Part shown: in pieces, positions 1 to 64,000 of the stretch
How the letters are laid out: each line of letters opens with the position of its first letter
Numbering within the stretch: position 1 is the stretch's first letter
Source of the DNA: Candidatus Acidiferrales bacterium
GTDB lineage: Bacteria; Acidobacteriota; Terriglobia; Acidiferrales; UBA7541
Reading direction: 5' to 3'
Assembly (NCBI GenBank): GCA_035602855.1
Contig: DATNLN010000042.1
Coordinates: 14,645 to 78,644, forward strand
DNA: 64,000 bases
Program-made: the position numbers and the translations under genes
The notes under the pieces: generated by a model
Told to the model about the DNA's origin: nothing
The model's input: only the letters and a program-made list of their open reading frames with translations
Database searches by the model: none

Positions 1-1200
1 GACGCGGCCATTCAAGTGACGCGCACCGAACGCGGCGTGCTGCTGCTGGCGAACGAATCGCACGAATTGCAGATGATCGTGGCGCGCGATGCGCAGCGGC
101 GAACTTTGCGCCCGGACCAGCTGCAGGTTTCGCAATCCGTAGTAAAGCGCGTGGCGCAGACGCGTCGCGAATTGATCGTCAGCGACACGGGCGAAGATGG
201 CGGGATGAGCCAGCAGGAAAGCGTCGCGCGGCTAGAGCTGCACACGGTGATTGCGATTCCGGTGGATAAGCTGCCGGTGATCGAAACGCTGGACGCGACG
301 ATTTCCACGCGCCAGGGCGAATTGCTCGGTGTGCTGTACCTGGATAGCCACGTGCCGTCCAGCGCGTTTTCCGACCTGGACCGCGAGGTATTGCGCACGC
401 TGGCGCGAGAGGCGGCGACCGTGGTTGAAAACGCCCGCTTGTTTGCATCTTCCCGTGCGAAGCAGCGCCTGGACCATGAGATTGAAATAGCGAGCCAGAT
501 TCAGAAGCAGCTCCTGCCGAAATCGCTGCCGAATTTGCCCGATGTAGCCGTGGCTGGTTCGACGCTTTCCTGCCATTCCGTCGGTGGCGATTGCTTCGAC
601 GTGATCGCGCTTGGCGGAGGGAGGCACGGATTTTTTGTCGGCGACATTTCGGGCAAGGGCGTTACGGCCGCGCTGCTAGCCACTTTGCTGCAAGGCGTCT
701 TCTTCACCACCGCCGCGATGGATATTTCGCTCCCGGGAGTTTTCTCGCGCGTGAATCAATATTTGTGCGAGCGTACGGGCGAAGATCGCTACGCCACAGT
801 GTTCTACGGCATTCTGGATAAACTTGGCCGCTTCGAGTACGTGAATGCCGGGCACGTGCCGCCGCTGCTGAAACGCAAGGCGGGCGGCCTCGAAGGCCTG
901 GGCTCCGCGAATTTCCCCGTGGGCATGTTCTCCGAAGCCGAATACCAGAGCGCGCGCGTGCAATTCGAACCTGGCGATTTTTTGGTCATCTATACAGACG
1001 GCGTTTCGGAAGCGACGAACACGCGCAATGAATTGTTCGAAGAGTTCCGGCTGCGCCAGATCGTGGAAGACTTTACCGGTGAGGACGTCACGCAACTCGG
1101 CGATGCCATCCGTGAAGGGATGCGCGTGTTCACCGAGGGCGCCGCGCAGTCCGACGACATCACCATCCTGGTGATCCAATACAAAGGTAACGCGTCGTGA
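1..1200 (+). CDS. GAF domain + PP2C/SpoIIE-type protein phosphatase (5' end probably outside window)
   Basis: ORF track 16..1200. The frame stays open back to nt 1. N-terminal GAF-like region and SpoIIE/PP2C hallmarks (GGDCFDV, GDISGKGVTAALL, VNAGHVPP, YTDGVSEA, DDITILV). Confidence 0.8.
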   Translation, partial: DAAIQVTRTERGVLLLANESHELQMIVARDAQRRTLRPDQLQVSQSVVKRVAQTRRELIVSDTGEDGGMSQQESVARLELHTVIAIPVDKLPVIETLDATISTRQGELLGVLYLDSHVPSSAFSDLDREVLRTLAREAATVVENARLFASSRAKQRLDHEIEIASQIQKQLLPKSLPNLPDVAVAGSTLSCHSVGGDCFDVIALGGGRHGFFVGDISGKGVTAALLATLLQGVFFTTAAMDISLPGVFSRVNQYLCERTGEDRYATVFYGILDKLGRFEYVNAGHVPPLLKRKAGGLEGLGSANFPVGMFSEAEYQSARVQFEPGDFLVIYTDGVSEATNTRNELFEEFRLRQIVEDFTGEDVTQLGDAIREGMRVFTEGAAQSDDITILVIQYKGNAS

Positions 1201-2855
1201 AACGCAAAGCCGCTCAGCCCAGCGAAGAAGGATTGCCGCTTGAGACGCTCGAGCAGGTAGTGGCGACGCTCAATCCGGAAAGCGAACCCGGGGAACTTGC
1301 GGCGCAAATGGTATGCGTATTGGCGGCGCCGGGGCGATTGGAAGGGGCGCGATTGTGGCGCGTGGTGGGCGGGTTGCCGTCGGTGTGGCAGGAAAGCGGC
1401 GAGCTGCCCAAGGCGGATGCGGCGCGCATCGAGCGAGTTCTGCAGGGGAAAGATTCGGGCGCAAACGGCAACGGTTGCACGTGGGTGCTAGGGCACGGCG
1501 CGCACCCGGTGGGAATTTTGGAAGCGTGGCCGAAGGGACCGCTCGATCCCAAATCGCGCGGCTGGCTGGAACTTTTCCGGCGTTATGCGGAAGTGGCGCT
1601 CGAGAGCAGCGAGCGCCGTCATGCGGTAATTGAGCTTTCCACGATCGTGGAAGCTACCAAGCGGCTGAATTCCACGCTGGATCTTGCCGAGCTTCTGAGC
1701 ATTATTTTGCAGCTGACCACGCGGCATACAGGCGCCGAGCGCGGCACCGTGTTCCTGGTGGACCGCGAGCGCGGCGAAATCTGGTCGCTCGTCGGCCTGG
1801 GCCTCGACCAGCACGAAATTCGGCTGCCTATCAACCGCGGGATTGCCGGCTGGGTAGCGGAGCACGGCGAAACCGTGAACCTGGAAGATGCTTACGCCGA
1901 TCCGCGATTTGAATCGGAAGTGGATGTACGGCTCGGCTTCCGCACCAAGTCGCTGCTGTGCCTGCCGATTCGCAGCAAGAGCGGCGAGCCCATCGGCGTG
2001 CTGCAGCTGCTGAACAAGAAATCCGGTCCATTCACTCACGCGGATGAAAACCTGCTGCGCGCGATTTCCGATCACGTGGCGCTGGCTCTGGAAAACGCGC
2101 AGCTGCACCGCGATTTGCTGCACAAGCAGCGCATGGAGCGCGATCTGGCTCTGGCGCGCAGCATTCAGTTGGGGCTGCTGCCGGAGCGCCCGCCGTTGCT
2201 CGACGGATTTGAAATTGGCGTGGCGCACCGGCCATCGCTGGAAGTTGGCGGCGACTATTACGATTTCATTGCGCTCGCGCCGGATACGATTCTTACCGTG
2301 GTGGCGGACGTGGAAGGCAAGGGCGTCGGTTCGGCAATGGTGATGGCCAACCTGCAGGCAACGCTGCACGCGCTGCTGGCGCATTTGCATTCGCTGGAGC
2401 GTCTGGTGGAATCGTTGAACGACATGATGCTGGCCGATACACGCGGGCAGAAGTTCATGACCATGTTCGTGGGCTTGCTGGATCAGCCGCGGCGCACCTT
2501 GCATTACGTGAATGCCGGGCACGTGCAGCCCGCCGTGGTGCGCGTGAATGGCGACGTGGAATATCTCACCGAGGGCGGCATGGTGGTGGGGTTGTTCGCG
2601 GGTGTGCGCTACGAACGCGGGCATGTCAAGCTGCATCCGGGTGACGTGGTGGTTTTCTGCACCGACGGCATCACTGAGGCGAATAATTCCTCGGAAGAAG
2701 AATTCGGGACGCAGCGCCTGGTAGACCTGGTGACGCGCGAGCGCCACCTGCCGGCGCAGGATATTGTGCAAGCGGTGATGACCACAGTCGACACATTCTC
2801 GCGCGGCGGCACGCACGAAGATGACCGCGTTATTCTGATTTTGAAAGTTTCCTGA
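1197..2855 (+). CDS. GAF domain-containing SpoIIE/PP2C family phosphatase (RsbU-like)
   Basis: 552-aa ORF. GTG start overlaps the upstream stop (GTGA). Central GAF region, then GGDYYDF, ADVEGKGVGSAMV, VNAGHVQP, CTDGITEA, DDRVILIL motifs. Confidence 0.85.
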   Translation: MKRKAAQPSEEGLPLETLEQVVATLNPESEPGELAAQMVCVLAAPGRLEGARLWRVVGGLPSVWQESGELPKADAARIERVLQGKDSGANGNGCTWVLGHGAHPVGILEAWPKGPLDPKSRGWLELFRRYAEVALESSERRHAVIELSTIVEATKRLNSTLDLAELLSIILQLTTRHTGAERGTVFLVDRERGEIWSLVGLGLDQHEIRLPINRGIAGWVAEHGETVNLEDAYADPRFESEVDVRLGFRTKSLLCLPIRSKSGEPIGVLQLLNKKSGPFTHADENLLRAISDHVALALENAQLHRDLLHKQRMERDLALARSIQLGLLPERPPLLDGFEIGVAHRPSLEVGGDYYDFIALAPDTILTVVADVEGKGVGSAMVMANLQATLHALLAHLHSLERLVESLNDMMLADTRGQKFMTMFVGLLDQPRRTLHYVNAGHVQPAVVRVNGDVEYLTEGGMVVGLFAGVRYERGHVKLHPGDVVVFCTDGITEANNSSEEEFGTQRLVDLVTRERHLPAQDIVQAVMTTVDTFSRGGTHEDDRVILILKVS

Positions 2856-2867
2856 TTAGGCGGCGCC

Positions 2868-3785
2868 TCAGGGATTGCCTCGATACTTCTCGAAGAATCT
2901 GACCACCCGGTTTTCGTAATCGGCCGGCGCTTGCCCCAAGGCGGAGGCGTGTCCCGCTCCTTGCACAACCCACAGCTCTTTCGGTCCCGTCGCTGCATCG
3001 TAAATGGCTTCGGCGTGGCGGCAGGGAATTCTGTGATCATTCGCACCGCAAATCAGCAGGACCGGGAACGGGCGTTGCGCCACGGCCTTTTGGGGCGAGA
3101 CTGCGTCGGGATCGAAGCCGCCTGTTCTGGCTACCGCGCGCATCGCGAAAATCGAAGCGGGGCGCAAGAGCGTCTTGCCGATGAACGGGCTCACATCCAG
3201 CCCCGCGTAGTCGTAGCTGACTTCACGAAGACTTGCAAACGGATCCTCGGCGGAAACCGCGGCGATGCGCGGCTCGACGGCTGCGGACTGCAGCGCGATC
3301 GCGGCGCCCATGGAAACTCCGTGCGCCAAAAGATGGCGAACTTTTTCGCTAGCGTACAGCGCATCGGTGATCGCCACCGTGTCGTAGCGTTCTTTCCAGC
3401 CGTAGGTGGCCATGTCGCCACCGCTTTTTCCGTGGGCACGCGAATCCATCATCACGACGCTGTACCCGTGACGGAGAAGAAATTCCGCGTGGCCCAGATC
3501 GCCGGTGCGATTGTCGGAGACGCCGTGAAAGAGCAGCACCCAATCGCCATTGGCTGATGGCGGCACGACTTTCCAGCCGCGCAGTTCGACGCCGTCGTTC
3601 GCGCGCACGGTGAGATCTGTTTTCACGGCGCTTGTGCGCTCCCATGTTTGTTCGGTTTCCTCTACGCGCTCCGGATTGTGATTTGCGGGATGCAAAACTC
3701 CTGGGCCGATGGCGTTGCCAATATATCCGGAGGCGGCCGACAGCAGAGCGAGTATGACGATTGCGATGCAGCTGAACGAGCGCAT
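2868..3785 (-). CDS. alpha/beta hydrolase with N-terminal signal/anchor
   Basis: 305-aa ORF. Hydrophobic N-terminus MRSFSCIAIVILALLSAASG, nucleophile elbow HGVSMGAA (GxSxG), late GAGH motif. Confidence 0.75.
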   Translation of the reverse strand: MRSFSCIAIVILALLSAASGYIGNAIGPGVLHPANHNPERVEETEQTWERTSAVKTDLTVRANDGVELRGWKVVPPSANGDWVLLFHGVSDNRTGDLGHAEFLLRHGYSVVMMDSRAHGKSGGDMATYGWKERYDTVAITDALYASEKVRHLLAHGVSMGAAIALQSAAVEPRIAAVSAEDPFASLREVSYDYAGLDVSPFIGKTLLRPASIFAMRAVARTGGFDPDAVSPQKAVAQRPFPVLLICGANDHRIPCRHAEAIYDAATGPKELWVVQGAGHASALGQAPADYENRVVRFFEKYRGNP

Positions 3786-3866
3786 GAGAACTCCTAGAGA
3801 TGTTACGAGATCAGACGGTCCAGTGTTTCACTGGCGTGCGGGAGAGTCGCGCGGCTGCTATCAGGG

Positions 3867-4715
3867 CTAGCTGCCCGTGGAAGAGTAGTGACGCGTACCG
3901 AAATTCCAGAGTGAGATTGCTATGGTGAGGAACACCACGGCGACGACCGGCACCAGCGGGGCGTATTGCGGTGAAATCGTACGGCCGAGCATGCGCACGC
4001 TGGGATAGAACGAGGCCAGTCCGAAGGGAACGATCCAACAGAGAAAAAATTGCACCACCCCGCTGTAAATCGAAAGAGGGTAGCGGCCGAAAGCGATCAC
4101 GTTCCACACGGGCGGGTGCACGCCGATGCGGTCTTCGAACCAGAACGATACCGTGCTGAGGATGAGGAAGACCGATATATAGATGATGCCGGCGCAGAGG
4201 CCAAAGAACAGTAGCATGGCAAATTTCCTCCCAGTCCACACCAGACCCAGGTGGCGTGTCGCCCACCACATGCAGAAAACGCCGGTCGCGACTTCCTGCA
4301 GCGATTCGATGCGGAAAGTTTCGAACAGCACTTGGAAGAGTGAGGAAATTGGCCGCAGCAGCACGCGATCGAATTTTCCCTCGATAATGTAATTGTTCCC
4401 GAAATCGTAGAGGTTCAGGCTGACGACATTGAAGATGCCGTAGGGAATTAGCGAAAAGCCGTAGAGGAACAGCACTTCTTCGAAGTGCCAGCCCGCAAGC
4501 TGCGGCACTTTATTGAACAGGACGACGACGAAACTAAGTGAAAACATCGTGGCGGCAAAGCTGGTCGCGAGGCTGATGAAGAAATCGCCGCGATAGCTGA
4601 CGCGCACTTTGGCATACTGCGAGAAATAATCGAAGAACAGGAAGAAATGCCGCTGCATCGCGGCGATTATGCCGCTGATGCCTGATTTTTCCGTGCTGGG
4701 CGTTGTCGCTGGCAT
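3867..4715 (-). CDS. ABC-2 family transporter permease
   Basis: 282-aa polytopic hydrophobic ORF, last gene of a three-gene minus-strand ABC operon. Confidence 0.7.
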   Translation of the reverse strand: MPATTPSTEKSGISGIIAAMQRHFFLFFDYFSQYAKVRVSYRGDFFISLATSFAATMFSLSFVVVLFNKVPQLAGWHFEEVLFLYGFSLIPYGIFNVVSLNLYDFGNNYIIEGKFDRVLLRPISSLFQVLFETFRIESLQEVATGVFCMWWATRHLGLVWTGRKFAMLLFFGLCAGIIYISVFLILSTVSFWFEDRIGVHPPVWNVIAFGRYPLSIYSGVVQFFLCWIVPFGLASFYPSVRMLGRTISPQYAPLVPVVAVVFLTIAISLWNFGTRHYSSTGS

Positions 4716-4786
4716 GATTTGCGTCGCGGCGGTGTATCGCCGGCAGGTTTAGATTCGAAATCAGGAAGAAACGCCGGCGTTACGAT

Positions 4787-5599
4787 CTACCCTCCGTGAA
4801 TTGTGATTTTCTGCGAGGCTCGCTCCCACCACACATGCGCGAGCCACAACAGCACGATCACCCACAGCCACTGAATCCCCAGCGCACGCAACATTGCCGC
4901 GCGGTCCAGCTTGCCCAGATAAATTTGCAGCGGCGTGTAGGCGATATGCTCAAACGGCAGCCACGCGAGCACTTGTTGCGCCCGCTCCGGAAAAAATGAC
5001 ATGGGAATCAGTAGCCCGGAGAGCAGCTCAATCAGCCAGTATTTCGCGCGAATCAGCGCCAGGATGGATTTCAGTGGGATCGCGCACGTGCCGATCATGA
5101 AATTGATCGCGGCCATCAGGAAAAAACTACCCAGCACTGCCACCAGGAACAGCAGAAAATTCTCGCGGGACACCGGGCCTTGCACGGGAAAGACCAGCGC
5201 CACCACGACAGCCGTCGGCAGCGTCAGCAACCCTAGGCGAAACGCCGATTCGCCGATCGCGCGCGAAATCCACATCCACTGCACGGAAACCGGCTTGATC
5301 AGGTCCATGGCGATCTTGCCTTCAATCACCTCGTACGCCATTTCCTGGTCAATCGTGTTCCAGTAGAACGAGCGAATCATCCAGCCAACGCTGACGTACG
5401 TGATCATCTGCGCCAGGTTGTATCCCGCGATGGCGATGCCGCCACGGTACACCGCGCTCCAGATAAAGTAGTATACGGTGACGTTCAGGAAGTAGGTGAT
5501 AATCCCGGTGAAGTAGCGCAGCCGGAATGCGAGGATGTTGACGAATCCCACCCGCGAAAATTCGGCGTAGGGCACCAGCGTTTGCACCCAGCTGCTCAC
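4787..5599 (-). CDS. ABC-2 family transporter permease
   Basis: 270-aa polytopic ORF. Its start overlaps the upstream ATPase stop by 4 nt (5596-5599). Confidence 0.7.
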   Translation of the reverse strand: MSSWVQTLVPYAEFSRVGFVNILAFRLRYFTGIITYFLNVTVYYFIWSAVYRGGIAIAGYNLAQMITYVSVGWMIRSFYWNTIDQEMAYEVIEGKIAMDLIKPVSVQWMWISRAIGESAFRLGLLTLPTAVVVALVFPVQGPVSRENFLLFLVAVLGSFFLMAAINFMIGTCAIPLKSILALIRAKYWLIELLSGLLIPMSFFPERAQQVLAWLPFEHIAYTPLQIYLGKLDRAAMLRALGIQWLWVIVLLWLAHVWWERASQKITIHGG

Positions 5600-6618
5600 A
5601 CGCTCACCTCAAGATGCGCTTCGCCGGCGTAGATGCGTTTGATGATTTCTTCGATTGGCTCGTCTTCAATGAGCAGGTCGCGTACTTCCACTGCGTCCAG
5701 GATCTTCCGAATCAGATCAGATGTGGAAACTTTCACGCGGTCGAAGCGGATGCGATAGGTCAATTCGTCCACTTGATCTACTTCCAAGGCATCGCGCGAG
5801 AAAGCGTCCAGGCAGTCCGCTTGCGTGCGGTCCTTCAACACGAATTTGATCTGCTTGGTGCGCAGCAGTTGCTGTTTCAGCTGCGCCAGATGCCCGTCGT
5901 ACAGGACTTTGCCGTGGTCAATAATCATAATCCGGCGGCAGAGTTCCTCGATGTCGTCGAGGTCGTGGGTGGTCAGCAGCACGGTAGTGCGGAATTCGCG
6001 ATTGATGGCGCGCAGAAAATGGCGGATGTGGTCTTTGGCGACCACGTCGAGGCCAATCGTCGGCTCGTCCAGGAACAGCAGTGGCGGATTGTGCAGCAGC
6101 GCGGCGGCCAGATCGCAGCGCATGCGTTCGCCGAGCGAAAGCTTGCGCACCGGGGTATGCAGGTAATCGCGAATATTCAGGATGGCATCGAAGTGCTCCA
6201 TGCGCGCATCGAAATCACGCTGCGACACGTCGTAGATGCGCCGCAACAGCTTGAAGGATTCGATCACCGCGATGTCCCACCACAGCTGGGTGCGCTGGCC
6301 AAACACCACGCCGATGGTTTTCACATACTGGCGGCGCTGGCGGTAGGGAACGTAGCCATTGATGCGGATTTCGCCGCTGGTGGGGACCAGAATCCCGGTG
6401 AGCATCTTGATGGTGGTGGATTTTCCCGCGCCGTTGGGTCCGATGTAGCCGACCATTTCGCCGCGCTCGATGGTAAATCCGACGCGATCCACCGCGGCCA
6501 CGGTGCGGTAATCGCGAACGAAGAGATTTTGGATCGAGCCCCACACGCCTTCGCGCCGCTTGAAGGTGCGGAAGTGCTTCGAGAGCTCGTGAACGTGAAT
6601 TAAGGAGTCGGCGCTCAT
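5596..6618 (-). CDS. ABC transporter ATP-binding protein
   Basis: Walker A GPNGAGKST, signature LSLGERMR, Walker B LLFLDEPT, H-loop TTHD. Start moved to the internal ATG at 6618 (MSADSLIHVHELSKHF); the track ORF extends to 6693. Confidence 0.9.
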   Translation of the reverse strand: MSADSLIHVHELSKHFRTFKRREGVWGSIQNLFVRDYRTVAAVDRVGFTIERGEMVGYIGPNGAGKSTTIKMLTGILVPTSGEIRINGYVPYRQRRQYVKTIGVVFGQRTQLWWDIAVIESFKLLRRIYDVSQRDFDARMEHFDAILNIRDYLHTPVRKLSLGERMRCDLAAALLHNPPLLFLDEPTIGLDVVAKDHIRHFLRAINREFRTTVLLTTHDLDDIEELCRRIMIIDHGKVLYDGHLAQLKQQLLRTKQIKFVLKDRTQADCLDAFSRDALEVDQVDELTYRIRFDRVKVSTSDLIRKILDAVEVRDLLIEDEPIEEIIKRIYAGEAHLEVSV

Positions 6619-6628
6619 CCGATTGGGA

Positions 6629-6637
6629 ATTCTAGCA
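6629..6637 (-). promoter_or_regulatory. extended -10 element TGCTAGAAT, 10 nt upstream of the ABC ATPase start codon
   Basis: Minus strand reads AAATGCTAGAATTCCCAATCGGATG. The same motif recurs at 6994-7002. Confidence 0.4.
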
Positions 6638-6819
6638 TTTACGGGGAAGCAGCGCTGGTGCTCTACGAGCGCGCGCGACGCCGGATAGCGCATCCGCGGC
6701 GCGTGCCACCCCGTCTGGCAGCTTAGACGTGAGAAAGTGAAATTCGGCGCGACAGAATCGTGAGGGATTTGTGCCGGCAGCGCGCCAAAGACGACGCAGC
6801 TGCAGTGTTTATTTGCCCG

Positions 6820-6987
6820 CTAGCCTTTGTGGCAGACCGAGCAGTGCTTGGCTTCGTAGTTTTCCATTGTCACTTCGAACATGTTGTTGCATCCAATACA
6901 TACGCGATGGATCTTCGCGGGCGGCTTTTCGCCCGGCTTGGTCTGGGCGCCGTGCGCGGAGTGCTGATTATGTTGTGGCTCGCTCAT
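6820..6987 (-). CDS. 55-aa zinc-ribbon microprotein (below the ORF-track length cutoff)
   Basis: Hand translation of the minus strand: MSEPQHNQHSAHGAQTKPGEKPPAKIHRVCIGCNNMFEVTMENYEAKHCSVCHKG, with paired CxxC motifs (CIGC, CSVC). ATG at 6987, TAG at 6820-6822. Confidence 0.5.
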   Translation of the reverse strand: MSEPQHNQHSAHGAQTKPGEKPPAKIHRVCIGCNNMFEVTMENYEAKHCSVCHKG

Positions 6988-6993
6988 AGCGGG

Positions 6994-7002
6994 ATTCTAG
7001 CA
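6994..7002 (-). promoter_or_regulatory. extended -10 element TGCTAGAAT, 6 nt upstream of the microprotein ATG (leaderless geometry)
   Basis: Minus strand reads TTCATGCTAGAATCCCGCTATG. Confidence 0.4.
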
Positions 7003-7176
7003 TGAAGCGAATGCTGTGGTCCGGCGCAACTCGTCATTTATACAGGCCCCGCGTAGCGTCCGCAGGGATCCGAGCCGTGGCAATCTTGCGGTGTTTGCGC
7101 GGGCAAGCCGGGAAAGGGTCTGCTACAATTTTACAGCTTCGGGGGAAGCCTGCGTCCTAGCGGTGCGTGAAATTAG

Positions 7177-8412
7177 ATGCCGGCCAACAACAAACCAAAA
7201 TGGGTGATTGCCAGCCTCGCCGTGGCTTTGGGCGTCGTGCTGCTGATTGTGTTGGCAGAGCGCGGGCCGGCGCCGCAAGTGCAGATTGTAAGCGTTACGC
7301 GCGAGGATTTGACCGCGTCCATCACCGGCAACGGCAAAGTGGAGCCAATTTCACCCACGGTGGCGCGCGCGCAATTTCCCACGTTTGTCGCGGACGTGAA
7401 AACTGGCGAAGGGCAGTCCATCCACAAAGGTCAGCTGATCTTGACCTTAGACGCCGCCGATGTGCGCGCGCAACTCTCCCAAGCCCGCGCCGATTTGCTT
7501 GCGGCACAAATGGAATTGCGCAACGCGCACTCCGGCGGGCCTCCGGATGAAGTAGCGCAGCTGGCGGGAAATCTGCAGAACGCGGAAACACAGGTCGCAA
7601 GCCTCGAGAGAACGCAACAGGCCCTGGCGCAGCTGGTGGCCAAGGGCGCGGCCACGCAGGAAGAAGTCGCGCAGAACCAGACGGCGCTCGCCACCGCGCG
7701 CGCGAATTTGCAAATCTATCAGCAGAAGAAGGCGGCGCTCGAGCAGCGCACTTCCGTAACTGTGGAGAGCGCCAGCCTGCGCCTGAAGCAGCAGCAGGAC
7801 CTGGTAGCCGCGCTGGAAGAAAAAGTTCGCTCGGCCACCGTAATCGCTCCGGCCGATGGCACGCTCTATTCTCTGCCGGTGCGCAAGGGTGATTTTGTGA
7901 AGTTGGGCGACGTGCTGGCGGAAATGGCGGACCTGCGCCATGTGCGCGTACGCGCGTTCGTGGATGAACCGGACCTGGGTCCGCTCGGCCAGAATCAGGG
8001 CGTGCAGGTATTGTGGGACGCGATGCCGAACCGCATATGGAACGGCAAAGTTGAGCAGGTACCCAAGCAGGTGGTGGCGCGCGGCTCGCGCAGTGTGGGC
8101 GAGGTGCTCTGTTCGGTGGATAACGACAAAGTAGAGCTGCTGCCGAACGTGAACGTGGAAGTGCGCATTCTGGTTCACGAACAGCGCGGCGTGCTGGTGA
8201 TACCGCGGGGCGCGGTACGTTACGACCAAGGACAACATTTCGTGCTCGCTTACGACGGCGACGCGGTGCACAGGCGGGATATCAAGGTGGGAGTCGCGGG
8301 CGCCGATAAATATGAGGTGCTTGCCGGGCTGGCCCAGGGAGACAAAGTGGCGCTGCCCGGAGACGTGGATTTGCGCGATGGTATGAAGGTGCGAGCCGCG
8401 GAGGCTAAATGA
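7177..8412 (+). CDS. HlyD/MacA-type periplasmic adaptor (membrane fusion protein)
   Basis: 411 aa. N-terminal TM anchor, long coiled-coil hairpin region (LLAAQMELRNA...LQIYQQKKAALEQR), beta-barrel C-terminal part. Confidence 0.85.
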   Translation: MPANNKPKWVIASLAVALGVVLLIVLAERGPAPQVQIVSVTREDLTASITGNGKVEPISPTVARAQFPTFVADVKTGEGQSIHKGQLILTLDAADVRAQLSQARADLLAAQMELRNAHSGGPPDEVAQLAGNLQNAETQVASLERTQQALAQLVAKGAATQEEVAQNQTALATARANLQIYQQKKAALEQRTSVTVESASLRLKQQQDLVAALEEKVRSATVIAPADGTLYSLPVRKGDFVKLGDVLAEMADLRHVRVRAFVDEPDLGPLGQNQGVQVLWDAMPNRIWNGKVEQVPKQVVARGSRSVGEVLCSVDNDKVELLPNVNVEVRILVHEQRGVLVIPRGAVRYDQGQHFVLAYDGDAVHRRDIKVGVAGADKYEVLAGLAQGDKVALPGDVDLRDGMKVRAAEAK

Positions 8413-9512
8413 GAATGAGGCACGCCAGTGGTAGAAGTAGAGCGAGGATTGCGAATCTGCTTCGCGCGGCCTGTGGCGCGGCGGCATTCCTGCTACTTAG
8501 TGCGTCAACTCCAACCGCGCGAGCCGCAACAGGCGCGACGCACACGCCGAACGATCCGAGCCTGCTTCCTTTCTCCAGCGCCATCGCCGTCGACGCCTCG
8601 GCCCCGATCCAGACGGCGCAGCGTCAGTTCAACGCAGGAAATTATTCCGCGGCGATCACCACGCTGCAGTCCGCGGTCACGCAAAATCCCAACAGTGCGG
8701 AGGCTTACTACTGGCTGGGACGCACTTATTACGAAATCCGCGACTATGACAATGCGATTGCGGCGGCCGAGAAGTCCGTCGCTCTGGACGCCAAAAATTC
8801 TGTTTATCATCAGTGGCTGGGGACAATCTACGGCGGCAAAGCGGATCGCGACCGCAGTTTTTCTTACGCGCGGAAAGTAAAGAAGGAATTCGAAGAGGCG
8901 GTACAACTGAATCCTCAGAACATTTCGGCGCGGCGCGATCTAGAGGAATACGATTTGCAAGCGCCGTGGGTCGTGGGCGGAAATAAAGATGAAGCCAAGG
9001 CGCAAGTGGACGCGATTGCCGCGTTCGATCCCGTTCAAGGCCATCTGGCGCGCGGCGTCTATGATATGGATGGCGCAAAGAAATCTGATCTAGCGGAAAA
9101 GGAATATCGCGAAGTTCTCGCCGCCAGGCCGGCCAAGCTTGACGCGTATCTAGAAGTGATCGCTTTCTTCCAGCAGCAGAATAAGCCCGCGGACATGGAT
9201 ACCGCGATTCAAGCCGCTGCGCTGGTGGCGCCGAACGATCCGCGCCTGGGATATTGGCGCGCCGCGTCCTTGACGCTGGCCAATTCGAATCTTGCCGACG
9301 CTGAAAAATACTTGAAGGCTTATCTGGCCAGCACGTCGGATCGCAGCGATTGGCCCTCGCATTCCGCCGCGCGCGGTTGGTTGGGCCGTGTGTACGAAGC
9401 GCAAGGAAAACGCGGCGAAGCCGCCGAGCAGTATCGCGCGGCGCTGCAGCTTGATCCTAACGACAAGGACGCCAAGACGCGGCTGGATCGTCTGGCGAAA
9501 TCCACGCACTAA
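8409..9512 (+). CDS. secreted TPR-repeat protein
   Basis: 367 aa. Signal peptide, repeated TPR-like AEAYYWLGRTYYE / A..L.P.N helices. ATGA overlap with the adaptor gene. Confidence 0.8.
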   Translation: MRMRHASGRSRARIANLLRAACGAAAFLLLSASTPTARAATGATHTPNDPSLLPFSSAIAVDASAPIQTAQRQFNAGNYSAAITTLQSAVTQNPNSAEAYYWLGRTYYEIRDYDNAIAAAEKSVALDAKNSVYHQWLGTIYGGKADRDRSFSYARKVKKEFEEAVQLNPQNISARRDLEEYDLQAPWVVGGNKDEAKAQVDAIAAFDPVQGHLARGVYDMDGAKKSDLAEKEYREVLAARPAKLDAYLEVIAFFQQQNKPADMDTAIQAAALVAPNDPRLGYWRAASLTLANSNLADAEKYLKAYLASTSDRSDWPSHSAARGWLGRVYEAQGKRGEAAEQYRAALQLDPNDKDAKTRLDRLAKSTH

Positions 9513-9567
9513 ATCCGTGAAAGATTCGCTCGAAACTCGCACCCTGCAAACCGCATCTCATCCGGTG

Positions 9568-10827
9568 ATGACTCCGCTTACGCCCGCGCAGCGGACAACC
9601 CCCATTCTGTGGGCGGAGACCTGGAGCCTGGCGCTGCAGGAGCTGCGCGGCAATAAAGTGCGCGCCATGCTCACCATGTTGGGCGTGATCATCGGCAGCG
9701 CCTGCATCGTGCTGGTGGTCACCGTCGCTCTGGTCGGAAAACGCTATATTGTTGGACAAATTGAAGGCGTGGGCGTGAACATGATTCATGCCGAGCTGGT
9801 TCACACCGGCGATGCGCAACGCATCACGCTGGCTGACGAGATCAACTTGGCGGATATGGACGCGGTCAAAGCCGTACTCCCTCACGTGGCGGTGGCCGCG
9901 GGGTCGCATGATATGCCGATGACGTTCGTCGTCAATGGAGTCAGCCGTCCTGTCAGCCTGGTGGGTGTCACCGAGGATTTTCAGACCATTCGCCGTTTCC
10001 TGATCCTGCGCGGACGCTATTTTGACCAGGACGACATGAATTCGCGCAGCAAAGTTTGCTTGGTCACCAGAGAGCTCGCTGAATTAGCGTTTCCGGATGA
10101 AGATCCGTTGGGCAAGGACATTCGCTTGGGAGATTTGCATTTCACTGTGATTGGCGTGTTTCATGAACGAACCGCCACGTTTGGCTTGACGGAAGTTACC
10201 AGGAATTCCGTAATCGTGCCCATCGGTCTGATGAAATATTACACGGGAGAGGAATATCTTCGCACGCTCTACGTGCAAGCGGACCGTCCGGAAAACGTTC
10301 CTGAACTCACGAAACAGGTGGGGCAGTTATTGAGCAGCCGCCACCGGCGCGGCGCGGAATATCTTTCGGAAAATCTGGATTCTCTGCTGGATTCCGCGCG
10401 CAGGATTTCCCTGGCGCTGACGGTGTTGTTAATCCTGGTCGCCACGATCGCGCTGACCATCAGTGGCATTGGAATTATGAATATCATGCTGGTGACGGTG
10501 ACTGAGCGCACGCGTGAGATTGGCATTCGCAAAGCGATCGGCGCGCAGCGCGTCGCCATCCTCTATCAGTTCCTGATGGAAGCGCTATTAATCAGCGGGA
10601 CCGGCGCGCTGCTGGGTATCGCGATAGCCGTAACGATTCCCATGGTGCTGAATATTGTGATCAGCCTCGTGCCAGAATTAGCCAGCGCCGGCGTGCACAT
10701 TCCGGTGTCGTGGGTCTCGGTGGTTCTGGCGTTCTTGGTATCCTGTTCTACTGGACTTTTGTTCGGATATCTTCCGGCGAATCGCGCTGCGCGATTGCAG
10801 CCCACGGAATCGTTGCGTTATGAATAA
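9568..10827 (+). CDS. MacB/FtsX-type ABC transporter permease (no fused ATPase)
   Basis: N-terminal TM (RAMLTMLGVIIGSACIVLVV), large periplasmic domain, C-terminal FtsX 3-TM bundle (TERTREIGIRKAIGA). Start uncertain: ATG 9568 or GTG 9517. The track start 9388 overlaps the TPR gene. Confidence 0.8.
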   Translation: MTPLTPAQRTTPILWAETWSLALQELRGNKVRAMLTMLGVIIGSACIVLVVTVALVGKRYIVGQIEGVGVNMIHAELVHTGDAQRITLADEINLADMDAVKAVLPHVAVAAGSHDMPMTFVVNGVSRPVSLVGVTEDFQTIRRFLILRGRYFDQDDMNSRSKVCLVTRELAELAFPDEDPLGKDIRLGDLHFTVIGVFHERTATFGLTEVTRNSVIVPIGLMKYYTGEEYLRTLYVQADRPENVPELTKQVGQLLSSRHRRGAEYLSENLDSLLDSARRISLALTVLLILVATIALTISGIGIMNIMLVTVTERTREIGIRKAIGAQRVAILYQFLMEALLISGTGALLGIAIAVTIPMVLNIVISLVPELASAGVHIPVSWVSVVLAFLVSCSTGLLFGYLPANRAARLQPTESLRYE

Positions 10828-12130
10828 ATCGTCAATTCTGAAATCGCTGGCGGGGAGGGTTCCGGCCGCGCTGCTGTTGCTTTGTTGCGCGCTTCCGGCG
10901 CGCGCACAGGACGAGCGCAAGCTCACCATGCGCGAAGCGGTAGCGCTGGCGCTGCAGAACAGCCGCGACCTGGCGCTGGCGCGTGTTCAATACTCCGTCG
11001 CGCTGAACGAAGCGGGCGTCGACCGCTCCGCCTTCCAGCCCAACCTCTATACAGGTTCTGGCATCGCCTATACCAATGGCTTTCCTTCCATCGCCGGCGG
11101 ACCTCCCGCAGTCTTTCAGCTGAATTACAACCAGTCAATTTTCGATCCCGTGCTGAAAGCCCAGCAGCGAGCCGCCGAGGATCATGCCAAGAGCATGAAG
11201 CTGGAAATAGACCGCACGCGGGATGACGTAATCGTGCGCACAGCGGTCGCTTATCTGGAACTCGCCGAGGTGAGGCATTCCCTCGACCTGCTGCGCAAGG
11301 AACAAGTGAGCGCGGAGAAAATTCTGGGTGTGACGCGCGAACGCGTGGAGGCGAACCAAGAACTGGCGATTGAAGTGACGCGCAGCGACTTGACCGCGGC
11401 GCGCGTGCAGGAGCGCATCATCAAACTGGAAGGTCGTGATGACACACTCACGCAGCAGATCCGCAATCTGACGGGTGTTGCCGATACGGACGCGATTGAA
11501 GTGGATACCGCAGCACCGTCTTTCGCGAGCGATTTGCAGGAAGCCGAGCTTTCCAACCTCGCGATTCAGAGCGATCGCGGTCTTCAGGAAGCCGAAAACG
11601 ATAGGCTCGCGCGGCAACACATCTTGCGCGGGGCCCGTCTCAGCTACTGGCCCACCGTGGGTTTTGTCGGGCAATACAGCATCTTAAGCAAGTTCAACAA
11701 TTATTCCGAGTTCTATCAGCATTTTCAGCGCAACAACGTAGCCGTCGGCGTGCAGATTACCATTCCACTGTTTTCCGCCAAGACGCGCGCGAACGTGGCC
11801 CTGGCCAAAAGCGAATTGCAGCTGTCCGAATTGACACTGGGAAATAAGCGACAGGAAGTTCGCCAGGACGTGCTGCAGAAACAGCGCGATGTGCGCGAGC
11901 TGGAAGCGACCTACCAGGTCGCACGGTTGGATTTGAAGCTGGCGCAGGAAACCGTGCAGCTGACGCAGGCCAAATTTGACGAGGGCCGCGCCACGCTGCG
12001 CGATATCGAGCAGGTTCACCTGGACGAAAACGACAAGTTCGTGGCTTTCCTGGACGCGGATTTCGCGCGCCAGCGCAGCCAATTGACGCTGTTGCGCGCT
12101 ACCGGTCAGTTGGCCAAGGTGTTTCAGTAG
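10820..12130 (+). CDS. TolC-family outer membrane efflux protein
   Basis: 436 aa. Signal peptide and two repeat halves typical of OEP/TolC. 8-nt overlap with the permease gene. Confidence 0.85.
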   Translation: MNKSSILKSLAGRVPAALLLLCCALPARAQDERKLTMREAVALALQNSRDLALARVQYSVALNEAGVDRSAFQPNLYTGSGIAYTNGFPSIAGGPPAVFQLNYNQSIFDPVLKAQQRAAEDHAKSMKLEIDRTRDDVIVRTAVAYLELAEVRHSLDLLRKEQVSAEKILGVTRERVEANQELAIEVTRSDLTAARVQERIIKLEGRDDTLTQQIRNLTGVADTDAIEVDTAAPSFASDLQEAELSNLAIQSDRGLQEAENDRLARQHILRGARLSYWPTVGFVGQYSILSKFNNYSEFYQHFQRNNVAVGVQITIPLFSAKTRANVALAKSELQLSELTLGNKRQEVRQDVLQKQRDVRELEATYQVARLDLKLAQETVQLTQAKFDEGRATLRDIEQVHLDENDKFVAFLDADFARQRSQLTLLRATGQLAKVFQ

Positions 12131-12247
12131 CACGTCGCGAGAAAAGCATGGCTTGGGCTGAGTGCGGAAATCGAGTAAAATTGGTTGTTGTAGGCTAGGC
12201 AGCAGTTTATACGTCTTTTTTGGATGCCCTGAGGGGGGTAACAGTAC

Positions 12248-13774
12248 ATGGCGTCTGTAATGAAAACGTTGTTGTTGAATCCGCCGAGTTTTGAAAAATT
12301 TGATGGTGGCGCGGGCTCCCGTTGGCCCGCCACGCGCGAGATCGAATCGTACTGGTATCCCGTATGGCTCACGTATCCCGCCGGCATGCTTGAGGGTAGC
12401 CGCCTCCTTGATGGCCCTCCGCACGGCATCACGCCCGCGCAGGTTGTCGAAATCGCGCAAGACTACGAGTTCGTCGTGCTTTTCACCTCCACCGTCGGCT
12501 TCTGGAGCGACCTGAAAATGGCGCGGGCCATGAAGGAAAAAAAGCCCGGGCTGAAAATCTGTTTTGTCGGGCCTCAAGTACAGATCAAGCCCGCCGAGAG
12601 CCTGCTGGCGAGCCCGGATATCGACTTCGTGGTGCGTGGCGAGTTCGATATTTCCGTCGTGGAGTTCGCGCAAGGCAAGCCGCTCTCCGAAATTCTGAGC
12701 GCCAGCTACATTAAGGATGGCAAAGTCGTGCACAATCCGCAGCGGCCCATGCTGCAGACGGCCGAACTGGACGCGCTGCCTTTCGCCACCGAGGTTTACC
12801 AGAAACATCTTGTCATCGAAAAATACAATGTGCCGTTCCTCCTGAATCCTTACGTTTCGTTTTACACCACTCGCGGATGTCCGGCTCTTTGTACCTTCTG
12901 CCTGTGGCCGCAGACGCTTTCCGGCCACGCTTGGCGCGTGCGCTCGGTGGAAAACGTAGCGCGCGAATTCAGGCAGGCGCACAAAATGTTTCCGCAAGCG
13001 AAGGAATTTTTCTTCGACGACGACACTTTCAACATCCGCAAGGACCGCGTGCTGGCGCTCTGCAAGGAATTCAAACCGGTCGGCTTCCAGTGGTCCTGCA
13101 CCGCTCGCGTGCACAGCGATTACGAGACGCTCAAGGCCATGGCCGACGCCGGCGCGCGGCTGCTGATCGTCGGCTTTGAATCCGGCGACCCGCAGATTCT
13201 GAAAAATCTGAAAAAGGGCGCCACCGTCGAGATGGGCCGCACCTTCGTGCAGAACTGCAAGAAAGTCGGCATCCACGTGCACGGCGATTTCATCATCGGC
13301 CTGCCCGGCGAAACCAAAGAGACCATCGAAAAAACCATCAACTACGCCAAGGAACTGGATTGCGAGACGATTCAGGTTTCCATGGCGCACGCCTATCCCG
13401 GCACTGAGCTTTACGATCAGGGCATGCGCGAAGGCTTCCTTGCCGGTGAAGCCATCACCGACGATATGGGCCATCAGCTTCCGCACCTTCAGTATCCGCA
13501 TCTCTCACGCGAATACATGGTCGAATCGGTCAACCGTTTTTACGACGAATATTATTTCCGTCCCCGCGTGGCCTGGCGCATCGTGCGCGAAGCCCTGTGG
13601 GATTCCCACGAACGCAAACGCCTGTTCCACGAAGCCGTGGATTTCATGAAGCTGCGCCACGACCGCCGCAAGGTGGCCAAAAAGGGCGTACAGAAAAAAG
13701 CCATGGTGCAAGTAACAGCGCCCCCCATGGAGCCGCAAACTTCCGGAGCGGCGGGCGAATCACAGGGCGCATGA
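12248..13774 (+). CDS. hpnJ: B12-binding radical SAM protein, HpnJ-like (hopanoid side-chain modification)
   Basis: N-terminus LLLNPPSFEKFDGGAGSRWPATREIESYWYPVWL matches my recollection of HpnJ N-termini. Radical SAM CxxxCxxC (CPALCTFC). Confidence 0.7.
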   Translation: MASVMKTLLLNPPSFEKFDGGAGSRWPATREIESYWYPVWLTYPAGMLEGSRLLDGPPHGITPAQVVEIAQDYEFVVLFTSTVGFWSDLKMARAMKEKKPGLKICFVGPQVQIKPAESLLASPDIDFVVRGEFDISVVEFAQGKPLSEILSASYIKDGKVVHNPQRPMLQTAELDALPFATEVYQKHLVIEKYNVPFLLNPYVSFYTTRGCPALCTFCLWPQTLSGHAWRVRSVENVAREFRQAHKMFPQAKEFFFDDDTFNIRKDRVLALCKEFKPVGFQWSCTARVHSDYETLKAMADAGARLLIVGFESGDPQILKNLKKGATVEMGRTFVQNCKKVGIHVHGDFIIGLPGETKETIEKTINYAKELDCETIQVSMAHAYPGTELYDQGMREGFLAGEAITDDMGHQLPHLQYPHLSREYMVESVNRFYDEYYFRPRVAWRIVREALWDSHERKRLFHEAVDFMKLRHDRRKVAKKGVQKKAMVQVTAPPMEPQTSGAAGESQGA

Positions 13775-14187
13775 CGTCTTCGCAAGGCCTGCATCTGAAA
13801 ACCTACGTTTTTCTTTTGTTCATGGTAACGTTCGGCCCGCTGGGCGACGTGTTTCTGGCCGACGGCATGAAAAAAGTGGGCGCATTGAACATGCAGGATC
13901 CCGCATCCGTGTTTCATTTCTTCGCGCGGGCGTTTGCTTCCGGCCCGGTTTGGCTTGGCGTGATTTTGCTGCTCGCATTTTTCATTTCCTACACTCTGGT
14001 CCTCTCCTGGGCGGATTTCAGTTTTGTGCAGCCGGCTTCTTCGCTGTCCTACGTGATCGTGGCGCTGCTGGGGCATTTTTTCCTGCGCGAAGTTGTCACC
14101 CCCGTGCGCTGGGCGGGCATTGCGCTGCTCGGCCTGGGTGTTTTGATTGTGGGCTACACGCCGCCGCGAACCACAGAGCGAGTCTGA
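13771..14187 (+). CDS. small 4-TM EamA/DMT-like membrane protein
   Basis: 138-aa internal start (MTSSQGLHLKTYVFLLFMV...). ATG 13771 overlaps the hpnJ stop (ATGA). Four hydrophobic segments. Confidence 0.6.
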   Translation: MTSSQGLHLKTYVFLLFMVTFGPLGDVFLADGMKKVGALNMQDPASVFHFFARAFASGPVWLGVILLLAFFISYTLVLSWADFSFVQPASSLSYVIVALLGHFFLREVVTPVRWAGIALLGLGVLIVGYTPPRTTERV

Positions 14188-15353
14188 TGGCCTGGACGGT
14201 TGTTCGCGACGCGCTGCTGCTGCTGGTGCTCGCTTCCTTCGCATATTACGTGGTGGCTGTCGTCGCCACGCTGCGGTTTTTTGGGCGCCGTGACGCGGCT
14301 GCGGCATTGGCCGCCGATTTCACTCCTTCCATCAGCATCCTCAAGCCAATTTATGGGCTGGACCGCGAAACCTACGAGAATTACGCTAGCTTCTGCGTCC
14401 AGGATTATCCGGATTACGAAATAATATTCTGCGTGAGCGACGAGCGGGATGCCGCCATTCCCGTGATTGCAAAACTGGCGAGCGATTTTCCGCAGCGCCG
14501 CATCAACCTACTGGTCGGCTCGGAACCGCTAGGCGCGAGCGACAAAGTGAACAAGCTTTGCCGCATGGCGCGCGAAGCCCGGCACGAAATTCTTGCGGTC
14601 AGCGACAGCGACGTGCGCGTCGCGCCTGAATATTTGCGCGCCATCGCCTCACCCTTTCGCGATCCCGCCGTCGGCGCCGTCACTTGCCTCTATCGCGGCC
14701 TTACCGATGGCTCGCTCGCCGCAAATCTGGAAGCGATCGGCAACAGCACAGACTTTGCCGCCGGCGTACTGGTGGCCTGGCTGTTTGCTCCGGTGAATTT
14801 CACGCTCGGCGCCACCATGGCCACTAGCAAAACTTGCCTGGCCGAAATCGGCGGGTTCGAATCGCTGGTGGACCATTTTTCCGACGACTACGAACTGGGC
14901 AATCGCATCGCCGCGCGCGGCCATCGCGTCGAGCTCAGCACGTTTCCGGTTTCCGTCGCGTACCCGCGACAGACGCTCTCCGACGCCTTTCGCCATCAGC
15001 TGCGCTGGAACGTAAGCATTCGTTTTTCGCGCCCGCTCGGCCACCTCGGCCTGATTTTCACACAAGCGCTGCCGCTGGCGTTGCTGGCCGCGCTGTTCGC
15101 GCCATCTGCCGCGTGGGTGATTAGCCTGCTGGTAGGTTATCTGTTACTGCGCGGAATCTCAGCGTGGGTGACCGGCGTGTACGGCATGGGCGACACCGGC
15201 TTGCGCAAACATCTGGAACTGTTGCCGCTGCGCGACGCCTTCGCGTTCGTGGTGTGGGTCGCCAGTTTCTTTCCTCAGCGCATCCACTGGCGCGGCCGCG
15301 AATTCTACGTTCGCGACAAGCGCCTGGTTCCAGCCGCGCCTCGCGAGCAGTAA
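14187..15353 (+). CDS. hpnI: GT2 glycosyltransferase, HpnI / ceramide glucosyltransferase-like
   Basis: SILKPIYGLDRETYENYASFCVQDYPDYEIIFCV, SDSDVRV (DxD-type) and C-terminal TM helices. Start ATG 14187 overlaps the upstream TGA (TGATG). Confidence 0.65.
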   Translation: MAWTVVRDALLLLVLASFAYYVVAVVATLRFFGRRDAAAALAADFTPSISILKPIYGLDRETYENYASFCVQDYPDYEIIFCVSDERDAAIPVIAKLASDFPQRRINLLVGSEPLGASDKVNKLCRMAREARHEILAVSDSDVRVAPEYLRAIASPFRDPAVGAVTCLYRGLTDGSLAANLEAIGNSTDFAAGVLVAWLFAPVNFTLGATMATSKTCLAEIGGFESLVDHFSDDYELGNRIAARGHRVELSTFPVSVAYPRQTLSDAFRHQLRWNVSIRFSRPLGHLGLIFTQALPLALLAALFAPSAAWVISLLVGYLLLRGISAWVTGVYGMGDTGLRKHLELLPLRDAFAFVVWVASFFPQRIHWRGREFYVRDKRLVPAAPREQ

Positions 15354-15449
15354 AGCCCCAGGTCTTGAATTTGTAGCGGCGCGCTTCACTGCGCGATCGG
15401 TGTCAGGTCGCGCGGCGATGAGGATCCAAAGACCGCCGCGACAAACTCC

Positions 15450-16325
15450 CTACTCCGCCTTCTGCAGCCGTTTGTACAATTCATTCGCCGCAAGAAATTC
15501 CTGCTCCAATTCCTTGGACGTAAGCCGCGTGCGCAAATACTCCACAGCTTGCTCGAGCCTGTCGAGTGCCCGCGCAATATTTTCGGTGTTGCTGTGCGCC
15601 ACGTCGCGCCACAAACCGTAAGGACTGCCCGCGAGCCGCAGCATATCCTGCAAACCCTGACCCGAGAGCGAAAGAGGCAAACCCGTCTCGTCCGTTTCGT
15701 CCTGCACCACGCGCGCCAGCGCCACCGCCGCCAGTTGCGGCAAGTGCGAGACGATGCCCACCGCCCAATCGTGCGTATCCGCATCGCACCACACCGGCTC
15801 CGCGCCGAGTACCCGCAGCAGCGACGCAAATCCCTGCACGCGCGGATCCGGATCGCCTTCCAACCCAACCAACGCATACCGCGCGCCGGAAAATAAATTA
15901 GCATCGGCCCGCGCGATGCCGGAAGTTTCTTTCCCAGCCATGGGATGCCCGCCCAGAAACCGCGCAGCGCCAGTAAAAGTATTTTTCGCCGCGCGGCAGA
16001 TGACGGCCTTCGTGCTGCCGGTATCGGTGACCAGCGCGCCATCTTTTGCCGCCGCAGCAATCGCCGGAAGTGCCTCGACTGTCGCGGCAATCGGCAGCGC
16101 GACGTACAGCAGGTCAGCGCCGCGCGCTGCAGCCGCAAGGTCGTGCGCCGCTTCCAGCACGGCCCCACGCGCCAGCGCCGCCTGCAAAATCTCCGCGCGG
16201 TCGAATCCCACAATCGAAATGCTCGGGAAATGTTTGCGCAGTGCCAGGGCGAACGATCCGCCGATCAGGCCGGTTCCGAGAATGGCCACGCGTGAGAAGG
16301 GAACTGCGCTAGTCGTCGAAGGCAC
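15450..16325 (-). CDS. tyrA: prephenate dehydrogenase
   Basis: Rossmann motif ILGTGLIGGSFALAL, GGHPMAG motif, 291 aa. Confidence 0.8.
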   Translation of the reverse strand: MPSTTSAVPFSRVAILGTGLIGGSFALALRKHFPSISIVGFDRAEILQAALARGAVLEAAHDLAAAARGADLLYVALPIAATVEALPAIAAAAKDGALVTDTGSTKAVICRAAKNTFTGAARFLGGHPMAGKETSGIARADANLFSGARYALVGLEGDPDPRVQGFASLLRVLGAEPVWCDADTHDWAVGIVSHLPQLAAVALARVVQDETDETGLPLSLSGQGLQDMLRLAGSPYGLWRDVAHSNTENIARALDRLEQAVEYLRTRLTSKELEQEFLAANELYKRLQKAE

Positions 16326-16360
16326 GCGGTAGTTTAAATCAAATGGCCGAAATCCGTCAG

Positions 16361-16642
16361 TCAGCGCGCCGAGGAACGCGCCGCCCGCCGCTCGCTGGCC
16401 GCATCATCCGGCTCGACGACTTCCACCTGCGAGACGTCCTCAAGCTTTTCGATTTGCCGCACCAGTGTATTTTCCGCGCGGTCGGCTTGCACGGTCATCT
16501 GAATATCCAGGAAATGTCCGTCCTCGGTCGTGTCGGCAGTCAAATGCAGTAGATCAAATCGCCGCCTGCGCGTGACTCCTAGAATACGCACCAGCGCGCC
16601 TTCGCTCTGCCGCACGCGTACCTGTAGAGTGAATTTGATCAC
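16361..16642 (-). CDS. ilvN: acetolactate synthase small (regulatory) subunit, short ACT-only form
   Basis: 93-aa ACT-like ORF (GALVRILGV...). ATGA overlap with the ilvB stop. Confidence 0.65.
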   Translation of the reverse strand: MIKFTLQVRVRQSEGALVRILGVTRRRRFDLLHLTADTTEDGHFLDIQMTVQADRAENTLVRQIEKLEDVSQVEVVEPDDAASERRAARSSAR

Positions 16643-18312
16643 CGCGCAACCTCGCGCGCCACTTCGTGCTGGTGCAGCATTTCGGAATTCGAGCGGCCCG
16701 GTCCTACGATCGGCCAGACGTTCGCTTCCTGATGAATCAGCACATGCGCAAGAACAGGGCCGGGCTCCGCCAACAGCCGGTCAATCGCGCCAGAAACGTC
16801 CGCGCGATCCTCCACGCGAAACGCCCGAATGCCCATAGATTCCGCCACGCGGCAGAAATCCGGATTGTCAGAAAGATCCACTTCGCTGTAGCGCTTGTCA
16901 TGGAATAATTCCTGCCACTGCCGCACCATGCCCAGCGCGCGATTGTCGAACAGTACGATCTTCACCGGCAAATCGTAACGGCGTAGCGTGGCCAGTTCCT
17001 GTAGGTTCATCATGATCGAGCCATCGCCGGAAACGTTGATCACGCATGCGTTGGGAAATGCGAGCTGCGCGCCAATCGCCGCGGGCAAGCCGTATCCCAT
17101 GGTGCCCAGGCCGCCGCTGCTCAGATGTTGCGAGGGGCGATTGAAATGAAAATGCTGCGCCACCCACATCTGGTGTTGGCCCACGTCGCATGCAACGATG
17201 GAATCGTCGCCCGCGCGATCCGAAAGACTCTTCAGAAACCCAGGCGCGTACACTTCCGTGCCGGGCGCTGCGTAATCCCAAGCGTGCGTTTCTTTCGACT
17301 CGGCACATTCGCGCCGCCACGGCTCGATATTCGCCAGCCGGCACGAGAGCGCTTTCAAAGCGTGACGCAAGTTGCCGATTACCGGAACATCCGCGCGCCG
17401 CAGCTTTCCGATTTCCGCGCGGTCCACATCCAGGTGAATCACTTTCGCGTTCGGCGCGAAAGCGTTGAGTCGGCCGGTCGCCCGGTCGTCGAATCGCGCG
17501 CCCACGCAAATCAGAAGATCGCAAGTCTGCACCGCGTGGTTCGCGGTTTTCGTGCCGTGCATGCCCATCATTCCCAGCGCCAGCTCGTGCGTGGTGGGCA
17601 GCGCGCCCAGTCCTTTCAGCGTGGCCACCACTGGAATGCGCGTCGTTTCAATGAACGCGCGGAATTCCTCGAGCGCGTTACCCATGCCGATGCCCCCGCC
17701 GGCATACACCACCGGATTCCGGCTCTCGCGCATCAGTGCCAGCGCGCGCGTGATGGATTCCTTGGATGCATCGGCGCTTTGTTCGGTGTTGTCGTCTTCG
17801 TGGAATTCATATTCGCCCACGGTGTTGGCGATGTCTTTCGGCAAATCAATCAGCACCGGGCCGGGGCGTCCCGAACGCGCGATGCGGAAAGCTTCGTGCA
17901 CGATGCGCGGCAATTCCGCGGCAGTCTTCGCCAGGAAGCTGTGCTTCACCACCGGCAGCGTGATGCCGAAAATATCCACTTCTTGAAACGCGTCCGTGCC
18001 CATTAGCGAAGTGGCCACCTGCCCCGTGATCGCGACCATCGGCACCGAATCCATGTAAGCGTTCGCGATTCCCGTCACCAGATTCGTCGCGCCGGGGCCG
18101 GAGGTGGCCATGCACACTCCCACTTTTCCCGTGGCGCGCGCGTAACCGTCGGCAGCCAGCGCCGCCGCCTGCTCGTGGCGCACCAATATGTGCCGGATTT
18201 TCGAATCCAGCAGCGCGTCGTACACCGGCATGATCGCTCCGCCGGGGTAACCGAAAATTATCTCGACGCCTTCGTGCTCGAGAGCCTTCACCAAAAATTC
18301 TGCGCCCTTCAT
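16639..18312 (-). CDS. ilvB: acetolactate synthase large subunit
   Basis: 557 aa. ThDP enzyme motifs ([26 protein letters not shown]). Confidence 0.9.
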
Positions 18313-19331
18313 TTGGCACCTCTTGCGGAAGTCGCCGTCTCCGGCTTGAGCCAGGACATTTGCGCGCGCAGCTCCGCACCAACTTTTTCGATCGGATGAT
18401 TCTTATCTTTTTCCAGCAGCTTGTTGTATACGGGCCGCCCGGTCTGATTCTCCAGAATCCATTCCTTGGCAAAAGCGCCGGACTGAATCTCGCCCAGAAT
18501 CTTCTTCATGCTTTCGCGCACGTGCGCGTCAATCACCCGCGACCCGCGCGTGATGTCGCCGAACTTGGCCGTCTCGCTGACGAACTGATGCATTTTGGCG
18601 ATGCCGCCTTCGTAAATCAGATCCACAATCAATTTCAGTTCATGGAGACACTCGAAATACGCGGCTTCCGGCTGATATCCGGCTTCCACCAGCGTCTCCC
18701 AGCCCGCCTGAATCAATTCGCGCGCGCCGCCGCACAGCACAGCCTGCTCACCGAACAAATCCGTCTCCGTTTCTTCCGCAAAAGTGGTTTGAATCACGCC
18801 GGCGCGCGTGCCGCCAATGGCGCTCGCATACGCCAGCGTGCGATCAAACGCGTGGCCCGACGCATCCTGGTGAATGGCGAGCAAGCAGGGCACGCCACCG
18901 CCGCCTTCATAAGTTCGCCGCACCAGATTTCCCGGACCTTTCGGCGCGACCATAGTGATGTCCACCGACTTCGGCGGTGTGATTTGTCCGTAATGAATGT
19001 TGAAGCCGTGCGAAAACAAAATCATCGCGCCCTCTTTCAGACTGGGCGCCACTTCGTTTTGATACAAAGCCGGCTGCGCCATGTCGGGCGCCAGCATCAC
19101 GACTACGTCCGCGCCCTCGACTGCTTCCGCCGGGCCGGTAAGCTTCCAACCATCCTGCTCGGCCTGTTTCCACGATGGGCCGCCGCGGCGCAGTCCTACC
19201 GTCACATTTAATTTGCTGTCGCGCAGGTTCAATGCGTGTGCGCGGCCCTGGCTGCCGTAACCCAGCACGGCAATGCGTTTTCCTTCCAGCGCGCGCGGAT
19301 TCGTGTCCGTATCCCAAAACATTTTCGCCAT
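18309..19331 (-). CDS. ilvC: ketol-acid reductoisomerase
   Basis: [16 protein letters not shown] motif. Start set at ATG 19331 (MAKMFWDTD...), preceded by AAGGAGA. The track ORF extends to 19457. Confidence 0.9.
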
Positions 19332-19357
19332 GGTCATTCTCCTTGTGACTGCAATTT

Positions 19358-21007
19358 CTATGCGGCGCTGGTTACGGCGCCCAGCGATGCCGATGTAACA
19401 AGCTTGGCGTATTTGGCCATCACGCCCGTGGTGTAATTCGGCGCGGGCGCTTTCCACTGCGCGCGGCGCGCTTCCAGATCGGCCGCGACGTCCAGACGCC
19501 GCGCTTTTACATCCAGAGTAATAATGTCGCCATCACGCAACAGCGCAATCGGCCCGCCATTGGCGGCTTCCGGCGCCACGTGGCCCACCATTAGCCCATG
19601 AGTCGCGCCGCTGAAACGCCCGTCGGTGATCAACGCGATCTTGTCGCCAATACCTTGGCCGACCAGCGCGCCGGTGACTGCGAGCATTTCGCGCATGCCC
19701 GGCCCGCCTTTGGGGCCTTCGTAACGAATGACGATCACGTCTCCGGGCTGAATCTGGCGGCCCTGTACCGCTGCGAACGCGGCTTCTTCCGAATCGAACA
19801 CGCGCGCCGGTCCGCTGTGCAACACGCGCTCGTGCCCGGCGAGTTTCACCACGCAGCCTTCCGGCGCAATCGAACCGTGCAAAATCGCCAGGCCGCCGTC
19901 GGCCTTGATAGGCTTTGCGAGCGGCCGCACCACTTCCTGGCCCGCTGTTTCGCTCGCGTCGCTGATTTCTTCGAACAGCTTTCGTCCCGATGCCGTGATC
20001 CCGTCTTTCAGCAGCCCCGCTTCTAGCAAACGCTGCCCAAGCACGCGCATGCCGCCCGCGCGGAACATATCCGGCGCGTTAAATCGCCCCCCAGGTTTCA
20101 AATCCGCCAGCACAGGAGTCTTCGCGGAAATCTCATCGAAATCTTTCAACGCGAGCGGCACCCCCGCGTCGGAGGCAATCGCCAGCAGATGCAGTACGGC
20201 GTTGGTCGAGCCGCCGCTGGAGGCAACTGACGCAATCGCGTTGTGCAGCGATTCCCGCGTAATGATTTGCTTGGGGCGAATGTCGTCCTTCAGCAACTGC
20301 ATCACCAGCTTGCCGCAATCGAACGCCGCCTTGCCCTTGCGCGGATCCGTGGCCGGAATTTCGTTCGCGCCCATCGGCGAAATTCCCAGAAATGTGAGCG
20401 CCATAGCCATCGTGTTCGCAGTAAATTGTCCGCCGCACGCGCCCGCGCCAGGACACGCCACGTCTTCCAGCTCGCCCAGCTGCTTTTCGGTCATTTTGCC
20501 GGCGGCGCAGGCGCCCACTGCTTCGAACACATCCATAATCGTGACTTCGCGCCCCGCAAAATGTCCCGCCAGAATCGAGCCGCCGTACAGCGAAAGGGAA
20601 GGCAGGTTCAGGCGCGCCAGCGCCATCACCGTGCCGGGGATGGTCTTGTCGCAGCCGCAAATCGCCACCACCGCATCGAACGCGTGCGCGCGCACGAAAA
20701 GCTCGATGGAATCGGCTATCACTTCGCGTGAAACCAGCGAAGCCTTCATGCCTTCGGTGCCCATGGTGATGCCGTCGGAAATTGTGATGGTGTCAAACTC
20801 GATGGGCGTGCCACCCGCCGCGCGCACGCCGGCCTTCACGCGCTCGGCCAGTTGCCGCAAATGAAAATTGCAGGGAGTAACTTCGGTCCAGGTATTGGCT
20901 ATGGCCACGAGCGGACGCGCCAAATCGGCGTCGGTGAGGCCGGTGGCCTTCAGCATTGCGCGGGCGGGCGCGCGGGAAATCCCCTTCTTGATGGCATCGC
21001 TTTGCAT
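19358..21007 (-). CDS. ilvD: dihydroxy-acid dehydratase
   Basis: [17 protein letters not shown] motifs. Start set at ATG 21007 ([23 protein letters not shown]), preceded by AAGGAC. The track ORF extends to 21181. Confidence 0.9.
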
Positions 21008-21059
21008 GTTGTCCTTAGTAGTAGGCGTCCGGCAGGGGGATAAGTCCAATTTGTAATTC

Positions 21060-21088
21060 TTGGCAAATTCATAAAAGAAGCTTATATA
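21060..21088 (+). promoter_or_regulatory. sigma70-like promoter P1 (TTGGCA-17-TATATA)
   Basis: Read directly: TTGGCA 21060-21065, 17-nt spacer, TATATA 21083-21088. Confidence 0.4.
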
Positions 21089-21107
21089 TGATTTCTGCAC
21101 GCCGCGC

Positions 21108-21136
21108 TTGACGCTGCCCCCCGGCTTTCGTATAGT
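21108..21136 (+). promoter_or_regulatory. sigma70-like promoter P2 (TTGACG-17-TATAGT)
   Basis: Read directly: TTGACG 21108-21113, 17-nt spacer, TATAGT 21131-21136. The predicted TSS near 21143 would start the leader RNA. Confidence 0.5.
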
Positions 21137-21173
21137 GATGTCTGGTAAGCTTTTAAAAGGACACACAAGGCGC

Positions 21174-21278
21174 GTGGGCAATAAGTTCTATTACCGTTTC
21201 GCTTTTACCAGCCGCTTCCCTTATACCGGGGAGCGGGCCGGCGAGACGCGCGCGGATCAGGTAACACGCAGCAAATAA
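21174..21278 (+). CDS. 34-codon Phe/Tyr-rich leader peptide ORF
   Basis: GTG GGC AAT AAG TTC TAT TAC CGT TTC GCT TTT ACC AGC CGC TTC CCT TAT ... TAA encodes [34 protein letters not shown]. An in-frame ATG at 21138 is an alternative start. Confidence 0.5.
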
Positions 21279-21303
21279 GAACCGCACCAAGTCTTCTAAG
21301 CCG

Positions 21304-21343
21304 GCCGCGACCCCCCAAGGGGAACGCGGCTTTTTTTGTTTTT
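21304..21343 (+). terminator. intrinsic terminator / attenuator hairpin
   Basis: GCCGCG-ACCCCCCAAGGGGAA-CGCGGC (inner CCCC/GGGG pairs) followed by TTTTTTTGTTTTT. It ends 40 nt upstream of the chorismate mutase ATG. Confidence 0.7.
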
Positions 21344-21382
21344 GGCGACATTTTCATCGCGAGGTAAAGGGGGAAAAGCGGG

Positions 21383-21727
21383 ATGAGTGAAATCAAGATT
21401 GGCGATTGGCGCGCGAAAATTGACGCGATTGACACCACTCTGCTGCACCTGCTCAACGTGCGCGCGGGCTTTGCGCTGGAGGTCGGCCGGCTGAAGGGCG
21501 CGCGTGGCATCGCTCTGCGCGTCCCCGCGCGCGAACAGGAAATTCTCGTGCGCATGAAAAAGCTAAACCCAGGGCCGCTCGATAGCGAAGCCGTGGACAA
21601 AATCTACAGTCAAATCTTGCATGAATCCATTCGCATTCAGGCGGACCACGGTTTGGGCTCGACGGAGGTTCCCAAACACGGCAAGACGCGCTTGACGGAA
21701 AAACGCCGCAAGGTGGCGGCAGCATGA
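21383..21727 (+). CDS. chorismate mutase (AroQ class)
   Basis: 114 aa. WRAKIDAIDTTLLHLLNVRAGFALEVGRLK helix typical of AroQ chorismate mutases. Confidence 0.8.
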   Translation: MSEIKIGDWRAKIDAIDTTLLHLLNVRAGFALEVGRLKGARGIALRVPAREQEILVRMKKLNPGPLDSEAVDKIYSQILHESIRIQADHGLGSTEVPKHGKTRLTEKRRKVAAA

Positions 21728-22614
21728 AAAGCGCAGCCACAGCGCGCATCGCGTTTCAAGGTGAACGTGGAGCATTCAGCGAGGAAGCTGCGCTGAAGCT
21801 GCTCGGCGCAGACGTCACGCTGGTGCCGTGCGCAACGTTCGATGCGACGTTTTCCGCCATCAAGAGGCAGGCCGCGGATTACGTGCTCGCGCCGATGGAG
21901 AACAGCCTGGCAGGCTCCGTGCATCGCTCATTCGATCTACTCGTCGAAAGCGGCCTGCACATCGTCGGCGAAGTGATCATCCCGATCGTGCACAACCTGA
22001 TCGGCGTGCCGCGAGCAACGCTTGAGCGCATCGCCTCGGTGGAATCGCATCCCGTGGCGCTTGCACAGTGCGAGCAATTCTTCATCGCGCATCCGCAGCT
22101 GAAACGAATTCCCGCCGAAGACACTGCAGGCAGCGTCCGCGAAGTGATGCGCGCAGCAGATCCCACGCGCGCGGCGATCGCCAGTCGACGCGCCGCAGAG
22201 TTATATGAGGGAGTGATTCTGCTCGAGCATCTGGAAGACGACCGCGAAAATTACACGCGCTTCTTCCTGCTCGCGCCATCCGCCGCGCAGCCACAGGATC
22301 TTGGCGCCGCCTCCGCACCCGATAAAATCTCGCTCGTATTTCAGCTGGCGCACAAACCGGGCGCTCTGCATCACGCTCTTGAGCCTTTCGCCCGCCGCAA
22401 TATCAACATGATGAAAATTGAAAGCCGCCCCGTGCACGGTCGTCCATGGCAATACCGTTTTTATCTCGACCTTCAGGCTGCCGCGAGCGATCCCGAATTT
22501 GCGGCCGCGCTGACCGAACTCGCGCTGCAAGCTGCGGAACTGAAAATTCTTGGCTCGTACAAATCGGCGGAAACTTCGCCGGCCGGTAAATTCGCCTCTG
22601 AGGGGATGCAATGA
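21724..22614 (+). CDS. pheA: prephenate dehydratase with C-terminal ACT domain
   Basis: 296 aa. TRFFLL and ESRP motifs. ATGA overlap with the chorismate mutase gene. Confidence 0.85.
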
Positions 22615-23666
22615 TCATCAACATGGCCGTAAACGCAACGGAAGAGCAGATCGACCACGTCGTGAAACGCATTCAGGAATGCGGTTTTCAAGCGCATCTG
22701 AGCCGCGGGGAGGAACGAGCCGTGATCGGAGTCGTGGGCAAAAGCGAAAAGCATCGCGGAGAACTGGAAGCGCTGCAAGCGGCGCCCGGCGTCGAGGAAA
22801 TCATCCGCATCACGCATCCCTTCAAGCTCGCGTCCAGGAATTTTCGCCCCGAAGGCTCGGTCGTCGAGCTCAGCAAGGACGTTTCCATCGGCGGAACGGA
22901 AATTGTGGCGGCGGCCGGGCCGTGCGCCGTCGAGTCCGCGGCGCAGATCGGCGAGGTCGCGGAAAAAGTGGCGCGTGCCGGCGCAAAACTGCTGCGTGGC
23001 GGCGCTTTCAAGCCGCGCTCGTCACCCTATTCCTTCCAAGGCCTTGGCGAAGAAGGTCTGAAGCTCATGCGCGCCGCCGCCGACGACAACGGCTTGCTCG
23101 TCGTCAGCGAAGTGATGGACCCGTCGCAGATTGAGGTGATGTTGCCTTACGTGGACGTGCTGCAAGTAGGCGCGCGCAATATGCAGAATTATTATCTGCT
23201 GCGCGCTCTCGGCGAAATTCAGAAGCCGGTGCTGCTCAAGCGGGGCATGTCCGCCACCATCGAGGAACTACTGCTCAGCGCCGAGTACATCATGGCTGGT
23301 GGAAACTACAACGTGATTTTGTGCGAGCGCGGCATCCGGACCTTCGATACCTACATGCGCAACACCATGGACATCGCCGCGATTCCGGTGATCAAGCAGC
23401 TTTCGCACCTGCCGGTGGTCGCCGATCCGTCGCACGGCACCGGACGCCGCGACAAAGTCGCTGCCATGGCCCGCGCCGCAGTAGCCGCCGGCGCCGACGG
23501 CCTGCTCATCGAAGTCCATCAAGATCCCGAGCGCGCCCTCTCCGACGGCGCCCAATCCCTCTACCCCGATCAATTCGCACAACTGATGGCCGAAGCAAGG
23601 ATGATCGCTCCAGCCGTAGGCCGCCGCATCGCGGAGGAGAAGGCGCACCAGCGGGCCGCGGTGTGA
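22611..23666 (+). CDS. 3-deoxy-7-phosphoheptulonate (DAHP) synthase, type I-beta with N-terminal ferredoxin-like regulatory domain
   Basis: 351 aa. [13 protein letters not shown] and [10 protein letters not shown] motifs. About 70-aa N-terminal extension like the Thermotoga-type enzyme. Confidence 0.85.
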
Positions 23667-23681
23667 AGCAGTGGGCAGTGT

Positions 23682-23969
23682 GTGGTGAGCGGTGAAGTTT
23701 CTCGGGCTTCTATACCTATCGCTATTAGTGTCGGAGTCGTCACCTGGTCGCCGGACTCGAAAGCCGTTGCGTTACTATTGTCTGCGCAGCGCTCCGGGTT
23801 CGGACCCTTGGATCTGCTCGGCGCTTGCTCCGACCACCCGATTCACTACAAATCCTTCGGCTTCCTGATATTGACCGTCGAGGACCGCAGGTCCGTCAGC
23901 GTGCTGCGTTTTGCAGGTCGATACGCAAGCGGCGAGATTGCGATCGCGTGGGAACTGGCGCACGGCTAG
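23682..23969 (+). CDS. hypothetical small protein (weak call)
   Basis: 95-aa ORF. The third-codon-position G/C bias looks coding only from about 23735 onward. No recognisable motif. Confidence 0.3.
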   Translation: MVSGEVSRASIPIAISVGVVTWSPDSKAVALLLSAQRSGFGPLDLLGACSDHPIHYKSFGFLILTVEDRRSVSVLRFAGRYASGEIAIAWELAHG

Positions 23970-24231
23970 TCTCACGATTCGCTCCGATTTCTGATCGCAA
24001 GACAATCGCGGTTGGTCATCCTCTCTACCACTCGAATGAACTCGTTCGAACCCACAAGCCCTCGCGCCGGGGCCAAGGGTGCCGACTCGCCGTACAGCAT
24101 ATCGTTCACACCGCTAAGGCCTTGTAGGTATAGCGTGGTTTCGCGCGAGTGTTACTCTCCCTCCACCCGATGCACGTAGGCCACGCAAGCCTAGTGGGCT
24201 CAGCGGATCAAGACCTTAGGAGGAAACGCGC

Positions 24232-25089
24232 ATGGCGACACGAACATTGCCTGTACCGGATCAAACTTGGCCACATGAACACGATACGAGGAATGAGGCG
24301 CACTCGTCCGGGGTGTCTTGGCCTGCCGTAATTGCCGGAGCATTCGTGGCGGCGGCTTTGTCGCTGATACTGCTGGCTTTGGGCACCGGCATCGGCCTTT
24401 CCGCAATTTCGCCCTGGGAAGGCGCGGGCGCATCCGCTTCCGCCGTAGGTCGAACAGCAATCGTCTGGTTCATTCTCACCGAGCTGATTGCATCGTCCAT
24501 TGGCGGCTATCTCGCGGGCCGGCTACGCACGAAGTGGGTGAATATTCACACCGACGAAGTATATTTTCGCGATACGGCGCATGGTTTTCTGGTATGGGCA
24601 GTAGGCTTGGTTATCACCGCGGCGTTTTTGGCGTCCTCGGTCGCATCGGTAGGTAGAAATGCGCGCGCCAACTCTGCAGCAGCAGAGGGCTCCTCCGCTG
24701 CGGCTTCCCGTAGCGCCTTCGGCCCCAATGAATATCTCGTGGATTCGCTGCTGCGCACTACTCCGCCTAGGACCGGCCAGGATGATGCTGCGCTGCGCAG
24801 CGAGGTAGGCGTGATTTTCCTGAACGGCCTGCGCGAAGGAAATATTCCAGCGGCCGATAAGGGCTATCTGGCGCAAATACTAGTGGCAAGAACAGGAATC
24901 AGCGAAGCCGAGGCTGAAAAAAGAGTGGATGACACTTTTGCACAAGCAATCCAAGCCGCCGACACAGCGCGCAAGGCCGTGGCGCATTCGATGTACTGGA
25001 CCTTCCTCGCTCTGTTGATCGGCGCATTTTGCGCCAGCTTCGCCGCAACCATCGGCGGCAAGCAGCGTGATCGCGTAGTCATCGTCTGA
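24232..25089 (+). CDS. hypothetical integral membrane protein
   Basis: 285 aa. GGAGG 8 nt upstream of the ATG. About 4 TM segments flanking a soluble central region. Confidence 0.6.
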   Translation: MATRTLPVPDQTWPHEHDTRNEAHSSGVSWPAVIAGAFVAAALSLILLALGTGIGLSAISPWEGAGASASAVGRTAIVWFILTELIASSIGGYLAGRLRTKWVNIHTDEVYFRDTAHGFLVWAVGLVITAAFLASSVASVGRNARANSAAAEGSSAAASRSAFGPNEYLVDSLLRTTPPRTGQDDAALRSEVGVIFLNGLREGNIPAADKGYLAQILVARTGISEAEAEKRVDDTFAQAIQAADTARKAVAHSMYWTFLALLIGAFCASFAATIGGKQRDRVVIV

Positions 25090-25119
25090 CGAATTCCATT
25101 TCCATAGGAGGTCTGGCCC

Positions 25120-25197
25120 ATGCGTTCCATCATATTGCTGCTGCTCGGCGTTCCGATTCCCCTGATTATTCTGATCGGTCTGTTCAGTCACTTTTGA
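25120..25197 (+). CDS. 25-aa hydrophobic micropeptide (below the track cutoff)
   Basis: GGAGG at 25106-25110, 9 nt upstream of the ATG. Encodes MRSIILLLLGVPIPLIILIGLFSHF, then TGA at 25195-25197. Confidence 0.45.
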   Translation: MRSIILLLLGVPIPLIILIGLFSHF

Positions 25198-25294
25198 TCG
25201 CGCAATTGGGTCGCACTTCGGTCGCTCCGGTTGGGTGGCAAGGAAGCGCTGCGCTTCGCGCTTTTCGCTGGCGGCCGCAATACCGCGTGTCCCT

Positions 25295-25864
25295 TCAGTC
25301 ACCCTGCTCCGCGATGAACGCATCCACCGTGAGAACGGTTGCCTGCGCCGGGAAAATTTTCTCGGTGAGGACGCGGTGAACTTCCTCGTCGGGGTCGAAG
25401 CAGGCGTCCTTGAGGACTACGCAGCTGAAGTCGAGATCGGCCGCGCGCCGTAGCGTGGAGAGCGCAATGCCGCTGGTGGAAATTCCGAAGAACACCAGAT
25501 TTTCAATGCCAAGCGAACGCAGAATCAGGTGCAGCTGGTTCTCCGAAAATGCGCCGACTCGCTGCTTATACACCACCAGATCTTCGGGCCGCACGACGGC
25601 GCTGTGGAATTCGACGGAGGGCGTGCCGATTACGAAGAGATTGTTTTCCTTCAGGCGCTTGAAGCGGGATTCGCCAGCCGGAATTTCAGGATGGCCGGCG
25701 GAAAATCCCAGTCCCACGTGAATGATGCGAAATTGCTTCTTGCGTGCAAACTCTACGGCTTTGGCACCGTTTGGGATGATGGCTTCGGCAGCGGGAACAA
25801 ATCCAAGAATTTCTTTCTGGTAATCGAGAGTCAGCAAAGCTGTCTTTTTCGGATCAAGTTTCAT
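25295..25864 (-). CDS. isochorismatase / cysteine hydrolase family protein
   Basis: 189 aa. TALLTLDYQ start and GISTSG...STLRRA core typical of the fold. Confidence 0.7.
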   Translation of the reverse strand: MKLDPKKTALLTLDYQKEILGFVPAAEAIIPNGAKAVEFARKKQFRIIHVGLGFSAGHPEIPAGESRFKRLKENNLFVIGTPSVEFHSAVVRPEDLVVYKQRVGAFSENQLHLILRSLGIENLVFFGISTSGIALSTLRRAADLDFSCVVLKDACFDPDEEVHRVLTEKIFPAQATVLTVDAFIAEQGD

Positions 25865-26054
25865 GTGGCTTCCTTTCTAGCGTGTTCGATGACTTCCAAA
25901 ATCAGATTGCCCCCGTCGCATCAGGGAGCGCGATGCTGCCATCGCCTGACCTCGCAGCCGCGGTGTTGCGATCGGCTCCGCGGCTACGGGTCCTTATTTA
26001 CATCCGTTCGGCCCGCATGCGATACTTCCCGAACTGAGGGACGGAGGTACGTCC

Positions 26055-26957
26055 ATGCGTAGCTCGATTCGTGCAGTTTCCTTTTTCTCGGCGGTTCTCG
26101 CCGCAGTCCTGCCTTGCGTAATCGCGAACCCGGCTTTTGCGTCGGGCGAAGACAAGCCGGCGACGGCGTCTAGTGTGCCGTCTGGCACCGTGGTCCGGCC
26201 GGATCGCGAAAAGAAAGTGTACACCAACGACGACATTGACCGGATGTGGCCGAAGGAGCGAGCGGCGGCCAGTGAAGCTCAGTCGTATCCAACCAACGCG
26301 ACTACGCTGCCAGCAGCGCGGCGGACAGCTGCTGTTTCTAGCGCTGCCAGCGGCGCAACTGTGCAACCTAGCCGTGATAATAATCCTGTCTGGTACGCGG
26401 CACAGGTTGCATCGCTCTACGCGGAACTGGACAGCTTGAGCCATCGAGAAGAAAGCTTGCGCGATTTCCGCGCGACCGGCTCGGATGCCGGCGTGACCGT
26501 CGGGCTGCAATTCGATGCGCCGTGCGAAGGCATCACCACGGATAACGCGATCCAGCAGCTGGCAATCCGCAGGCAAGAAATCGAGCAGCAGCTCAACGAT
26601 CTTCAAGAAACCGCGCAGCAGAATGGCGTCCCACCCGCTGTATTTCAGGACCCATCCGAAATTCTGCAAGCCGCGCGCAAACCGCTGAGCCCGGGACAGG
26701 AACGAGCGGTGCTTATAGAAAGGCAGAGTGAGTTGACCGCCAGACTCGACGGCGTGCAGAACCAACTCGCGGCCATGTCCGACCAAGCCGCGGCGCAGGG
26801 GATCGTGCTGCTGCCGCCGACGCCAGCCTGGGGCGGCAACCTGACCACGAACCGGATCCAAAGCCTCGACGAGCGCGCCAACCAGCTGCAGAATGCGCTC
26901 AGCGAAAACGAAGACGCCGCCAAGCAAGCAGGCCTCGCGCCCTCCACGCTGCCTTAA
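26055..26957 (+). CDS. secreted hypothetical protein, coiled-coil rich
   Basis: Signal peptide MRSSIRAVSFFSAVLAAVLPCVIANPAFA. Good third-codon-position G/C bias. The overlapping 351-aa minus-strand ORF is judged a shadow ORF. Confidence 0.6.
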   Translation: MRSSIRAVSFFSAVLAAVLPCVIANPAFASGEDKPATASSVPSGTVVRPDREKKVYTNDDIDRMWPKERAAASEAQSYPTNATTLPAARRTAAVSSAASGATVQPSRDNNPVWYAAQVASLYAELDSLSHREESLRDFRATGSDAGVTVGLQFDAPCEGITTDNAIQQLAIRRQEIEQQLNDLQETAQQNGVPPAVFQDPSEILQAARKPLSPGQERAVLIERQSELTARLDGVQNQLAAMSDQAAAQGIVLLPPTPAWGGNLTTNRIQSLDERANQLQNALSENEDAAKQAGLAPSTLP

Positions 26958-27205
26958 AGACAAACGTATTTCCACGTGAGCTCGGGCACAGACTTCCGTC
27001 GGCCCCCCCGCCAGGCGCCGCCGGTTGTGTTCTCGCGGCCTTGAGCACTTCACAGCGGTTTTTTGTCTCGCAATCCGCCTTGCGTACGAGACTTAGCGTC
27101 CTACATCGCTGACGGAACTTTTTTACAGGGAATACCCGAGGGGAGATTTTTCTTGCGGCTGCTATGATTTGGTTCGCCCGCCCTATTTTATTAAAGAGGT
27201 GGGTT

Positions 27206-27547
27206 GTGCAAAAAACTTCAGGGCTACGCAACACGTTATTGCTTCTTTTTGGCACTACTTGCTTGATCGCGGGCCAATCGAACCTGCTCCATGCTTCTGT
27301 TGCGCCGTCACCCTTCGTGCGGCTGGCGCCCGGCGATGAACCGGCGTCTGCAACGTTTGCGGGCAAGATTGTTTCGCAGAACGGCGACCGATTCATTCTG
27401 CGCGACGACGCAAACGAAGTGTGGTACCACCTGGATGATCAAGCGCAGGCGCAAAGGCATTTTGGGAAGGACGTGGTGGTGACCGGAGTTCTGGATGGGC
27501 GCTCGGACATGATTCACGTCCGGAACATCGTCGAAGTGAAGCCGTAA
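27206..27547 (+). CDS. DUF5818-like small secreted protein
   Basis: Pattern FAGKIVSQNGDRFILRDDANEVWYHLDDQAQAQRHFGKDVVVTGVLD. GTG 27206 preceded by AGAGGTGGG. The track start is 27164. Confidence 0.55.
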   Translation: MQKTSGLRNTLLLLFGTTCLIAGQSNLLHASVAPSPFVRLAPGDEPASATFAGKIVSQNGDRFILRDDANEVWYHLDDQAQAQRHFGKDVVVTGVLDGRSDMIHVRNIVEVKP

Positions 27548-27593
27548 GCAAAAACGTGGGCGGGGCGAACCAAGACCCTATTTCGCGCGCCGC

Positions 27594-28541
27594 TCAGCGA
27601 GATTCGCTGGCATGGAATGCGCCAGGGGGCACAGTCGCCGGGCGGGCCGCAGTCGGGTCAGGGGGCGGCATCTGGTTAACGACCGTGACTCCTGACGATG
27701 CCCATGTGAGCTGGCCTTTGCTGCTCGCGATTTCCTCTACAATCTTGGCGAACAAGCGATCTTGCATGGTGGTGCGCTTGGCATAGTCCACCACGTAGTT
27801 GAGAGTAAATTCCAAAGAGCCGGCATTTACTGCGAGGGCGACGACGGGCTCAATGGGAGGATTTTCGGAGCGATAGTCGTCACTCACCGCGTTCCAGGAA
27901 TTTTGCGCTTCCACCAAGTACTCTCCGATTACCTCATGGGCGACGCGCAGAAGCATGGTTCGAGCCGCAGCAGCATCGCTGGTAATGGTAAGCACCACTT
28001 TAATCTGGTCCCAGATGAAACGGAATCCTTGCGAGTAGTTAAAAACCGAATTTTTCAAGACAGTGTTATTGGGGATGCGTACGATGCGGCCGCTGTACAA
28101 GTCGCGGCCGACCCAGCTGCCGACTTCCATCAAGGTGGTGCGCAGCAAGCCGATGTCAATCACGTCGCCGCGAGTATCGCCGATCTGAACTCTATCTCCG
28201 ACGGTGTAGAGCTTGGAAAATCCGATCGAGAACGCGCCGGCAATACTAGCCAGCACATCCTGCAGAGCAACGGCCACGCCAGCGCCAGCCACTCCGAGGG
28301 CAAAGCTGAGGCGGCCCAGGCGGTCTTCAAACAGGATCGAGACGAAAAGAAGAATCGCGATGTAGCCGGAAAACACCACGAACTTGCGAACTCGATAGCG
28401 TTCATCAACGCGGCCAAAGTGACGGGGCAGAGTTTGTTCGAGTACGCGAAAGCCGGCATGAATCAGCAGGATGCCGACAATCGCGGCAATGCACTTGCCG
28501 AGCAACGAGAGCGACATTGTCTCTTTGAGGAGCTCGTTCAC
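27594..28541 (-). CDS. mechanosensitive ion channel (MscS family)
   Basis: 315 aa. TM helices followed by GDRVQIGDTRGDVIDIGLLRTTLME. Confidence 0.8.
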   Translation of the reverse strand: MNELLKETMSLSLLGKCIAAIVGILLIHAGFRVLEQTLPRHFGRVDERYRVRKFVVFSGYIAILLFVSILFEDRLGRLSFALGVAGAGVAVALQDVLASIAGAFSIGFSKLYTVGDRVQIGDTRGDVIDIGLLRTTLMEVGSWVGRDLYSGRIVRIPNNTVLKNSVFNYSQGFRFIWDQIKVVLTITSDAAAARTMLLRVAHEVIGEYLVEAQNSWNAVSDDYRSENPPIEPVVALAVNAGSLEFTLNYVVDYAKRTTMQDRLFAKIVEEIASSKGQLTWASSGVTVVNQMPPPDPTAARPATVPPGAFHASESR

Positions 28542-28586
28542 GCGTTCACCATGTTACTGAAGTTGCGGCCACGAATGCGGGCGGCG

Positions 28587-29504
28587 TCAGAATTTTTCTT
28601 TCTGCTTTTCCCAAAGCTCCAGGAATAATGCGACCGTGGCCGGCGCATAGCCCGCATAGTGATTGTTCGCATAGGCGTAGACTTTGATGCCGCGGCGCGT
28701 AGTTTGGTAACAGTAGTCCACCCAGCGGGACAAGGCGGCGCGGCGGTCCACGATGGTCTTGTCCCAGACCTTGGTCTGTGTCTCTATTGCTTTGCGATCG
28801 CCTAGCCAACGCACGTAGGTGAAGTTGGCGGTGATCGGATCGAGCCGGCTGGCCAGTTCCGTTATGCCCGGCATCCAGGCTTGATCAATGACGGCCAGCG
28901 CGACGTTGTGTTCGCGCAAAATTTCCGTGAACTTTTCATCCAGCCAATTCTTATTGCGAATTTCGAGCGCGAACTGATGATCCTGCGGCAGTTTCCTCAA
29001 GAAAGGGCGGAGCCGCGCGAGAAACTCGGTGCCGGTTCTGAACTTAGTGCTATTGAAATAGGGAAACTGCAGCAGCATCGGCCCGAGCTTGTCTTTTCCG
29101 AGCCCCTGGGCAGTGTCCACGAAATTCTGGAAATCCTCGTCGCAATCTTCGAGGCACTTTTCGTGGGTGATGACCTGCGGGACTTTCAGCGCGAACACGA
29201 AACCGGGCGGAGTTTTGTTGCCCCAGCCTGTGATGGTCGAGCGTGCGGGCGTGCGGTAGAACGTGCTGTCCACTTCAACGGTGTTAAATTTGGTGGCGTA
29301 GTAGGTGAGAAAATCGCGCGGCTGCATTCCGGCGGGATAGAATGCGCCTTCCCATCCCGCAGCGGTGAACGCGGACGTGCCCACGCGAATTTCGGTTTCC
29401 GATTGCTGCGCCACGATGGGAGAGCCTAACTTACTGTGCGGCCGTGGGGCAAGGCTGGCGTTTTGGGCTGGCGCGATCCAGCGCGGAGATCGAGTTTTTC
29501 GCAC
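28587..29504 (-). CDS. DUF72 family protein
   Basis: IRVGTSAFTAAGWEGAFYPAG start of the domain. The true start may be GTG at 29414. Confidence 0.75.
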   Translation of the reverse strand: MRKTRSPRWIAPAQNASLAPRPHSKLGSPIVAQQSETEIRVGTSAFTAAGWEGAFYPAGMQPRDFLTYYATKFNTVEVDSTFYRTPARSTITGWGNKTPPGFVFALKVPQVITHEKCLEDCDEDFQNFVDTAQGLGKDKLGPMLLQFPYFNSTKFRTGTEFLARLRPFLRKLPQDHQFALEIRNKNWLDEKFTEILREHNVALAVIDQAWMPGITELASRLDPITANFTYVRWLGDRKAIETQTKVWDKTIVDRRAALSRWVDYCYQTTRRGIKVYAYANNHYAGYAPATVALFLELWEKQKEKF

Positions 29505-29518
29505 CTTTAACGGGCACC

Positions 29519-29946
29519 ATGATTTTTCTGGAGACAGAACGGCTGCTCTTCCGGTCGCACGAGCCCGGAGACGAGGCCGATTTTGTGAGCATGCACTCTG
29601 ATGCGGAAGTAGGGTGTTGTGGGGGAGGGCAGGCTTGCGCCGGCGGACAAGGAGCGGTCGCGATTTCGGGAGCCGTAGCGAGGCAAGCCGACAGAAACTT
29701 GTGGGCGACTGTATTCAAGGAGAAAGGGAAGTACATCGGAAGTTGCGGCCTGCGCGCTCCCGGGAGCGGGAAGGGCGCAAGTCTTGGATACTATTTGGCG
29801 CGGGCCACGGTGCGTAGCGGTTGGCGAGCTGTAAATCATTTCTGGGCTATTTTCGATCCTGTGTTCCTGTGGAAATCCCGGGATTTTGGAGCAGCAACAT
29901 GCGGCGGGTGGTTGACGAACTTCTCTTCCGCCAGTAAAGTAGTTCA
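29519..29946 (+). pseudogene. GNAT (RimJ/RimL-like) acetyltransferase, apparently degraded
   Basis: N-terminus MIFLETERLLFRSHEPGDEADF and KGKYIGSCGL...LGYYL are GNAT-like. The C-terminal half is unrecognisable, and the ORF has no stop until 30079, reading through a terminator and the tRNA. Confidence 0.35.
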
Positions 29947-29970
29947 GGGTCGTGCGAGCGGCCCTTTTTT
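29947..29970 (+). terminator. intrinsic terminator
   Basis: GGGTCG-TGCGAG-CGGCCC followed by TTTTTT. Confidence 0.55.
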
Positions 29971-29986
29971 GTTGTCCCCTTTCAGC

Positions 29987-30061
29987 TGGGAGGTCGTACA
30001 ATTGGCAGTACATCAGATTCTGGATCTGATTATCCTGGTTCGAGTCCAGGCCTCCCAGCCA
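29987..30061 (+). tRNA. tRNA-Gln (anticodon CUG)
   Basis: Hand-folded cloverleaf. Acceptor TGGGAGG/CCTCCCA with U1-A72 and G73-CCA as in bacterial tRNA-Gln. D stem GTAC/GTAC with G18G19. Anticodon loop TTCTGGA. T arm CCTGG-TTCGAGT-CCAGG. 75 nt. Confidence 0.9.
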
Positions 30062-30129
30062 ATTTTTAAGCAGCTGTAAATCTCCCCACGCAGCCCGCAA
30101 GCGACCCGAGTTGTGTCTTTGCCAATCTG

Positions 30130-30159
30130 TTGACTGACCCCCAGTCATTAGAATAGAAT
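30130..30159 (+). promoter_or_regulatory. sigma70-like promoter (TTGACT-18-TAGAAT) with embedded inverted repeat TGACTG-N5-CAGTCA
   Basis: TTGACT 30130-30135, TAGAAT 30154-30159 (another TAGAAT at 30149-30154). Palindrome 30131-30147 overlaps the -35. Candidate operator for the downstream TetR. Confidence 0.45.
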
Positions 30160-30217
30160 GGGTTGACGACGGGCAACGGGAGCGCTTCCAGAATGACGAC
30201 CTTCTAAGGAGAGCACC

Positions 30218-31066
30218 ATGAACTATCTGATTAGCGGCGCGACGGGAGATATTGGGTCGCGCGTTGTGAAATGTTTACTGGAGCGCGGCGAGCGGCCGCG
30301 CGTGTTCGCGCGCGATGCGCGCGAGGCGCGGGAGCGTTTTGGCGAGCGCGTGGATGTGGCCGTGGGCGATTTGGCCGATGCCGGATCGTTGTACGCGGCA
30401 CTGACAGCCGTGGACGCGCTGTTCCTGGTAAACAGCGGGCCGGAAATCGCGGGCCGCGACGCAGCGGCTGCGCAGGCCGCAAAAGCTGCTGGTGTGCGGC
30501 ATCTGGTGAAGCTTTCTTCGATGGATGCGCGGCAGGACGTGGGCACCGGGGTATGGCATGCGCGAGGCGAGGCTGCAATTCGCGCAAGTGGTATTACGTT
30601 CACGTTCGTGCAGCCGACGGGCTTTATGGAGAACGCGCTTTTTTGGGCAACGACGGTCAAGAAGGCCGGCGTGGTGCGTTCTATGACCGGCGACGGCAAG
30701 ATTCCGTTCATTCACTCCGATGATATCGCGGACGTCGCGACCCAGGTACTGACGACGCGGGATTACGACGGAAAATCGTTGCCGATCACCGGGCCGGAGG
30801 CGCTCAGTTACGCGGAGATGGCGGCGAAGATCGGCGCGGCGATTGGCGAGCAGGTCGGGTTCGAAGCAATTTCCGAGGAGCGAGTGCGCCAGCGAATGAC
30901 CGAAAGCGGCGATTCGGAGGAGATGATCGTGGCGCATCTTTCGATCTACCACGCGCTACGTGAAGGGCGGCTCGCGACCGCTACGAACAACGTAGAGCGC
31001 GTTCTGGGGCGCAAGCCGATCGGGTTTGATCGTTGGGCGCAGGAACATGCGGAGGCCTTCTGCTGA
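30218..31066 (+). CDS. NmrA-family NAD(P)-binding protein
   Basis: 282 aa. ISGATGDIGSRVV Rossmann motif. Confidence 0.8.
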   Translation: MNYLISGATGDIGSRVVKCLLERGERPRVFARDAREARERFGERVDVAVGDLADAGSLYAALTAVDALFLVNSGPEIAGRDAAAAQAAKAAGVRHLVKLSSMDARQDVGTGVWHARGEAAIRASGITFTFVQPTGFMENALFWATTVKKAGVVRSMTGDGKIPFIHSDDIADVATQVLTTRDYDGKSLPITGPEALSYAEMAAKIGAAIGEQVGFEAISEERVRQRMTESGDSEEMIVAHLSIYHALREGRLATATNNVERVLGRKPIGFDRWAQEHAEAFC

Positions 31067-31175
31067 CGTCGCTGACGCTGGATCCGCGGCAACGCGCGAC
31101 GCCAGGCAATCTCACCTTGCTGTGTTAGTTTACGGTGAGGGATCAACGTTTAATCACGGAGGTTGAGCTAGCCGT

Positions 31176-31784
31176 ATGCGTGCCGCTTGCAAAACTCGTC
31201 CTCGGACCAAGCCTGCTGAAGAGCGGCGCGAAGAGCTGATGAACGCAGCGCAGCGCCTATTTCTGAAGCACGGCGTGGGCCCGACGACGATCGAGCAAAT
31301 CACGACAGGTGCGGCAGTCGCCAAGGGGACGTTCTATCTTTATTTCTCATCGAAGGAAGACGTGCTTGCTGCGCTGCGCGGCCGTTTCGGACAAGACCTA
31401 GCGGCGCGGATAAAAACGGCGGTCGCGCAAAATAGGGAAGAGGACTGGAAGAGAAAGTTGTCGGCGTGGGCCGCGGCTGGGGTCGCTGGTTATCTCGATT
31501 CCGCACAACTGCACGACATTCTGTTCTACACTTCGCGGCCGCCGACGCGGAAGGGTCTGGTAAAGAATGTCATTATTGATGGCCTGATCGAATTGTTGCA
31601 GGGAGGCGTTGTGGCCGGTGCTTGGTCCGTGGACGATCCTGAATCTACAGCGGTCTTTCTGTTTAACGGGCTGCACAGCGTGGTGGATCATGCGCAGACC
31701 AATGAGGAGCGCGTGAATCGCAGCCGGCTGACGCGCAGGTTGCAGCGATTGTGTCTGCGCGCGGTGGGGCCAGCGAGGGACTGA
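31176..31784 (+). CDS. TetR/AcrR family transcriptional regulator
   Basis: HTH TIEQITTGAAVAKGTFYLYFSSKEDV. Confidence 0.85.
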   Translation: MRAACKTRPRTKPAEERREELMNAAQRLFLKHGVGPTTIEQITTGAAVAKGTFYLYFSSKEDVLAALRGRFGQDLAARIKTAVAQNREEDWKRKLSAWAAAGVAGYLDSAQLHDILFYTSRPPTRKGLVKNVIIDGLIELLQGGVVAGAWSVDDPESTAVFLFNGLHSVVDHAQTNEERVNRSRLTRRLQRLCLRAVGPARD

Positions 31785-31946
31785 ACGCTTCGCGCCACAG
31801 CCAATCCTGAGATACGGTGTGAGATTCGCTTGCGCGAGGCGAAGGCTACCTGGAGTTCGCTGCGCCGAGCAACAGCCGTGACTTTTTGACCTTGGTCGAA
31901 TTATGCGAAATGCTTGCTTATGCTAAAATTGCTGCAGAGGGAAGAT

Positions 31947-32558
31947 ATGCGGTCACGCGGGAAAATATCGGAGAGTTTGTTGCTGGCGGTTGCGATCCTG
32001 TGCTTCATCGTGCCGGCCGGCGCGCGCGGCGATGCCACGCAGCACGCGCAAGAACACGTGCTGCGGCTCTACAACACGCACACGGGCGAACGGCTGGAAA
32101 TTGTGTTCCGGCGCGGGGAGCAGTACATTCCCGGCGCGCTGGCCAAACTGGATTATTTCCTGCGCGACCATAATACCGGCGACGTGCGCCATTTTGATCC
32201 GCGCTTGTACGATATTCTGGCCGATCTCACCGCGTCGGTAGGGCATCCCGGCGGAGAGATTGACATTGTTTGTGGCTACCGCACTGCTTCAACGAATGAA
32301 TCGTTGCGCGCGCACACCACCGGGGTCGCGAAGAACAGTTTGCACGTTCAGGCGGAAGCGATTGACTTGCGGATGCCTGGAGTTGACACTCTCACTTTGC
32401 GGCGGGCGGCGCTGGCATTGCGTCGCGGGGGCGTGGGCTACTACCCTCATTCTGATTTCATCCACGTAGATACGGGCCGCGTGCGGCAGTGGTGTTTTGA
32501 CTGTCCAGCGCGCCTGATCACTGGCAACCAACACCCTGCAACGAACCCCGGCAATTAG
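31947..32558 (+). CDS. DUF882 / peptidase M15A protein (YcbK/MepK-like)
   Basis: LYNTHTGE..., SLHVQAEAIDL, FIHVDTG metal-site motifs. Signal-like N-terminus. The track start is 31914. Confidence 0.8.
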   Translation: MRSRGKISESLLLAVAILCFIVPAGARGDATQHAQEHVLRLYNTHTGERLEIVFRRGEQYIPGALAKLDYFLRDHNTGDVRHFDPRLYDILADLTASVGHPGGEIDIVCGYRTASTNESLRAHTTGVAKNSLHVQAEAIDLRMPGVDTLTLRRAALALRRGGVGYYPHSDFIHVDTGRVRQWCFDCPARLITGNQHPATNPGN

Positions 32559-34300
32559 CCGGGGTACGGGTAGCCCTTATCGAGGACTTTCTCGAGCGTG
32601 GCGTCGTGCCCGTAGATGTCGTCGTAAAAGTGCACCGTGCCATCCTCGGTGACGATTACCGTGCCGTAAACAATCAAGATCGGAATCGGATGTGCCAGGT
32701 TTATCTGCTGCGTCGCGCTTCCATTCATGGCTGCGCGCACCCGATCGATGTTCCAGCCGCCCGGATTATCACGCAGCACCCAAACGGCCAGGTCCGCGGG
32801 TCTTTCCAGCCGAATACAGCCATGGCTGAAATCGCGTCGGCTCCTTGCGAAGAATTCCTGCTCGGGCGTGTCGTGCATGTAGATGTTGTAGCTGTTCGGA
32901 AAAATAAATTTCACCAGGCCGAGCGAATTTTTCGGACCGGGATTTTGCCGGATAAAGAGCTTACCCGCGCGCAACTGCTGCAGCACGTCGCTTGAGACTG
33001 GTCCGGAGGCGACGACCTGCTGGCGGCTGTCCACAACCGCGAATCCTTTTTTCTCCAGGTAGTCGGGGTCGCGCACGATTTTTGGGATAAATTCCGCTCT
33101 GGCGATGGAATATGGAACGCTCCAATACGGCCGGAATACCAGGTACTGCATGGTGTTCTCAAACGCCGGAGTGTTGTGGTCATACGCCTTGCCGACAACC
33201 ACGTTCATGGTCAGCGCGACTCTGAAATTTTGGTCGTAGGCGCGCAGGCGAAATTCCGGAATATTGGCGACGATCGGCGCGTCGTGCAGACCGATAGGCA
33301 ACCAGCGCCAGCGCTCGAGAATGAGCTGCATCTGGCGCACGCGTGTCGCGAGCGGCACGTTCAGGTCAGCCAACGTTTGCGGCGTGATTTTTCCGTCCGC
33401 AGTGCGGCCCAGACGGGTTTGAAAATGTTTTACAGCGTCCACGAGCGGAGCTTGATACACAGCGGCATCCGCCGGGACGTTCGCGTCAGAGGGAAGATCG
33501 CCCACCAAGCGGAGCAAACGAGCGAGCTGCGGGACGCCGGAATAGCTGTCGCCGGGAGCGATGGTTTTTCCAGTGGCGGGGAGGGGCGCGCCGTCGTAGT
33601 CCTTCGCATGCTGCAAATAGGCGTGCAGCGCCTGAATGGTGCGTTGGTAACCCGGGTACGGAGGCTCCACTTGCGCCAGAACTCCGGCGACGTCGGGTGC
33701 GTCCACTACATCCGTTTTCAGAAATTGCGGCAGATCGTATTTCTTACTCTGAATATCGAAACCGAAATCAAAATGTCTTGGATTGACCTTGCCGATGTGC
33801 AGGTCTGAGACATATCTCATCACACAGATAGTGAGCGCGGCGTCAAATTGCACGGCGTCCGCTTCGGAGGGTTGCGCTGCGGCCGGTTTGAGTTTCGCGA
33901 GGCGGTCGGTCCAACGCGGGCCGTCGTAATCTTCGGCGGACAAACCTTTTTGGTCGGCTTGCTGCAGGAGCGCGATGACCTGTTGCGCCTGCGTGGTAGG
34001 CTGCATGCCTCGGACCCAGGGCAGGGAATTGCCGTACAGGTCGTAGAATTCCTTCAGCAGCTTGCTGTAATCGCTGAAATCTGGCCAGCGCAGTTGCGCG
34101 AGGTTTCCGGAGTCGATCGCGGCACGCAATGCGGCTTGGCCTTCGGCAGTGAGCTGTTGGGGCGGCGCGGCGGAATTCGCAGAAGCTTGCGGGTGCGGGC
34201 GCGCGTTGGCGGTTAAGCCGATGTGATGGCCATAGAGCAGCGCGATTGCGCCGAGGGGCAGAATGAACGCCAGACTTTTCAGAATTCGCGAACGCTTCAT
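32555..34300 (-). CDS. L,D-transpeptidase with peptidoglycan-binding domain (YcbB/LdtD-like)
   Basis: YkuD catalytic motif FSHGCIRL. Signal peptide. Start ATG 34300 preceded by GGAGAG. Its stop overlaps the DUF882 stop. Confidence 0.85.
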   Translation of the reverse strand: MKRSRILKSLAFILPLGAIALLYGHHIGLTANARPHPQASANSAAPPQQLTAEGQAALRAAIDSGNLAQLRWPDFSDYSKLLKEFYDLYGNSLPWVRGMQPTTQAQQVIALLQQADQKGLSAEDYDGPRWTDRLAKLKPAAAQPSEADAVQFDAALTICVMRYVSDLHIGKVNPRHFDFGFDIQSKKYDLPQFLKTDVVDAPDVAGVLAQVEPPYPGYQRTIQALHAYLQHAKDYDGAPLPATGKTIAPGDSYSGVPQLARLLRLVGDLPSDANVPADAAVYQAPLVDAVKHFQTRLGRTADGKITPQTLADLNVPLATRVRQMQLILERWRWLPIGLHDAPIVANIPEFRLRAYDQNFRVALTMNVVVGKAYDHNTPAFENTMQYLVFRPYWSVPYSIARAEFIPKIVRDPDYLEKKGFAVVDSRQQVVASGPVSSDVLQQLRAGKLFIRQNPGPKNSLGLVKFIFPNSYNIYMHDTPEQEFFARSRRDFSHGCIRLERPADLAVWVLRDNPGGWNIDRVRAAMNGSATQQINLAHPIPILIVYGTVIVTEDGTVHFYDDIYGHDATLEKVLDKGYPYPG

Positions 34301-34573
34301 TCCATTTCTCTCCACTTCTTGGCAAGCCTCTAGGGCTGTCCAGCCGCAAATCAGATAGATGCGCGAGAATGGCTACCGGGTCAAATTATTTGCTCTTCCT
34401 CATTCTGGCTGAAGATGCGGTGTCTTCCGTCGCGTCTCCGCACGGGCGATGCGGATTCGACGGAGGCAGATTCTATAACATCTACGATGAAGTTGAACCT
34501 ACGGGCACGATGGTACAGGCGCAACGCGATGATTCCATACAGACTCTAAAGAGCAAGGGAAATCGGCCGCGCG

Positions 34574-35083
34574 CTACGACCCGCTGGATTGGGCTGATCT
34601 TTTCGTGGGGCAGGCGATGCCTCGTTTGGCGGCGAGTTCCGAGGCCCACAGCAGAATATCGAATAGACGAGCTCGTTCCAAATTGTCCAAGCCGCGCATG
34701 GGATGAACCAAGCCGGCGGCTTGCTGCGCGCTGGAAAGCAGAAAGCGGTCAATGGAGACGGCCGCGGCTTCGTCGGGATCGGCGAAGCGGTTCGCACTGC
34801 ATTCATTCAACCGTTCGTAGCAGCGCGCGATGAAATGGTCGACGCAGACATGTTTCAGCTCCAGGGAGCACATGGCCGGGCGTCCACAATTTCCCGTGTC
34901 ACAGCGAACCATAGCCTGCGCCAAGGATGGTTGATTTTGTTGCGAGTCCGATGTTTGCTTTTGATCCGGGAATTGCTGCGTGTCTTTGTTCATGGAATTC
35001 ATGGTTCCCAGGGCCTCGAATTGCGTGAGGGTGATGCTACCCACGCGGTTGATCCATTCGGCGTTTACGTTTCTTGTCAGCAC
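34574..35083 (-). CDS. hypothetical Cys-rich protein
   Basis: 169-aa ORF (GTG start). Q-rich N-terminal part, then CDTGNCGRPAMCSLELKHVCVDHFIARCYERLNEC. The start is uncertain. Confidence 0.45.
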   Translation of the reverse strand: MLTRNVNAEWINRVGSITLTQFEALGTMNSMNKDTQQFPDQKQTSDSQQNQPSLAQAMVRCDTGNCGRPAMCSLELKHVCVDHFIARCYERLNECSANRFADPDEAAAVSIDRFLLSSAQQAAGLVHPMRGLDNLERARLFDILLWASELAAKRGIACPTKRSAQSSGS

Positions 35084-35535
35084 ATGCGTGCATCAGACAA
35101 CTCCCTGGCGCCAGGAATCGCCTCGGCGGATTCGGGCAGTTCCGCTTCGTAGGTGTGGACTTTCACGCGGACGTCAACGAGCATGGCGACGAGTTTGCGC
35201 ACCGCGGGCGAATCTTCCCAGTGATTTTCGGTGGCCTGCGGCGCGGTGTCCCACAGGCTGAGCACGCGAATCAGGCGCGGCTCTTTGTGCGAGGTCAGCA
35301 CAAAGATGCCGGCGAATCCCGGTTGCCGCTTCAGTATCGCGGCGACCTCGCGGCGCATGCAATTTCGCAGATGCTGTTCTCTCCCTGGCTTGGCAACAAA
35401 TTCCACCGCACGTGCGTTCAAGTGAGCAACCTCCGTGTCTTGACTAGATCCCAAGAAGAGACGCGCGCGACGCGGGTCGAGGCTGCCAAGAACTTTCGCA
35501 GGCGCGTCCAATTCCAAGTAAGCGTGTGAACTCAT
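35077..35535 (-). CDS. hypothetical protein, ABM/Dabb-like ferredoxin fold (tentative)
   Basis: 152-aa ORF. Its stop overlaps the downstream GTG start by 7 nt. FVLTSHKEPRLIRVLSLWDT pattern resembles ABM domains. Confidence 0.5.
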   Translation of the reverse strand: MSSHAYLELDAPAKVLGSLDPRRARLFLGSSQDTEVAHLNARAVEFVAKPGREQHLRNCMRREVAAILKRQPGFAGIFVLTSHKEPRLIRVLSLWDTAPQATENHWEDSPAVRKLVAMLVDVRVKVHTYEAELPESAEAIPGARELSDARMC

Positions 35536-35585
35536 TTCAAGAATCCTCGCTTCCGCCCGAACGTGTCACGGGCGCAGATGGAGGA

Positions 35586-35630
35586 GGCGCGCTCCGGTGG
35601 GGTTCCCTGACCGTTAGGGCCGGAGCGCGC
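35586..35630. repeat. perfect 12-bp inverted repeat (GGCGCGCTCCGG ... CCGGAGCGCGCC) with 21-nt spacer
   Basis: Read directly. The spacer contains an additional CCCT/AGGG pair. It lies about 50 nt upstream of the minus-strand start at 35535. Confidence 0.6.
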
Positions 35631-35896
35631 CCGGGGGGATGGACATCGGCTTTACGCCATCGTCTGGACTGGGCCATCTGATTCACCAATCCGATCTCGG
35701 TACAAGTACGCATAGGTAGTGCGCTTGCGCGCCGAAACGTTTCATCTGCAAACGAAATATATTGCGGCGGCCGCAACGCGAATGAACTGAGGAAGAAATA
35801 GGATGTGCGCTGTGAGGAGGATTGCTTGCCTTGGGCCGGCGTTCGATTGCGCAGTTCGTCCACTGCGGGATATACTCGCTAACCTTCGAGGCGCGT

Positions 35897-36478
35897 GTGG
35901 AATTTTTCTCCTTTGATGAGGCCTACCTTAAACGGCTCCGGGACCGAGACTTCCCGACCGAGCAACATTTCGTTGCATATTTTCGAAAACTGCTGGTCAT
36001 TAAATTAAGGTCGCGGCTGCGCGGATCCGAGGCGGTAGAAGATATCGCGCAGGAGACGTTTCTGCGGGTGTTCAAGGCGATGAACTCGGAAACGGGGATC
36101 CGGCAGCCGGAGAGGCTTGGGGCATTCGTTAACTCCGTTTGCAACAATGTGTTGCAGGAATTCTATCGCTCGTCGAATCACGGAACGCAACTGAATGACG
36201 ATACGCCGGAGCCCGTCGACCAGGTACTCGATCTGGATGGGTTCCTGGTAAGCAAGCAGACCCGGGAACAGGTGAGGAAAGTGCTGGAGCAGCTTCCCGC
36301 AAAGGACCGGCAGCTGCTGCGCGCTATCTTCCTGGAAGAAAAGGAGAAAGACCAGGTGTGCCGGGAATTGGGCACGGATCGCGATTATCTGCGGGTGTTG
36401 CTGCATCGCGCCAAGGCCAACTTCCGCGTTTTCTACGAGAAGAACAGGGCGCAGGGGCCGCGGCCTGCGAAACAATAG
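35897..36478 (+). CDS. ECF (group IV) sigma-70 family sigma factor
   Basis: Region 2 DIAQETFLRVF and region 4 LPAKDRQLLRAIFLEEKEKDQVCRELG...LLHRAK. Start uncertain: GTG 35897 or TTG 35822. Confidence 0.8.
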   Translation: MEFFSFDEAYLKRLRDRDFPTEQHFVAYFRKLLVIKLRSRLRGSEAVEDIAQETFLRVFKAMNSETGIRQPERLGAFVNSVCNNVLQEFYRSSNHGTQLNDDTPEPVDQVLDLDGFLVSKQTREQVRKVLEQLPAKDRQLLRAIFLEEKEKDQVCRELGTDRDYLRVLLHRAKANFRVFYEKNRAQGPRPAKQ

Positions 36479-36532
36479 AGAACGGGATGAAACGATTTAG
36501 GGCCGGACGTCACTACTGGTAGGACGGAATAC

Positions 36533-37264
36533 ATGGAACATACGCAAGCTATCCAATTGAAAGCCGCTGAGCGGTACGTACTCGGAGAACTGCCGAGCGA
36601 CCTCCGCGAACAATACGAGGAACACTTCTTCAGCTGCGTAGAATGCGCCGAAGAGGTGAACCTGGCGGCGGCGTTCGTTGAAAATAGCCGGGCGGCTATG
36701 GGATCCGAGCCCGTTATGCCGCCCGTCCGTCTGCCGGTGACCGTGACGCAGCGTCCGGCTACGAGTGGCTGGCTGGGCGTGTTCTTGCGGCCGAGTTTTG
36801 CGGTGCCAGTGTTCGCGGCGCTGCTGCTGCTGGTCGCGTATCAGGAATTTTTGGTTATTCCGCGATGGAAGGGCGCGGCGACGCACTCCGTTAGCACGCT
36901 CGCGTCCGCCGCCCCACAAGCCCTCGCGTCGTTTTCTTTAATCACGGCGGATTCGCGCGGCGGGGAACCGTTGCTGGTTTCCGTTGCGCCAGGTCAACCT
37001 TTTAGTTTGTATTTTGATATTCCTCCGGACGCACATTACTCTTCGTATATCTGCGAATTGCAGAATGCTGCCGGCAAGGCGGAATTTTCCTTGAACATTT
37101 CCGCTGAACAGGCTAAGAATGCCGTGCAGCTTCTGATTCCTTCTTCAAGCTTGGGAACCGGGAAGCACGTGCTGATGTTGCGCGGACTTGGCACCCCGGA
37201 CGACGCGGCCAGCGGTGGGACCGAAGTAGCACGCTACCCATTCACACTCGTACACTCGCAGTAA
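36533..37264 (+). CDS. zf-HC2 (ZAS-type) single-pass anti-sigma factor
   Basis: YVLGEL...HFFSCVEC (HxxxCxxC), one TM (FAVPVFAALLLLVAYQEFLVI), about 130-aa extracytoplasmic C-terminal domain. Confidence 0.75.
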   Translation: MEHTQAIQLKAAERYVLGELPSDLREQYEEHFFSCVECAEEVNLAAAFVENSRAAMGSEPVMPPVRLPVTVTQRPATSGWLGVFLRPSFAVPVFAALLLLVAYQEFLVIPRWKGAATHSVSTLASAAPQALASFSLITADSRGGEPLLVSVAPGQPFSLYFDIPPDAHYSSYICELQNAAGKAEFSLNISAEQAKNAVQLLIPSSSLGTGKHVLMLRGLGTPDDAASGGTEVARYPFTLVHSQ

Positions 37265-37295
37265 TAATCCAATACTGATACAGGAGGCAAATCCG

Positions 37296-38123
37296 ATGGC
37301 GACCGACCCCATCAAGAAGACGTATATCCACACGGCGCATGGTTATGGCTTTAGCGCGCGCATTGACCGGCCGTTCGAACACTTGGTGGACGTGCACGCG
37401 GGAAGCACGCTGCCGACAACCGGCGGCTTCGAGACTTCGCGCACGGAGAATTTTCGGTTAAAGGAAATCATATCGTACAGGGCGGCATACTCGGTGGTTG
37501 GCTCCAGCCGCAACCCGAAGGACGATACCTATAATTCCTCGGTAACCGCGACGATCGAGGGGCTGAACATTCTGGACATGGTGACCGCGGACCGCATCGT
37601 CGCACGCGTTACCTCCAAGCAGCGTTTAGACGAAGAGGAGCCGACGATTCTTTCGATCGGCAGCCGCTTCGAAAACTTGCGGATTGCAGGCTGCCCGGTT
37701 CAGGTGGACCTGGACAACGAACTTTTCACTCGCCTGGGCACGTATGCATCTTTCAAGAAGGAATACACGGAGAACCAACAGTCCCGTGAAATGATGCAGG
37801 GGCGATTCCTATGGGGAAAACCGAAAGCGGACGTACCGGAATTTCTCCGGGAGAGGTATAACTGGTTCGCCAGCGATGACTTTCCGGAATCGAAGGGCAT
37901 CGTATTGTGTTCCTTGGTAAAGGACGTAAAGACCACTTGCTCGGAACTGCGCAGGTACGGAAACGTGATCGTGGTGCCGCACTTCGGCAAGATCTACCTG
38001 GCCGAATTCCAGTTGCAGCGCTACCAGCGCGAGCTTGCCATGCTGCGTGTGGAACTGGGTTCAACGGTCGGTGGTTCGGGAAGCGGACCCGGAGGTCAAG
38101 GCGGTGGTTCGACGTATCCTTGA
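37296..38123 (+). CDS. hypothetical protein, no recognisable domain, no signal peptide
   Basis: GGAGG 8 nt upstream of the ATG. Strong third-codon-position G/C bias up to about 38055. The Gly-rich tail (GSTVGGSGSGPGGQGGGSTYP) has poor coding bias. Confidence 0.65.
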   Translation: MATDPIKKTYIHTAHGYGFSARIDRPFEHLVDVHAGSTLPTTGGFETSRTENFRLKEIISYRAAYSVVGSSRNPKDDTYNSSVTATIEGLNILDMVTADRIVARVTSKQRLDEEEPTILSIGSRFENLRIAGCPVQVDLDNELFTRLGTYASFKKEYTENQQSREMMQGRFLWGKPKADVPEFLRERYNWFASDDFPESKGIVLCSLVKDVKTTCSELRRYGNVIVVPHFGKIYLAEFQLQRYQRELAMLRVELGSTVGGSGSGPGGQGGGSTYP

Positions 38124-40585
38124 GGTGTGTGGTTTTCGCGATTGAGCTTTTTGGGATCTGTGGATGCCACAGGTCCAGCCAACTTGAGCCGTCCGCGCGA
38201 TTTCAAAACGCGCGCAGCAAGTTTGAACACGGCGACCATGTGGGAGCATCCAGTGATGCTGACGCGGCTTATCACGAGTACGCCGTCAGCAAGCCTGAAT
38301 GGGCGTGGCGGTTTCGAGTCCTGGAAGGTGAGGTGCTGGTTTCCCGCGGGCTAAGCGCCGATTCTCTCGCATTGCTCGACGCCCCTATTCCTGCCACTCT
38401 GGCCCATAGTGAAGTTGCAGTTCGAAAGGAAATGTTTGAAGGGTTAGCAGATTGTAGCCTGCGCCGTTTCGATGAAGCCGACCGCCGCCTGTCGAATGCA
38501 GATCAATTAGCCGAAGCCTACCAACAAATCGCGCTCGCGGAAGTATTTCTCAGTCGCGGCACGCTCATATTCCTTCGGGGCGATTATTCCGCCGCGCAGT
38601 CTACTTTCCGCCAAGCCCTTCAACTCGCCCAGCGCGACCAACAGCCTTTCATCGAAGCAAAAGCTCTAGGAAGTCTCGGTCTCGTCGCAATGTATGAAGA
38701 GCGATACGACGAGTCGATTGACTGGTACACGAGGTCGCTCGACGTCTCACGCCGTCTCGGAGCCCAAGCCGTTACCGCGAAGACTCTTGGAAATATGGGC
38801 TGGTGCTACTACCGCATGGGCGATGACGCGAAAGCTCTTTCGCTGTCTAGCGACGCGAAAGAGGCCGCCACGCACTTGGGGGTAAACAAAGATGAAATGC
38901 TTTGGCTTCGAAACATCGGAATCATTGAGGACAATCAGGGTTCTTACACCGCTGCAACGCGCGATTACGAGGAAGCTCTGGACCTTGCCAACAAGATGCA
39001 GAATGGAGCCGAAGCCGCGACGTGTCTGAACAATCTGGCAATCGTCAAGCTGAAGAGACACGACTATGACCGAGCCGAGCAATACAACAGTCAAGCGCTA
39101 GCGCTAAAACGAGCCGAAAACGACCGGGTGTCAGAACTTTATTCTCTGATCACAGAGGCGTACATAGCGGCGGGCAACGGTAATTTCGAGCAGGCGAAAT
39201 CGAATTTGCAGAACGTGATCGCGGACAAGAATTCGAATCACTATTTGCAATGGCAAGCAGATGCCGGTCTTGCATATGTATACGTGAGCAGCAAACAGCC
39301 GGCGCGGGCGGCAGAGCATTTTCGAAAGGCGATGGCGACTATCGAGACAGCAAGATCCTCGCTACAGCATGAAGAGTTTCGTCTGTCGTTCGTGTCCGGT
39401 GTCGTTGGCTTTTACGACGACTACGTCAGTTTCCTGGTGTCGCAAGGAAAAATAGAGGAAGCGCTGGAAGTTGCGGAATTCAGCCACGCGCGAACTTTGG
39501 CGGAAGGGCTTGGCATCAATGCCTCTTCCATGCGTTTTCCGATCAGGAATTTCAAACCGCGCCAAATCGCCAAGGAGTCGAAGGCCATGGCCCTTGACTA
39601 TTGGCTCGGAGCGGAACATTCCTACCTGTGGGTAATTAGGTCGGATCGAGTGGAGCTTTTCACACTGCCTCGGGCCGCGGAAATTGATCCGCTGGTGCAG
39701 TCTTACCGGCAGGCGCTGCTCGGGTCGCGCGACGTGCTGGAGACGCAGAATGCGGCGGGGCGCAAACTTTATGATTTGCTGGTGGCGCCAGCAGCGAAAA
39801 TGATACCGCGGGGGGCGCGGGTCATAATATTGCCGGATGGCAGCCTCTACGGCCTGAATTTCGAGACTTTGCTGGCCCCGTCGCCGCGATTGCATTATTG
39901 GATTGAGGATGTGGATGTTTCATACGCCAATTCGTTGACGGTGCTGGCGGCTGGAGCGGCGCGGCGTCCGGCGACAGCGAGGAAGCTTTTGCTGATGGGC
40001 GATCCTGTGTCGCCCGACGCGGAATTTCCGAAATTGCCGCAGGCGGCGGCGGAAATGACTGGCATCGAGAATTATTTCCCTGCGGCCGCGCGTACGGTTT
40101 TTTCGGGCGCGGAAGCAACACCCGATTCATACTTGAAGAGCCAGCCCGCCGCGTTTTCCTACATTCATTTTGTGGCGCACGGCACAGCCAGCCGTACCAG
40201 TCCGCTCGATTCGGCGGTGATTCTCTCCAGGCAAGGTGACGACTACAAGCTCTACGCCCGCGACATTATTCAGCATCCTTTGCACGCCGACCTGGTGACG
40301 ATTTCGGCGTGCCACGGCGAGGGCGTGCGCACGTATTCAGGGGAGGGCTTGGTCGGGCTTTCGTGGGCGTTCTTGCACGCGGGGGCGCATGAGGTGATCG
40401 CGGCACTCTGGGAAGTGAATGATAATTCCACGCCGCAGCTGATGGATCATCTGTATTCCGAAATCGGCAGGGGCGCGGCGCCGGATGCGGCTCTGCATGA
40501 CGCGAAGTTGGCGCTTCTCCGCTCAGGCGGCGTTTACCGGAGGCCATTTTATTGGGCGCCTTTCGAGTTGTATCGCGGTTCGTAG
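38120..40585 (+). CDS. TPR-repeat + CHAT (caspase-like) protease
   Basis: Multiple TPR units (e.g. LGNMGWCYYRMGDDAKAL, LNNLAIVKLKRHDYDRAEQY). C-terminal CHAT domain with His (IHFVAHG) and Cys (TISACHG) dyad. Start unresolved: TTG 38120 or GTG 38129. The track start 37907 is rejected on codon bias. Confidence 0.8.
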   Translation: MRCVVFAIELFGICGCHRSSQLEPSARFQNARSKFEHGDHVGASSDADAAYHEYAVSKPEWAWRFRVLEGEVLVSRGLSADSLALLDAPIPATLAHSEVAVRKEMFEGLADCSLRRFDEADRRLSNADQLAEAYQQIALAEVFLSRGTLIFLRGDYSAAQSTFRQALQLAQRDQQPFIEAKALGSLGLVAMYEERYDESIDWYTRSLDVSRRLGAQAVTAKTLGNMGWCYYRMGDDAKALSLSSDAKEAATHLGVNKDEMLWLRNIGIIEDNQGSYTAATRDYEEALDLANKMQNGAEAATCLNNLAIVKLKRHDYDRAEQYNSQALALKRAENDRVSELYSLITEAYIAAGNGNFEQAKSNLQNVIADKNSNHYLQWQADAGLAYVYVSSKQPARAAEHFRKAMATIETARSSLQHEEFRLSFVSGVVGFYDDYVSFLVSQGKIEEALEVAEFSHARTLAEGLGINASSMRFPIRNFKPRQIAKESKAMALDYWLGAEHSYLWVIRSDRVELFTLPRAAEIDPLVQSYRQALLGSRDVLETQNAAGRKLYDLLVAPAAKMIPRGARVIILPDGSLYGLNFETLLAPSPRLHYWIEDVDVSYANSLTVLAAGAARRPATARKLLLMGDPVSPDAEFPKLPQAAAEMTGIENYFPAAARTVFSGAEATPDSYLKSQPAAFSYIHFVAHGTASRTSPLDSAVILSRQGDDYKLYARDIIQHPLHADLVTISACHGEGVRTYSGEGLVGLSWAFLHAGAHEVIAALWEVNDNSTPQLMDHLYSEIGRGAAPDAALHDAKLALLRSGGVYRRPFYWAPFELYRGS

Positions 40586-40611
40586 CTCGCTTCATAAAAC
40601 GTCGAGCGCGC

Positions 40612-42360
40612 CTACGATTTGCCTGGCGCACGCGCGAGAAACATATATGCGACGAGCAGGATCGCGAAAATCGCGGAGACGATGGCTCCTGCAACGCGGT
40701 CCCAGGTGCTGGTGAATTGCACAGCGACCTGATGAGCGCCTGCGGGAAGCGCTACCAGCATCTGTGTGGTTTCTGGGGCTGCGCCGGGCGAGACACTCTT
40801 GCCGTCAACCTGTACTTTCCATCCTGGATAATTCAGCAGCCGTAGCGCCGGCGTTATCGGGTTGACGTCTTGCGCTGTAAAGCGCTTCTCGATTGCGGTC
40901 CAACGCTCGATGCGTACCGTGTTCTCGGGCACGGGTTTGAACACGTGTGTTTCGTTATCAAACTGCTGAATGCGCGGTGCTGGCTTGCCGATCATTTCGC
41001 CCATAGGATCGGCGCCGGGTAGTTCGTAGCGATCGCAGCCGAGCGGTTGATACTCATCCGTACCTTCATAGCCGCGGCCGGATTGAATTCCCTTGGTGAG
41101 AACGGGAATGTCTTCGCTGTCCCACCAACCGTCGTTTACCAGGGCGGCGGCGAGGGTCGTCAGAGCGATCGCGATAACCAGCCCGCCGAGCCAAGGCCGT
41201 TTCGCGCGTCCGATGACCGCGGCGAGAAAAAATGCGAACACGAAATCGAGCACGCCCAGCCAGCGCCAGGGGAACTGCACGAATTCCAGCTTGGGCAGCC
41301 AGCGCCACAAAAACAGGCTGGGGGAAAACATCAGCAACACTGCGGCGGAGCCCAGCCAGAGGAGCATCCACCAAATTTGCGGGAATTCGCGGCGGCGACG
41401 CGCGACCAGAACCGCCGCGATGCCGGTGACGAGCATTTCGCCCATCGCCACGCCGGAAACTTTCCAATTGAAGATCAGAAATTCGGGGTCAATCGCGTGG
41501 GTGAACAGAAAATTTTGGCTCGGGCTTAGCAGATCGGCGAGAGCTTGGTGAATCTGTACCCAGCGCTGTTCATAAGCCGCGGGAAAAATGTAAAACGCAG
41601 CGAGGCCAAAGCTTGCAGCCATCGAGACACCGCCGAGAAGCAACGGTGTGATACTGCGACGCAAAATGGACGTGACGAAAAACAGCAGCATCAACGAGTA
41701 GGTGGCCAGCACCGCGGCGGGCGCGTTCGCCAGCCAGATCAGCGCAAACGGAACGGCCAGAAATTGCAGGCCGTGCCAGCCCTCGCGCAGCAGACGCACT
41801 GCGCCCCAGAATGCCAGCGGAAGCAAGGCACTCGCTAGCAGCTCGGCGAAGTCGGCGCGGTAATAAACGATGATCAAGTGATACGGATTCGCTGCGTAGA
41901 GAACCGCGGCGGCGGTGGCTTCGCGCTGCGAAAGGCATTCGCGCGCGAATCGCCACATCGAATATCCGGCCAGCAGCAGCACCAGCCAGATGAACGCGCT
42001 CGGCGCCATTCTCCACGGGAGCAGGGAACCGAGAGTTGCTCCGAGCATCCAGGAGCCCGGCGGATAAAAAATAAAGCGCGGCTCTCCGTAGCCCCAGTTG
42101 GCCCATTCCGCCCAGCGCGGGAAGAAAGTGCCTTGGCGCCATTGCCCCGCGACGTCCAGCCAGGACGCCAGGTGAAACTGAAAATCGTGGCCCGACGCAT
42201 TGCCCAGAAAAAGCATGGGCGCGATCACGGCCGTCGCGGCAACGGCGACAAGCAGCAGAGCCACGCGCGGCGAAGCTGCGCTTGTGCGCGAAGCAGGCTG
42301 CGATGAAAGTTCGGTGGTTACGCTCGAGGGAATTGTTTTCGTCCCATTGGGAATTGCCAC
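40612..42360 (-). CDS. polytopic membrane protein, PTPS-related/glycosyltransferase-like family
   Basis: GHDFQFHLASWLDVAGQWRQGTFFPRWAEWANWGYGEPRFIFYPPG plus more than 10 TM segments and a C-terminal soluble domain. Start uncertain (GTG 42360 proposed; the track extends to 42561). Confidence 0.65.
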   Translation of the reverse strand: MAIPNGTKTIPSSVTTELSSQPASRTSAASPRVALLLVAVAATAVIAPMLFLGNASGHDFQFHLASWLDVAGQWRQGTFFPRWAEWANWGYGEPRFIFYPPGSWMLGATLGSLLPWRMAPSAFIWLVLLLAGYSMWRFARECLSQREATAAAVLYAANPYHLIIVYYRADFAELLASALLPLAFWGAVRLLREGWHGLQFLAVPFALIWLANAPAAVLATYSLMLLFFVTSILRRSITPLLLGGVSMAASFGLAAFYIFPAAYEQRWVQIHQALADLLSPSQNFLFTHAIDPEFLIFNWKVSGVAMGEMLVTGIAAVLVARRRREFPQIWWMLLWLGSAAVLLMFSPSLFLWRWLPKLEFVQFPWRWLGVLDFVFAFFLAAVIGRAKRPWLGGLVIAIALTTLAAALVNDGWWDSEDIPVLTKGIQSGRGYEGTDEYQPLGCDRYELPGADPMGEMIGKPAPRIQQFDNETHVFKPVPENTVRIERWTAIEKRFTAQDVNPITPALRLLNYPGWKVQVDGKSVSPGAAPETTQMLVALPAGAHQVAVQFTSTWDRVAGAIVSAIFAILLVAYMFLARAPGKS

Positions 42361-42616
42361 ATCCGACAGCTGGATACATTCGCGAACCGAAAGAGAATAG
42401 CGAATCGCGCGCGATCGGTGCCACTGGCGCCCTCGCGATTGCAATCCGTGGCGCACCGTGCTCCGTACCAGAGTATGCGTGCATATGGCCCGCTTGCCAA
42501 TACGCTGGCGCAACGAGTAGAGTTCTTCGGGATTGCGCGCCGCCGATAGACTCTGTAGCACATCTCCCAGGCACGAAACCCGGTATCATGACTGTGCCGA
42601 ATATGGCCGATAAGGG

Positions 42617-45292
42617 ATGAGTATGGAACCCACGTTGACAGCCGAAGAGCAGAGGCTCCGGGCCAACAGCGAGCGCGTGGCGCACTGGAAACGATGGGGC
42701 CCTTATCTGGCGGAGCGGCAATGGGGCACGGTGCGCGAGGATTACAGCGCGAACGGCGACGCCTGGGATTATTTTCCGCACGATCATGCGCGCTCCCGCG
42801 CGTATCGCTGGGGAGAAGACGGCATCGCGGGATTTTGCGATCGCCACCAGCACATTTGCCTGAGCCTGGCGCTGTGGAATGAAAAAGATCGCATCCTGAA
42901 AGAACGGCTTTTCGGACTGACCAACAAGGAAGGCAATCACGGCGAGGACGTCAAAGAGTATTACTACTATCTGGACGCGACACCGACCAGCTCGTATCTG
43001 CAATTCCTCTACAAATATCCGCACGCCGCATACCCCTACGACCAGCTACGCGAAGAAAACGCCAAGCGCACGCGCCACCAGCCGGAGTACGAACTGATTG
43101 ATAGCGGAGTCCTCGCGGAGAATCGCTACTTCGATGTGTTCGTGGAATACGCGAAGGCTACATTCGAAGATATCGTGGTGCGCATTACGGCGTGGAATCG
43201 CGGACCTCAAGCCACGCGTCTGCATCTGCTGCCCTCGTTGTGGTTTCGCAATCGTTGGGACTGGGGCGATGCCTACAACACGCCGCAGGTGGCGCGTGTG
43301 CCGGGATTCCAGGGCGGCGAGTTGCTTGAACTGACGGAATTTCATTACGGACAACGCTGGCTGGCGATCGAAGGAGCGCCGGAGCCGCTCTTTACAGACA
43401 ACGAAACGAACATGGAACGGCTGTTCGGCCAGAAGAGCAAGACGCCTTATGTGAAAGATGCGTTCCACCGCTACCTGATCAATGGCGAACGCGGTGCTGT
43501 GAATCCTGCGATGACCGGAACGAAAGCGGCGGCGCACTTTTCCTCGGAAATCGCGCCCGGCCAGAGTTGGACGATTCGTCTGCGTCTGACGGACCAGAAT
43601 CTCGCGGAGAATCACACGCCGGCGAGTCAACTTTTTGGGCCGGCGTTCGATGCCGTCTTCGATCAGCGTAAAAAAGAAGCGGACGAATTTTACGAAAAGC
43701 GCATTGACGCAAACCTGAGCGAGGATGCGCGCCGCGTGCAGCGCCAGGCTTTTGCCGGCCTGCTCTGGTGCAAGCAAAGCTATCACTACGACGTGCGGCG
43801 CTGGCTGGAAGGCGATTCCACGCAGCCGAAACCCGATGCCAGCCGCGAGGATGGCCGCAACCATGAGTGGACGCACCTGTACAATTCCGATGTGATTTCC
43901 ATGCCGGACACGTGGGAATACCCCTGGTATGCGTCGTGGGATCTGGCGTTCCACTGCGTTTCGATGGCGCTGATTGACCCGGAATTCGCGAAGCAGCAGC
44001 TGATTCTGTTTCATCGCGAGTGGTACATGAATCCCAGCGGGCAGGTTCCGGCTTACGAATGGAATTTGTCCGACGTGAACCCGCCCGTATTGGCCTGGGC
44101 GACTTGGCGCGTTTATAAGATCGCGGGACGCGTGGAAGGCAAGGAGGATCGCAACTTCCTGGTGCGGATGTTTCACAAATTGCTGCTGAATTTTACCTGG
44201 TGGGTGAATCGCAAAGACCCCGAAGGGAAGAACGTATTTGAGGGTGGCTTTTTGGGATTGGATAACATCGGCGTGTTCGATCGTTCCTCGCCGCTGGGAC
44301 CTGGAAATTTTATCGAGCAGTCCGACGGCACCAGTTGGATGGCGATGTTTTGCCTGGACATGCTGGCGATGTCCATGGAGTTGGCGCACGACGACCCGGC
44401 GTACGAGGATGTAGCCAGCAAATTCTTCGAGCACTTTGTGTACATCGCGCAGGCCATGAACGACATCGGTGGCACAGGAATCGGCCTGTGGGACGAAGCG
44501 GATGGTTTTTATTACGACGTGCTTCATTTGGGAAGCACCACTCATGTGCCGATGAAGGTTCGCTCGATGGTGGGACTGATCCCGCTGTTTGCGGTGGAGG
44601 TTTTCGAGCCGGAAGATTTAGCGCGGCTGCCGAGTTTTCGCAAGCGCATGGATTGGTTTCTGGCGCACAATCCGGACGTTGCGGACCACGTGGATATGAG
44701 CGAGCGCACCGACAAAGGCGCGCGCTTGATGCTCAGCATCGCCAATCGCGCAAAGCTAGAGCGGATTTACAAATATGTTCTGGATGAAAATGAATTTTTG
44801 TCGCAGCACGGAGTGCGGGCGCTGTCGAAATATCACAAGGATCATCCATTCGTTTTGCATGTGAACGGCCTTTCGCAGGCCGTGGACTACGAGCCTGCCG
44901 AATCTACCGGGGAGTTATTCGGCGGCAACTCCAACTGGCGCGGGCCGGTGTGGTTCCCGCTGAATTTCCTGATGATCGAAGCGTTGCAGCGCGTGCATCA
45001 CTACTATGGCGACGACTTCAAGGTGGAATGTCCCACGGGGTCGGGCCGGAAAATGACGCTCTGGGACGTGGGGCGCGAAGTTTCCCGTCGGCTCTCGCAC
45101 ATTTTTCTGCAGAAGGATGGCCGCAGGGCTGTGTACGGCGACGTCGAATTATTTCAGAAGGATCCCTACTGGCGCGATTTGCTTTTGTTTTACGAGTATT
45201 TCAACGGCGACAACGGCGCCGGTTTGGGCGCAAGCCATCAGACGGGATGGACGGCGCTGGTGGCCAAATTAATCGAGCAGAGCGGCGAATAG
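42617..45292 (+). CDS. large (alpha/alpha)6-type glycoside hydrolase (GH63 / MGH1-like glucosidase)
   Basis: 891-aa cytoplasmic [18 protein letters not shown] and [10 protein letters not shown] regions resemble the glucosidase family as I recall it. Confidence 0.6.
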
Positions 45293-45322
45293 CAGCCGCG
45301 CGTTCAACGCGGTCCGAAGCTC

Positions 45323-45853
45323 TCAGAAGTCGGTGACCAGGCCCAGTCCCAGCGAAACACGATTGACGTAATTGAAATATGCGACCGTGAGCACGGTTTC
45401 GCGCACGGCGGCATCGTCCCAGCCGGCCTCCTTCAACGCGTCGGTGTCGGATTCCTCAATGTCGTCTGGGTGGCGCGTCAATTTATCCGCGAACCGGAAG
45501 AGCGCTTTCACGTTGGCGTCCACCGCGGCACTTTCGTAATCCGCCGTTAGTTTCCGCGCCAGCGCCTTTTCTACACCGAAGCGCCGCAGCAGCTCCATGT
45601 GAAACATCACGCAATAGGTGGAAGAGTTGATGCCGCTCACGACCAGGCCGATCTGTTCTTTCACGATCGTGGTAAGAGCGCCGTCGGCCATTACCGCATC
45701 GCTCATTTGCAACTGCGCTTCGATCACGGCGGGCTTGGCGCCCAGCGTCTTGAAATAATGCGGCAGAAATCCCAGCTTCTGTTCGATTTTTCCGTAAATC
45801 TCGCGGAGATGCCCTTCTGCCTGGGCTTCTTCGATCTCGTTCACGAATGGCAT
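45323..45853 (-). CDS. AhpD-like / carboxymuconolactone decarboxylase family protein
   Basis: 176 aa, all-helical. SSTYCVMFH region resembles peroxidase-related AhpD-fold proteins. Confidence 0.6.
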   Translation of the reverse strand: MPFVNEIEEAQAEGHLREIYGKIEQKLGFLPHYFKTLGAKPAVIEAQLQMSDAVMADGALTTIVKEQIGLVVSGINSSTYCVMFHMELLRRFGVEKALARKLTADYESAAVDANVKALFRFADKLTRHPDDIEESDTDALKEAGWDDAAVRETVLTVAYFNYVNRVSLGLGLVTDF

Positions 45854-46024
45854 GGAGTCGCTCCTCGGACGAAATGTGCGTGGAATTAATTTATATTCTG
45901 AGCGTCCGCGATTGTAGCACGCCCGAAGGAATACGAGGTTACAAGGAGCGATCGCGCGAATGGATGCGGCGGATTAATTTCGCGTATGGTGATGGCGCGG
46001 ACAGGGCGGATACAAATGTTCGCG

Positions 46025-46636
46025 CTAGTGCGCGGCTTCCACAAGCTCGACGAGAACTTTCTTCGCGTCCGGCCCGGCAGCGAGGAAGAAATTCACGCGC
46101 GTGCCATCGGCGCCGGCGCGCGTGGCGGGATAGAGCGGCGGCAGAGAGAACCGCGTGCGCAGAATTTCCGTCGCGCGATCCACATCGCGGACGTAGATCT
46201 CAATTTGCTGAATCCCTTCGCCGAACTTTTGCAGGTACCGCGAAATTGCGCCGGGGCCGCTGGGCTCGCGCGTGGTGAGAATATCGAAGTCGAGGGAAGC
46301 ATTGAGGTGGAGCTCGAATTCCTGGGCGTCTTGATCGGCGGGCACATTCGCCAGCCGCGGAGAATGATTGGCCGCACGAATTTTCTGGAATGTCTCGGGC
46401 TGCACGGCAATACCCACAACGATGGCCGAAGGTTGTGAGCGAGTGCGCGCCTCGCCAGCCGGATTGCCGGGCAATGTCAATTCGCGAAATTCCGGATCGG
46501 AAACCCAGCGGCTCAGTAACGGCGTGCACAGACTAACCCCTGCGAGATAAAGCCTCATCGCAGACTCGATCTTCACGCGCTCATCGGAGGCAGCCAAATC
46601 GTGAATCCATCGCGCGACACCAGCAGCGTCGGTCAT
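46025..46636 (-). CDS. hypothetical protein (C-terminal VOC/glyoxalase-like, tentative)
   Basis: 203-aa ORF with consistent coding bias. GIQQIEIYVRDVDRATEIL resembles a VOC beta-alpha-beta unit. Confidence 0.45.
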   Translation of the reverse strand: MTDAAGVARWIHDLAASDERVKIESAMRLYLAGVSLCTPLLSRWVSDPEFRELTLPGNPAGEARTRSQPSAIVVGIAVQPETFQKIRAANHSPRLANVPADQDAQEFELHLNASLDFDILTTREPSGPGAISRYLQKFGEGIQQIEIYVRDVDRATEILRTRFSLPPLYPATRAGADGTRVNFFLAAGPDAKKVLVELVEAAH

Positions 46637-46648
46637 AAATGGGTGGAG

Positions 46649-47527
46649 CTAGTGTGCCGAGCTGCTCGGAGATTTTACAGCGTTGATATTGGTTAGCGTA
46701 ACGTAACTGGGCTGGCCGGGGCGCACGGTCACGGGTACGTCCCAGCGTTCGCGCGCGTCGCCTGCGACCGCCTCGATATTCAGCGTACCGAGCCAATAAT
46801 TTCCAGCCGGAATTCCGCGCAGCGCTCCTTGTCCCTGCATATCCGTGTCGACGCGAGCCACCAGATATTTTCCGCGCGCCAGGTCCGCGGTTTCGCGCGC
46901 CAAATCGGAGAGGCTTTTGGCCCTCTGCATGTCCCATTTGTGGCCGGGGTTCACCTCTTCCAGGCTTAAGTCCAGGCTGTCCTTGCTGTCCGGGTCAGCG
47001 ATAACGAACGCTCGAATGGCGTCGTGATATTGGGTCACCAAGCGGTCGTACTTCGCCGGGTCTTTGGCGCGGTCCTCGAGCTTGTATTTTGGCGTGGGGA
47101 AACCGGCGGTGCGGTCGCCGACCATACGCTCAGTGTAGGCAGTGAAAAATTCCGGGACGTTCATGATGTCGTCGGCTTTGAGCATTTTGGTGAAGTCTTC
47201 ACCCGCCAGACTCACCCGATGGTTGGTCTTCATCCAGGCTTTTAGTTCTTTGGAGACGTCCAGCGAGTCTATGAATTTATCCAGACTGGGGGCGGGTGAT
47301 GCGGCTTCGGCTTCCTTCTGGATGTCTGCATAGCTCTTGCTGAGCAAATAGAAAGGAAGCGTGCGCACCGGTTCATCTTCGCCGCCTGAAGGAGTGACGC
47401 GCGCGACAAATTGCACGGTGCCGGTCTGCGCGGCGGCGCGCGGAGCTTTTCCAAGCACTCCGGCGACCAGGAGAAGCACAGAAAACGTAGAGATTGAAAT
47501 TCTCGTGGAAATTTTCATAGCGCTCAT
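46649..47527 (-). CDS. secreted hypothetical protein with C-terminal carboxypeptidase-regulatory-like beta domain
   Basis: Signal peptide MSAMKISTRISISTFSVLLLVAGVLG. C-terminal GIPAGNYWLGTLN...VTVRPGQPSYVTL. The track start is 47551. Confidence 0.55.
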   Translation of the reverse strand: MSAMKISTRISISTFSVLLLVAGVLGKAPRAAAQTGTVQFVARVTPSGGEDEPVRTLPFYLLSKSYADIQKEAEAASPAPSLDKFIDSLDVSKELKAWMKTNHRVSLAGEDFTKMLKADDIMNVPEFFTAYTERMVGDRTAGFPTPKYKLEDRAKDPAKYDRLVTQYHDAIRAFVIADPDSKDSLDLSLEEVNPGHKWDMQRAKSLSDLARETADLARGKYLVARVDTDMQGQGALRGIPAGNYWLGTLNIEAVAGDARERWDVPVTVRPGQPSYVTLTNINAVKSPSSSAH

Positions 47528-47603
47528 CGTAGCAGATGCGTCGAGGCGCATAAACCAGATGGTCCTTAAGGTAAACGCCTAGGAGCGCGCTACGATTGCC
47601 GGA

Positions 47604-48800
47604 TCAGTAGAGGTGGAAAGTTACTTCGATGGTTTGGCGAACCGGTGCGGGCCTGCCATTCGGTCCTGCAGCCGGCCGGAAACGCCAGGTGCGAACCGCT
47701 TCAATCGCTTTTTCGTCCAGGCCCAGCCCGAGGCCCTTCAGCACTTGAATGTCGGTCGCCTTGCCTTCCGCAGTGATGATCGCGACCAGCGTGACCGTGC
47801 CCTGATATTTCGCTTTTACGGCTTCGTCGGAATACTGCGCTTGCGGGCAATAAATGCAAGCCGGATAGCCGTAGCCGCCAGTTCCAGCGTTAAACGGGCC
47901 GCCGCCAGTGCCGCCGCCTGATCCGGGACCCACGCCGCCACCCTCGCCGCTCCCGACGCCTGTGCCGTTTCCAGAGCCGATACCATTGCCGCTGCCGGGC
48001 CCGTTCGAGTCATTGATTACTTTGGATAGCGGGTCGCCCCAGTTATTCATGTTGGGGCTGGGCAGCTTCAATTCCGGCGGACCCAATACCGTCGGCGTCA
48101 TCGCCAGCCGAGCATTCGGATTGGTGACCACTTTCGGCGGAGTGAACTGCGTCATCGCGAATTTCGGCAGCTTGCCGCGGCTGGCAGGCAGTGGGTCATG
48201 CGCGCCGCCACCGCCGCCGCCACCAGCTTTTTTCGCGCCCGGAGGCAGCTTGGGCAAAAACGGCGAAATTGGCATCACGTCAACCTGTGAATTGGCTTTG
48301 GTCGTCGAAGGCGAAGGCAGCACCAGAAGCAACGGACCGATGATCAGCACCAGAATCGTCACGTGGACGGCTAAAGACAGCGCTTGCACGCGCGTAAATT
48401 GCGTGTTTTTGGACCACAGTTCCGGCACAGCCACGGGCTGGCTGGTGGTCTTCAGCGGCGCCAGCTTGGGCGGCGAGATAATATCGCGTAGGTTCTGCCA
48501 GAAGCCTGCGAACCCTGCATTCCAGTTTATCAGCAGATCGGAATTCACCGGACCGCGCGGGGCCGAGCGGAAAAATTCGCTCAGGTTGTCCCGCATACTT
48601 TCGCCGAATCCGGGTGTGTTGAATACGGTGGGCTTCGCGCCCTTCATATTTACGGGGCGTTCGAAGAGGAAGTCCCTTACGTTGGAAAAGAAATTCCGCA
48701 GCTCGGAATCCGCGACGGGAGACTTGTAGCGGCCGATCTCAAGGGTCGGTTCCGCCTTGGTGCCGCCTGGTTCGCTGATGGGCGTTGTAAGATCTGCCAT
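47604..48800 (-). CDS. tonB: energy transducer TonB (long form)
   Basis: Central TM, Gly/Pro-rich linker, C-terminal TonB domain (GTVTLVAIITAEGKATDIQVLKGLGLGLDEKAIEAVRTWRFRPA). Confidence 0.8.
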   Translation of the reverse strand: MADLTTPISEPGGTKAEPTLEIGRYKSPVADSELRNFFSNVRDFLFERPVNMKGAKPTVFNTPGFGESMRDNLSEFFRSAPRGPVNSDLLINWNAGFAGFWQNLRDIISPPKLAPLKTTSQPVAVPELWSKNTQFTRVQALSLAVHVTILVLIIGPLLLVLPSPSTTKANSQVDVMPISPFLPKLPPGAKKAGGGGGGGAHDPLPASRGKLPKFAMTQFTPPKVVTNPNARLAMTPTVLGPPELKLPSPNMNNWGDPLSKVINDSNGPGSGNGIGSGNGTGVGSGEGGGVGPGSGGGTGGGPFNAGTGGYGYPACIYCPQAQYSDEAVKAKYQGTVTLVAIITAEGKATDIQVLKGLGLGLDEKAIEAVRTWRFRPAAGPNGRPAPVRQTIEVTFHLY

Positions 48801-49040
48801 TTGGCTGCCTGCTGCTAGGTGCCGCAGTCCCCTGTTAGCTTAGACGCGCCACCACCAAAAAGGATGTCTGGCCGGGCGCGGCTGACACCATGCAAAAAGC
48901 ATTGTAACATACGAGCTGCAAGTTTCGTTGTGCAGCAACTCACAACTGTGCTTTGGTGAAAAAGTCATGGAGCCAGGTGTTTCAGCTGCCCCGCGCGCAA
49001 CTCGATCTCGCAAGATAGAAAGGCTTCCGAACCCCTAGAG

Positions 49041-51908
49041 ATGGCTAAACCTGTGGACCTTAAAAGCACGCTGAATCTTCCGAAGACGGATTTTCCCATG
49101 AAAGCCAAGCTGCCAGAGCGCGAGCCGGAACAGTTGGCTGCATGGGAAGCGCAGGGCTTGTACTACCGCATTCTGGAATCGCGCGCGGACGCGCCGCTTT
49201 TTGTGCTGCACGATGGGCCGCCGTATCCCACGGGTGAAATCCATCTGGGTACTGGGCTGAATAAGGTTGTGAAAGACATGATCGTGAAGTCGAAGACCAT
49301 GTCCGGATTTCGTGCGCCGTACATTCCCGGTTGGGATTGCCATGGGCTGCCCATCGAAACGAAAGTCGAAAAAGAATTGGGCGGCAAGACGAGCAAAGTG
49401 CCGGCCGCGGAGTTCCGTCGGATGTGCCGGCAGTTCGCGGCGGGCTTTGTCGAGAAGCACAAGGTCGAATTCAAGCGCTTGGGAGTCCTGGGCCAGTGGG
49501 ATCGGCCTTATCTCACGATGGACGCGCGCGATGAGGCTTCGATTGCCGGCGCGTTCCTTGATTTCTACGAGAAGGGCTATGTGTATCGCGGCCTGAAACC
49601 CGTATATTGGTGCATTTTTGATCGCACCGCGCTGGCGGAAGCCGAAGTGGAATACGAAGACCACACCAGCCCTTCGATCTGGGTGAGGTTTCCGGTTGTT
49701 TCCGGGGATAAAGCGAAAGAGCTGGGGCTGGATGGCGACGTCAGCGCGTTGATCTGGACGACCACGCCGTGGACGCTGCCCGCGAACCGCGCCTTGGCGT
49801 TTCATCCGGAGTTCGAGTACGTCGTAGCGGATACTTCTGCGGGAAAATTGCTGCTGGCGAAAGAGCGCGTGAACGCTCTGGAAACCGAACTGCACATCGA
49901 AGTCCACGAAGTGCACGGTAACTGGAAAGGTTCGGGCTTCGAAGGCGTGCACTTCCAGCATCCGTTTCTCGATTTGCAGGTTCCTGGCGTGCTTGCCGAT
50001 TATGTGACGCTGGATCAGGGCAGCGGCATCGTGCACACCGCTCCGGGTCACGGCGCGGACGATTTCCGCACCGGACAAAAATACGGCCTTGAATCCTACG
50101 CGCCGCAAGACGACGACGGCCGTTTCATCGAAGGCTTGCCGGAGTACAAGGGCAAGACGGTCTTTGAAGCGAATCCCATCGTCATCGCGCTGCTCAGGAG
50201 GCGCGACATGCTCGTCGGCGAAAAGAAAATCACGCACAGTTATCCGCATTGCTGGCGCTGCCACAATCCGGTGATTTTCCGCGCCACCGAGCAATGGTTC
50301 ATTCAGATGGATGCCGGCACGGCCGCGGTCCCTGCGCCGAAAACGCCGGCGCTGCGCCCGCGGGCTCTCGAGGAAATAGAAAAAGTAAAATGGCTCCCGG
50401 CATGGGGTCGCGAACGCATGCGCGAAATGATTGCCGGACGTCCGGACTGGTGCATTTCCCGCCAACGATTCTGGGGCGTGCCGCTGATTGTTTTTTATTG
50501 CGACGCTTGTGGGCTACAGCTGAAGGACCCGGTTGCGTTGCGTCACGTGCTGCCATTTTTTGAACGCGAAGGCGCGGACGTGTGGTTTACGCGCACGGCC
50601 GAAGAATTGTTACCCCCAGGCACGAAGTGCTCTTGCGGCCACGCGAAGTGGCGCAAGGAAACCGACATTCTCGACGTATGGTTCGAATCCGGCTCGACGC
50701 ATCTGGCCGTTCTAACGCGCGACAATCAGCGTTGGCCGGCGGACGTTTACCTGGAAGGTCCGGACCAGTATCGCGGATGGTTCCAGAGTTCATTGCTGGT
50801 GGGCATCGGCACGCGCGGGGGTGCACCGTACCGAGAAATCGTGACGCACGGATGGACGCTCGACGAAAAAGGCGCGCCGATGTCCAAGTCTTTGGGCAAC
50901 GCCATCTATCCCGCGGAAATCTGCGCGAAATGGGGCGCGGACCTGCTGCGGATTTGGGTCGTCTCGCAGGATTACACGGCGGACGTGCGCATTTCCGAAG
51001 CCATGATGACGCAGCTGGCGGAAGCGTATCGCAAGATCCGCAACACCTTTCGCTTCGCGCTGAGCAACTTGTACGACTTCGATCCGGCGCGCGACTCCGT
51101 AGCTGACGCCGACCTATGGGAAATGGACGCGTGGATGCTGCGGCGCACGGGCGCCCTGGCGCGCGAATGCCGCGAGTGGTACGACAAATTCGAATTTCAC
51201 CGCGTCTATCACGCGCTGCACGATTTCTGCACGGTGGACCTTAGCTCTTTCTATTTCGACGTGCTGAAGGACCGCCTGTATACGTTCGCGCCGAAAAGTA
51301 TCGGGCGGCGTTCGGCGCAGACCGCCGTGTACCGCATCGCCAGCACGTTGCTGCGGCTGATCGCGCCCGTCACCGTCTTCACGGCAGAAGAAGTGTGGAA
51401 ACATTTGCCGCGCGCTGCGTCCGAGCCGGCCAGCGTGCACATCGCGACCTTCCCAGTGGCTGCGGAACTCGAACGCGTGCTGGACGATGCCGGTGCGAAG
51501 AATTGGGATCGCCTGCTGCAAGTCCGTGAGGAAGTGCTGCGGGCGCTGGAGCCAGTACGCGCTGCGAAGACCATCACCTCCGGCCTGGAAGCGCGCGTAA
51601 CGCTTGCGGCGAACGCTGATTGGGAGGCGCTGCTGCGGAAGTACGCCGCGTTTCTGCCGGGGCTATTCATCGTCTCGCAAGTGGAAATCGCCGATGCAAA
51701 AGCAGGGGGCGCTGCTGCGGGCGGCATAGAGGGCTTGCAGATTCGCGTCGCACGCGCGCTCGGTAAAAAATGCGAGCGCTGTTGGAATTACTCGACGCAC
51801 GTCGGCGAAAATACCGAGTTCCATCCCGCGATCTGTGAAAGATGTGTCGCCGCATTGCAAGAAATCGAACGCGATGGCGGCCTGGCTGCCGGGAGCTCGC
51901 CGTCCTGA
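49041..51908 (+). CDS. ileS: isoleucine--tRNA ligase
   Basis: 955 aa. HIGH-type [16 protein letters not shown]-type PMSKSLGN, C-terminal Zn-finger CERCWNY...CERC. Confidence 0.95.
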
Positions 51909-52417
51909 TGCCAGGCGCCTCGCGTTTTCGTGGGCTCGCGCTGGGAATTATTTCGCTGGGTGCACTCGCGGCCGACCAGTTCAGCAAGCACGCAGTGGAA
52001 ACACACACAGCCGTGGGTTCGCTGCGTGTCGTGATTCCCGGTTTGCTGAATCTGGTGCATACCAGCAATCCCGGAGTCGCGTTCGGCCTGTTCGCCGATT
52101 CCGAAAATCCCTGGCGAGGTCCGCTGCTCATCACTTTTTCCGTCGCGGTGATTGCCATGCTGGTGTGGCTGCTGGCGACGGGCCGCGCCGGCGGGCGTCT
52201 GGGCGAATGCGGCCTGGCGCTGATTCTGGGCGGCGCGCTGGGCAACGTACTGGACCGCTTCCTGCGCCACAGCGTTACCGACTTCATTGACTGTCACATC
52301 GGCGACCACCACTGGTACACATTTAATCTGGCGGATTCCGCGATCGTGCTGGGTGCGGCGCTGGTAGTGCTGGAACTGTTTCGCGAGCAGGCGCATCCTA
52401 ATCAGGAGCCGGCATAG
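51908..52417 (+). CDS. lspA: lipoprotein signal peptidase II
   Basis: [26 protein letters not shown] motifs. ATG 51908 overlaps the ileS TGA. Confidence 0.9.
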
Positions 52418-52419
52418 GC

Positions 52420-53244
52420 ATGCATCCGATACTCTTCAATTTTGGCGGCATCCCGATTTATTCCTACGGGGTGTTAGTCGCAACGGGTGTGCTGATCAGC
52501 CTCTGGTACGGCCGCCGCCAGGCTCCGCGCGCGGGGATTGATCCCGACAAACTGTGGAACATGGGGATTTATTTCGTCCTGGTGGCGCTGCTGGTGGCGA
52601 AAATCTGGTTGATCTTGAGCGCTTGGGATTTTTACGCGGCGAATCCTCGCTACATTTTCAGCGTCGCCACGTTTCAATCGGGCGGTACTTTTTACGGCGG
52701 CGTCGTAGGCGGCATACTGACAATTCTGCTCTACACCCACTTTCAGAAAATGCCGCTGCTCCCCACGCTCGATACCTGCGCGGCCGCGCTGCCCATCGGC
52801 CACGCCATCGGACGGCTGGGATGTTTCGCGGCGGGCTGTTGCTACGGCAAGCCGACCACGGTTGCATGGGGCGTCGTGTTCAAGAATCCTCTGGCCGAGC
52901 AGTTGGCCGGCACGCCACTGGGGGTGCATCTGCATCCGACGCAGCTGTACGAAGCGTTTCTGGAATTTTTGAATTTTCTTTTTTTAATGTGGCTGGGCAA
53001 ACGGCAGCGTTTCGTCGGCGAAATTTTCGGCGCTTACTTGATGTTGTACGGCACCGAGCGCGGCATCATCGAATTTTTCCGCGGCGATCCCGGACGCACG
53101 ATGATGTTTCACGACAGCATTTCGCTGATGCAGATCACGAGCCTGGTGTTGATTTTGACAGGCGCCTTCCTGTGGTGGCGCGGACTGCAGGGTAAGGCGC
53201 CGACTCAACCGGTGACTACGATGCGCGCCGAAGCCGGCGATTAG
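52420..53244 (+). CDS. lgt: prolipoprotein diacylglyceryl transferase
   Basis: GRLGCFAAGCCYG, HPTQLYE, YGTERGIIEFFRGD motifs. Confidence 0.9.
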   Translation: MHPILFNFGGIPIYSYGVLVATGVLISLWYGRRQAPRAGIDPDKLWNMGIYFVLVALLVAKIWLILSAWDFYAANPRYIFSVATFQSGGTFYGGVVGGILTILLYTHFQKMPLLPTLDTCAAALPIGHAIGRLGCFAAGCCYGKPTTVAWGVVFKNPLAEQLAGTPLGVHLHPTQLYEAFLEFLNFLFLMWLGKRQRFVGEIFGAYLMLYGTERGIIEFFRGDPGRTMMFHDSISLMQITSLVLILTGAFLWWRGLQGKAPTQPVTTMRAEAGD

Positions 53245-53286
53245 CACCGGCGCATAGAACGCGAAACAGATTCAACGATTCCCCTC

Positions 53287-54336
53287 ATGCACGATTATCC
53301 TGACACCGCTAGCGATGAGAATTTCGACGCGCCAGACGATTCGCTCCGTCACCACGAATTCGTGGTGGCCGAACAGGACGCTGGCCAGCGCCTCGATCGT
53401 TTTCTCGCCGCGCAATTTCCGGACGTGAGCCGCACGCACGTGCGGACCCTGATTGACGAAGGCCGCGTACGCGTGGGCGGCATCGCCAAAAAGCCCTCGC
53501 ATCATCTGGAATCCGGCGAAACCATCACCGTGGAAATCCCCGCGCCGCCGCTGCCCGGCGTGGAATCTGAAAATATCCCGCTCACGATCCTTTACGAAGA
53601 CCGCGACATCGCGATCGTGAATAAAGCCGCCGGAATGATCGTCCATCCTGGCGCCGGTGCGGATGCCGGCACGCTCGTCGCGGCGCTGTTGCATCGCTTC
53701 GGCGTCGAAAAAGGGCTTTCCAGCGTCGGCGGTCCGCTGCGGCCGGGAATCGTGCACCGTCTCGACAAGGGAACTTCCGGGGCGATGATCATCGCGCGCA
53801 ATGACGCAGCTCACCTGAAACTGGTGGAAGAATTTCGCGAGCGCCGCGTGCAGAAAACCTACCTGGCTCTTTTACATGGAAATGCCAAGGGTGAAAAAGG
53901 ACGCATTGAGTTGCCCGTGGCGCGCGACCTGCGCCGCCGCTCGCGCATGACTGCACGCCGCAGCGAAGGCCGCGAAGCGCGCACGGATTGGCGCCTGCTC
54001 TTGCGGCTCGGCGCGTTTTCACTGATCGAAGCCGATCTGCATACCGGGCGCACGCACCAGATCCGCGTGCATTTTTCGGCGCTGGCGCTGCCAGTAGTCG
54101 GCGATACGCTCTACGGAGCCCCGCATCAGGAATCCATCGGGCGCGAGCAGTTGCCGTCGCTGGGACGCAACTTTCTGCATTCCGCGCGCATCGCACTAGA
54201 ACACCCCCGCACGGGCCAGCGCATGGAATTTCGCGCACCGCTGCCGCAGGAGTTGCTGACATACCTGCGCAACCTCGGCGCATTGGCGAAATTGCCGCCC
54301 GGTGATATTGACGCCGCGCTGAAGGATTACCTATGA
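53287..54336 (+). CDS. rluD: RluA-family 23S rRNA pseudouridine synthase (RluD-like)
   Basis: S4 domain (GQRLDRFLA) and catalytic HRLDKGTSG motif. Confidence 0.85.
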   Translation: MHDYPDTASDENFDAPDDSLRHHEFVVAEQDAGQRLDRFLAAQFPDVSRTHVRTLIDEGRVRVGGIAKKPSHHLESGETITVEIPAPPLPGVESENIPLTILYEDRDIAIVNKAAGMIVHPGAGADAGTLVAALLHRFGVEKGLSSVGGPLRPGIVHRLDKGTSGAMIIARNDAAHLKLVEEFRERRVQKTYLALLHGNAKGEKGRIELPVARDLRRRSRMTARRSEGREARTDWRLLLRLGAFSLIEADLHTGRTHQIRVHFSALALPVVGDTLYGAPHQESIGREQLPSLGRNFLHSARIALEHPRTGQRMEFRAPLPQELLTYLRNLGALAKLPPGDIDAALKDYL

Positions 54337-55439
54337 TGATTCGCGTGAGAACTCTGCGCACGATTGCCGCGCCTTTCCTGTTCATCCTGGCAACGCTGTT
54401 GATGGTTTTCGCCGTTTCCACGCGCGCGCAACAGACTCCCTCGCAAGCGCCAGCGCCGCCGCCTCCGCCCACCACCTCCGGCGATGCGCCAGCGCAGAAT
54501 CCGGAACAAAGTCCGGCGAAGCCCGGAGGCTCACAAGCCGCCACTCCCCCGATCACTTCCACCACAGGCCTGGTGCACCTGGTCGCCACGGTAATGGACC
54601 GCCGCCACGAATTCGTCACGGATCTGGATCAGAGCGATTTCAGAGTTCTGGAAGATGGTACACCGCAGGAAATTCGCTATTTTGGACGCGACACAGATTT
54701 GCCGTTGCGCATAGGCATTCTGCTCGATACTTCCAACAGCATTCGCCCGCGCCTCGAATTTGAAAAGGAAGCCGCCAACGATTTCTTGCAGCACGTGATC
54801 CGCAGAAACAAAGATCAGGCGTTCCTGATGACGTTCGACAACGAGCCCGAGGTGATTCAGGATTTCACCGGCGATCTGTCGCTGCTCACCGACGCCATCC
54901 GCAAACAGCGCGCCGGCGGCGGCACCGCACTGGACGACGCCATCTATCGCGCCGCCGAAAAGCTTTCCAATCCTCCGCTGCCCAAGGGCCCGAATCCTGA
55001 AGTGCGCCGCGTGCTGGTGGTGATCAGTGACGGCGACGACAACCTAAGCGATCATGCGCTGAGCGAATCCGTGGAAGCAGCGATTCGCGCCGAGGCCGCG
55101 ATCTATTGCGTCAGCACGAATACGGACTGGCTGGCGATTGATGGCGACAAGCCGCGCAAAATGCACATCGAAGGCGGCGATAAAGTTCTGGAGGAGTTCG
55201 CCGACCAGAGCGGCGGGCGCGTTTTCTATCCTTATAAGGTGGACGATCTGGCGCAGTCGTTTGTGGATATCGGCACCGAGCTGCGCAGTCAGTATTTCAT
55301 AGCGTATTCTCCGTCGAATCCGCAATCCACCGGGAAATATCGCAAGATCGACGTGCAGACAGATCGCAAGGGCCTGAACGTGCGCACCCGCAAAGGTTAT
55401 TACGCCACGACGCCCACCGTGCCGCCATCCGGCAAGTAA
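54333..55439 (+). CDS. VWA domain protein (VWFA-related acidobacterial type)
   Basis: Signal peptide, P/Q-rich linker, conserved LVHLVATVMD..., MIDAS DTSNS. Confidence 0.8.
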   Translation: MMIRVRTLRTIAAPFLFILATLLMVFAVSTRAQQTPSQAPAPPPPPTTSGDAPAQNPEQSPAKPGGSQAATPPITSTTGLVHLVATVMDRRHEFVTDLDQSDFRVLEDGTPQEIRYFGRDTDLPLRIGILLDTSNSIRPRLEFEKEAANDFLQHVIRRNKDQAFLMTFDNEPEVIQDFTGDLSLLTDAIRKQRAGGGTALDDAIYRAAEKLSNPPLPKGPNPEVRRVLVVISDGDDNLSDHALSESVEAAIRAEAAIYCVSTNTDWLAIDGDKPRKMHIEGGDKVLEEFADQSGGRVFYPYKVDDLAQSFVDIGTELRSQYFIAYSPSNPQSTGKYRKIDVQTDRKGLNVRTRKGYYATTPTVPPSGK

Positions 55440-55580
55440 GTCGGCATTATTCCTGCAGTGTTCGTGCGATTCTAACGGGGCTGCGCAGCGCATTTTGCAG
55501 GCGCGCACTTGCGTGCGCCATCGGTAGGACGGCGCGGAACGATGGCGGTCTAAAGATCCGCCGAAACGAAAGCTTACCGT

Positions 55581-56621
55581 TCACTTGAACGGCGCGTAAT
55601 ACCCCTTGCGCGCCAAAGTTTTCACGTCCGGTCGCGCAACAGTTACTTGAATCTTGCGGAAAGTTCCATCGCGCTTCACGTTGGTCGGGTAGTAGCCGAG
55701 CACGTACTGCGATCTTAACTCCTCCGAAATCTCATCGAAGGCCTTCTCCAGCGATTTCTCATTGTGCACGTCAATCACGCGCCCGCCGGTATCATCCGCC
55801 ATGCGTCGCGCGACACCCGGGCCCGTGCCAAATGTCGCCATGCGATCCGAAATCAGCAGAACGTGAATCACCGCGTCCGAGCGCTGCGCAGCCTCGATCG
55901 CATCCTGCATTCTCAATTTGCTTCCGGTATCTTCCGCGTCGGTCAGAATGATCACGCCCTTGCGGCCGGCTTCGGTTGCGAGTTCATCGTGGCAGGCCAG
56001 GTAAATCGCGTCGTAGAGATCTGTGCCGCCGCTGTTGTTGCCCTGCGGAATTGTGCCGGGAGTCACCACGCCGCCTCCGCCCACCGAATTCACGCGCGCG
56101 CGGCGAATCGCGCTGGATAGCACCGAAGTGTCCTGAGTGAAATCAGCGAGCAGGTCCACGTCGAAGTCGAAGGTGATCACCATCGCTTCGTCCTTCGGCC
56201 GCATCACTTCACGCAGGAATCGCGACGCGGCGTCCTGCTCCGCGTCAATCATGCGGTCCATGCTGGCGCTGGTATCAATCAGCAGGCCCAGCGTGATGGG
56301 CATATTCACTTCTCTCGAGAAAAATTCCACCTTCTGCTCGACGTTGTCTTCCGTGATCTTGAAATCTTCCTTGTTCAGGTCGTTGACGATTCCGTGCTGC
56401 TTGTTGCGCACCGTGGCGAACACGTTGACGACGTTCGTCTGCACTCTCAGCGGTCCCTGGCCCTGCGGCGGATTCTGCGGATTCGATTGCTGGCCTTGCT
56501 GGTCGGATTGTGCCTGCGGCTCCGGCTGCGCGGCGCCTCGCGCAGGCGCTTCCGTCGTCACCCCTACGTATCCCGCCAGTGCCAATGTAAAAATGCCCGC
56601 CGCGAGGCTGGTCAGCCGCAT
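55581..56621 (-). CDS. VWA domain protein (VWFA-related acidobacterial type)
   Basis: Paralog with MIDAS DTSAS. Start ATG 56621 preceded by AGGGAGA. The track start is 56663. Confidence 0.8.
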   Translation of the reverse strand: MRLTSLAAGIFTLALAGYVGVTTEAPARGAAQPEPQAQSDQQGQQSNPQNPPQGQGPLRVQTNVVNVFATVRNKQHGIVNDLNKEDFKITEDNVEQKVEFFSREVNMPITLGLLIDTSASMDRMIDAEQDAASRFLREVMRPKDEAMVITFDFDVDLLADFTQDTSVLSSAIRRARVNSVGGGGVVTPGTIPQGNNSGGTDLYDAIYLACHDELATEAGRKGVIILTDAEDTGSKLRMQDAIEAAQRSDAVIHVLLISDRMATFGTGPGVARRMADDTGGRVIDVHNEKSLEKAFDEISEELRSQYVLGYYPTNVKRDGTFRKIQVTVARPDVKTLARKGYYAPFK

Positions 56622-56757
56622 TGTATAATCTCCCTGTAGCCGGTTGCGTTTGATACGATGCACCGAGCGCGCCAGCGGATGTTTCCCGAAGCTGCCCGGT
56701 GCGAAATTACGAACGGGACTTTAAATTGGCGCCATTCGGCCGAATCGAGAATCTCAG

Positions 56758-57945
56758 ATGACGCGATTAATTTCGACGCTGGGTATTGTATTACTTTTCG
56801 GCGCTCTTGCGTGGGCTCAGCAGTCGGGCCCTCCGGGAACGACGCAGCAGCAGGATTCCAAACCTCCGGTGCAGCCGGGGCAAACGGCGCCCCCCGCGCA
56901 GCCCGGGGCGCCGGTGCAAGCTCCGCCGGTGCAAACGCCGCAGCCGCAAACCGGGCAGTCGCAAAGCGCGCCGCCCGCCGCCGTACCGCCGCAGAATTCC
57001 AAGCAAGCCAGCGACGCGCGCCAGGCCATCAAGATCCGCACGAACCTGGTGATCATTCCCGTCACGGTGAAGAACCGCGACGGCCAGCTGATCGGCGATC
57101 TGCAGCGTGATGAGTTCCGCGTCTTCTGCGACAACGTCGAACAGCAAATTGTTTTCTTTACGTCCGATCCGTTTCCGCTCTCGGCTGTGGTGCTGATTGA
57201 TAACGACCTCTCGATCAAATCCGCGGACCAGGTACAAAAAAGTTTGACCGCGATTTCCGGCGGGTTCGGGCCCAACGACGAAGTGGCGATCGTGACCTAC
57301 GACCAATTCCCTACAACCGTGTCGGAGTTTTCGTTCAACAACGATCTCCTTTTCACTCAACTCAAGCGACTCGACCTGCGTTCGCATTATCCCGGCGCGC
57401 CCGTCGGTGGCCCGTTGACCTCTGGCGCGACCTCCAATGGACGTTCGCTCGAAACCGGAGCGCCCACGACCCTGGGCGTACAGCAGCAAAAACAAGATAA
57501 GGACCTCGACGACGCCGTTTACGCCGCGGGCGAAATGCTCAAGAGCCGCGGCCGCGATCGACGCAAAATTGTGTTCCTGATTTCCGACGGAAATAATTCG
57601 CGCACTAACGAACACACGCTCGACCAGACTTTGCAGCTCCTGCTCAAGTCCGACATCTCGGTTTATTCGATTTCCGTCGGCCACGCCTTCATGCAGAAGG
57701 AAAGTACCCGGCTGGAGAGATATGCCACGTCCACGGGCGGCGACACTTTTTACGCCGGGAAGGATCGCGGCTTGGAAAATCTCTATGCTTCCGTCACCGA
57801 ACAAGCCCGCAATCAGTACACCATCACGTTTCAACCGCAAGATACCGACCGCAGCAAGGATTATCACAGCATCGAAGTGCGCGTGCGGCGTCCGGACCTG
57901 GACGTCACAGCGCGCCAGGGTTATTACCAGAGCGGACTGCACTAA
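56758..57945 (+). CDS. VWA domain protein (VWFA-related acidobacterial type), degenerate MIDAS
   Basis: Paralog with a long P/Q/V linker. The DxSxS position reads DNDLS. Confidence 0.75.
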   Translation: MTRLISTLGIVLLFGALAWAQQSGPPGTTQQQDSKPPVQPGQTAPPAQPGAPVQAPPVQTPQPQTGQSQSAPPAAVPPQNSKQASDARQAIKIRTNLVIIPVTVKNRDGQLIGDLQRDEFRVFCDNVEQQIVFFTSDPFPLSAVVLIDNDLSIKSADQVQKSLTAISGGFGPNDEVAIVTYDQFPTTVSEFSFNNDLLFTQLKRLDLRSHYPGAPVGGPLTSGATSNGRSLETGAPTTLGVQQQKQDKDLDDAVYAAGEMLKSRGRDRRKIVFLISDGNNSRTNEHTLDQTLQLLLKSDISVYSISVGHAFMQKESTRLERYATSTGGDTFYAGKDRGLENLYASVTEQARNQYTITFQPQDTDRSKDYHSIEVRVRRPDLDVTARQGYYQSGLH

Positions 57946-58308
57946 AATTTGCGAACGCTTCGTTCCTATCTCACGCGGGGCGGGGCAAATCGCGGATTTT
58001 ATTTGTTGCAGCGCGTGCCGCGACACTCCCACAGTGCATGGGAGCCGCCCTGGAGCGTTGAAACGCAAATTTTTCGATTACCGCACGGCCGTCAATGTGC
58101 GCCAGCGCTCCGACGATTTATAAATCGTGTTGGCGCAAAAGTTTTTCTGCTTGACTTCAACGTCGGCGGCCTTTATAGATTGACGAAGCGAATCGAGCGC
58201 GTTCTGAAATTTGCGGCGCCGCTGATTCGTGGGGAGAAGGTTCCACAGTAATTCATGCGCGGAACATCCCGGGCTTAGTCAGGCAGAGAAGCCCAAGCGG
58301 GAAATGAA

Positions 58309-58346
58309 ACGGGGCGTCACGGGAAACCGCGACGCCCCGTTTTTTT
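58309..58346. terminator. long GC-rich hairpin with T-tract (terminator; possibly bidirectional)
   Basis: ACGGGGCGTCACGGG-AAA-CCGCGACGCCCCGT followed by TTTTTT on the plus strand. The minus-strand side is followed by TTTCATTT. It sits 25 nt beyond the stop of the helicase gene. Confidence 0.7.
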
Positions 58347-58370
58347 GATCTGCGCGTTTTTGTCCGCGAG

Positions 58371-61300
58371 TCACGCGGAATGCAGCGGCGAATCTGCATT
58401 TTCTTTCGCGTCGCCTGCCGGCTGTGACGGCCGGATCGAAATTAACTGCTCATGCGCGGGGCACAACGGTTTGTAGTCGCAGAATCCGCAGCCAAACCCG
58501 GGCTGCGCGGAAAAATCGCGCGCGCGAATCCGGTCCGCCACTTCCGCGATTTTTTCCCTGGTCTCTTTTAATGCTTTGGCGTCGCGTGTTGCGGCCACAC
58601 CTTCGTTGGTCATCAAGTTGTAGAACACCAGGCGCACTGGATCCAAGTCCAGCACCTGTTCGGCGGCCAGCGCGTACACGCCGAGCTGCAGATCTTTTGC
58701 GGCGGCTTTTACGTCCTTCGGCCGGCCTGTCTTGTAATCAATAATTTCGACCTGATTGCCTTCGATGCGGTTCACCTGATCCATTCGCCCGGTGACGATC
58801 ACGTCGTGCTCCAGCGGCAGCTCGAAAGTTTTCTCCTGATGCAGCACATCGGACGGCGCGCCGCAGTAACTGCCGTGAAACGCTTCGAGCTGTTCGCGCC
58901 CGGCCTTGCGATATTCCGCTTCGTGATATTCGTCAATGAATCCCGCGGCCGACCACTCGCGCTCGTAAATCGCGTGCACTTCTTCCAGCAGAACTTTCCT
59001 GCGCTTGCCGTGCTCCGCGACAAATTCCTTGATCGTGCGATGCATCACGTTTCCAAACGTGGCCATGGCATGCGCGCCGCCGCGAATCCCCCACACGTAC
59101 TGGAACATATAGCGCATCGGGCAGCGGTCGTAGGCGTCAATCGCCGAAGCGCTCAATTGCAGCGGCTCAGGACGAGGTGGATGGAATGTTTTGGCCCACA
59201 GCGCCACGCGCGAATACGCCTTGGACGGCTCGCTGCCGGGCGGAAATAATTGCACCGGATCGCTCGAATTGGCTTCGGGACCGGCAGTTTCCACGACAGG
59301 GGGTAGCAGCACCTTCGGCGTGAGCTGATGCGTGTCCAGCGTTTTGATTTTCGCATTCGCCAGGAAGTCGTCCAGAAATGGCGAAGGCTTCTTGCGCTTG
59401 TTCACCAGCGTTGAAAGCGTCAGTTGCCGCTCCGCGCGTGTGAGCGCCACATAAAATAGCCGCCGCTCTTCCTGCATCTGAAAATCAAACTTAGGCTGCT
59501 CTTCTTTCATCAGCTCCGGCGGAAATTCGAAGACCACTTTGCGCACGCCGGAAGGGAAGTCGTTCTTGGAAACGCGCAGAATGAAAACGTGCGGGAATTC
59601 CAGCCCCTTGGCGGAATGCACCGTCATTAACTGGACGGCGTCGTCGGCGATTTCTTCTTCCAAACAAATGTCGCCGCCCGCTTCGTAAAAATACCCCAGG
59701 TATTCGATGAAATGTCGCAGCTGTTTCTCTTCGCTCTTGCGTTCCCACTCTTGCACGAACGAGGCGAAGCGGTCCAGGTAATAGCGGTCCTGGTCCGAAG
59801 GCAGCGGCGCCAGCGCCAGTCCGGCAATAAGTTCGTCTAGCACTTCGGTGGCGGTGGAACGCTTCGCGCTTTGGCGCAGCAGATCCAGCAACTGCAGCAG
59901 TTCGCCAAGCCGGCCGCGCGTAATGAATGGCGCTTTGTTCTGCGCGGCTTCCAGTTCGTCGCCGAGAGTGCGTCGCTGATTTTTTTCAGCGCGCTCCGCC
60001 AGGCGCACCAGATCGCGCGGCTCCAGGCCCCAGTACGGCGCGGCCAGGACACGCGCGCAGGCCACGTTGTCTCCGGGCACCACGATCAAGCGCAGCCATG
60101 CGAGCAAATCACGCACCAGCGTGCTGGACAAAATCGAAAGCTTACGAATCACAAACGGGATCTCCCGCCTGCGCAATTCATTCACCAACTTTTCCCGGTG
60201 CGTGTGCCTGCGATACAGCACCGCGAAGTGGCGCCAGGGCGCGCCCGCTGCGTGCAGCCGCTCGATTTCGGAAGAGACCCAGTACGCCTCCTCTTCGGGC
60301 ACGCCAAATTCCGCGATGCGAATTTTTTCGCCTTGGCGATTTTCGGTGGTCAGCGCTTTAGCTGGCAGCAGCGGCGACTTTTCGTTGTGCCGGATCACTT
60401 CGCCGGCCACGCGCAAGATGCGCTGCGTCGAACGGTAATTCTGCGAAAGCGAAACCAGGAATTGTTTCGTCGCGGGGCCCAGCTTCGCGTCGCTGACGCC
60501 GCAGAAGCGCTTCAGGAAAATCGTGAAGCTGCCGAACGACGCCCCGCGGAAGCGGTAGATCGCTTGGTCGTCGTCACCCACCGCGACGATGTTGCGCTGT
60601 TCGCCCGCCAGCAGCCACAACAGCTCAAGCTGCGCGATATTGGTATCCTGAAATTCGTCCACCAGAATGTAGCGGTATTGTTCGTGCATCTGTTGCAGCA
60701 GCGCCGAGTCGCTGCGCAACATCTGCACCGCATGCATCAGCTGTTCGCCGAACGTCAGCAAATTGCGTTCGCGCAGCAGCCGCTCGCTCACGCGGTAGAC
60801 GCGCGCCAGTTCCTCCTGCCGCGCCACTTCATCCTCCGCGATTTGCAGCGCGTCAGACTGTGGTGATTTCTTGCCAGCTTCGTATTTCTTCCGCAGTCCT
60901 GCGACGAACCGCTCGTAATCTTCCGGCGTCACCAGCTCGTCCTGGCAGCGCGAAAAGAATTTCACGAAATCGCTGATGAATTCACCGGGATCCTGCAGCC
61001 TCCGGAAATGTTTCAGATCGAGTTCGCCGATGTGCCGCCGCAGCAAAATCTTGTGATCGATTTCATCCAGCGCTTGTGAATCCGGATTCGTCGCCTGCAG
61101 AATCTTTTCCAGGCAAAATTTGTGGAACGTGCTCAGCCACACGCCCTCGGCCCGTTCGCCGATCGCTTTCAGCACCCGCCGCTTCATCCCGCCGGCAGCC
61201 TTGTCGGTGAACGTAAGTCCCAAAATGCTCTCGCCCGCCAATTCCGGATTCGTCTCCAGCAAATTGCGAATTCGCTCGACGATCACGCGCGTCTTGCCCG

Positions 61301-61406
61301 TGCCTGCTCCGGCAACGACCAACAGCGGCCCATCGCCGTGCTCGACCGCCGCGCGCTGGTCGGGATTGAGGCCGGCGTTCCGTTCCGAATTTTCGTGGGA
61401 CTTCAT
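58371..61406 (-). CDS. UvrD/PcrA-type superfamily 1 helicase fused to a C-terminal PD-(D/E)XK nuclease with Cas4/AddB-like Cys cluster
   Basis: Walker A AGAGTGKT, DExx LVDEFQDTN. Nuclease IIDYKTGRP. Cys pattern C(PMRY)...CGFCDYKPLC. Start ATG 61406 or 61430; the track extends to 61487. Confidence 0.85.
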   Translation of the reverse strand: MKSHENSERNAGLNPDQRAAVEHGDGPLLVVAGAGTGKTRVIVERIRNLLETNPELAGESILGLTFTDKAAGGMKRRVLKAIGERAEGVWLSTFHKFCLEKILQATNPDSQALDEIDHKILLRRHIGELDLKHFRRLQDPGEFISDFVKFFSRCQDELVTPEDYERFVAGLRKKYEAGKKSPQSDALQIAEDEVARQEELARVYRVSERLLRERNLLTFGEQLMHAVQMLRSDSALLQQMHEQYRYILVDEFQDTNIAQLELLWLLAGEQRNIVAVGDDDQAIYRFRGASFGSFTIFLKRFCGVSDAKLGPATKQFLVSLSQNYRSTQRILRVAGEVIRHNEKSPLLPAKALTTENRQGEKIRIAEFGVPEEEAYWVSSEIERLHAAGAPWRHFAVLYRRHTHREKLVNELRRREIPFVIRKLSILSSTLVRDLLAWLRLIVVPGDNVACARVLAAPYWGLEPRDLVRLAERAEKNQRRTLGDELEAAQNKAPFITRGRLGELLQLLDLLRQSAKRSTATEVLDELIAGLALAPLPSDQDRYYLDRFASFVQEWERKSEEKQLRHFIEYLGYFYEAGGDICLEEEIADDAVQLMTVHSAKGLEFPHVFILRVSKNDFPSGVRKVVFEFPPELMKEEQPKFDFQMQEERRLFYVALTRAERQLTLSTLVNKRKKPSPFLDDFLANAKIKTLDTHQLTPKVLLPPVVETAGPEANSSDPVQLFPPGSEPSKAYSRVALWAKTFHPPRPEPLQLSASAIDAYDRCPMRYMFQYVWGIRGGAHAMATFGNVMHRTIKEFVAEHGKRRKVLLEEVHAIYEREWSAAGFIDEYHEAEYRKAGREQLEAFHGSYCGAPSDVLHQEKTFELPLEHDVIVTGRMDQVNRIEGNQVEIIDYKTGRPKDVKAAAKDLQLGVYALAAEQVLDLDPVRLVFYNLMTNEGVAATRDAKALKETREKIAEVADRIRARDFSAQPGFGCGFCDYKPLCPAHEQLISIRPSQPAGDAKENADSPLHSA

Positions 61407-61621
61407 GACGTGCAATTTTCGCACGACCATCTTAACAGAGTTTGCCGCAGGCGAACAGAAGGCGAAGACTTGCCGCGACTCCGGCATTGGCGCTCGTCTT
61501 TGCCAATCGCTGCGACTTGGGTTTGGATTTTTTGATATTTTGCCTCAAGAGCGGGCGGCTGGCAGCCGCAGAGCAGTACGAATTCAGCCTTAGCTCCGAG
61601 ACTGCGCAAAGGGGAGGACAA

Positions 61622-62020
61622 GTGGCCGACACGAAAATTCAGCCGTCTCTAATGTTTCAAGGCAAAGCCGAGGAGGCCATGAACTTCTACGTTTCATTGT
61701 TCCCTGGCGCCGAGGTGCTCGGAATCATCCGCCACGGCCCCGATGGCCCCGGCGCGGAAAGGTCGGTGATGAAAGCGAGCTTCCGCATCGGAACCCAGAC
61801 CATCCTTTGCACCGACAGCACCGTAAAGCACGATTTTTCGTTCACTGCGGCATTCTCGTTCTTCGTCGAGTGCGATTCCGAAGCCGAAATTCGCCGCCTC
61901 CATGATGCGCTCGCGGCAGGAGGCACGGCGGCGATGCCCATCGCCTCATACGGTTTCAGCCGAATGTTCGCCTGGGTGAACGACCGCTACGGCGTTTCCT
62001 GGCAGCTGAACCTGCCCTAG
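61622..62020 (+). CDS. VOC family protein, PhnB-like
   Basis: LMFQGKAEEAMNFYVSLFPGAEV...RYGVSWQL pattern. GTG 61622 preceded by GGGGAGG. The track start is 61442. Confidence 0.7.
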   Translation: MADTKIQPSLMFQGKAEEAMNFYVSLFPGAEVLGIIRHGPDGPGAERSVMKASFRIGTQTILCTDSTVKHDFSFTAAFSFFVECDSEAEIRRLHDALAAGGTAAMPIASYGFSRMFAWVNDRYGVSWQLNLP

Positions 62021-62066
62021 TGGGTCCGTAGCGCGATGCCAGGAGCAGGGGCGGCGGGCTGCAAAA

Positions 62067-62095
62067 TTGACCGCGTCCGGCGCGGCGCTTATAAT
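62067..62095 (+). promoter_or_regulatory. near-consensus sigma70 promoter (TTGACC-17-TATAAT)
   Basis: Read directly. About 40 nt upstream of the thiolase ATG, whose RBS is GAAGGAG. Confidence 0.55.
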
Positions 62096-62133
62096 CGTGT
62101 TTCCGACCGACGAAGCCTGAAGGAGCATTCACC

Positions 62134-63318
62134 ATGGAACGAGCCGTCATCTTAAGCGCTGTGCGCACGCCCATCGGAAAATTCATGGGTGGACTGTCGC
62201 CGCTCACAGCAACGGAGCTTGGTTCGAAAGTCGTCGCCGAAGTTGTGCGCCGCGCTGGCATCGATCCCGATCAAGTGGATGAAGCAATCCTGGGCAACGT
62301 CGTGCAAGCCGGCCTCGGCCAGAATCCCGCGCGTCAGGCGGCATTGCGCGGCGGCCTCGACCCGCGCGTCGCCGCCATGACCATCAACAAAGTTTGCGGC
62401 TCCGGATTGAAAGCCATCGCGCTCGCGGCGCAAGCGGTGCAGCTCGGCGAATCGGAAGTTGTCGTCGCCGGCGGCATGGAGTCCATGTCCAATTGTCCCT
62501 ACCTGCTGAAAGGCGCGCGCACGGGCTTCCGCTTGGGCAATCAGGAAATGATCGATTCCATGATCAACGACGGCCTGTGGGACGCATACGAGAATTTTCA
62601 CATGGGTGTCACCGGCGAGCTGGTCGCCGAAAAATATAAAATCTCGCGCCAGGAACAGGACCAGTTCGCGCTGGAAAGTCATCAGAAAGCAACTCGCGCC
62701 ATGAAATCCTGCTTCTTCGGTGCGCAAATCGTGCCGGTGGAAATCCCACAGAAGAAGGGCGATCCCATCGTCATCAAGACCGACGAATCGCCGCGCGAAG
62801 ATACTTCGCTGGAAATTCTGGCGAAACTAAAGCCCGCATTCAAGAAAGACGGCACGGTGACCGCAGGGAACGCCCCTGGAACGAACGACGGCGCTGCGGC
62901 CGTGATCGTCACCAGCGAAAAAAACGCCGCGCGTTTTGGCAAGCAGCCTATCGCGCGCATCGTCGCGCAAGCCGTCAGCGGCGTCGAACCCAAGTGGGTG
63001 ATGATGGCTCCCGTGGAGGCTGTAGAAAAGCTGCTCCGGAAAACCGGCTGGGATCGCGACAAGGACGTGGACCTCTACGAGCTGAACGAAGCTTTCGCCG
63101 TGGCCGCGATCGCCGTAACCCGCGTGCTGAAGCTCAACCCCGAAAAAGTAAACGTAAACGGTGGCGCCGTAGCGCTCGGTCATCCCATCGGCGCGTCCGG
63201 TGCCCGCGTCCTGGTCACGCTGGTCTACGAATTGCAACGCCGCAATCTGAAGCGCGGCATAGCAGCACTCTGCCTCGGCGGCGGCAACGCCGTAGCGCTC
63301 GCCGTCGAACTCCCGTAG
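62134..63318 (+). CDS. acetyl-CoA C-acetyltransferase (thiolase II)
   Basis: [10 protein letters not shown] (Cys nucleophile), [26 protein letters not shown] motifs. Confidence 0.9.
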
Positions 63319-63486
63319 CTGGAATTGCGGAACAAAAAAATCCTGACACTTCCATTCGCCTAGCCGGATAGGTGTCGCTGCTTCACCTTCTCTTCGATCT
63401 GCTTTGCAACCTAAGCGCGGAACCTTGAAAGCGATTCGCCCGACAAAGTCTTTGAATCGCGCCCCCGGCCCACCGTCAAATGGGGC

Positions 63487-63780
63487 ATGGACGGCAATGG
63501 GGTGGGTGCCACCCAGTCCAACACGTATTTCTATATTTCGGTTGATCCGGGCGAACATCATTTCTGCTCGGAATGGCAAACGGCTGTTATCGTCACCGCC
63601 GGCCATCAGGTCTCGGCGGCCCACTTCACCGCCGAAGCCGGCCAGGTGTATTACTTCCGCGTCCAGGATTTCTTTTGGCGCGACTCCGGTGCCGCTAACA
63701 TCACATTGGGCCCGGTCGATAGCGACGAAGCCCAGCTCCTCATGACCAAATTTGGATTCAGCACCTCGCACCCAAAATAG
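63487..63780 (+). CDS. DUF2846-like fragment (no signal peptide; possibly truncated)
   Basis: GVGATQSNTYFYISVDPGEHHF resembles the DUF2846 core. An in-frame stop at 63412-63414 leaves no room for the usual lipoprotein N-terminus. Confidence 0.3.
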   Translation: MDGNGVGATQSNTYFYISVDPGEHHFCSEWQTAVIVTAGHQVSAAHFTAEAGQVYYFRVQDFFWRDSGAANITLGPVDSDEAQLLMTKFGFSTSHPK

Positions 63781-63843
63781 TGTCGCTTCACGCGTGTGGT
63801 GCGATACGATCTCTGCCGAACCGATCGAAGCGCACGGACACCC

Positions 63844-64000
63844 ATGTTCTGCCCTGATTGCGAAGCCGAATATCGGCCCGGTTTCACACGATGCTCCGAT
63901 TGCGAGGTCGCGCTCGTTGAGCGTCTGGAAGAACGAGACATTCATAACCACGACCCTGAACTTTCAGGCACGCCCGAACTATTGTGGACTGGAACGGACG
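63844..64000 (+). CDS. zinc-ribbon protein, 3' partial (runs off window)
   Basis: Hand translation MFCPDCEAEYRPGFTRCSDCEVALVERLEE..., with CxxC...CxxC. The frame stays open to the window end. Confidence 0.4.
   Translation, partial: MFCPDCEAEYRPGFTRCSDCEVALVERLEERDIHNHDPELSGTPELLWTGTD

Follow-up and report, generated by a model that had tools for sequence, protein, structure and literature searches.

The leader that precedes the genes for chorismate mutase, prephenate dehydratase, and DAHP synthase in the window (the whole 64,000-nt stretch of DNA that was analysed) is very probably a classical ribosome-mediated (leader-peptide) transcription attenuator of the operon these genes form. A preliminary description of the sequence had proposed this, and the comparative evidence agrees with it: there is a conserved promoter (P2), a short ORF with an in-frame start in all aligned leaders and with clustered Phe and Tyr codons, a terminator whose stem covaries, an antiterminator (2:3 pairing) that excludes it, and, over the regulatory codons, a 1:2 hairpin. 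This last is predicted in addition to the elements given in that description. Conservation and covariation counts are taken from an alignment of 67 genome loci that have the element upstream of chorismate mutase; coordinates are collected in Table 1.

Acidobacteriota abound in soil and are difficult to culture, and almost nothing is known of their gene regulation. A Phe/Tyr leader attenuator has not previously been annotated in them, and no description of one was found in the literature. The element is thus a concrete candidate for a mechanism regulating aromatic amino acid synthesis in this phylum; if it works as proposed, leader-peptide attenuation of Phe synthesis would reach beyond the Gammaproteobacteria.

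The locus and its promoter

Table 1. Features of the leader and the adjoining genes (positions in the window). The RNA and promoter elements are predictions.
Feature	Position	Strand	Details
Conserved block containing P1	21040-21090	unassigned	from the alignment of relatives
P1 (preliminary description)	21060-21088		TTGGCA 21060-21065, 17-nt spacer, TATATA 21083-21088
Promoter P2	21108-21136	+	-35 TTGACG 21108-21113, 17-nt spacer, -10 TATAGT 21131-21136
Purine-rich, Shine-Dalgarno-like stretch	21156-21170	+	AAAGGA 21156-21161, 12 nt 5′ of the GTG; AAGG 21167-21170, 3 nt 5′
Leader ORF, 34 codons	21174-21278	+	GTG start 21174, TAA stop 21276-21278; 34-residue peptide
Regulatory codon run, codons 5-17	21186-21224	+	13 residues, 4 Phe and 3 Tyr
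RNA segment 1, 5′ arm of the 1:2 hairpin	21194-21220	+	RNAalifold consensus; overlaps codons 7-16
RNA segment 2	21228-21255	+	pairs with segment 1 or, via 21228-21247, with segment 3 (antiterminator)
RNA segment 3	21291-21315	+	pairs with segment 2 (antiterminator) or segment 4 (terminator)
Intrinsic terminator	21303-21343	+	hairpin 21303-21331, then T7-G-T5 at 21331-21343
Candidate regulated operon (the three genes below)	21383-23666	+	
Chorismate mutase	21383-21727	+	Pfam match
Prephenate dehydratase with ACT domain	21724-22614	+	Pfam match
DAHP synthase with N-terminal ferredoxin-like domain	22611-23666	+	Pfam match

Two near-consensus promoters had been proposed for the leader, of which one stands. 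P2 has 10 of 12 matches in a promoter consensus scan, and its TTGAC...TATAGT is almost unchanged throughout the 67-locus alignment; transcription from it would be expected to start near 21143. The letters of P1 are present, but its role as a second leader promoter is not supported: in most relatives its -10 box is TATATG, TATAGC, or TATACG, and so not of the form TAnnnT, and the conserved block in which it lies falls to the ilvD side. Read on the ilvD strand, this block has a promoter-like TTGACT in relatives, where the window has TTGGAC, and it is probably a regulatory or promoter region of that divergent gene. Relatives also have a second leader-peptide attenuator on the ilvD side, rich in Ile, Leu, and Val; taken with the Phe/Tyr leader, it suggests that classical attenuation may be routine in the Acidobacteriota.

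At the downstream end of the leader, the T-tract is followed after 39 nt by the chorismate mutase ATG. The consensus scan predicts no promoter between the terminator and this gene, and the gap leaves no space for one.

The leader ORF and its regulatory codons

The 34-codon ORF is read as first described, with its 4 Phe and 3 Tyr falling in residues 5 to 17 of a peptide whose first residue, by direct reading of the sequence, is M or V. It stands alone among the 2,268 short ORFs of the window (10-60 aa, six-frame) in having at least six Phe or Tyr in 13 residues.

The clade to which the window belongs starts this leader with GTG. Each of the 67 aligned leaders has an in-frame start codon, which is GTG, TTG, or ATG at one position or ATG at the codon after it, four forms in all. 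AGGA or GAGG recurs 10-13 nt upstream in most of the GTG-start leaders. With its spacing at the long end, this motif is moderate evidence for ribosome binding, and the signal is to be regarded as weak or unusual in its spacing. Five loci have the -10 box 6 nt upstream of the GTG, and their transcript would then be leaderless. The ATG at 21138 was ruled out as the leader start, being unconserved and just 1 nt past the -10 box.

The preliminary description had named conservation of the Phe and Tyr codons in relatives as a check, and it was found: Phe is at codon 9 in every leader and at codons 11 and 15 in 66 of 67 each, while codon 17, which is unpaired in the hairpin loop, is Phe or Tyr in 63. 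All four codons for these amino acids are used there (TAT 37, TTT 15, TTC 6, TAC 5), and a third-position purine occurs just once, as TTG. The core, F-A-F-T-Y/S-R-F, is essentially constant, and only the third positions of the Ala10 and Thr12 codons, which are four-fold degenerate, vary freely. Each aligned peptide has from 5 to 9 Phe and Tyr in all, the Phe codons being more strictly conserved than the Tyr codons.

There are no Phe or Tyr codons beyond codon 17. From that point the reading frame is unconserved and differs between clades, and the stop, 10-17 codons beyond the Phe/Tyr run in leaders of 27-34 residues, is always between segments 2 and 3.

These features bear on whether the leader is translated at all. 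An alternative is a structured RNA switch acting without translation, in which a protein, small molecule, or tRNA would stabilise either the antiterminator or the terminator, the ORF being incidental. The alternative helices are indeed conserved, as are nucleotides past codon 17 where the frame is not; the ribosome-binding signal is weak; and since the core is U-rich and partly paired, constraint on the RNA itself could account for part of its conservation. An incidental ORF, however, would have little reason to keep an in-frame start realised in four ways, to limit an unpaired codon to those for Phe and Tyr, to vary in its core at four-fold-degenerate third positions only, or to place its stop always in the spacer. 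The Phe/Tyr enrichment also matches the products of the operon, and no Rfam family, including the T-box, was found at this locus (E up to 10). A switch of this kind is therefore quite unlikely, and we infer that the leader ORF is translated.

Alternative folds and a model for their regulation

The strong GC-rich terminator with a T7-G-T5 run, given in the preliminary description, folds as GGCCGCG-A-CCCC / GGGG-AA-CGCGGCU, with a predicted energy of -20.4 kcal/mol. A simple terminator scan did not call it, because of its internal loop. The competing antiterminator is predicted to span 21228-21318 at -39.3 kcal/mol, overlapping the terminator arm at 21303-21315. It is present as proposed, but is larger: the minimum-energy fold holds both of the pairings originally read from the sequence (GGCCGGC at 21236-21242 with GCCGGCC at 21300-21306, and GGGG at 21228-21231 with the C-run at 21312-21315), and also pairs GAGAC (21243-21247) with GUCUU (21291-21295). 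A further suggested pairing, of CGCGG at 21251-21255 with the terminator arm, was not recovered; the motif is there, but folds with CCGC at 21282-21285 as a hairpin in the spacer. The 1:2 hairpin has -30.8 kcal/mol in the window fold and, with the terminator, makes up the RNAalifold consensus of the 67 loci.

The fold of the whole leader is not more stable than that of shuffled sequence (z = -1.1), and support for its structure is comparative, not thermodynamic. The antiterminator pairs are 87.6% paired across the alignment, vs. 32-46% after a shift of the partners by 1-3 columns, and those of the terminated fold 88.8%, vs. 44-56%. Helices 1:2, 2:3, and 3:4, which are mutually exclusive, are about 88% paired. 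Compensatory changes, the other comparative check named in the preliminary description, were found in all three, although most helix positions are invariant, so that the covariation rests on a handful of pairs, and the relatedness of the sequences inflates the counts: in the GAGAC:GUCUU helix of the antiterminator, pair 93:153 is GC in 40 sequences, AU in 15, and GU in 12; in the 1:2 hairpin, pair 61:72 is CG in 37, UG in 17, and UA in 12; and in the distal stem of the terminator, pair 182:195 is UA in 24, CG in 23, and UG in 17. The basal stem of the terminator is constant, and its T-run is conserved. Column 72, in segment 2, covaries with column 61 of segment 1 and with column 182 of segment 3, its two alternative partners, and in 61 of the 67 sequences all three alternative pairings are preserved together at columns 61, 72, 182, and 195. 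Distant leaders (Pyrinomonadaceae and similar) retain the 1:2, 2:3, and 3:4 pairings with other helix sequences.

The unexceptional folding energy of the whole leader would suit a U-rich ORF and a hairpin that had come together by chance in an intergenic region. Conservation of the element in 190 of 200 collected sequences (about 190 acidobacterial loci), with covariation, and the singular Phe/Tyr density of the ORF in the window leave this a negligible probability, and the comparative data can be taken as having effectively refuted it already.

As a classical attenuator, the leader would work as follows. Transcription would begin at P2, and a ribosome starting at the GTG would read the seven Phe and Tyr codons of the regulatory run. 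When charged tRNA-Phe or tRNA-Tyr was scarce, it would stall on these codons and cover segment 1, leaving segment 2 to pair with segment 3; since the resulting antiterminator consumes the 5′ arm of the terminator, RNA polymerase would continue into the operon. With both amino acids abundant, the ribosome would reach the stop at 21276, the 1:2 hairpin would re-form behind it, segments 3 and 4 would pair, and transcription would end at the T-tract. A leader left untranslated should give the same outcome as plenty, i.e., termination. Because the ORF extends across segment 2 to a stop in the spacer, termination under plenty depends in this model on an assumed rapid re-formation of the 1:2 hairpin.

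Folds of the window RNA computed without the part that a ribosome would cover are consistent with such a switch: RNA exposed from 21222-21234 onward favours the antiterminator, and RNA exposed only from 21240 onward favours the full terminator. This switch point agrees with the lack of Phe and Tyr codons beyond codon 17. Ribosome stalling and a response to Phe and Tyr would follow from this arrangement, and the codon content suggests that the two may be sensed jointly. Their mixed codons suggest a fit with an operon encoding both common-pathway and Phe-branch enzymes.

Distribution and relation to known leaders

The leader is tied exclusively to the chorismate mutase/prephenate dehydratase operon. 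Metagenomes were scanned with a leader pattern that took no account of the downstream gene, giving 119 matches; the 114 with enough downstream DNA are all followed by chorismate mutase and prephenate dehydratase, confirming the gene order, and none of the 119 was found before another operon. Conversely, the leader is missing from loci where prephenate dehydratase has no chorismate mutase upstream of it. A search of the window with a leader profile (nhmmer) found no copy besides the known one. Leaders were found from Terriglobia to those of Blastocatellia type, in at least two classes.

This distribution also weighs against a different reading, in which the ORF or the RNA of about 200 nt is a separate small gene, for a micropeptide or small RNA, to which the terminator belongs, and the operon depends on constitutive leakage or another promoter for its expression. 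Such a gene need not always be directly upstream of chorismate mutase, and an antiterminator overlapping its terminator would be pointless; the frame is not kept through the C-terminal half of the peptide, and no promoter is predicted in the 39-nt gap before chorismate mutase. What would suit a small gene is the F-A-F-T-Y-R-F core, unchanged at the amino acid level across classes, along with the precedent from Sinorhizobium, where trans action is possible for both leader peptides and terminated attenuator RNAs, as shown for peTrpL and rnTrpL (PMC7298713, PMC7968998). Overall we consider it very improbable.

A related suggestion leaves the attenuator in place and gives the F-A-F-T-Y/S-R-F core a function of its own, either in tuning stalling through the ribosome exit tunnel or, as peptide or terminated RNA of about 200 nt, in trans. 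The element would then be a bivalent Phe and Tyr sensor with a second output. This is unlikely; pairing of the codons within segment 1 is a simpler account of much of the core's conservation.

Among known attenuators, the closest comparison is with pheL-pheA of E. coli and other Gammaproteobacteria (RF01859). In both, a short Phe-rich leader ORF precedes genes for chorismate mutase and prephenate dehydratase functions, and 1:2, 2:3, and 3:4 hairpins alternate before an intrinsic terminator. The 15-residue E. coli PheL peptide has Ala, Thr, and Pro codons among its Phe codons, resembling the F-A-F-T-x-R-F-P found here. Unlike pheL, however, the present leader has 27-34 codons (vs. about 15) and mixes Phe with Tyr (vs. 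a pure Phe run), its ORF continues through segment 2, and it belongs to another phylum and precedes separate chorismate mutase and prephenate dehydratase genes together with one for DAHP synthase. The features that mark a pheL-type peptide (about 15 residues, a Phe-only run, and an early stop; PMC3082878) are accordingly not those of this leader. Reports of pheL come almost entirely from Gammaproteobacteria; Bacteroides and Desulfobacterium have a few candidates (PMC3082878).

The four-segment model for E. coli trpL is also similar, in that a stall in segment 1 frees the 2:3 pairing and blocks the 3:4 terminator. It senses a different amino acid, and its stop is just before segment 2, whereas here the stop comes after segment 2, at a position and in a frame that vary between clades. 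Codons for more than one amino acid are found as well in the multivalent thr (Thr and Ile) and ilvGMEDA (Ile, Leu, and Val) leaders, though for other amino acids and operons and in another phylum. Outside the Proteobacteria, comparative genomics has likewise predicted attenuators in Actinobacteria (trp, cys, and branched-chain; PMC1262725) and Firmicutes (hisS; PMC2965389), but none for Phe or Tyr biosynthesis; in Actinobacteria, no RNA element was found to precede Phe or Tyr operons (PMC1262725). The attenuators predicted for Acidobacteria in a 2010 survey were almost without assigned function (PMC2965389).

Database searches place the element in no known family. With cmscan at E up to 10, the only Rfam model to come up for 20800-21600 was BcKCsr2 (E = 0.94; 15 bits, where the gathering score is 40), and three related loci gave no match at E up to 1. 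On these results, membership in the Rfam Phe_leader family, the T-box riboswitches, the leu/phe leader, or the other known Rfam leaders is rejected. Pfam and NCBIfam searches with three divergent leader peptides gave no match at E up to 10. The leader alignment could itself seed an Rfam family. In a collection of 5.8 billion proteins, a 56-aa extended form of the ORF has been called only 5 times, as "hypothetical protein" or without a name, annotations that would be corrected by recognition of the leader peptide.

The chorismate mutase leader region

The 375-nt intergenic region at 21008-21382 separates two divergent gene sets (Table). A preliminary description had proposed a ribosome-mediated attenuator here, with two candidate promoters (P1 and P2), a Phe/Tyr-rich leader ORF, and a hairpin followed by a T tract; on reading the sequence, each of these was found where it had been placed. 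Between the T tract and the chorismate mutase ATG lie 39 nt. The leader ORF alone reaches an F/Y density of at least 6 in 13 residues among the 2,268 six-frame short ORFs (10-60 aa) within the window. A simple terminator scan did not report the hairpin, because of an internal loop inside it. The whole-leader folding energy is unremarkable relative to shuffled sequence (z = -1.1), and stability by itself is therefore no proof. An in-frame ATG at 21138-21140, which would lengthen the ORF to 46 codons, was rejected as the start: it lies 1 nt past the P2 -10 box, upstream of the inferred transcription start, and is not kept in relatives.

Features of the leader region and flanking genes, with the helices of the predicted antiterminator
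Feature	Position or sequence	Strand	Remarks
ilvD	19358-21007	minus	followed by ilvC and the large acetolactate synthase subunit
P1	TTGGCA-17-TATATA, 21060-21088	plus	sequence read
P2	TTGACG-17-TATAGT, 21108-21136	plus	sequence read and consensus scan, 10/12 matches
Leader ORF	GTG 21174 to TAA 21278	plus	residues 5-17 with 4 Phe and 3 Tyr
Antiterminator helix	GAGAC 21243-21247 : GUCUU 21291-21295		window fold
Antiterminator helix	GGCCGGC 21236-21242 : GCCGGCC 21300-21306		window fold
Antiterminator helix	GGGG 21228-21231 : C-run 21312-21315		window fold
Terminator	hairpin 21303-21331, then T7-G-T5	plus	-20.4 kcal/mol (ViennaRNA)
Chorismate mutase	21383-21727	plus	first operon gene
Prephenate dehydratase with ACT domain	21724-22614	plus	second operon gene
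DAHP synthase with N-terminal ferredoxin-like domain	22611-23666	plus	third operon gene

Related loci, the downstream operon, and promoters

With the prephenate dehydratase protein as query and one genome per species, 80 loci (designated L plus a number) were collected, mostly from MAGs labeled Acidobacteriota (many Candidatus Acidiferrales, some Terriglobales and Pyrinomonadaceae), with a few other phylum labels. A short ORF with the core FAFT[YS]RF lies upstream of a separate chorismate mutase gene in 66 of the 80. These and the window were aligned from the promoter to the chorismate mutase ATG (alignment A1) and from the leader start to the T-run (A2). The A2 profile has a single match in the window and matches 190 of 200 collected sequences; of the ten it misses, one is a truncated locus, and in the other nine, all prephenate dehydratase loci, no chorismate mutase gene was detected upstream. 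Metagenome contigs were scanned with a DNA pattern of RNA segments 1 and 2 only (of four arms forming the mutually exclusive 1:2 hairpin, 2:3 antiterminator, and 3:4 terminator), and thus blind to the downstream gene. This gave at least 119 matches. Among the matches listed, 114 extend far enough downstream to be judged, and in all of them the leader is followed by chorismate mutase and prephenate dehydratase, in that order; the element is therefore dedicated to that operon.

Several loci depart from this pattern. In L059, L062, L064, L065, L067, and L070 (also L068, L079, and L080), the prephenate dehydratase is 43-66% identical to the window protein, no upstream chorismate mutase gene was detected, and the leader is absent; these represent a different arrangement, or a paralogue outside attenuator control. 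The metagenome contig L163 has about 220 extra nt between leader terminator and chorismate mutase, with repeated GGGGG(C/T)CGGAGCTT motifs, resembling a small inserted repeat element; L100, a second metagenome contig, is similar. The acidobacterial leader and operon also occur on contigs of MAGs labeled Chloroflexota (L048, Candidatus Limnocylindrales) and Eremiobacterota (L078, Candidatus Cybelea), and MAG SMAG_U7578 has two divergent copies of the entire ilvD/leader/chorismate mutase locus (L009 and L046). Mis-binning or mixed bins are likely here.

The two promoters fared differently. P2 is upheld, TTGAC...TATAGT being almost invariant throughout A1. The P1 -10 box reads TATATG, TATAGC, or TATACG in most relatives, which does not support the proposal of a second near-consensus promoter; P1 was rejected as a leader promoter, the block around it being better explained by the divergent ilvD side. 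Conservation of this block (21040-21090, GATAAGTCCAATTTGTAATTCTTGGCAAATTCATAAA...GCTTATAT) is very strong. Read on the ilvD strand, it contains TTGACT in relatives, upstream of a further leader discussed below, and TTGGAC in the window; possible roles are as promoter of ilvD or, some 45 nt upstream of the -35 box of P2, as a shared regulator site.

Evidence for leader translation and for alternative RNA structures

In every one of the 67 aligned leaders the F/Y run is preceded in frame by a start codon, which occupies either of two neighboring codons (GTG, TTG, or ATG in the first, ATG in the second). Counting from the GTG at 21174, Phe is found at codon 9 in 67 of 67, and at codons 11 and 15 in 66 each. 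Within the core, variation is seen only at the third position of the Ala codon and of the Thr codon (entropies of 1.14 and 1.45 bits; 0-0.3 at neighboring positions). Codon 17, which is unpaired in the 1:2 hairpin loop, is TAT in 37, TTT in 15, TTC in 6, and TAC in 5, thus Phe or Tyr in 63 of 67, with a third-position purine in one leader only; its conservation reflects a constraint on the codon, not on pairing. After codon 17, indels shift the frame between clades (...GERAGETRA... vs. another peptide) while the nucleotides are still conserved, and yet, whichever frame is used, the stop falls between segments 2 and 3. The point at which translation ends therefore matters, while the C-terminal peptide sequence does not.

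The evidence for translation is weakest at the ribosome-binding signal, with AGGA 10-13 nt upstream of the start and AAGG 3 nt upstream. In five relatives (L032, L034, L035, L072, and L077) the -10 box TATAGT is just 6 nt before the leader GTG, which would place the mRNA 5′ end on or beside the start codon and make the transcript leaderless. Leaders of L027, L038, L045, L056, L060, L061, and L072 have one or two Trp codons soon after the Phe/Tyr run (...RFPWWG in L045). In most of these leaders the TGG coincides in part with the GGGG of segment 2, so the Trp codons may result from pairing rather than point to Trp sensing.

RNAalifold on A2 gave the 1:2 hairpin, whose 5′ arm (21194-21220 in the window) overlaps codons 7-16, and the terminator. 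Folded without segment 4, the window RNA forms the antiterminator (-39.3 kcal/mol), which uses up the terminator 5′ arm and includes two of the alternative pairings previously proposed, GGCCGGC:GCCGGCC and GGGG:C-run. Over the 67 sequences, antiterminator pairing is 87.6%, but 32-46% with the 3′ partners slid by 1-3 columns; for the terminated fold the values are 88.8% and, when slid, 44-56%. Compensatory changes occur at pairs 93:153 in the GAGAC:GUCUU helix (GC 40, AU 15, GU 12), 61:72 in the 1:2 hairpin (CG 37, UG 17, UA 12), and 182:195 in the terminator (UA 24, CG 23, UG 17). Columns 61, 72, 182, and 195, in segments 1 to 4 respectively, co-vary, with all three alternative pairings intact in 61 of 67. 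The most distant leaders (L058, L060, L073, and L074) differ in helix sequence, and their 1:2, 2:3, and 3:4 alternatives still fold. Covariation support comes from a modest number of pairs, because many helix positions are invariant and the sequences are related.

Stalling was modeled by removing the RNA under a stalled ribosome and re-folding the remainder. The antiterminator forms when the RNA is free from 21222, 21228, or 21234, leaving as terminator remnant a short hairpin away from the U-tract; freeing the RNA only from 21240 onward yields the full terminator. Both results agree with the confinement of F/Y codons to codons 5-17. With ample Phe and Tyr, the ribosome would continue to the stop; the local 1:2 hairpin is then assumed to re-form behind it, and 3:4 to end transcription. 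A leader without translation is assumed to terminate as well. Re-formation of 1:2 would explain the freedom of the stop to shift in position and frame. Conservation is strictest for the Phe codons, so the main signal is probably Phe, with Tyr as a second one; joint sensing would suit an operon combining common-pathway enzymes (DAHP synthase and chorismate mutase) with a Phe-branch enzyme (prephenate dehydratase). P1 aside, the attenuator interpretation is thus supported by the conserved P2, the codon-level constraint, and alternative helices with covariation, and we consider it very likely, judging from sequence, that the leader is a classical attenuator of the chorismate mutase operon.

Known attenuators and a second candidate leader

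The regulatory logic is that of the E. coli trp and pheA attenuators. Compared with pheL, the acidobacterial leader has a longer ORF, mixes Phe and Tyr codons, has its stop after segment 2, precedes separate chorismate mutase and prephenate dehydratase genes plus DAHP synthase, and belongs to another phylum. pheL has been described from Gammaproteobacteria, with a few candidates in Bacteroides and Desulfobacterium (PMC3082878); an Actinobacteria survey did not find an RNA element for Phe or Tyr operons (PMC1262725), and attenuators predicted in Acidobacteria in a 2010 survey were almost all without assigned function (PMC2965389). Full-text searches on leader peptides and attenuation in Acidobacteria/Acidobacteriota found no description of this element. 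By sequence the leader falls in no Rfam family, and its peptide has no Pfam or NCBIfam match; a 5.8-billion-protein collection contains just five gene calls of the ORF, either unnamed or as “hypothetical protein”. It is a new, well-conserved member of a known regulator class, in a phylum without assigned ones before.

Relatives with a longer intergenic region (525-760 nt), among them L014, L019, L024, L026, L032, L037, L042, L048, and L063, have an Ile/Leu/Val-rich leader ORF on the ilvD strand, for which no Rfam match was found. Its peptides (e.g., MKKVFNILVVVIIGCGPPA and MTQVIRRPVVVIVRWGPPV) have a conserved G-P-P-[A/V]-stop end. The ORF occurs in 30 of 52 intergenic regions, the strict hairpin-plus-T-run pattern in only 15. 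It is absent at 21008-21060 of the window, whose clade has lost it. Downstream of the ORF, the loci inspected have a T-run preceded by a terminator-like hairpin (CGCCCCGCACC...GGTGxCGGGGC); the distance to the ilvD ATG, where measured, is about 30-75 nt. The ORF, hairpin, and T-run make up a candidate second leader-peptide attenuator. Together with the Phe/Tyr leader, it suggests that classical attenuation is in regular use in these bacteria, and it supports the attenuator reading of the Phe/Tyr leader itself.

What the first reader, a model, noticed from the sequence alone, without database searches (positions are those of the whole stretch)
35897..40585. ECF sigma / anti-sigma / orphan protein / TPR-CHAT protease module resembling the type III-E CRISPR accessory set, but with no CRISPR-Cas
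Four co-directional, tightly spaced genes lie here. They are an ECF sigma factor, a zf-HC2 single-pass anti-sigma factor, a 275-aa protein with no recognisable domain, and a roughly 820-aa TPR-CHAT protein. The CHAT caspase-like dyad is intact (IHFVAHG ... TISACHG). Established knowledge: in type III-E (Cas7-11/gRAMP) systems the TPR-CHAT protease Csx29 cleaves Csx30, which together with Csx31 controls an ECF sigma factor (RpoE). So a TPR-CHAT protease wired to sigma-factor release has precedent. Here the same parts list (sigma factor, sigma-binding inhibitor, small unknown protein, TPR-CHAT) occurs with no cas7-11, no other cas gene and no CRISPR array in 64 kb. The inference is a stand-alone, protease-gated ECF switch whose input is not an RNA-guided effector. 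By eye the locus is lower in GC than its neighbours, which is compatible with horizontal acquisition. Topology is unresolved. The CHAT protein may carry a signal or lipoprotein-like N-terminus, which would make it an extracytoplasmic site-1-type protease acting on the anti-sigma C-terminal domain.
Basis: partly seen in the sequence, partly recalled or inferred. Interest (0 to 1): 0.8.

Follow-up and report, generated by a model that had tools for sequence, protein, structure and literature searches.

The report
Sigma switch with exported CHAT protease
A six-gene cassette found in hundreds of soil-bacterial genomes joins a stress-type sigma factor and its membrane-bound inhibitor to a caspase-like protease that is exported to the cell envelope. 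It looks like a split version of the Myxococcus DdvA anti-sigma factor rather than a CRISPR accessory set, and the protease gene appears to start inside the preceding gene in another reading frame.

Summary
The four genes are real, and their order was conserved in every related locus examined (86 fetched, about 80 distinct; Acidobacteriota, Vulcanimicrobiota/Eremiobacterota and others).

- The 275-aa "orphan" belongs to Pfam DUF8256 / NCBIfam choice-of-anchor P, a family of more than 1000 clusters at 50% identity.
- The unit has six genes. It includes a divergent pair: an ABM-domain protein and a Cys/His-rich protein.
- TPR-CHAT carries a conserved lipoprotein signal (hydrophobic stretch plus lipobox Cys), so it is extracytoplasmic.
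- Its best solved structural match is the periplasmic TPR-CHAT of the anti-sigma factor DdvA, ahead of Csx29.
- DUF8256 shows no sequence or fold similarity to Csx30.

New points:
- An ECF-type promoter motif, TGAAACG-N16-CACTA, occurs exactly twice in 64 kb. One copy lies before the anti-sigma gene and one before the divergent pair. Both are conserved across loci.
- The CHAT frame stays open for about 72 codons inside the DUF8256 gene in the -1 frame. Codon bias there creates an SD plus a TTG/GTG start, which points to a conserved long out-of-frame overlap.

Best model: a split DdvA-like, protease-gated ECF switch acting in the periplasm. The role of DUF8256 is unknown. The low-GC/HGT idea is not supported.

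The parts
34574..35083 (-). up2: a Cys/His-rich cytoplasmic protein of unknown family. The longest ORF is 169 aa. Conservation starts near Met28, so the start is probably at about 35002. It is the second gene of the divergent pair.
   Evidence: It lies divergent and adjacent in about 70 of 86 loci. Conserved C-x4-C...C-x2-H-x4-C residues, no TM segment. About 140 homologous clusters, none with a Pfam domain or a name. No significant Pfam hit.
35077..35535 (-). up1: a 152-aa ABM (antibiotic biosynthesis monooxygenase-like) domain protein. It is the first gene of the divergent pair.
   Evidence: Pfam ABM E=8.8e-8, 32.7 bits against cutoff 23.1. Conserved position and strand across loci.
35586..35631 (-). 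Conserved hairpin in the roughly 180-nt leader of up1: GGCGCGCUCCGG, a 22-nt loop, then CCGGAGCGCGCC.
   Evidence: The arms differ between clades with compensatory changes. There are 20 distinct arm sequences in 66 loci. No Rfam match.
35717..35744 (-). ECF-type promoter motif B, TGAAACG-N16-CACTA, oriented towards up1-up2.
   Evidence: It is one of only two perfect matches in 64 kb, where 0.01 are expected. It is present at the equivalent place in 68 of 85 loci.
35847..35876 (+). Sigma-70-like promoter TTGCGC-N18-TATACT just upstream of the ECF sigma gene.
   Evidence: It is a conserved block in the alignment of 69 intergenic regions. TTGnnn-N16-19-TAnAnT ends 20-26 nt before the sigma start in 75 of 79 loci.
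35897..36478 (+). ECF (group IV) sigma factor, 193 aa, GTG start.
   Evidence: Sigma70_r2 plus r4_2. TIGR02937 66 bits against cutoff 42.9. It is the most conserved protein of the module, at 46-92% identity across loci.
36488..36515 (+). ECF-type promoter motif A, TGAAACG-N16-CACTA, in the sigma/anti-sigma spacer. It starts about 45 nt before the anti-sigma ATG.
   Evidence: It is the second of the two perfect matches in the window. It sits at the same offset from the anti-sigma start codon in 56 of 85 loci with the strict pattern.
36533..37264 (+). Single-pass ZAS-type anti-sigma factor, 243 aa. It has an N-terminal HxxxCxxC domain, a TM segment at about residues 85-109, and an extracytoplasmic C-terminal domain of about 135 aa.
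   Evidence: zf-HC2 scores 17.8 bits, below the 22.2 cutoff. The H31/C35/C38 motif and the hydropathy peak are conserved. There is a weak hit to M. tuberculosis RslA, 3hug_B.
37296..38123 (+). DUF8256 protein, 275 aa. It has no signal peptide, a beta-rich core, and a low-confidence Gly-rich tail.
   Evidence: PF26784 is precomputed on all homologues. NCBIfam choice-of-anchor P matches residues 14-138 at 37.3 bits against cutoff 27. 1089 clusters at 50% identity. AF2 pLDDT 70, pTM 0.71. No PDB or BFVD fold match.
37907..40585 (+). TPR-CHAT lipoprotein precursor, long form of 892 aa from GTG 37907. Alternative starts are TTG 37937 and TTG 38120.
   Evidence: ORF. CHAT E=1e-51 plus TPR families. 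AF2 pLDDT 86, pTM 0.80. The best PDB fold match is DdvA, 8rw5/8rot.
37907..38123 (+). Out-of-frame (-1) overlap of the CHAT ORF with the last 72 codons of DUF8256.
   Evidence: -1 frame stops run at 0.0013 per codon here against 0.033 upstream. 72 of 79 loci have none, against 6 of 79 for the +1 frame. An NTG codon sits at the codon 204/205 junction in 71 of 79 loci. T is enriched before Cys205 and Cys215, and G201 is GGR.
38126..38167 (+). Signal-peptide h-region CVVFAIELFGICG followed by the lipobox Cys (38165-38167).
   Evidence: A hydrophobic stretch plus [LVI..][AST..][GAS]C is conserved in 68 of 82 distinct junctions, with the Cys usually 14-15 codons after the DUF8256 stop. Lineages with their own ATG have textbook signals such as MRVAFALVLSFLTAC.
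38189..39511 (+). TPR solenoid, about 20 helices, mature residues 24-464.
   Evidence: TPR_12, TPR_1, TPR_MalT and related families. AF2 secondary structure.
39557..40582 (+). CHAT caspase-like domain. Catalytic His687 is at 40178-40180 and Cys731 at 40310-40312.
   Evidence: Pfam CHAT matches residues 547-819. H687 and C731 are invariant in 27 homologues at 47-74% identity.

Best explanation
This is a conserved six-gene ECF sigma signalling module that works like a split DdvS/DdvA system.

Proposed layout and mechanism:
- The sigma gene is transcribed from its own sigma-70-type promoter.
- Its product is held at the inner membrane by a single-pass ZAS anti-sigma factor.
- A separately encoded TPR-CHAT caspase-like protease is exported and lipid-anchored in the periplasm.
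- There its TPR solenoid receives an unknown envelope signal, and the His-Cys dyad cleaves the anti-sigma factor's periplasmic domain (site 1).
- Intramembrane (RseP-type) and cytoplasmic proteolysis then free the sigma factor.
- Free sigma transcribes from TGAAACG-N16-CACTA promoters. One drives anti-sigma-DUF8256-CHAT (feedback and resetting). The other drives the divergent ABM-domain and Cys/His-rich proteins (output).
- The CHAT gene is translated from a TTG/GTG with an embedded SD about 72 codons inside the DUF8256 gene in the -1 frame. That stretch supplies a long, sequence-unconstrained n-region ahead of the lipoprotein signal and ties expression of the two genes together.

Shown: the gene content and its conservation, the lipoprotein signal, the intact dyad, the fold similarity to DdvA, the two promoter-like motifs, and the open -1 frame with start-codon and SD bias.

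Inferred: that CHAT cleaves the anti-sigma factor, that this sigma uses these motifs, the exact start codon, and any role for DUF8256.
For: - Gene order is conserved in all 86 loci, and still holds where DUF8256 identity falls to 27-33%.
- The ZAS motif and TM segment are present in the anti-sigma factor.
- The lipoprotein signal is conserved.
- The dyad is invariant.
- The Foldseek top hits are the DdvA periplasmic TPR-CHAT (8rw5 E=3e-16, 8rot E=2.6e-15, about 870 aligned columns). These rank ahead of Csx29 and separase.
- DdvA is a ZAS domain, a TM segment and a periplasmic TPR-CHAT in one chain, and its authors propose the CHAT as a site-1 protease preceding RseP (PMC11506125). That is a domain-fusion argument that the separate anti-sigma and TPR-CHAT here act together.
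- The promoter motif occurs twice in 64 kb against 0.01 expected. Both copies have conserved position and orientation in 56 and 68 of 85 loci.
Against: - No cleavage has been shown, here or for DdvA itself.
- The CHAT domain is only remotely related to DdvA by sequence (phmmer E=0.16, the same as for Csx29).
- The sigma factor is not detectably close to DdvS, and its promoter motif differs from DdvS's GTAA-N16-CGT.
- CHAT and DUF8256 lie downstream of an ECF-type promoter, so they could be outputs rather than regulators.
- DUF8256 has no signal peptide, yet elsewhere it is fused to a CHAT-like domain in a cytoplasmic protein. That fits poorly with the two proteins sitting in different compartments.
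- A signal peptide with an n-region of 60-70 residues is unusual.
- P-values for codon bias ignore phylogenetic non-independence.
Confidence: 0.5

Rival explanations
1. DUF8256 and the TPR-CHAT lipoprotein are outputs of the regulon, not part of the switch. The ZAS anti-sigma factor senses the signal itself (for example thiol or redox stress, as with RsrA-type ZAS proteins), or it is cleaved by an unlinked site-1 protease. The induced envelope protease then processes some other periplasmic substrate.
For: - The ECF-type promoter lies directly upstream of anti-sigma-DUF8256-CHAT, so all three are predicted to be sigma-dependent.
- The HxxxCxxC zinc motif is intact.
- An ABM-domain protein that could relate to redox or quinone chemistry is co-regulated.
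Against: - ECF operons commonly autoregulate their own regulators, so the promoter position does not discriminate.
- The DdvA fusion of a ZAS domain with a periplasmic TPR-CHAT argues for a direct functional link.
- The four genes are never separated in about 90 loci.
Confidence: 0.22
2. This is a type III-E-like cytoplasmic switch without Cas7-11. CHAT would cleave the 275-aa protein (Csx30/Csx31-like), which would help hold the sigma factor.
For: - A sigma factor, a small unknown protein and a TPR-CHAT co-occur.
- Csx29 is among the significant fold matches (E=1.8e-12).
- DUF8256 is fused to a CHAT-like domain in one lineage, so a DUF8256-CHAT interaction is plausible.
- Csx30 inhibits CASP-sigma and is cleaved by Csx29 (PMC10028731).
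Against: - The conserved lipoprotein signal places CHAT outside the cytoplasm.
- The Csx29 family model scores 24 bits against a cutoff of 300.
- DUF8256 has no sequence or fold match to Csx30 chains in the PDB.
- A canonical membrane anti-sigma factor is present.
- DdvA outranks Csx29 structurally.
Confidence: 0.06
3. Programmed -1 ribosomal frameshifting near the end of DUF8256 makes a single transmembrane protein. It would run DUF8256 (cytoplasmic), TM helix, TPR-CHAT (periplasmic), an architecture parallel to DdvA with DUF8256 as the cytoplasmic domain.
For: - The CHAT frame is -1 relative to DUF8256 in nearly all loci.
- The hydrophobic segment begins exactly at the DUF8256 stop.
- In 37 of 79 loci there is no canonical start within 59 codons upstream.
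- A DUF8256-CHAT-like fusion exists.
Against: - Canonical X_XXY_YYZ heptamers occur in only 4 of 79 loci and are not positionally conserved.
- The -1 frame opens sharply just before codon 204, where an NTG codon and an SD-like GGR codon are enriched. This is what internal initiation predicts, not frameshifting.
- The stop at the start of the h-region is also expected passively. NTN codons in the -1 frame force T-initial codons in frame 0, so frame 0 soon hits a stop.
- Lineages with their own ATG make an ordinary lipoprotein signal.
Confidence: 0.07
4. This is an anti-phage or conflict system. As with DdvS/DdvA, the switch would turn on defence genes, or DUF8256 would be a toxic effector released by CHAT.
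For: - DdvS/DdvA controls a CBASS plus type III-B island.
- A DUF8256-CHAT-like fusion sits next to conjugation genes (VirB3/VirB4/TrbC/SSB).
- CHAT is the most diverged protein of the module among syntenic genomes (64-74% identity).
Against: - No PADLOC hit beyond generic TPR.
- The neighbours are housekeeping genes and vary between lineages.
- The only motif-bearing targets nearby are the module itself and the ABM/Cys-rich pair.
- The chromosomal position is stable and syntenic.
Confidence: 0.07

Closest known systems
[quoted passage not shown]
   Same: - An ECF sigma held by an N-terminal zinc-binding anti-sigma domain with one TM helix.
- An extracytoplasmic TPR-CHAT with a His-Cys dyad.
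- DdvA is the best solved structural match of the CHAT model.
- The proposed logic is the same: CHAT as site-1 protease, then RseP.
   Different: - Here the anti-sigma factor and TPR-CHAT are separate genes, and CHAT is a lipoprotein rather than part of the anti-sigma chain.
- DUF8256 is interposed between them and overlaps CHAT.
- The sigma factor is not detectably related to DdvS.
- The promoter motif is TGAAACG-N16-CACTA rather than GTAA-N16-CGT.
- No CBASS or CRISPR regulon is nearby.
- It occurs in Acidobacteriota and Vulcanimicrobiota rather than Myxococcota.
Type III-E Craspase accessory set: Csx29 (TPR-CHAT), Csx30, Csx31 and CASP-sigma (PMC10028731)
   Same: A TPR-CHAT protease is genetically linked to an ECF-type sigma factor and to small uncharacterised proteins. 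Proteolysis is thought to relieve sigma inhibition.
   Different: - Csx29 is cytoplasmic and is activated by Cas7-11 and target RNA. Here there is no Cas7-11, and the protease has an export signal.
- The Csx29 HMM scores far below its cutoff.
- DUF8256 is unrelated to Csx30 by sequence and fold.
- The inhibitor here is a classical membrane ZAS anti-sigma factor.
RseA/DegS/RseP-type regulated intramembrane proteolysis of ECF anti-sigma factors (established knowledge; summarised in PMC10028731 and PMC11506125)
   Same: A single-pass anti-sigma factor whose periplasmic domain is the presumed target of a signal-activated periplasmic site-1 protease.
   Different: The candidate site-1 enzyme is a caspase-fold Cys protease with a TPR sensor, encoded in the operon, rather than a PDZ serine protease encoded elsewhere.
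Pfam PF26784 (DUF8256) / NCBIfam NF040603 (choice-of-anchor P)
   Same: The 275-aa protein is a full-length member of DUF8256. Its residues 14-138 pass the choice-of-anchor P cutoff.
   Different: By their name, choice-of-anchor families are surface proteins with sorting signals (my own knowledge of the naming convention). This protein has no signal peptide and no C-terminal anchor. No paper in the library mentions either family.

Membership tests
ECF (group IV) sigma-70 factors | [quoted passage not shown] | tested here: met
   TIGR02937 scores 66.1 bits against cutoff 42.9. Sigma70_r4_2 scores 26.8 against 25.7. Sigma70_r2 scores 22.3, just under 24.
ZAS-type single-pass anti-sigma factors | An N-terminal HxxxCxxC zinc-binding anti-sigma domain followed by one TM helix. 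| tested here: met
   The H31-x3-C35-x2-C38 motif is conserved across 80 sequences, and there is one hydropathy peak at residues 85-109. The Pfam zf-HC2 score is below its gathering cutoff (17.8 against 22.2), so membership rests on the motif, the position next to the sigma gene, and the topology.
ZAS-type single-pass anti-sigma factors | Binds and inhibits the cognate sigma factor. | not testable with these tools
   This needs a two-hybrid or pull-down assay, or a complex prediction, which is not on hand.
CHAT (PF12770) caspase-like proteases | CHAT domain HMM above cutoff, with an intact His-Cys dyad. | tested here: met
   176.5 bits against cutoff 24. H687 and C731 are invariant in 27 homologues.
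Csx29 (type III-E TPR-CHAT, NF041237) | Family HMM above cutoff. | tested here: not met
   24.3 bits against cutoff 300, matching the CHAT core only.
Csx29 (type III-E TPR-CHAT, NF041237) | Encoded next to cas7-11/gRAMP and a CRISPR array. | tested here: not met
   No array-like repeats were found. The ORFs above 900 aa are a tRNA synthetase and an AddA-like helicase-nuclease. Related loci have housekeeping neighbours. Not every small ORF was screened.
Csx30 | Sequence or fold similarity of the 275-aa protein to Csx30. | tested here: not met
   phmmer against all PDB chains at E<=10 gives no Csx30 hit. Foldseek against the PDB, which holds the Csx30-containing entry 8eey, gives no match below E=0.1. 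The model is only of moderate confidence (pLDDT 70).
Csx31 | Sequence or fold similarity of the 275-aa protein to Csx31. | not testable with these tools
   I found no Csx31 model or structure in the libraries at hand. PADLOC and NCBIfam gave no such hit.
DdvA-type anti-sigma factors | ZAS domain, TM helix and periplasmic TPR-CHAT in a single polypeptide. | tested here: not met
   The anti-sigma factor (243 aa) and TPR-CHAT are separate ORFs with DUF8256 between them in every locus.
DdvA-type anti-sigma factors | Fold of the extracytoplasmic TPR-CHAT. | tested here: met
   8rw5 and 8rot are the top Foldseek hits, at E=3e-16 and 2.6e-15 with TM 0.44-0.48.
Bacterial lipoproteins (SPII substrates) | A positively charged n-region, a hydrophobic h-region, and a lipobox [LVI][ASTVI][GAS]C. 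| tested here: met
   This was judged by my own pattern and hydropathy heuristic, not by a trained predictor. 68 of 82 junctions pass, with examples such as VSGC, LAGC, VAGC and ICGC. Actual lipidation is not testable here.
DUF8256 (PF26784) | Family HMM hit. | tested here: met
   The precomputed PF26784 assignment is on all 120 listed homologues and on the identical family members in related loci. The local Pfam copy lacks this model.
Programmed -1 frameshift genes | A conserved slippery heptamer in the overlap. | tested here: not met
   4 of 79 loci have one, at no conserved position.

The most novel reading that the evidence does not exclude
A phylum-spanning ECF module in which a periplasmic, lipid-anchored caspase-fold protease is the trans-acting site-1 protease of a ZAS anti-sigma factor. 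This would be a naturally split DdvA, with protease and substrate as separate polypeptides. The protease gene would be overprinted on the last 72 or so codons of the gene for DUF8256, a protein of new fold, and that overlap would have been kept for a very long time. Under this reading DUF8256 is a dedicated cytoplasmic partner of CHAT-type proteases.
Probability: 0.3. Interest if true: 0.75.

Novelty: new variant of a known kind. Interest (0 to 1): 0.62.

Why it matters
- DdvA is described by its authors as the only characterised anti-sigma factor with a TPR-CHAT domain. Its proposed self-cleavage has not been demonstrated because protease and substrate are one chain and the signal is unknown (PMC11506125).
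- A widespread split version makes the idea directly testable. One can co-express the lipoprotein (wild type or C731A) with the tagged anti-sigma factor and read out two well-defined promoters.
- It extends caspase-fold proteases in sigma control beyond CRISPR-linked and myxobacterial cases, into abundant soil phyla.
- It gives a first functional context to DUF8256 and to an unnamed Cys/His-rich family.
- It offers a rare, statistically clear case of a conserved long out-of-frame gene overlap in bacteria. Gene callers currently annotate this overlap inconsistently, with CHAT lengths from 656 to 908 aa.

Tried and rejected
- **Csx30/Csx31 homology of the 275-aa protein.** PDB sequence search, Foldseek against the PDB and against BFVD found nothing below E=0.1.
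- **Defence-system assignment.** PADLOC gave only a generic TPR hit.
- **Frameshifting.** Slippery heptamers are absent, and P-site re-pairing at the last sense codon is poor by inspection of the junctions.
- **Dual-coding constraint.** Synonymous diversity is not reduced in the overlap. The -1 product is therefore constrained only against stop codons, which fits a cleaved signal-peptide n-region.
- **Horizontal acquisition.** The GC dip is within the window's range, and the flanks are syntenic.
- **Known RNA in the long intergenic region.** The only Rfam match is a sub-threshold chance hit inside the anti-sigma coding sequence. A global RNAalifold over all 66 leaders gave no consensus structure; the hairpin was found only by arm search.
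- **ECF group assignment.** The Casas-Pastor 2021 main text does not mention CHAT, and no supplement is held. No paper mentions DUF8256 or choice-of-anchor P.
- **Sequence-only PDB searches with the CHAT protein or its profile.** These are swamped by TPR hits. The CHAT domain alone hits DdvA and Csx29 equally weakly.
- **Intrinsic terminators and the generic sigma-70 scan.** Both are at chance level.
- **Relaxed motif search for more regulon members in the window.** Hits are at chance level.

Full report
**Observation.** The window carries four co-directional ORFs where the finding says.
- An ECF sigma factor lies at 35897-36478. It matches Sigma70_r2/r4_2, and TIGR02937 scores 66 bits against a cutoff of 43.
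- A 243-aa protein lies at 36533-37264. It has H31-x3-C35-x2-C38 and one hydrophobic span at about residues 85-109.
- A 275-aa ORF lies at 37296-38123.
- A TPR-CHAT ORF ends at 40585. CHAT scores E=1e-51, and H687 and C731 are invariant in 27 homologues.
- Cross-locus conservation upstream of the sigma gene stops at GTG 35897, so that codon is the start rather than the longer TTG 35822.

**The 'orphan' is not an orphan.** The 275-aa protein has 710 hits in the 90%-clustered database, all carrying PF26784 (DUF8256). It has 1089 clusters at 50% identity. Residues 14-138 pass the NCBIfam 'choice-of-anchor P' cutoff, at 37.3 bits against 27. The local Pfam copy lacks PF26784, which explains the empty result. 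The protein has no signal peptide. Its AF2 model (pLDDT 70, pTM 0.71) is beta-rich and has no significant match in the PDB or BFVD. It has no sequence match to any PDB chain, Csx30 included. No paper in the library mentions either family name.

**Neighbourhood.**
- A pattern scan of one genome per species gave 309 loci that encode a relative.
- In all 86 loci fetched (about 80 distinct), sigma, anti-sigma, DUF8256 and TPR-CHAT occur in that order on one strand wherever the contig is long enough.
- The record titles name mostly Acidobacteriota (Acidoferrum/Acidiferrales, Terriglobia, Bryobacterales). They also include Baltobacteraceae (Vulcanimicrobiota) and single MAGs labelled Binatia, Limnocylindrales, Dormiibacterota and Verrucomicrobiia. 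Some of these bins may be wrong.
- The order persists where DUF8256 identity falls to 27-33%.
- About 70 loci also keep two divergent upstream genes. In the window these are a 152-aa ABM-domain protein (35077-35535) and a Cys/His-rich protein (34574-35083). The latter has about 140 homologous clusters, no Pfam domain and no name.
- The conserved unit therefore has six genes. The flanking genes vary between lineages.

**Topology.**
- In nearly every locus a hydrophobic stretch ending in a lipobox-like Cys follows the DUF8256 stop codon in the CHAT frame. Examples are VSGC, LAGC, VAGC, IGAC, and ICGC in the window.
- My heuristic finds this in 68 of 82 distinct junctions, with the Cys typically 14-15 codons after the stop.
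- Lineages in which CHAT has its own ATG show textbook lipoprotein signals, such as MRVAFALVLSFLTAC and MARRFHEAIWALCSTAVLLCAC.
- TPR-CHAT is therefore an exported, probably lipid-anchored protein.
- The anti-sigma factor must have its zinc domain in the cytoplasm, which places its C-terminal domain of about 135 aa outside.

**An unexpected overlap.** The CHAT frame is -1 relative to DUF8256 in nearly all loci. In 37 of 79 loci the nearest ATG/GTG/TTG upstream of the h-region lies at least 59 codons inside DUF8256. The following evidence bears on where translation starts.
- The -1 frame has 0.0013 stops per codon over the last 80 codons of DUF8256, against 0.033 earlier in the gene. 72 of 79 loci have none, against 6 of 79 for the +1 frame.
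- The open frame begins at or before codon 200 in 76 of 79 loci. An NTG codon sits at the codon 204/205 junction in 71 of 79 loci and at 214/215 in 65 of 79.
- The base before the Cys205 and Cys215 codons is T in 61% of loci (background 18%) and C in 13-14% (background 36.5%). At the control Cys133 it is C in 51%.
- Gly201 is GGA or GGG in 69 of 77 loci (background 42%), which gives an SD-like GGAG/GGGA 6-9 nt upstream of the NTG.
- Loci that lack the long open frame (L068, L076) keep Cys205 but with the background-preferred C before it.
- Synonymous diversity is not reduced in the overlap. The -1 product is therefore constrained only against stop codons, as expected for a cleaved signal-peptide n-region.
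- Slippery heptamers are essentially absent, at 4 of 79 loci.
- I conclude with about 70% confidence that CHAT is translated from inside DUF8256. In the window that start is GTG 37907, giving an 892-aa precursor.
- The Gly-rich tail of DUF8256 reads as Arg-rich in the -1 frame. Its stop falls where NTN codons begin in the -1 frame, so both features may be by-products of the overlap. This last point is inference.
- The P-values ignore the relatedness of the sequences.

**Promoters.** The sigma/up1 spacer has a conserved length of about 330-365 nt and contains conserved blocks.
- The motif TGAAACG-N16-CACTA occurs exactly twice in the 64 kb, where 0.01 are expected.
- One copy is on the minus strand at 35717-35744, pointing at up1-up2.
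- The other is on the plus strand at 36488-36515, starting about 45 nt before the anti-sigma ATG.
- The strict pattern recurs at the same places in 68 and 56 of 85 loci. It also follows the up genes where they have been displaced.
- Two-mismatch variants elsewhere in the window are at chance level.
- The sigma gene itself is preceded by a conserved sigma-70-like TTGCGC-N18-TATACT element. This is found in 75 of 79 loci, 20-26 nt before the start codon.
- I infer that sigma is made constitutively and, once freed, induces anti-sigma-DUF8256-CHAT and the ABM/Cys-rich pair.
- The up1 leader also holds a hairpin whose arms covary between clades. It has no Rfam match.

**Comparison with known systems.**
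- The AF2 model of TPR-CHAT (pLDDT 86, pTM 0.80) matches DdvA best, the transmembrane anti-sigma factor of M. xanthus: 8rw5 at E=3e-16 and 8rot at E=2.6e-15.
- Csx29 follows (8eey_B, 1.8e-12), then separase.
- DdvA is a ZAS domain, a TM helix and a periplasmic TPR-CHAT in one chain. Its authors propose CHAT-mediated cleavage followed by RseP, and they call it the only characterised anti-sigma factor of this type (PMC11506125).
- The present module has the same parts split into an anti-sigma gene and a lipoprotein gene.
- It is not an orthologue of the ddv system. By sequence the CHAT domain hits DdvA and Csx29 equally weakly, at E about 0.16. The sigma factor has no close PDB relative. DdvS promoters are GTAA-N16-CGT.
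- The type III-E analogy fails on several points. The Csx29 HMM scores 24 bits against a cutoff of 300. Csx29 is cytoplasmic and acts on Csx30 (PMC10028731). DUF8256 is unrelated to Csx30.

**DUF8256 and CHAT.**
- One representative, P0135 (889 aa), fuses DUF8256 to a C-terminal region with a sub-threshold CHAT match, at E=0.0095.
- Its YFYCHGE and INACHS motifs align with the window's IHFVAHGT and ISACHG.
- It has no TM segment and no TPR, and it sits beside conjugation genes.
- Other architectures (P0220, P0254) have no CHAT nearby.
- DUF8256 is thus repeatedly, but not exclusively, tied to CHAT-type proteases. Why a cytoplasmic protein is coupled to an exported protease remains unexplained.

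**Context.**
- No CRISPR-like array was found.
- The large ORFs tested are housekeeping genes, among them a class I tRNA synthetase, IlvD, a TPP enzyme, a thiolase and an AddA-like helicase.
- YkuD-[module]-PTPS-GH63 synteny holds in the 13-17 nearest genomes.
- The GC of 37-40 kb (0.544-0.564) lies within the window's range. Recent horizontal acquisition is therefore not supported.

**Verdict.** The main interpretation, a III-E-like set, is not supported.
- I rate the split-DdvA-like switch at 0.5.
- I rate 'CHAT and DUF8256 are outputs, not regulators' at 0.22.
- Frameshift fusion, a III-E-like cytoplasmic switch and a defence system each rate about 0.06-0.07.
- The finding is a new variant of a known kind. 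Its value lies in experimental tractability, in its wide distribution in soil phyla, and in the conserved long gene overlap.

Noticed in passing
window 35586-35631 (RNA on the minus strand), within the up1 leader 35536-35716: There is a conserved 12-bp hairpin about 53 nt before the up1 start. Its arm sequences differ between clades with compensatory changes, giving 20 distinct arm sequences in 66 loci. A second hairpin (CGGAUUGGG...CCCAAUCCG) lies near the 5' end in the Acidoferrum clade. There is no Rfam match. It could be a cis-regulatory leader.
   Followed up: partly
L087 8001-10670 (protein P0135): This 889-aa protein fuses DUF8256 to a sub-threshold CHAT-like C-terminus with aligned His/Cys motifs. 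It has no TM segment and no TPR. It lies beside VirB3/VirB4/TrbC/SSB genes, which suggests a mobile element.
   Followed up: partly
L010 and L016 (same MAG, DATFZY01); L060 and L062 (same MAG, CAVTOS01): Some genomes carry two copies of the module. Identities to the window are also mosaic. In L007, DUF8256 is 95% identical but the anti-sigma factor only 72%. In L025 the anti-sigma factor is 88% but DUF8256 only 62%. This hints at paralogy or recombination within the module.
   Followed up: no
window 38120-40585 compared with the flanks 32555-34315 and 40612-45292: Among the syntenic nearest genomes, TPR-CHAT is the most diverged protein at 64-74% identity. By comparison GH63 is 86-94%, PTPS 77-85%, YkuD 78-87% and sigma 86-92%. 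The sensor/protease may be evolving faster.
   Followed up: no
L055, L061, L068, L069, L076 (about 370-760 nt upstream of the sigma start, plus strand): A divergent Terriglobia clade lacks the divergent up1/up2 pair. It carries the TGAAACG-N16-CACTA motif upstream of the sigma gene on the same strand, which suggests an autoregulated arrangement. In this clade CHAT has its own start codon and only a short overlap.
   Followed up: no
proteins listed: Public gene calls for orthologous TPR-CHAT proteins range from 656 to 908 aa. Callers pick different starts around the overlap, and many calls omit the signal peptide.
   Followed up: partly
window 36672-36753 (+): There is a weak Rfam hit to Chloroflexi-1 sRNA (22.8 bits against a gathering score of 80, E=0.32) inside the anti-sigma coding sequence. 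I treat it as chance.
   Followed up: no
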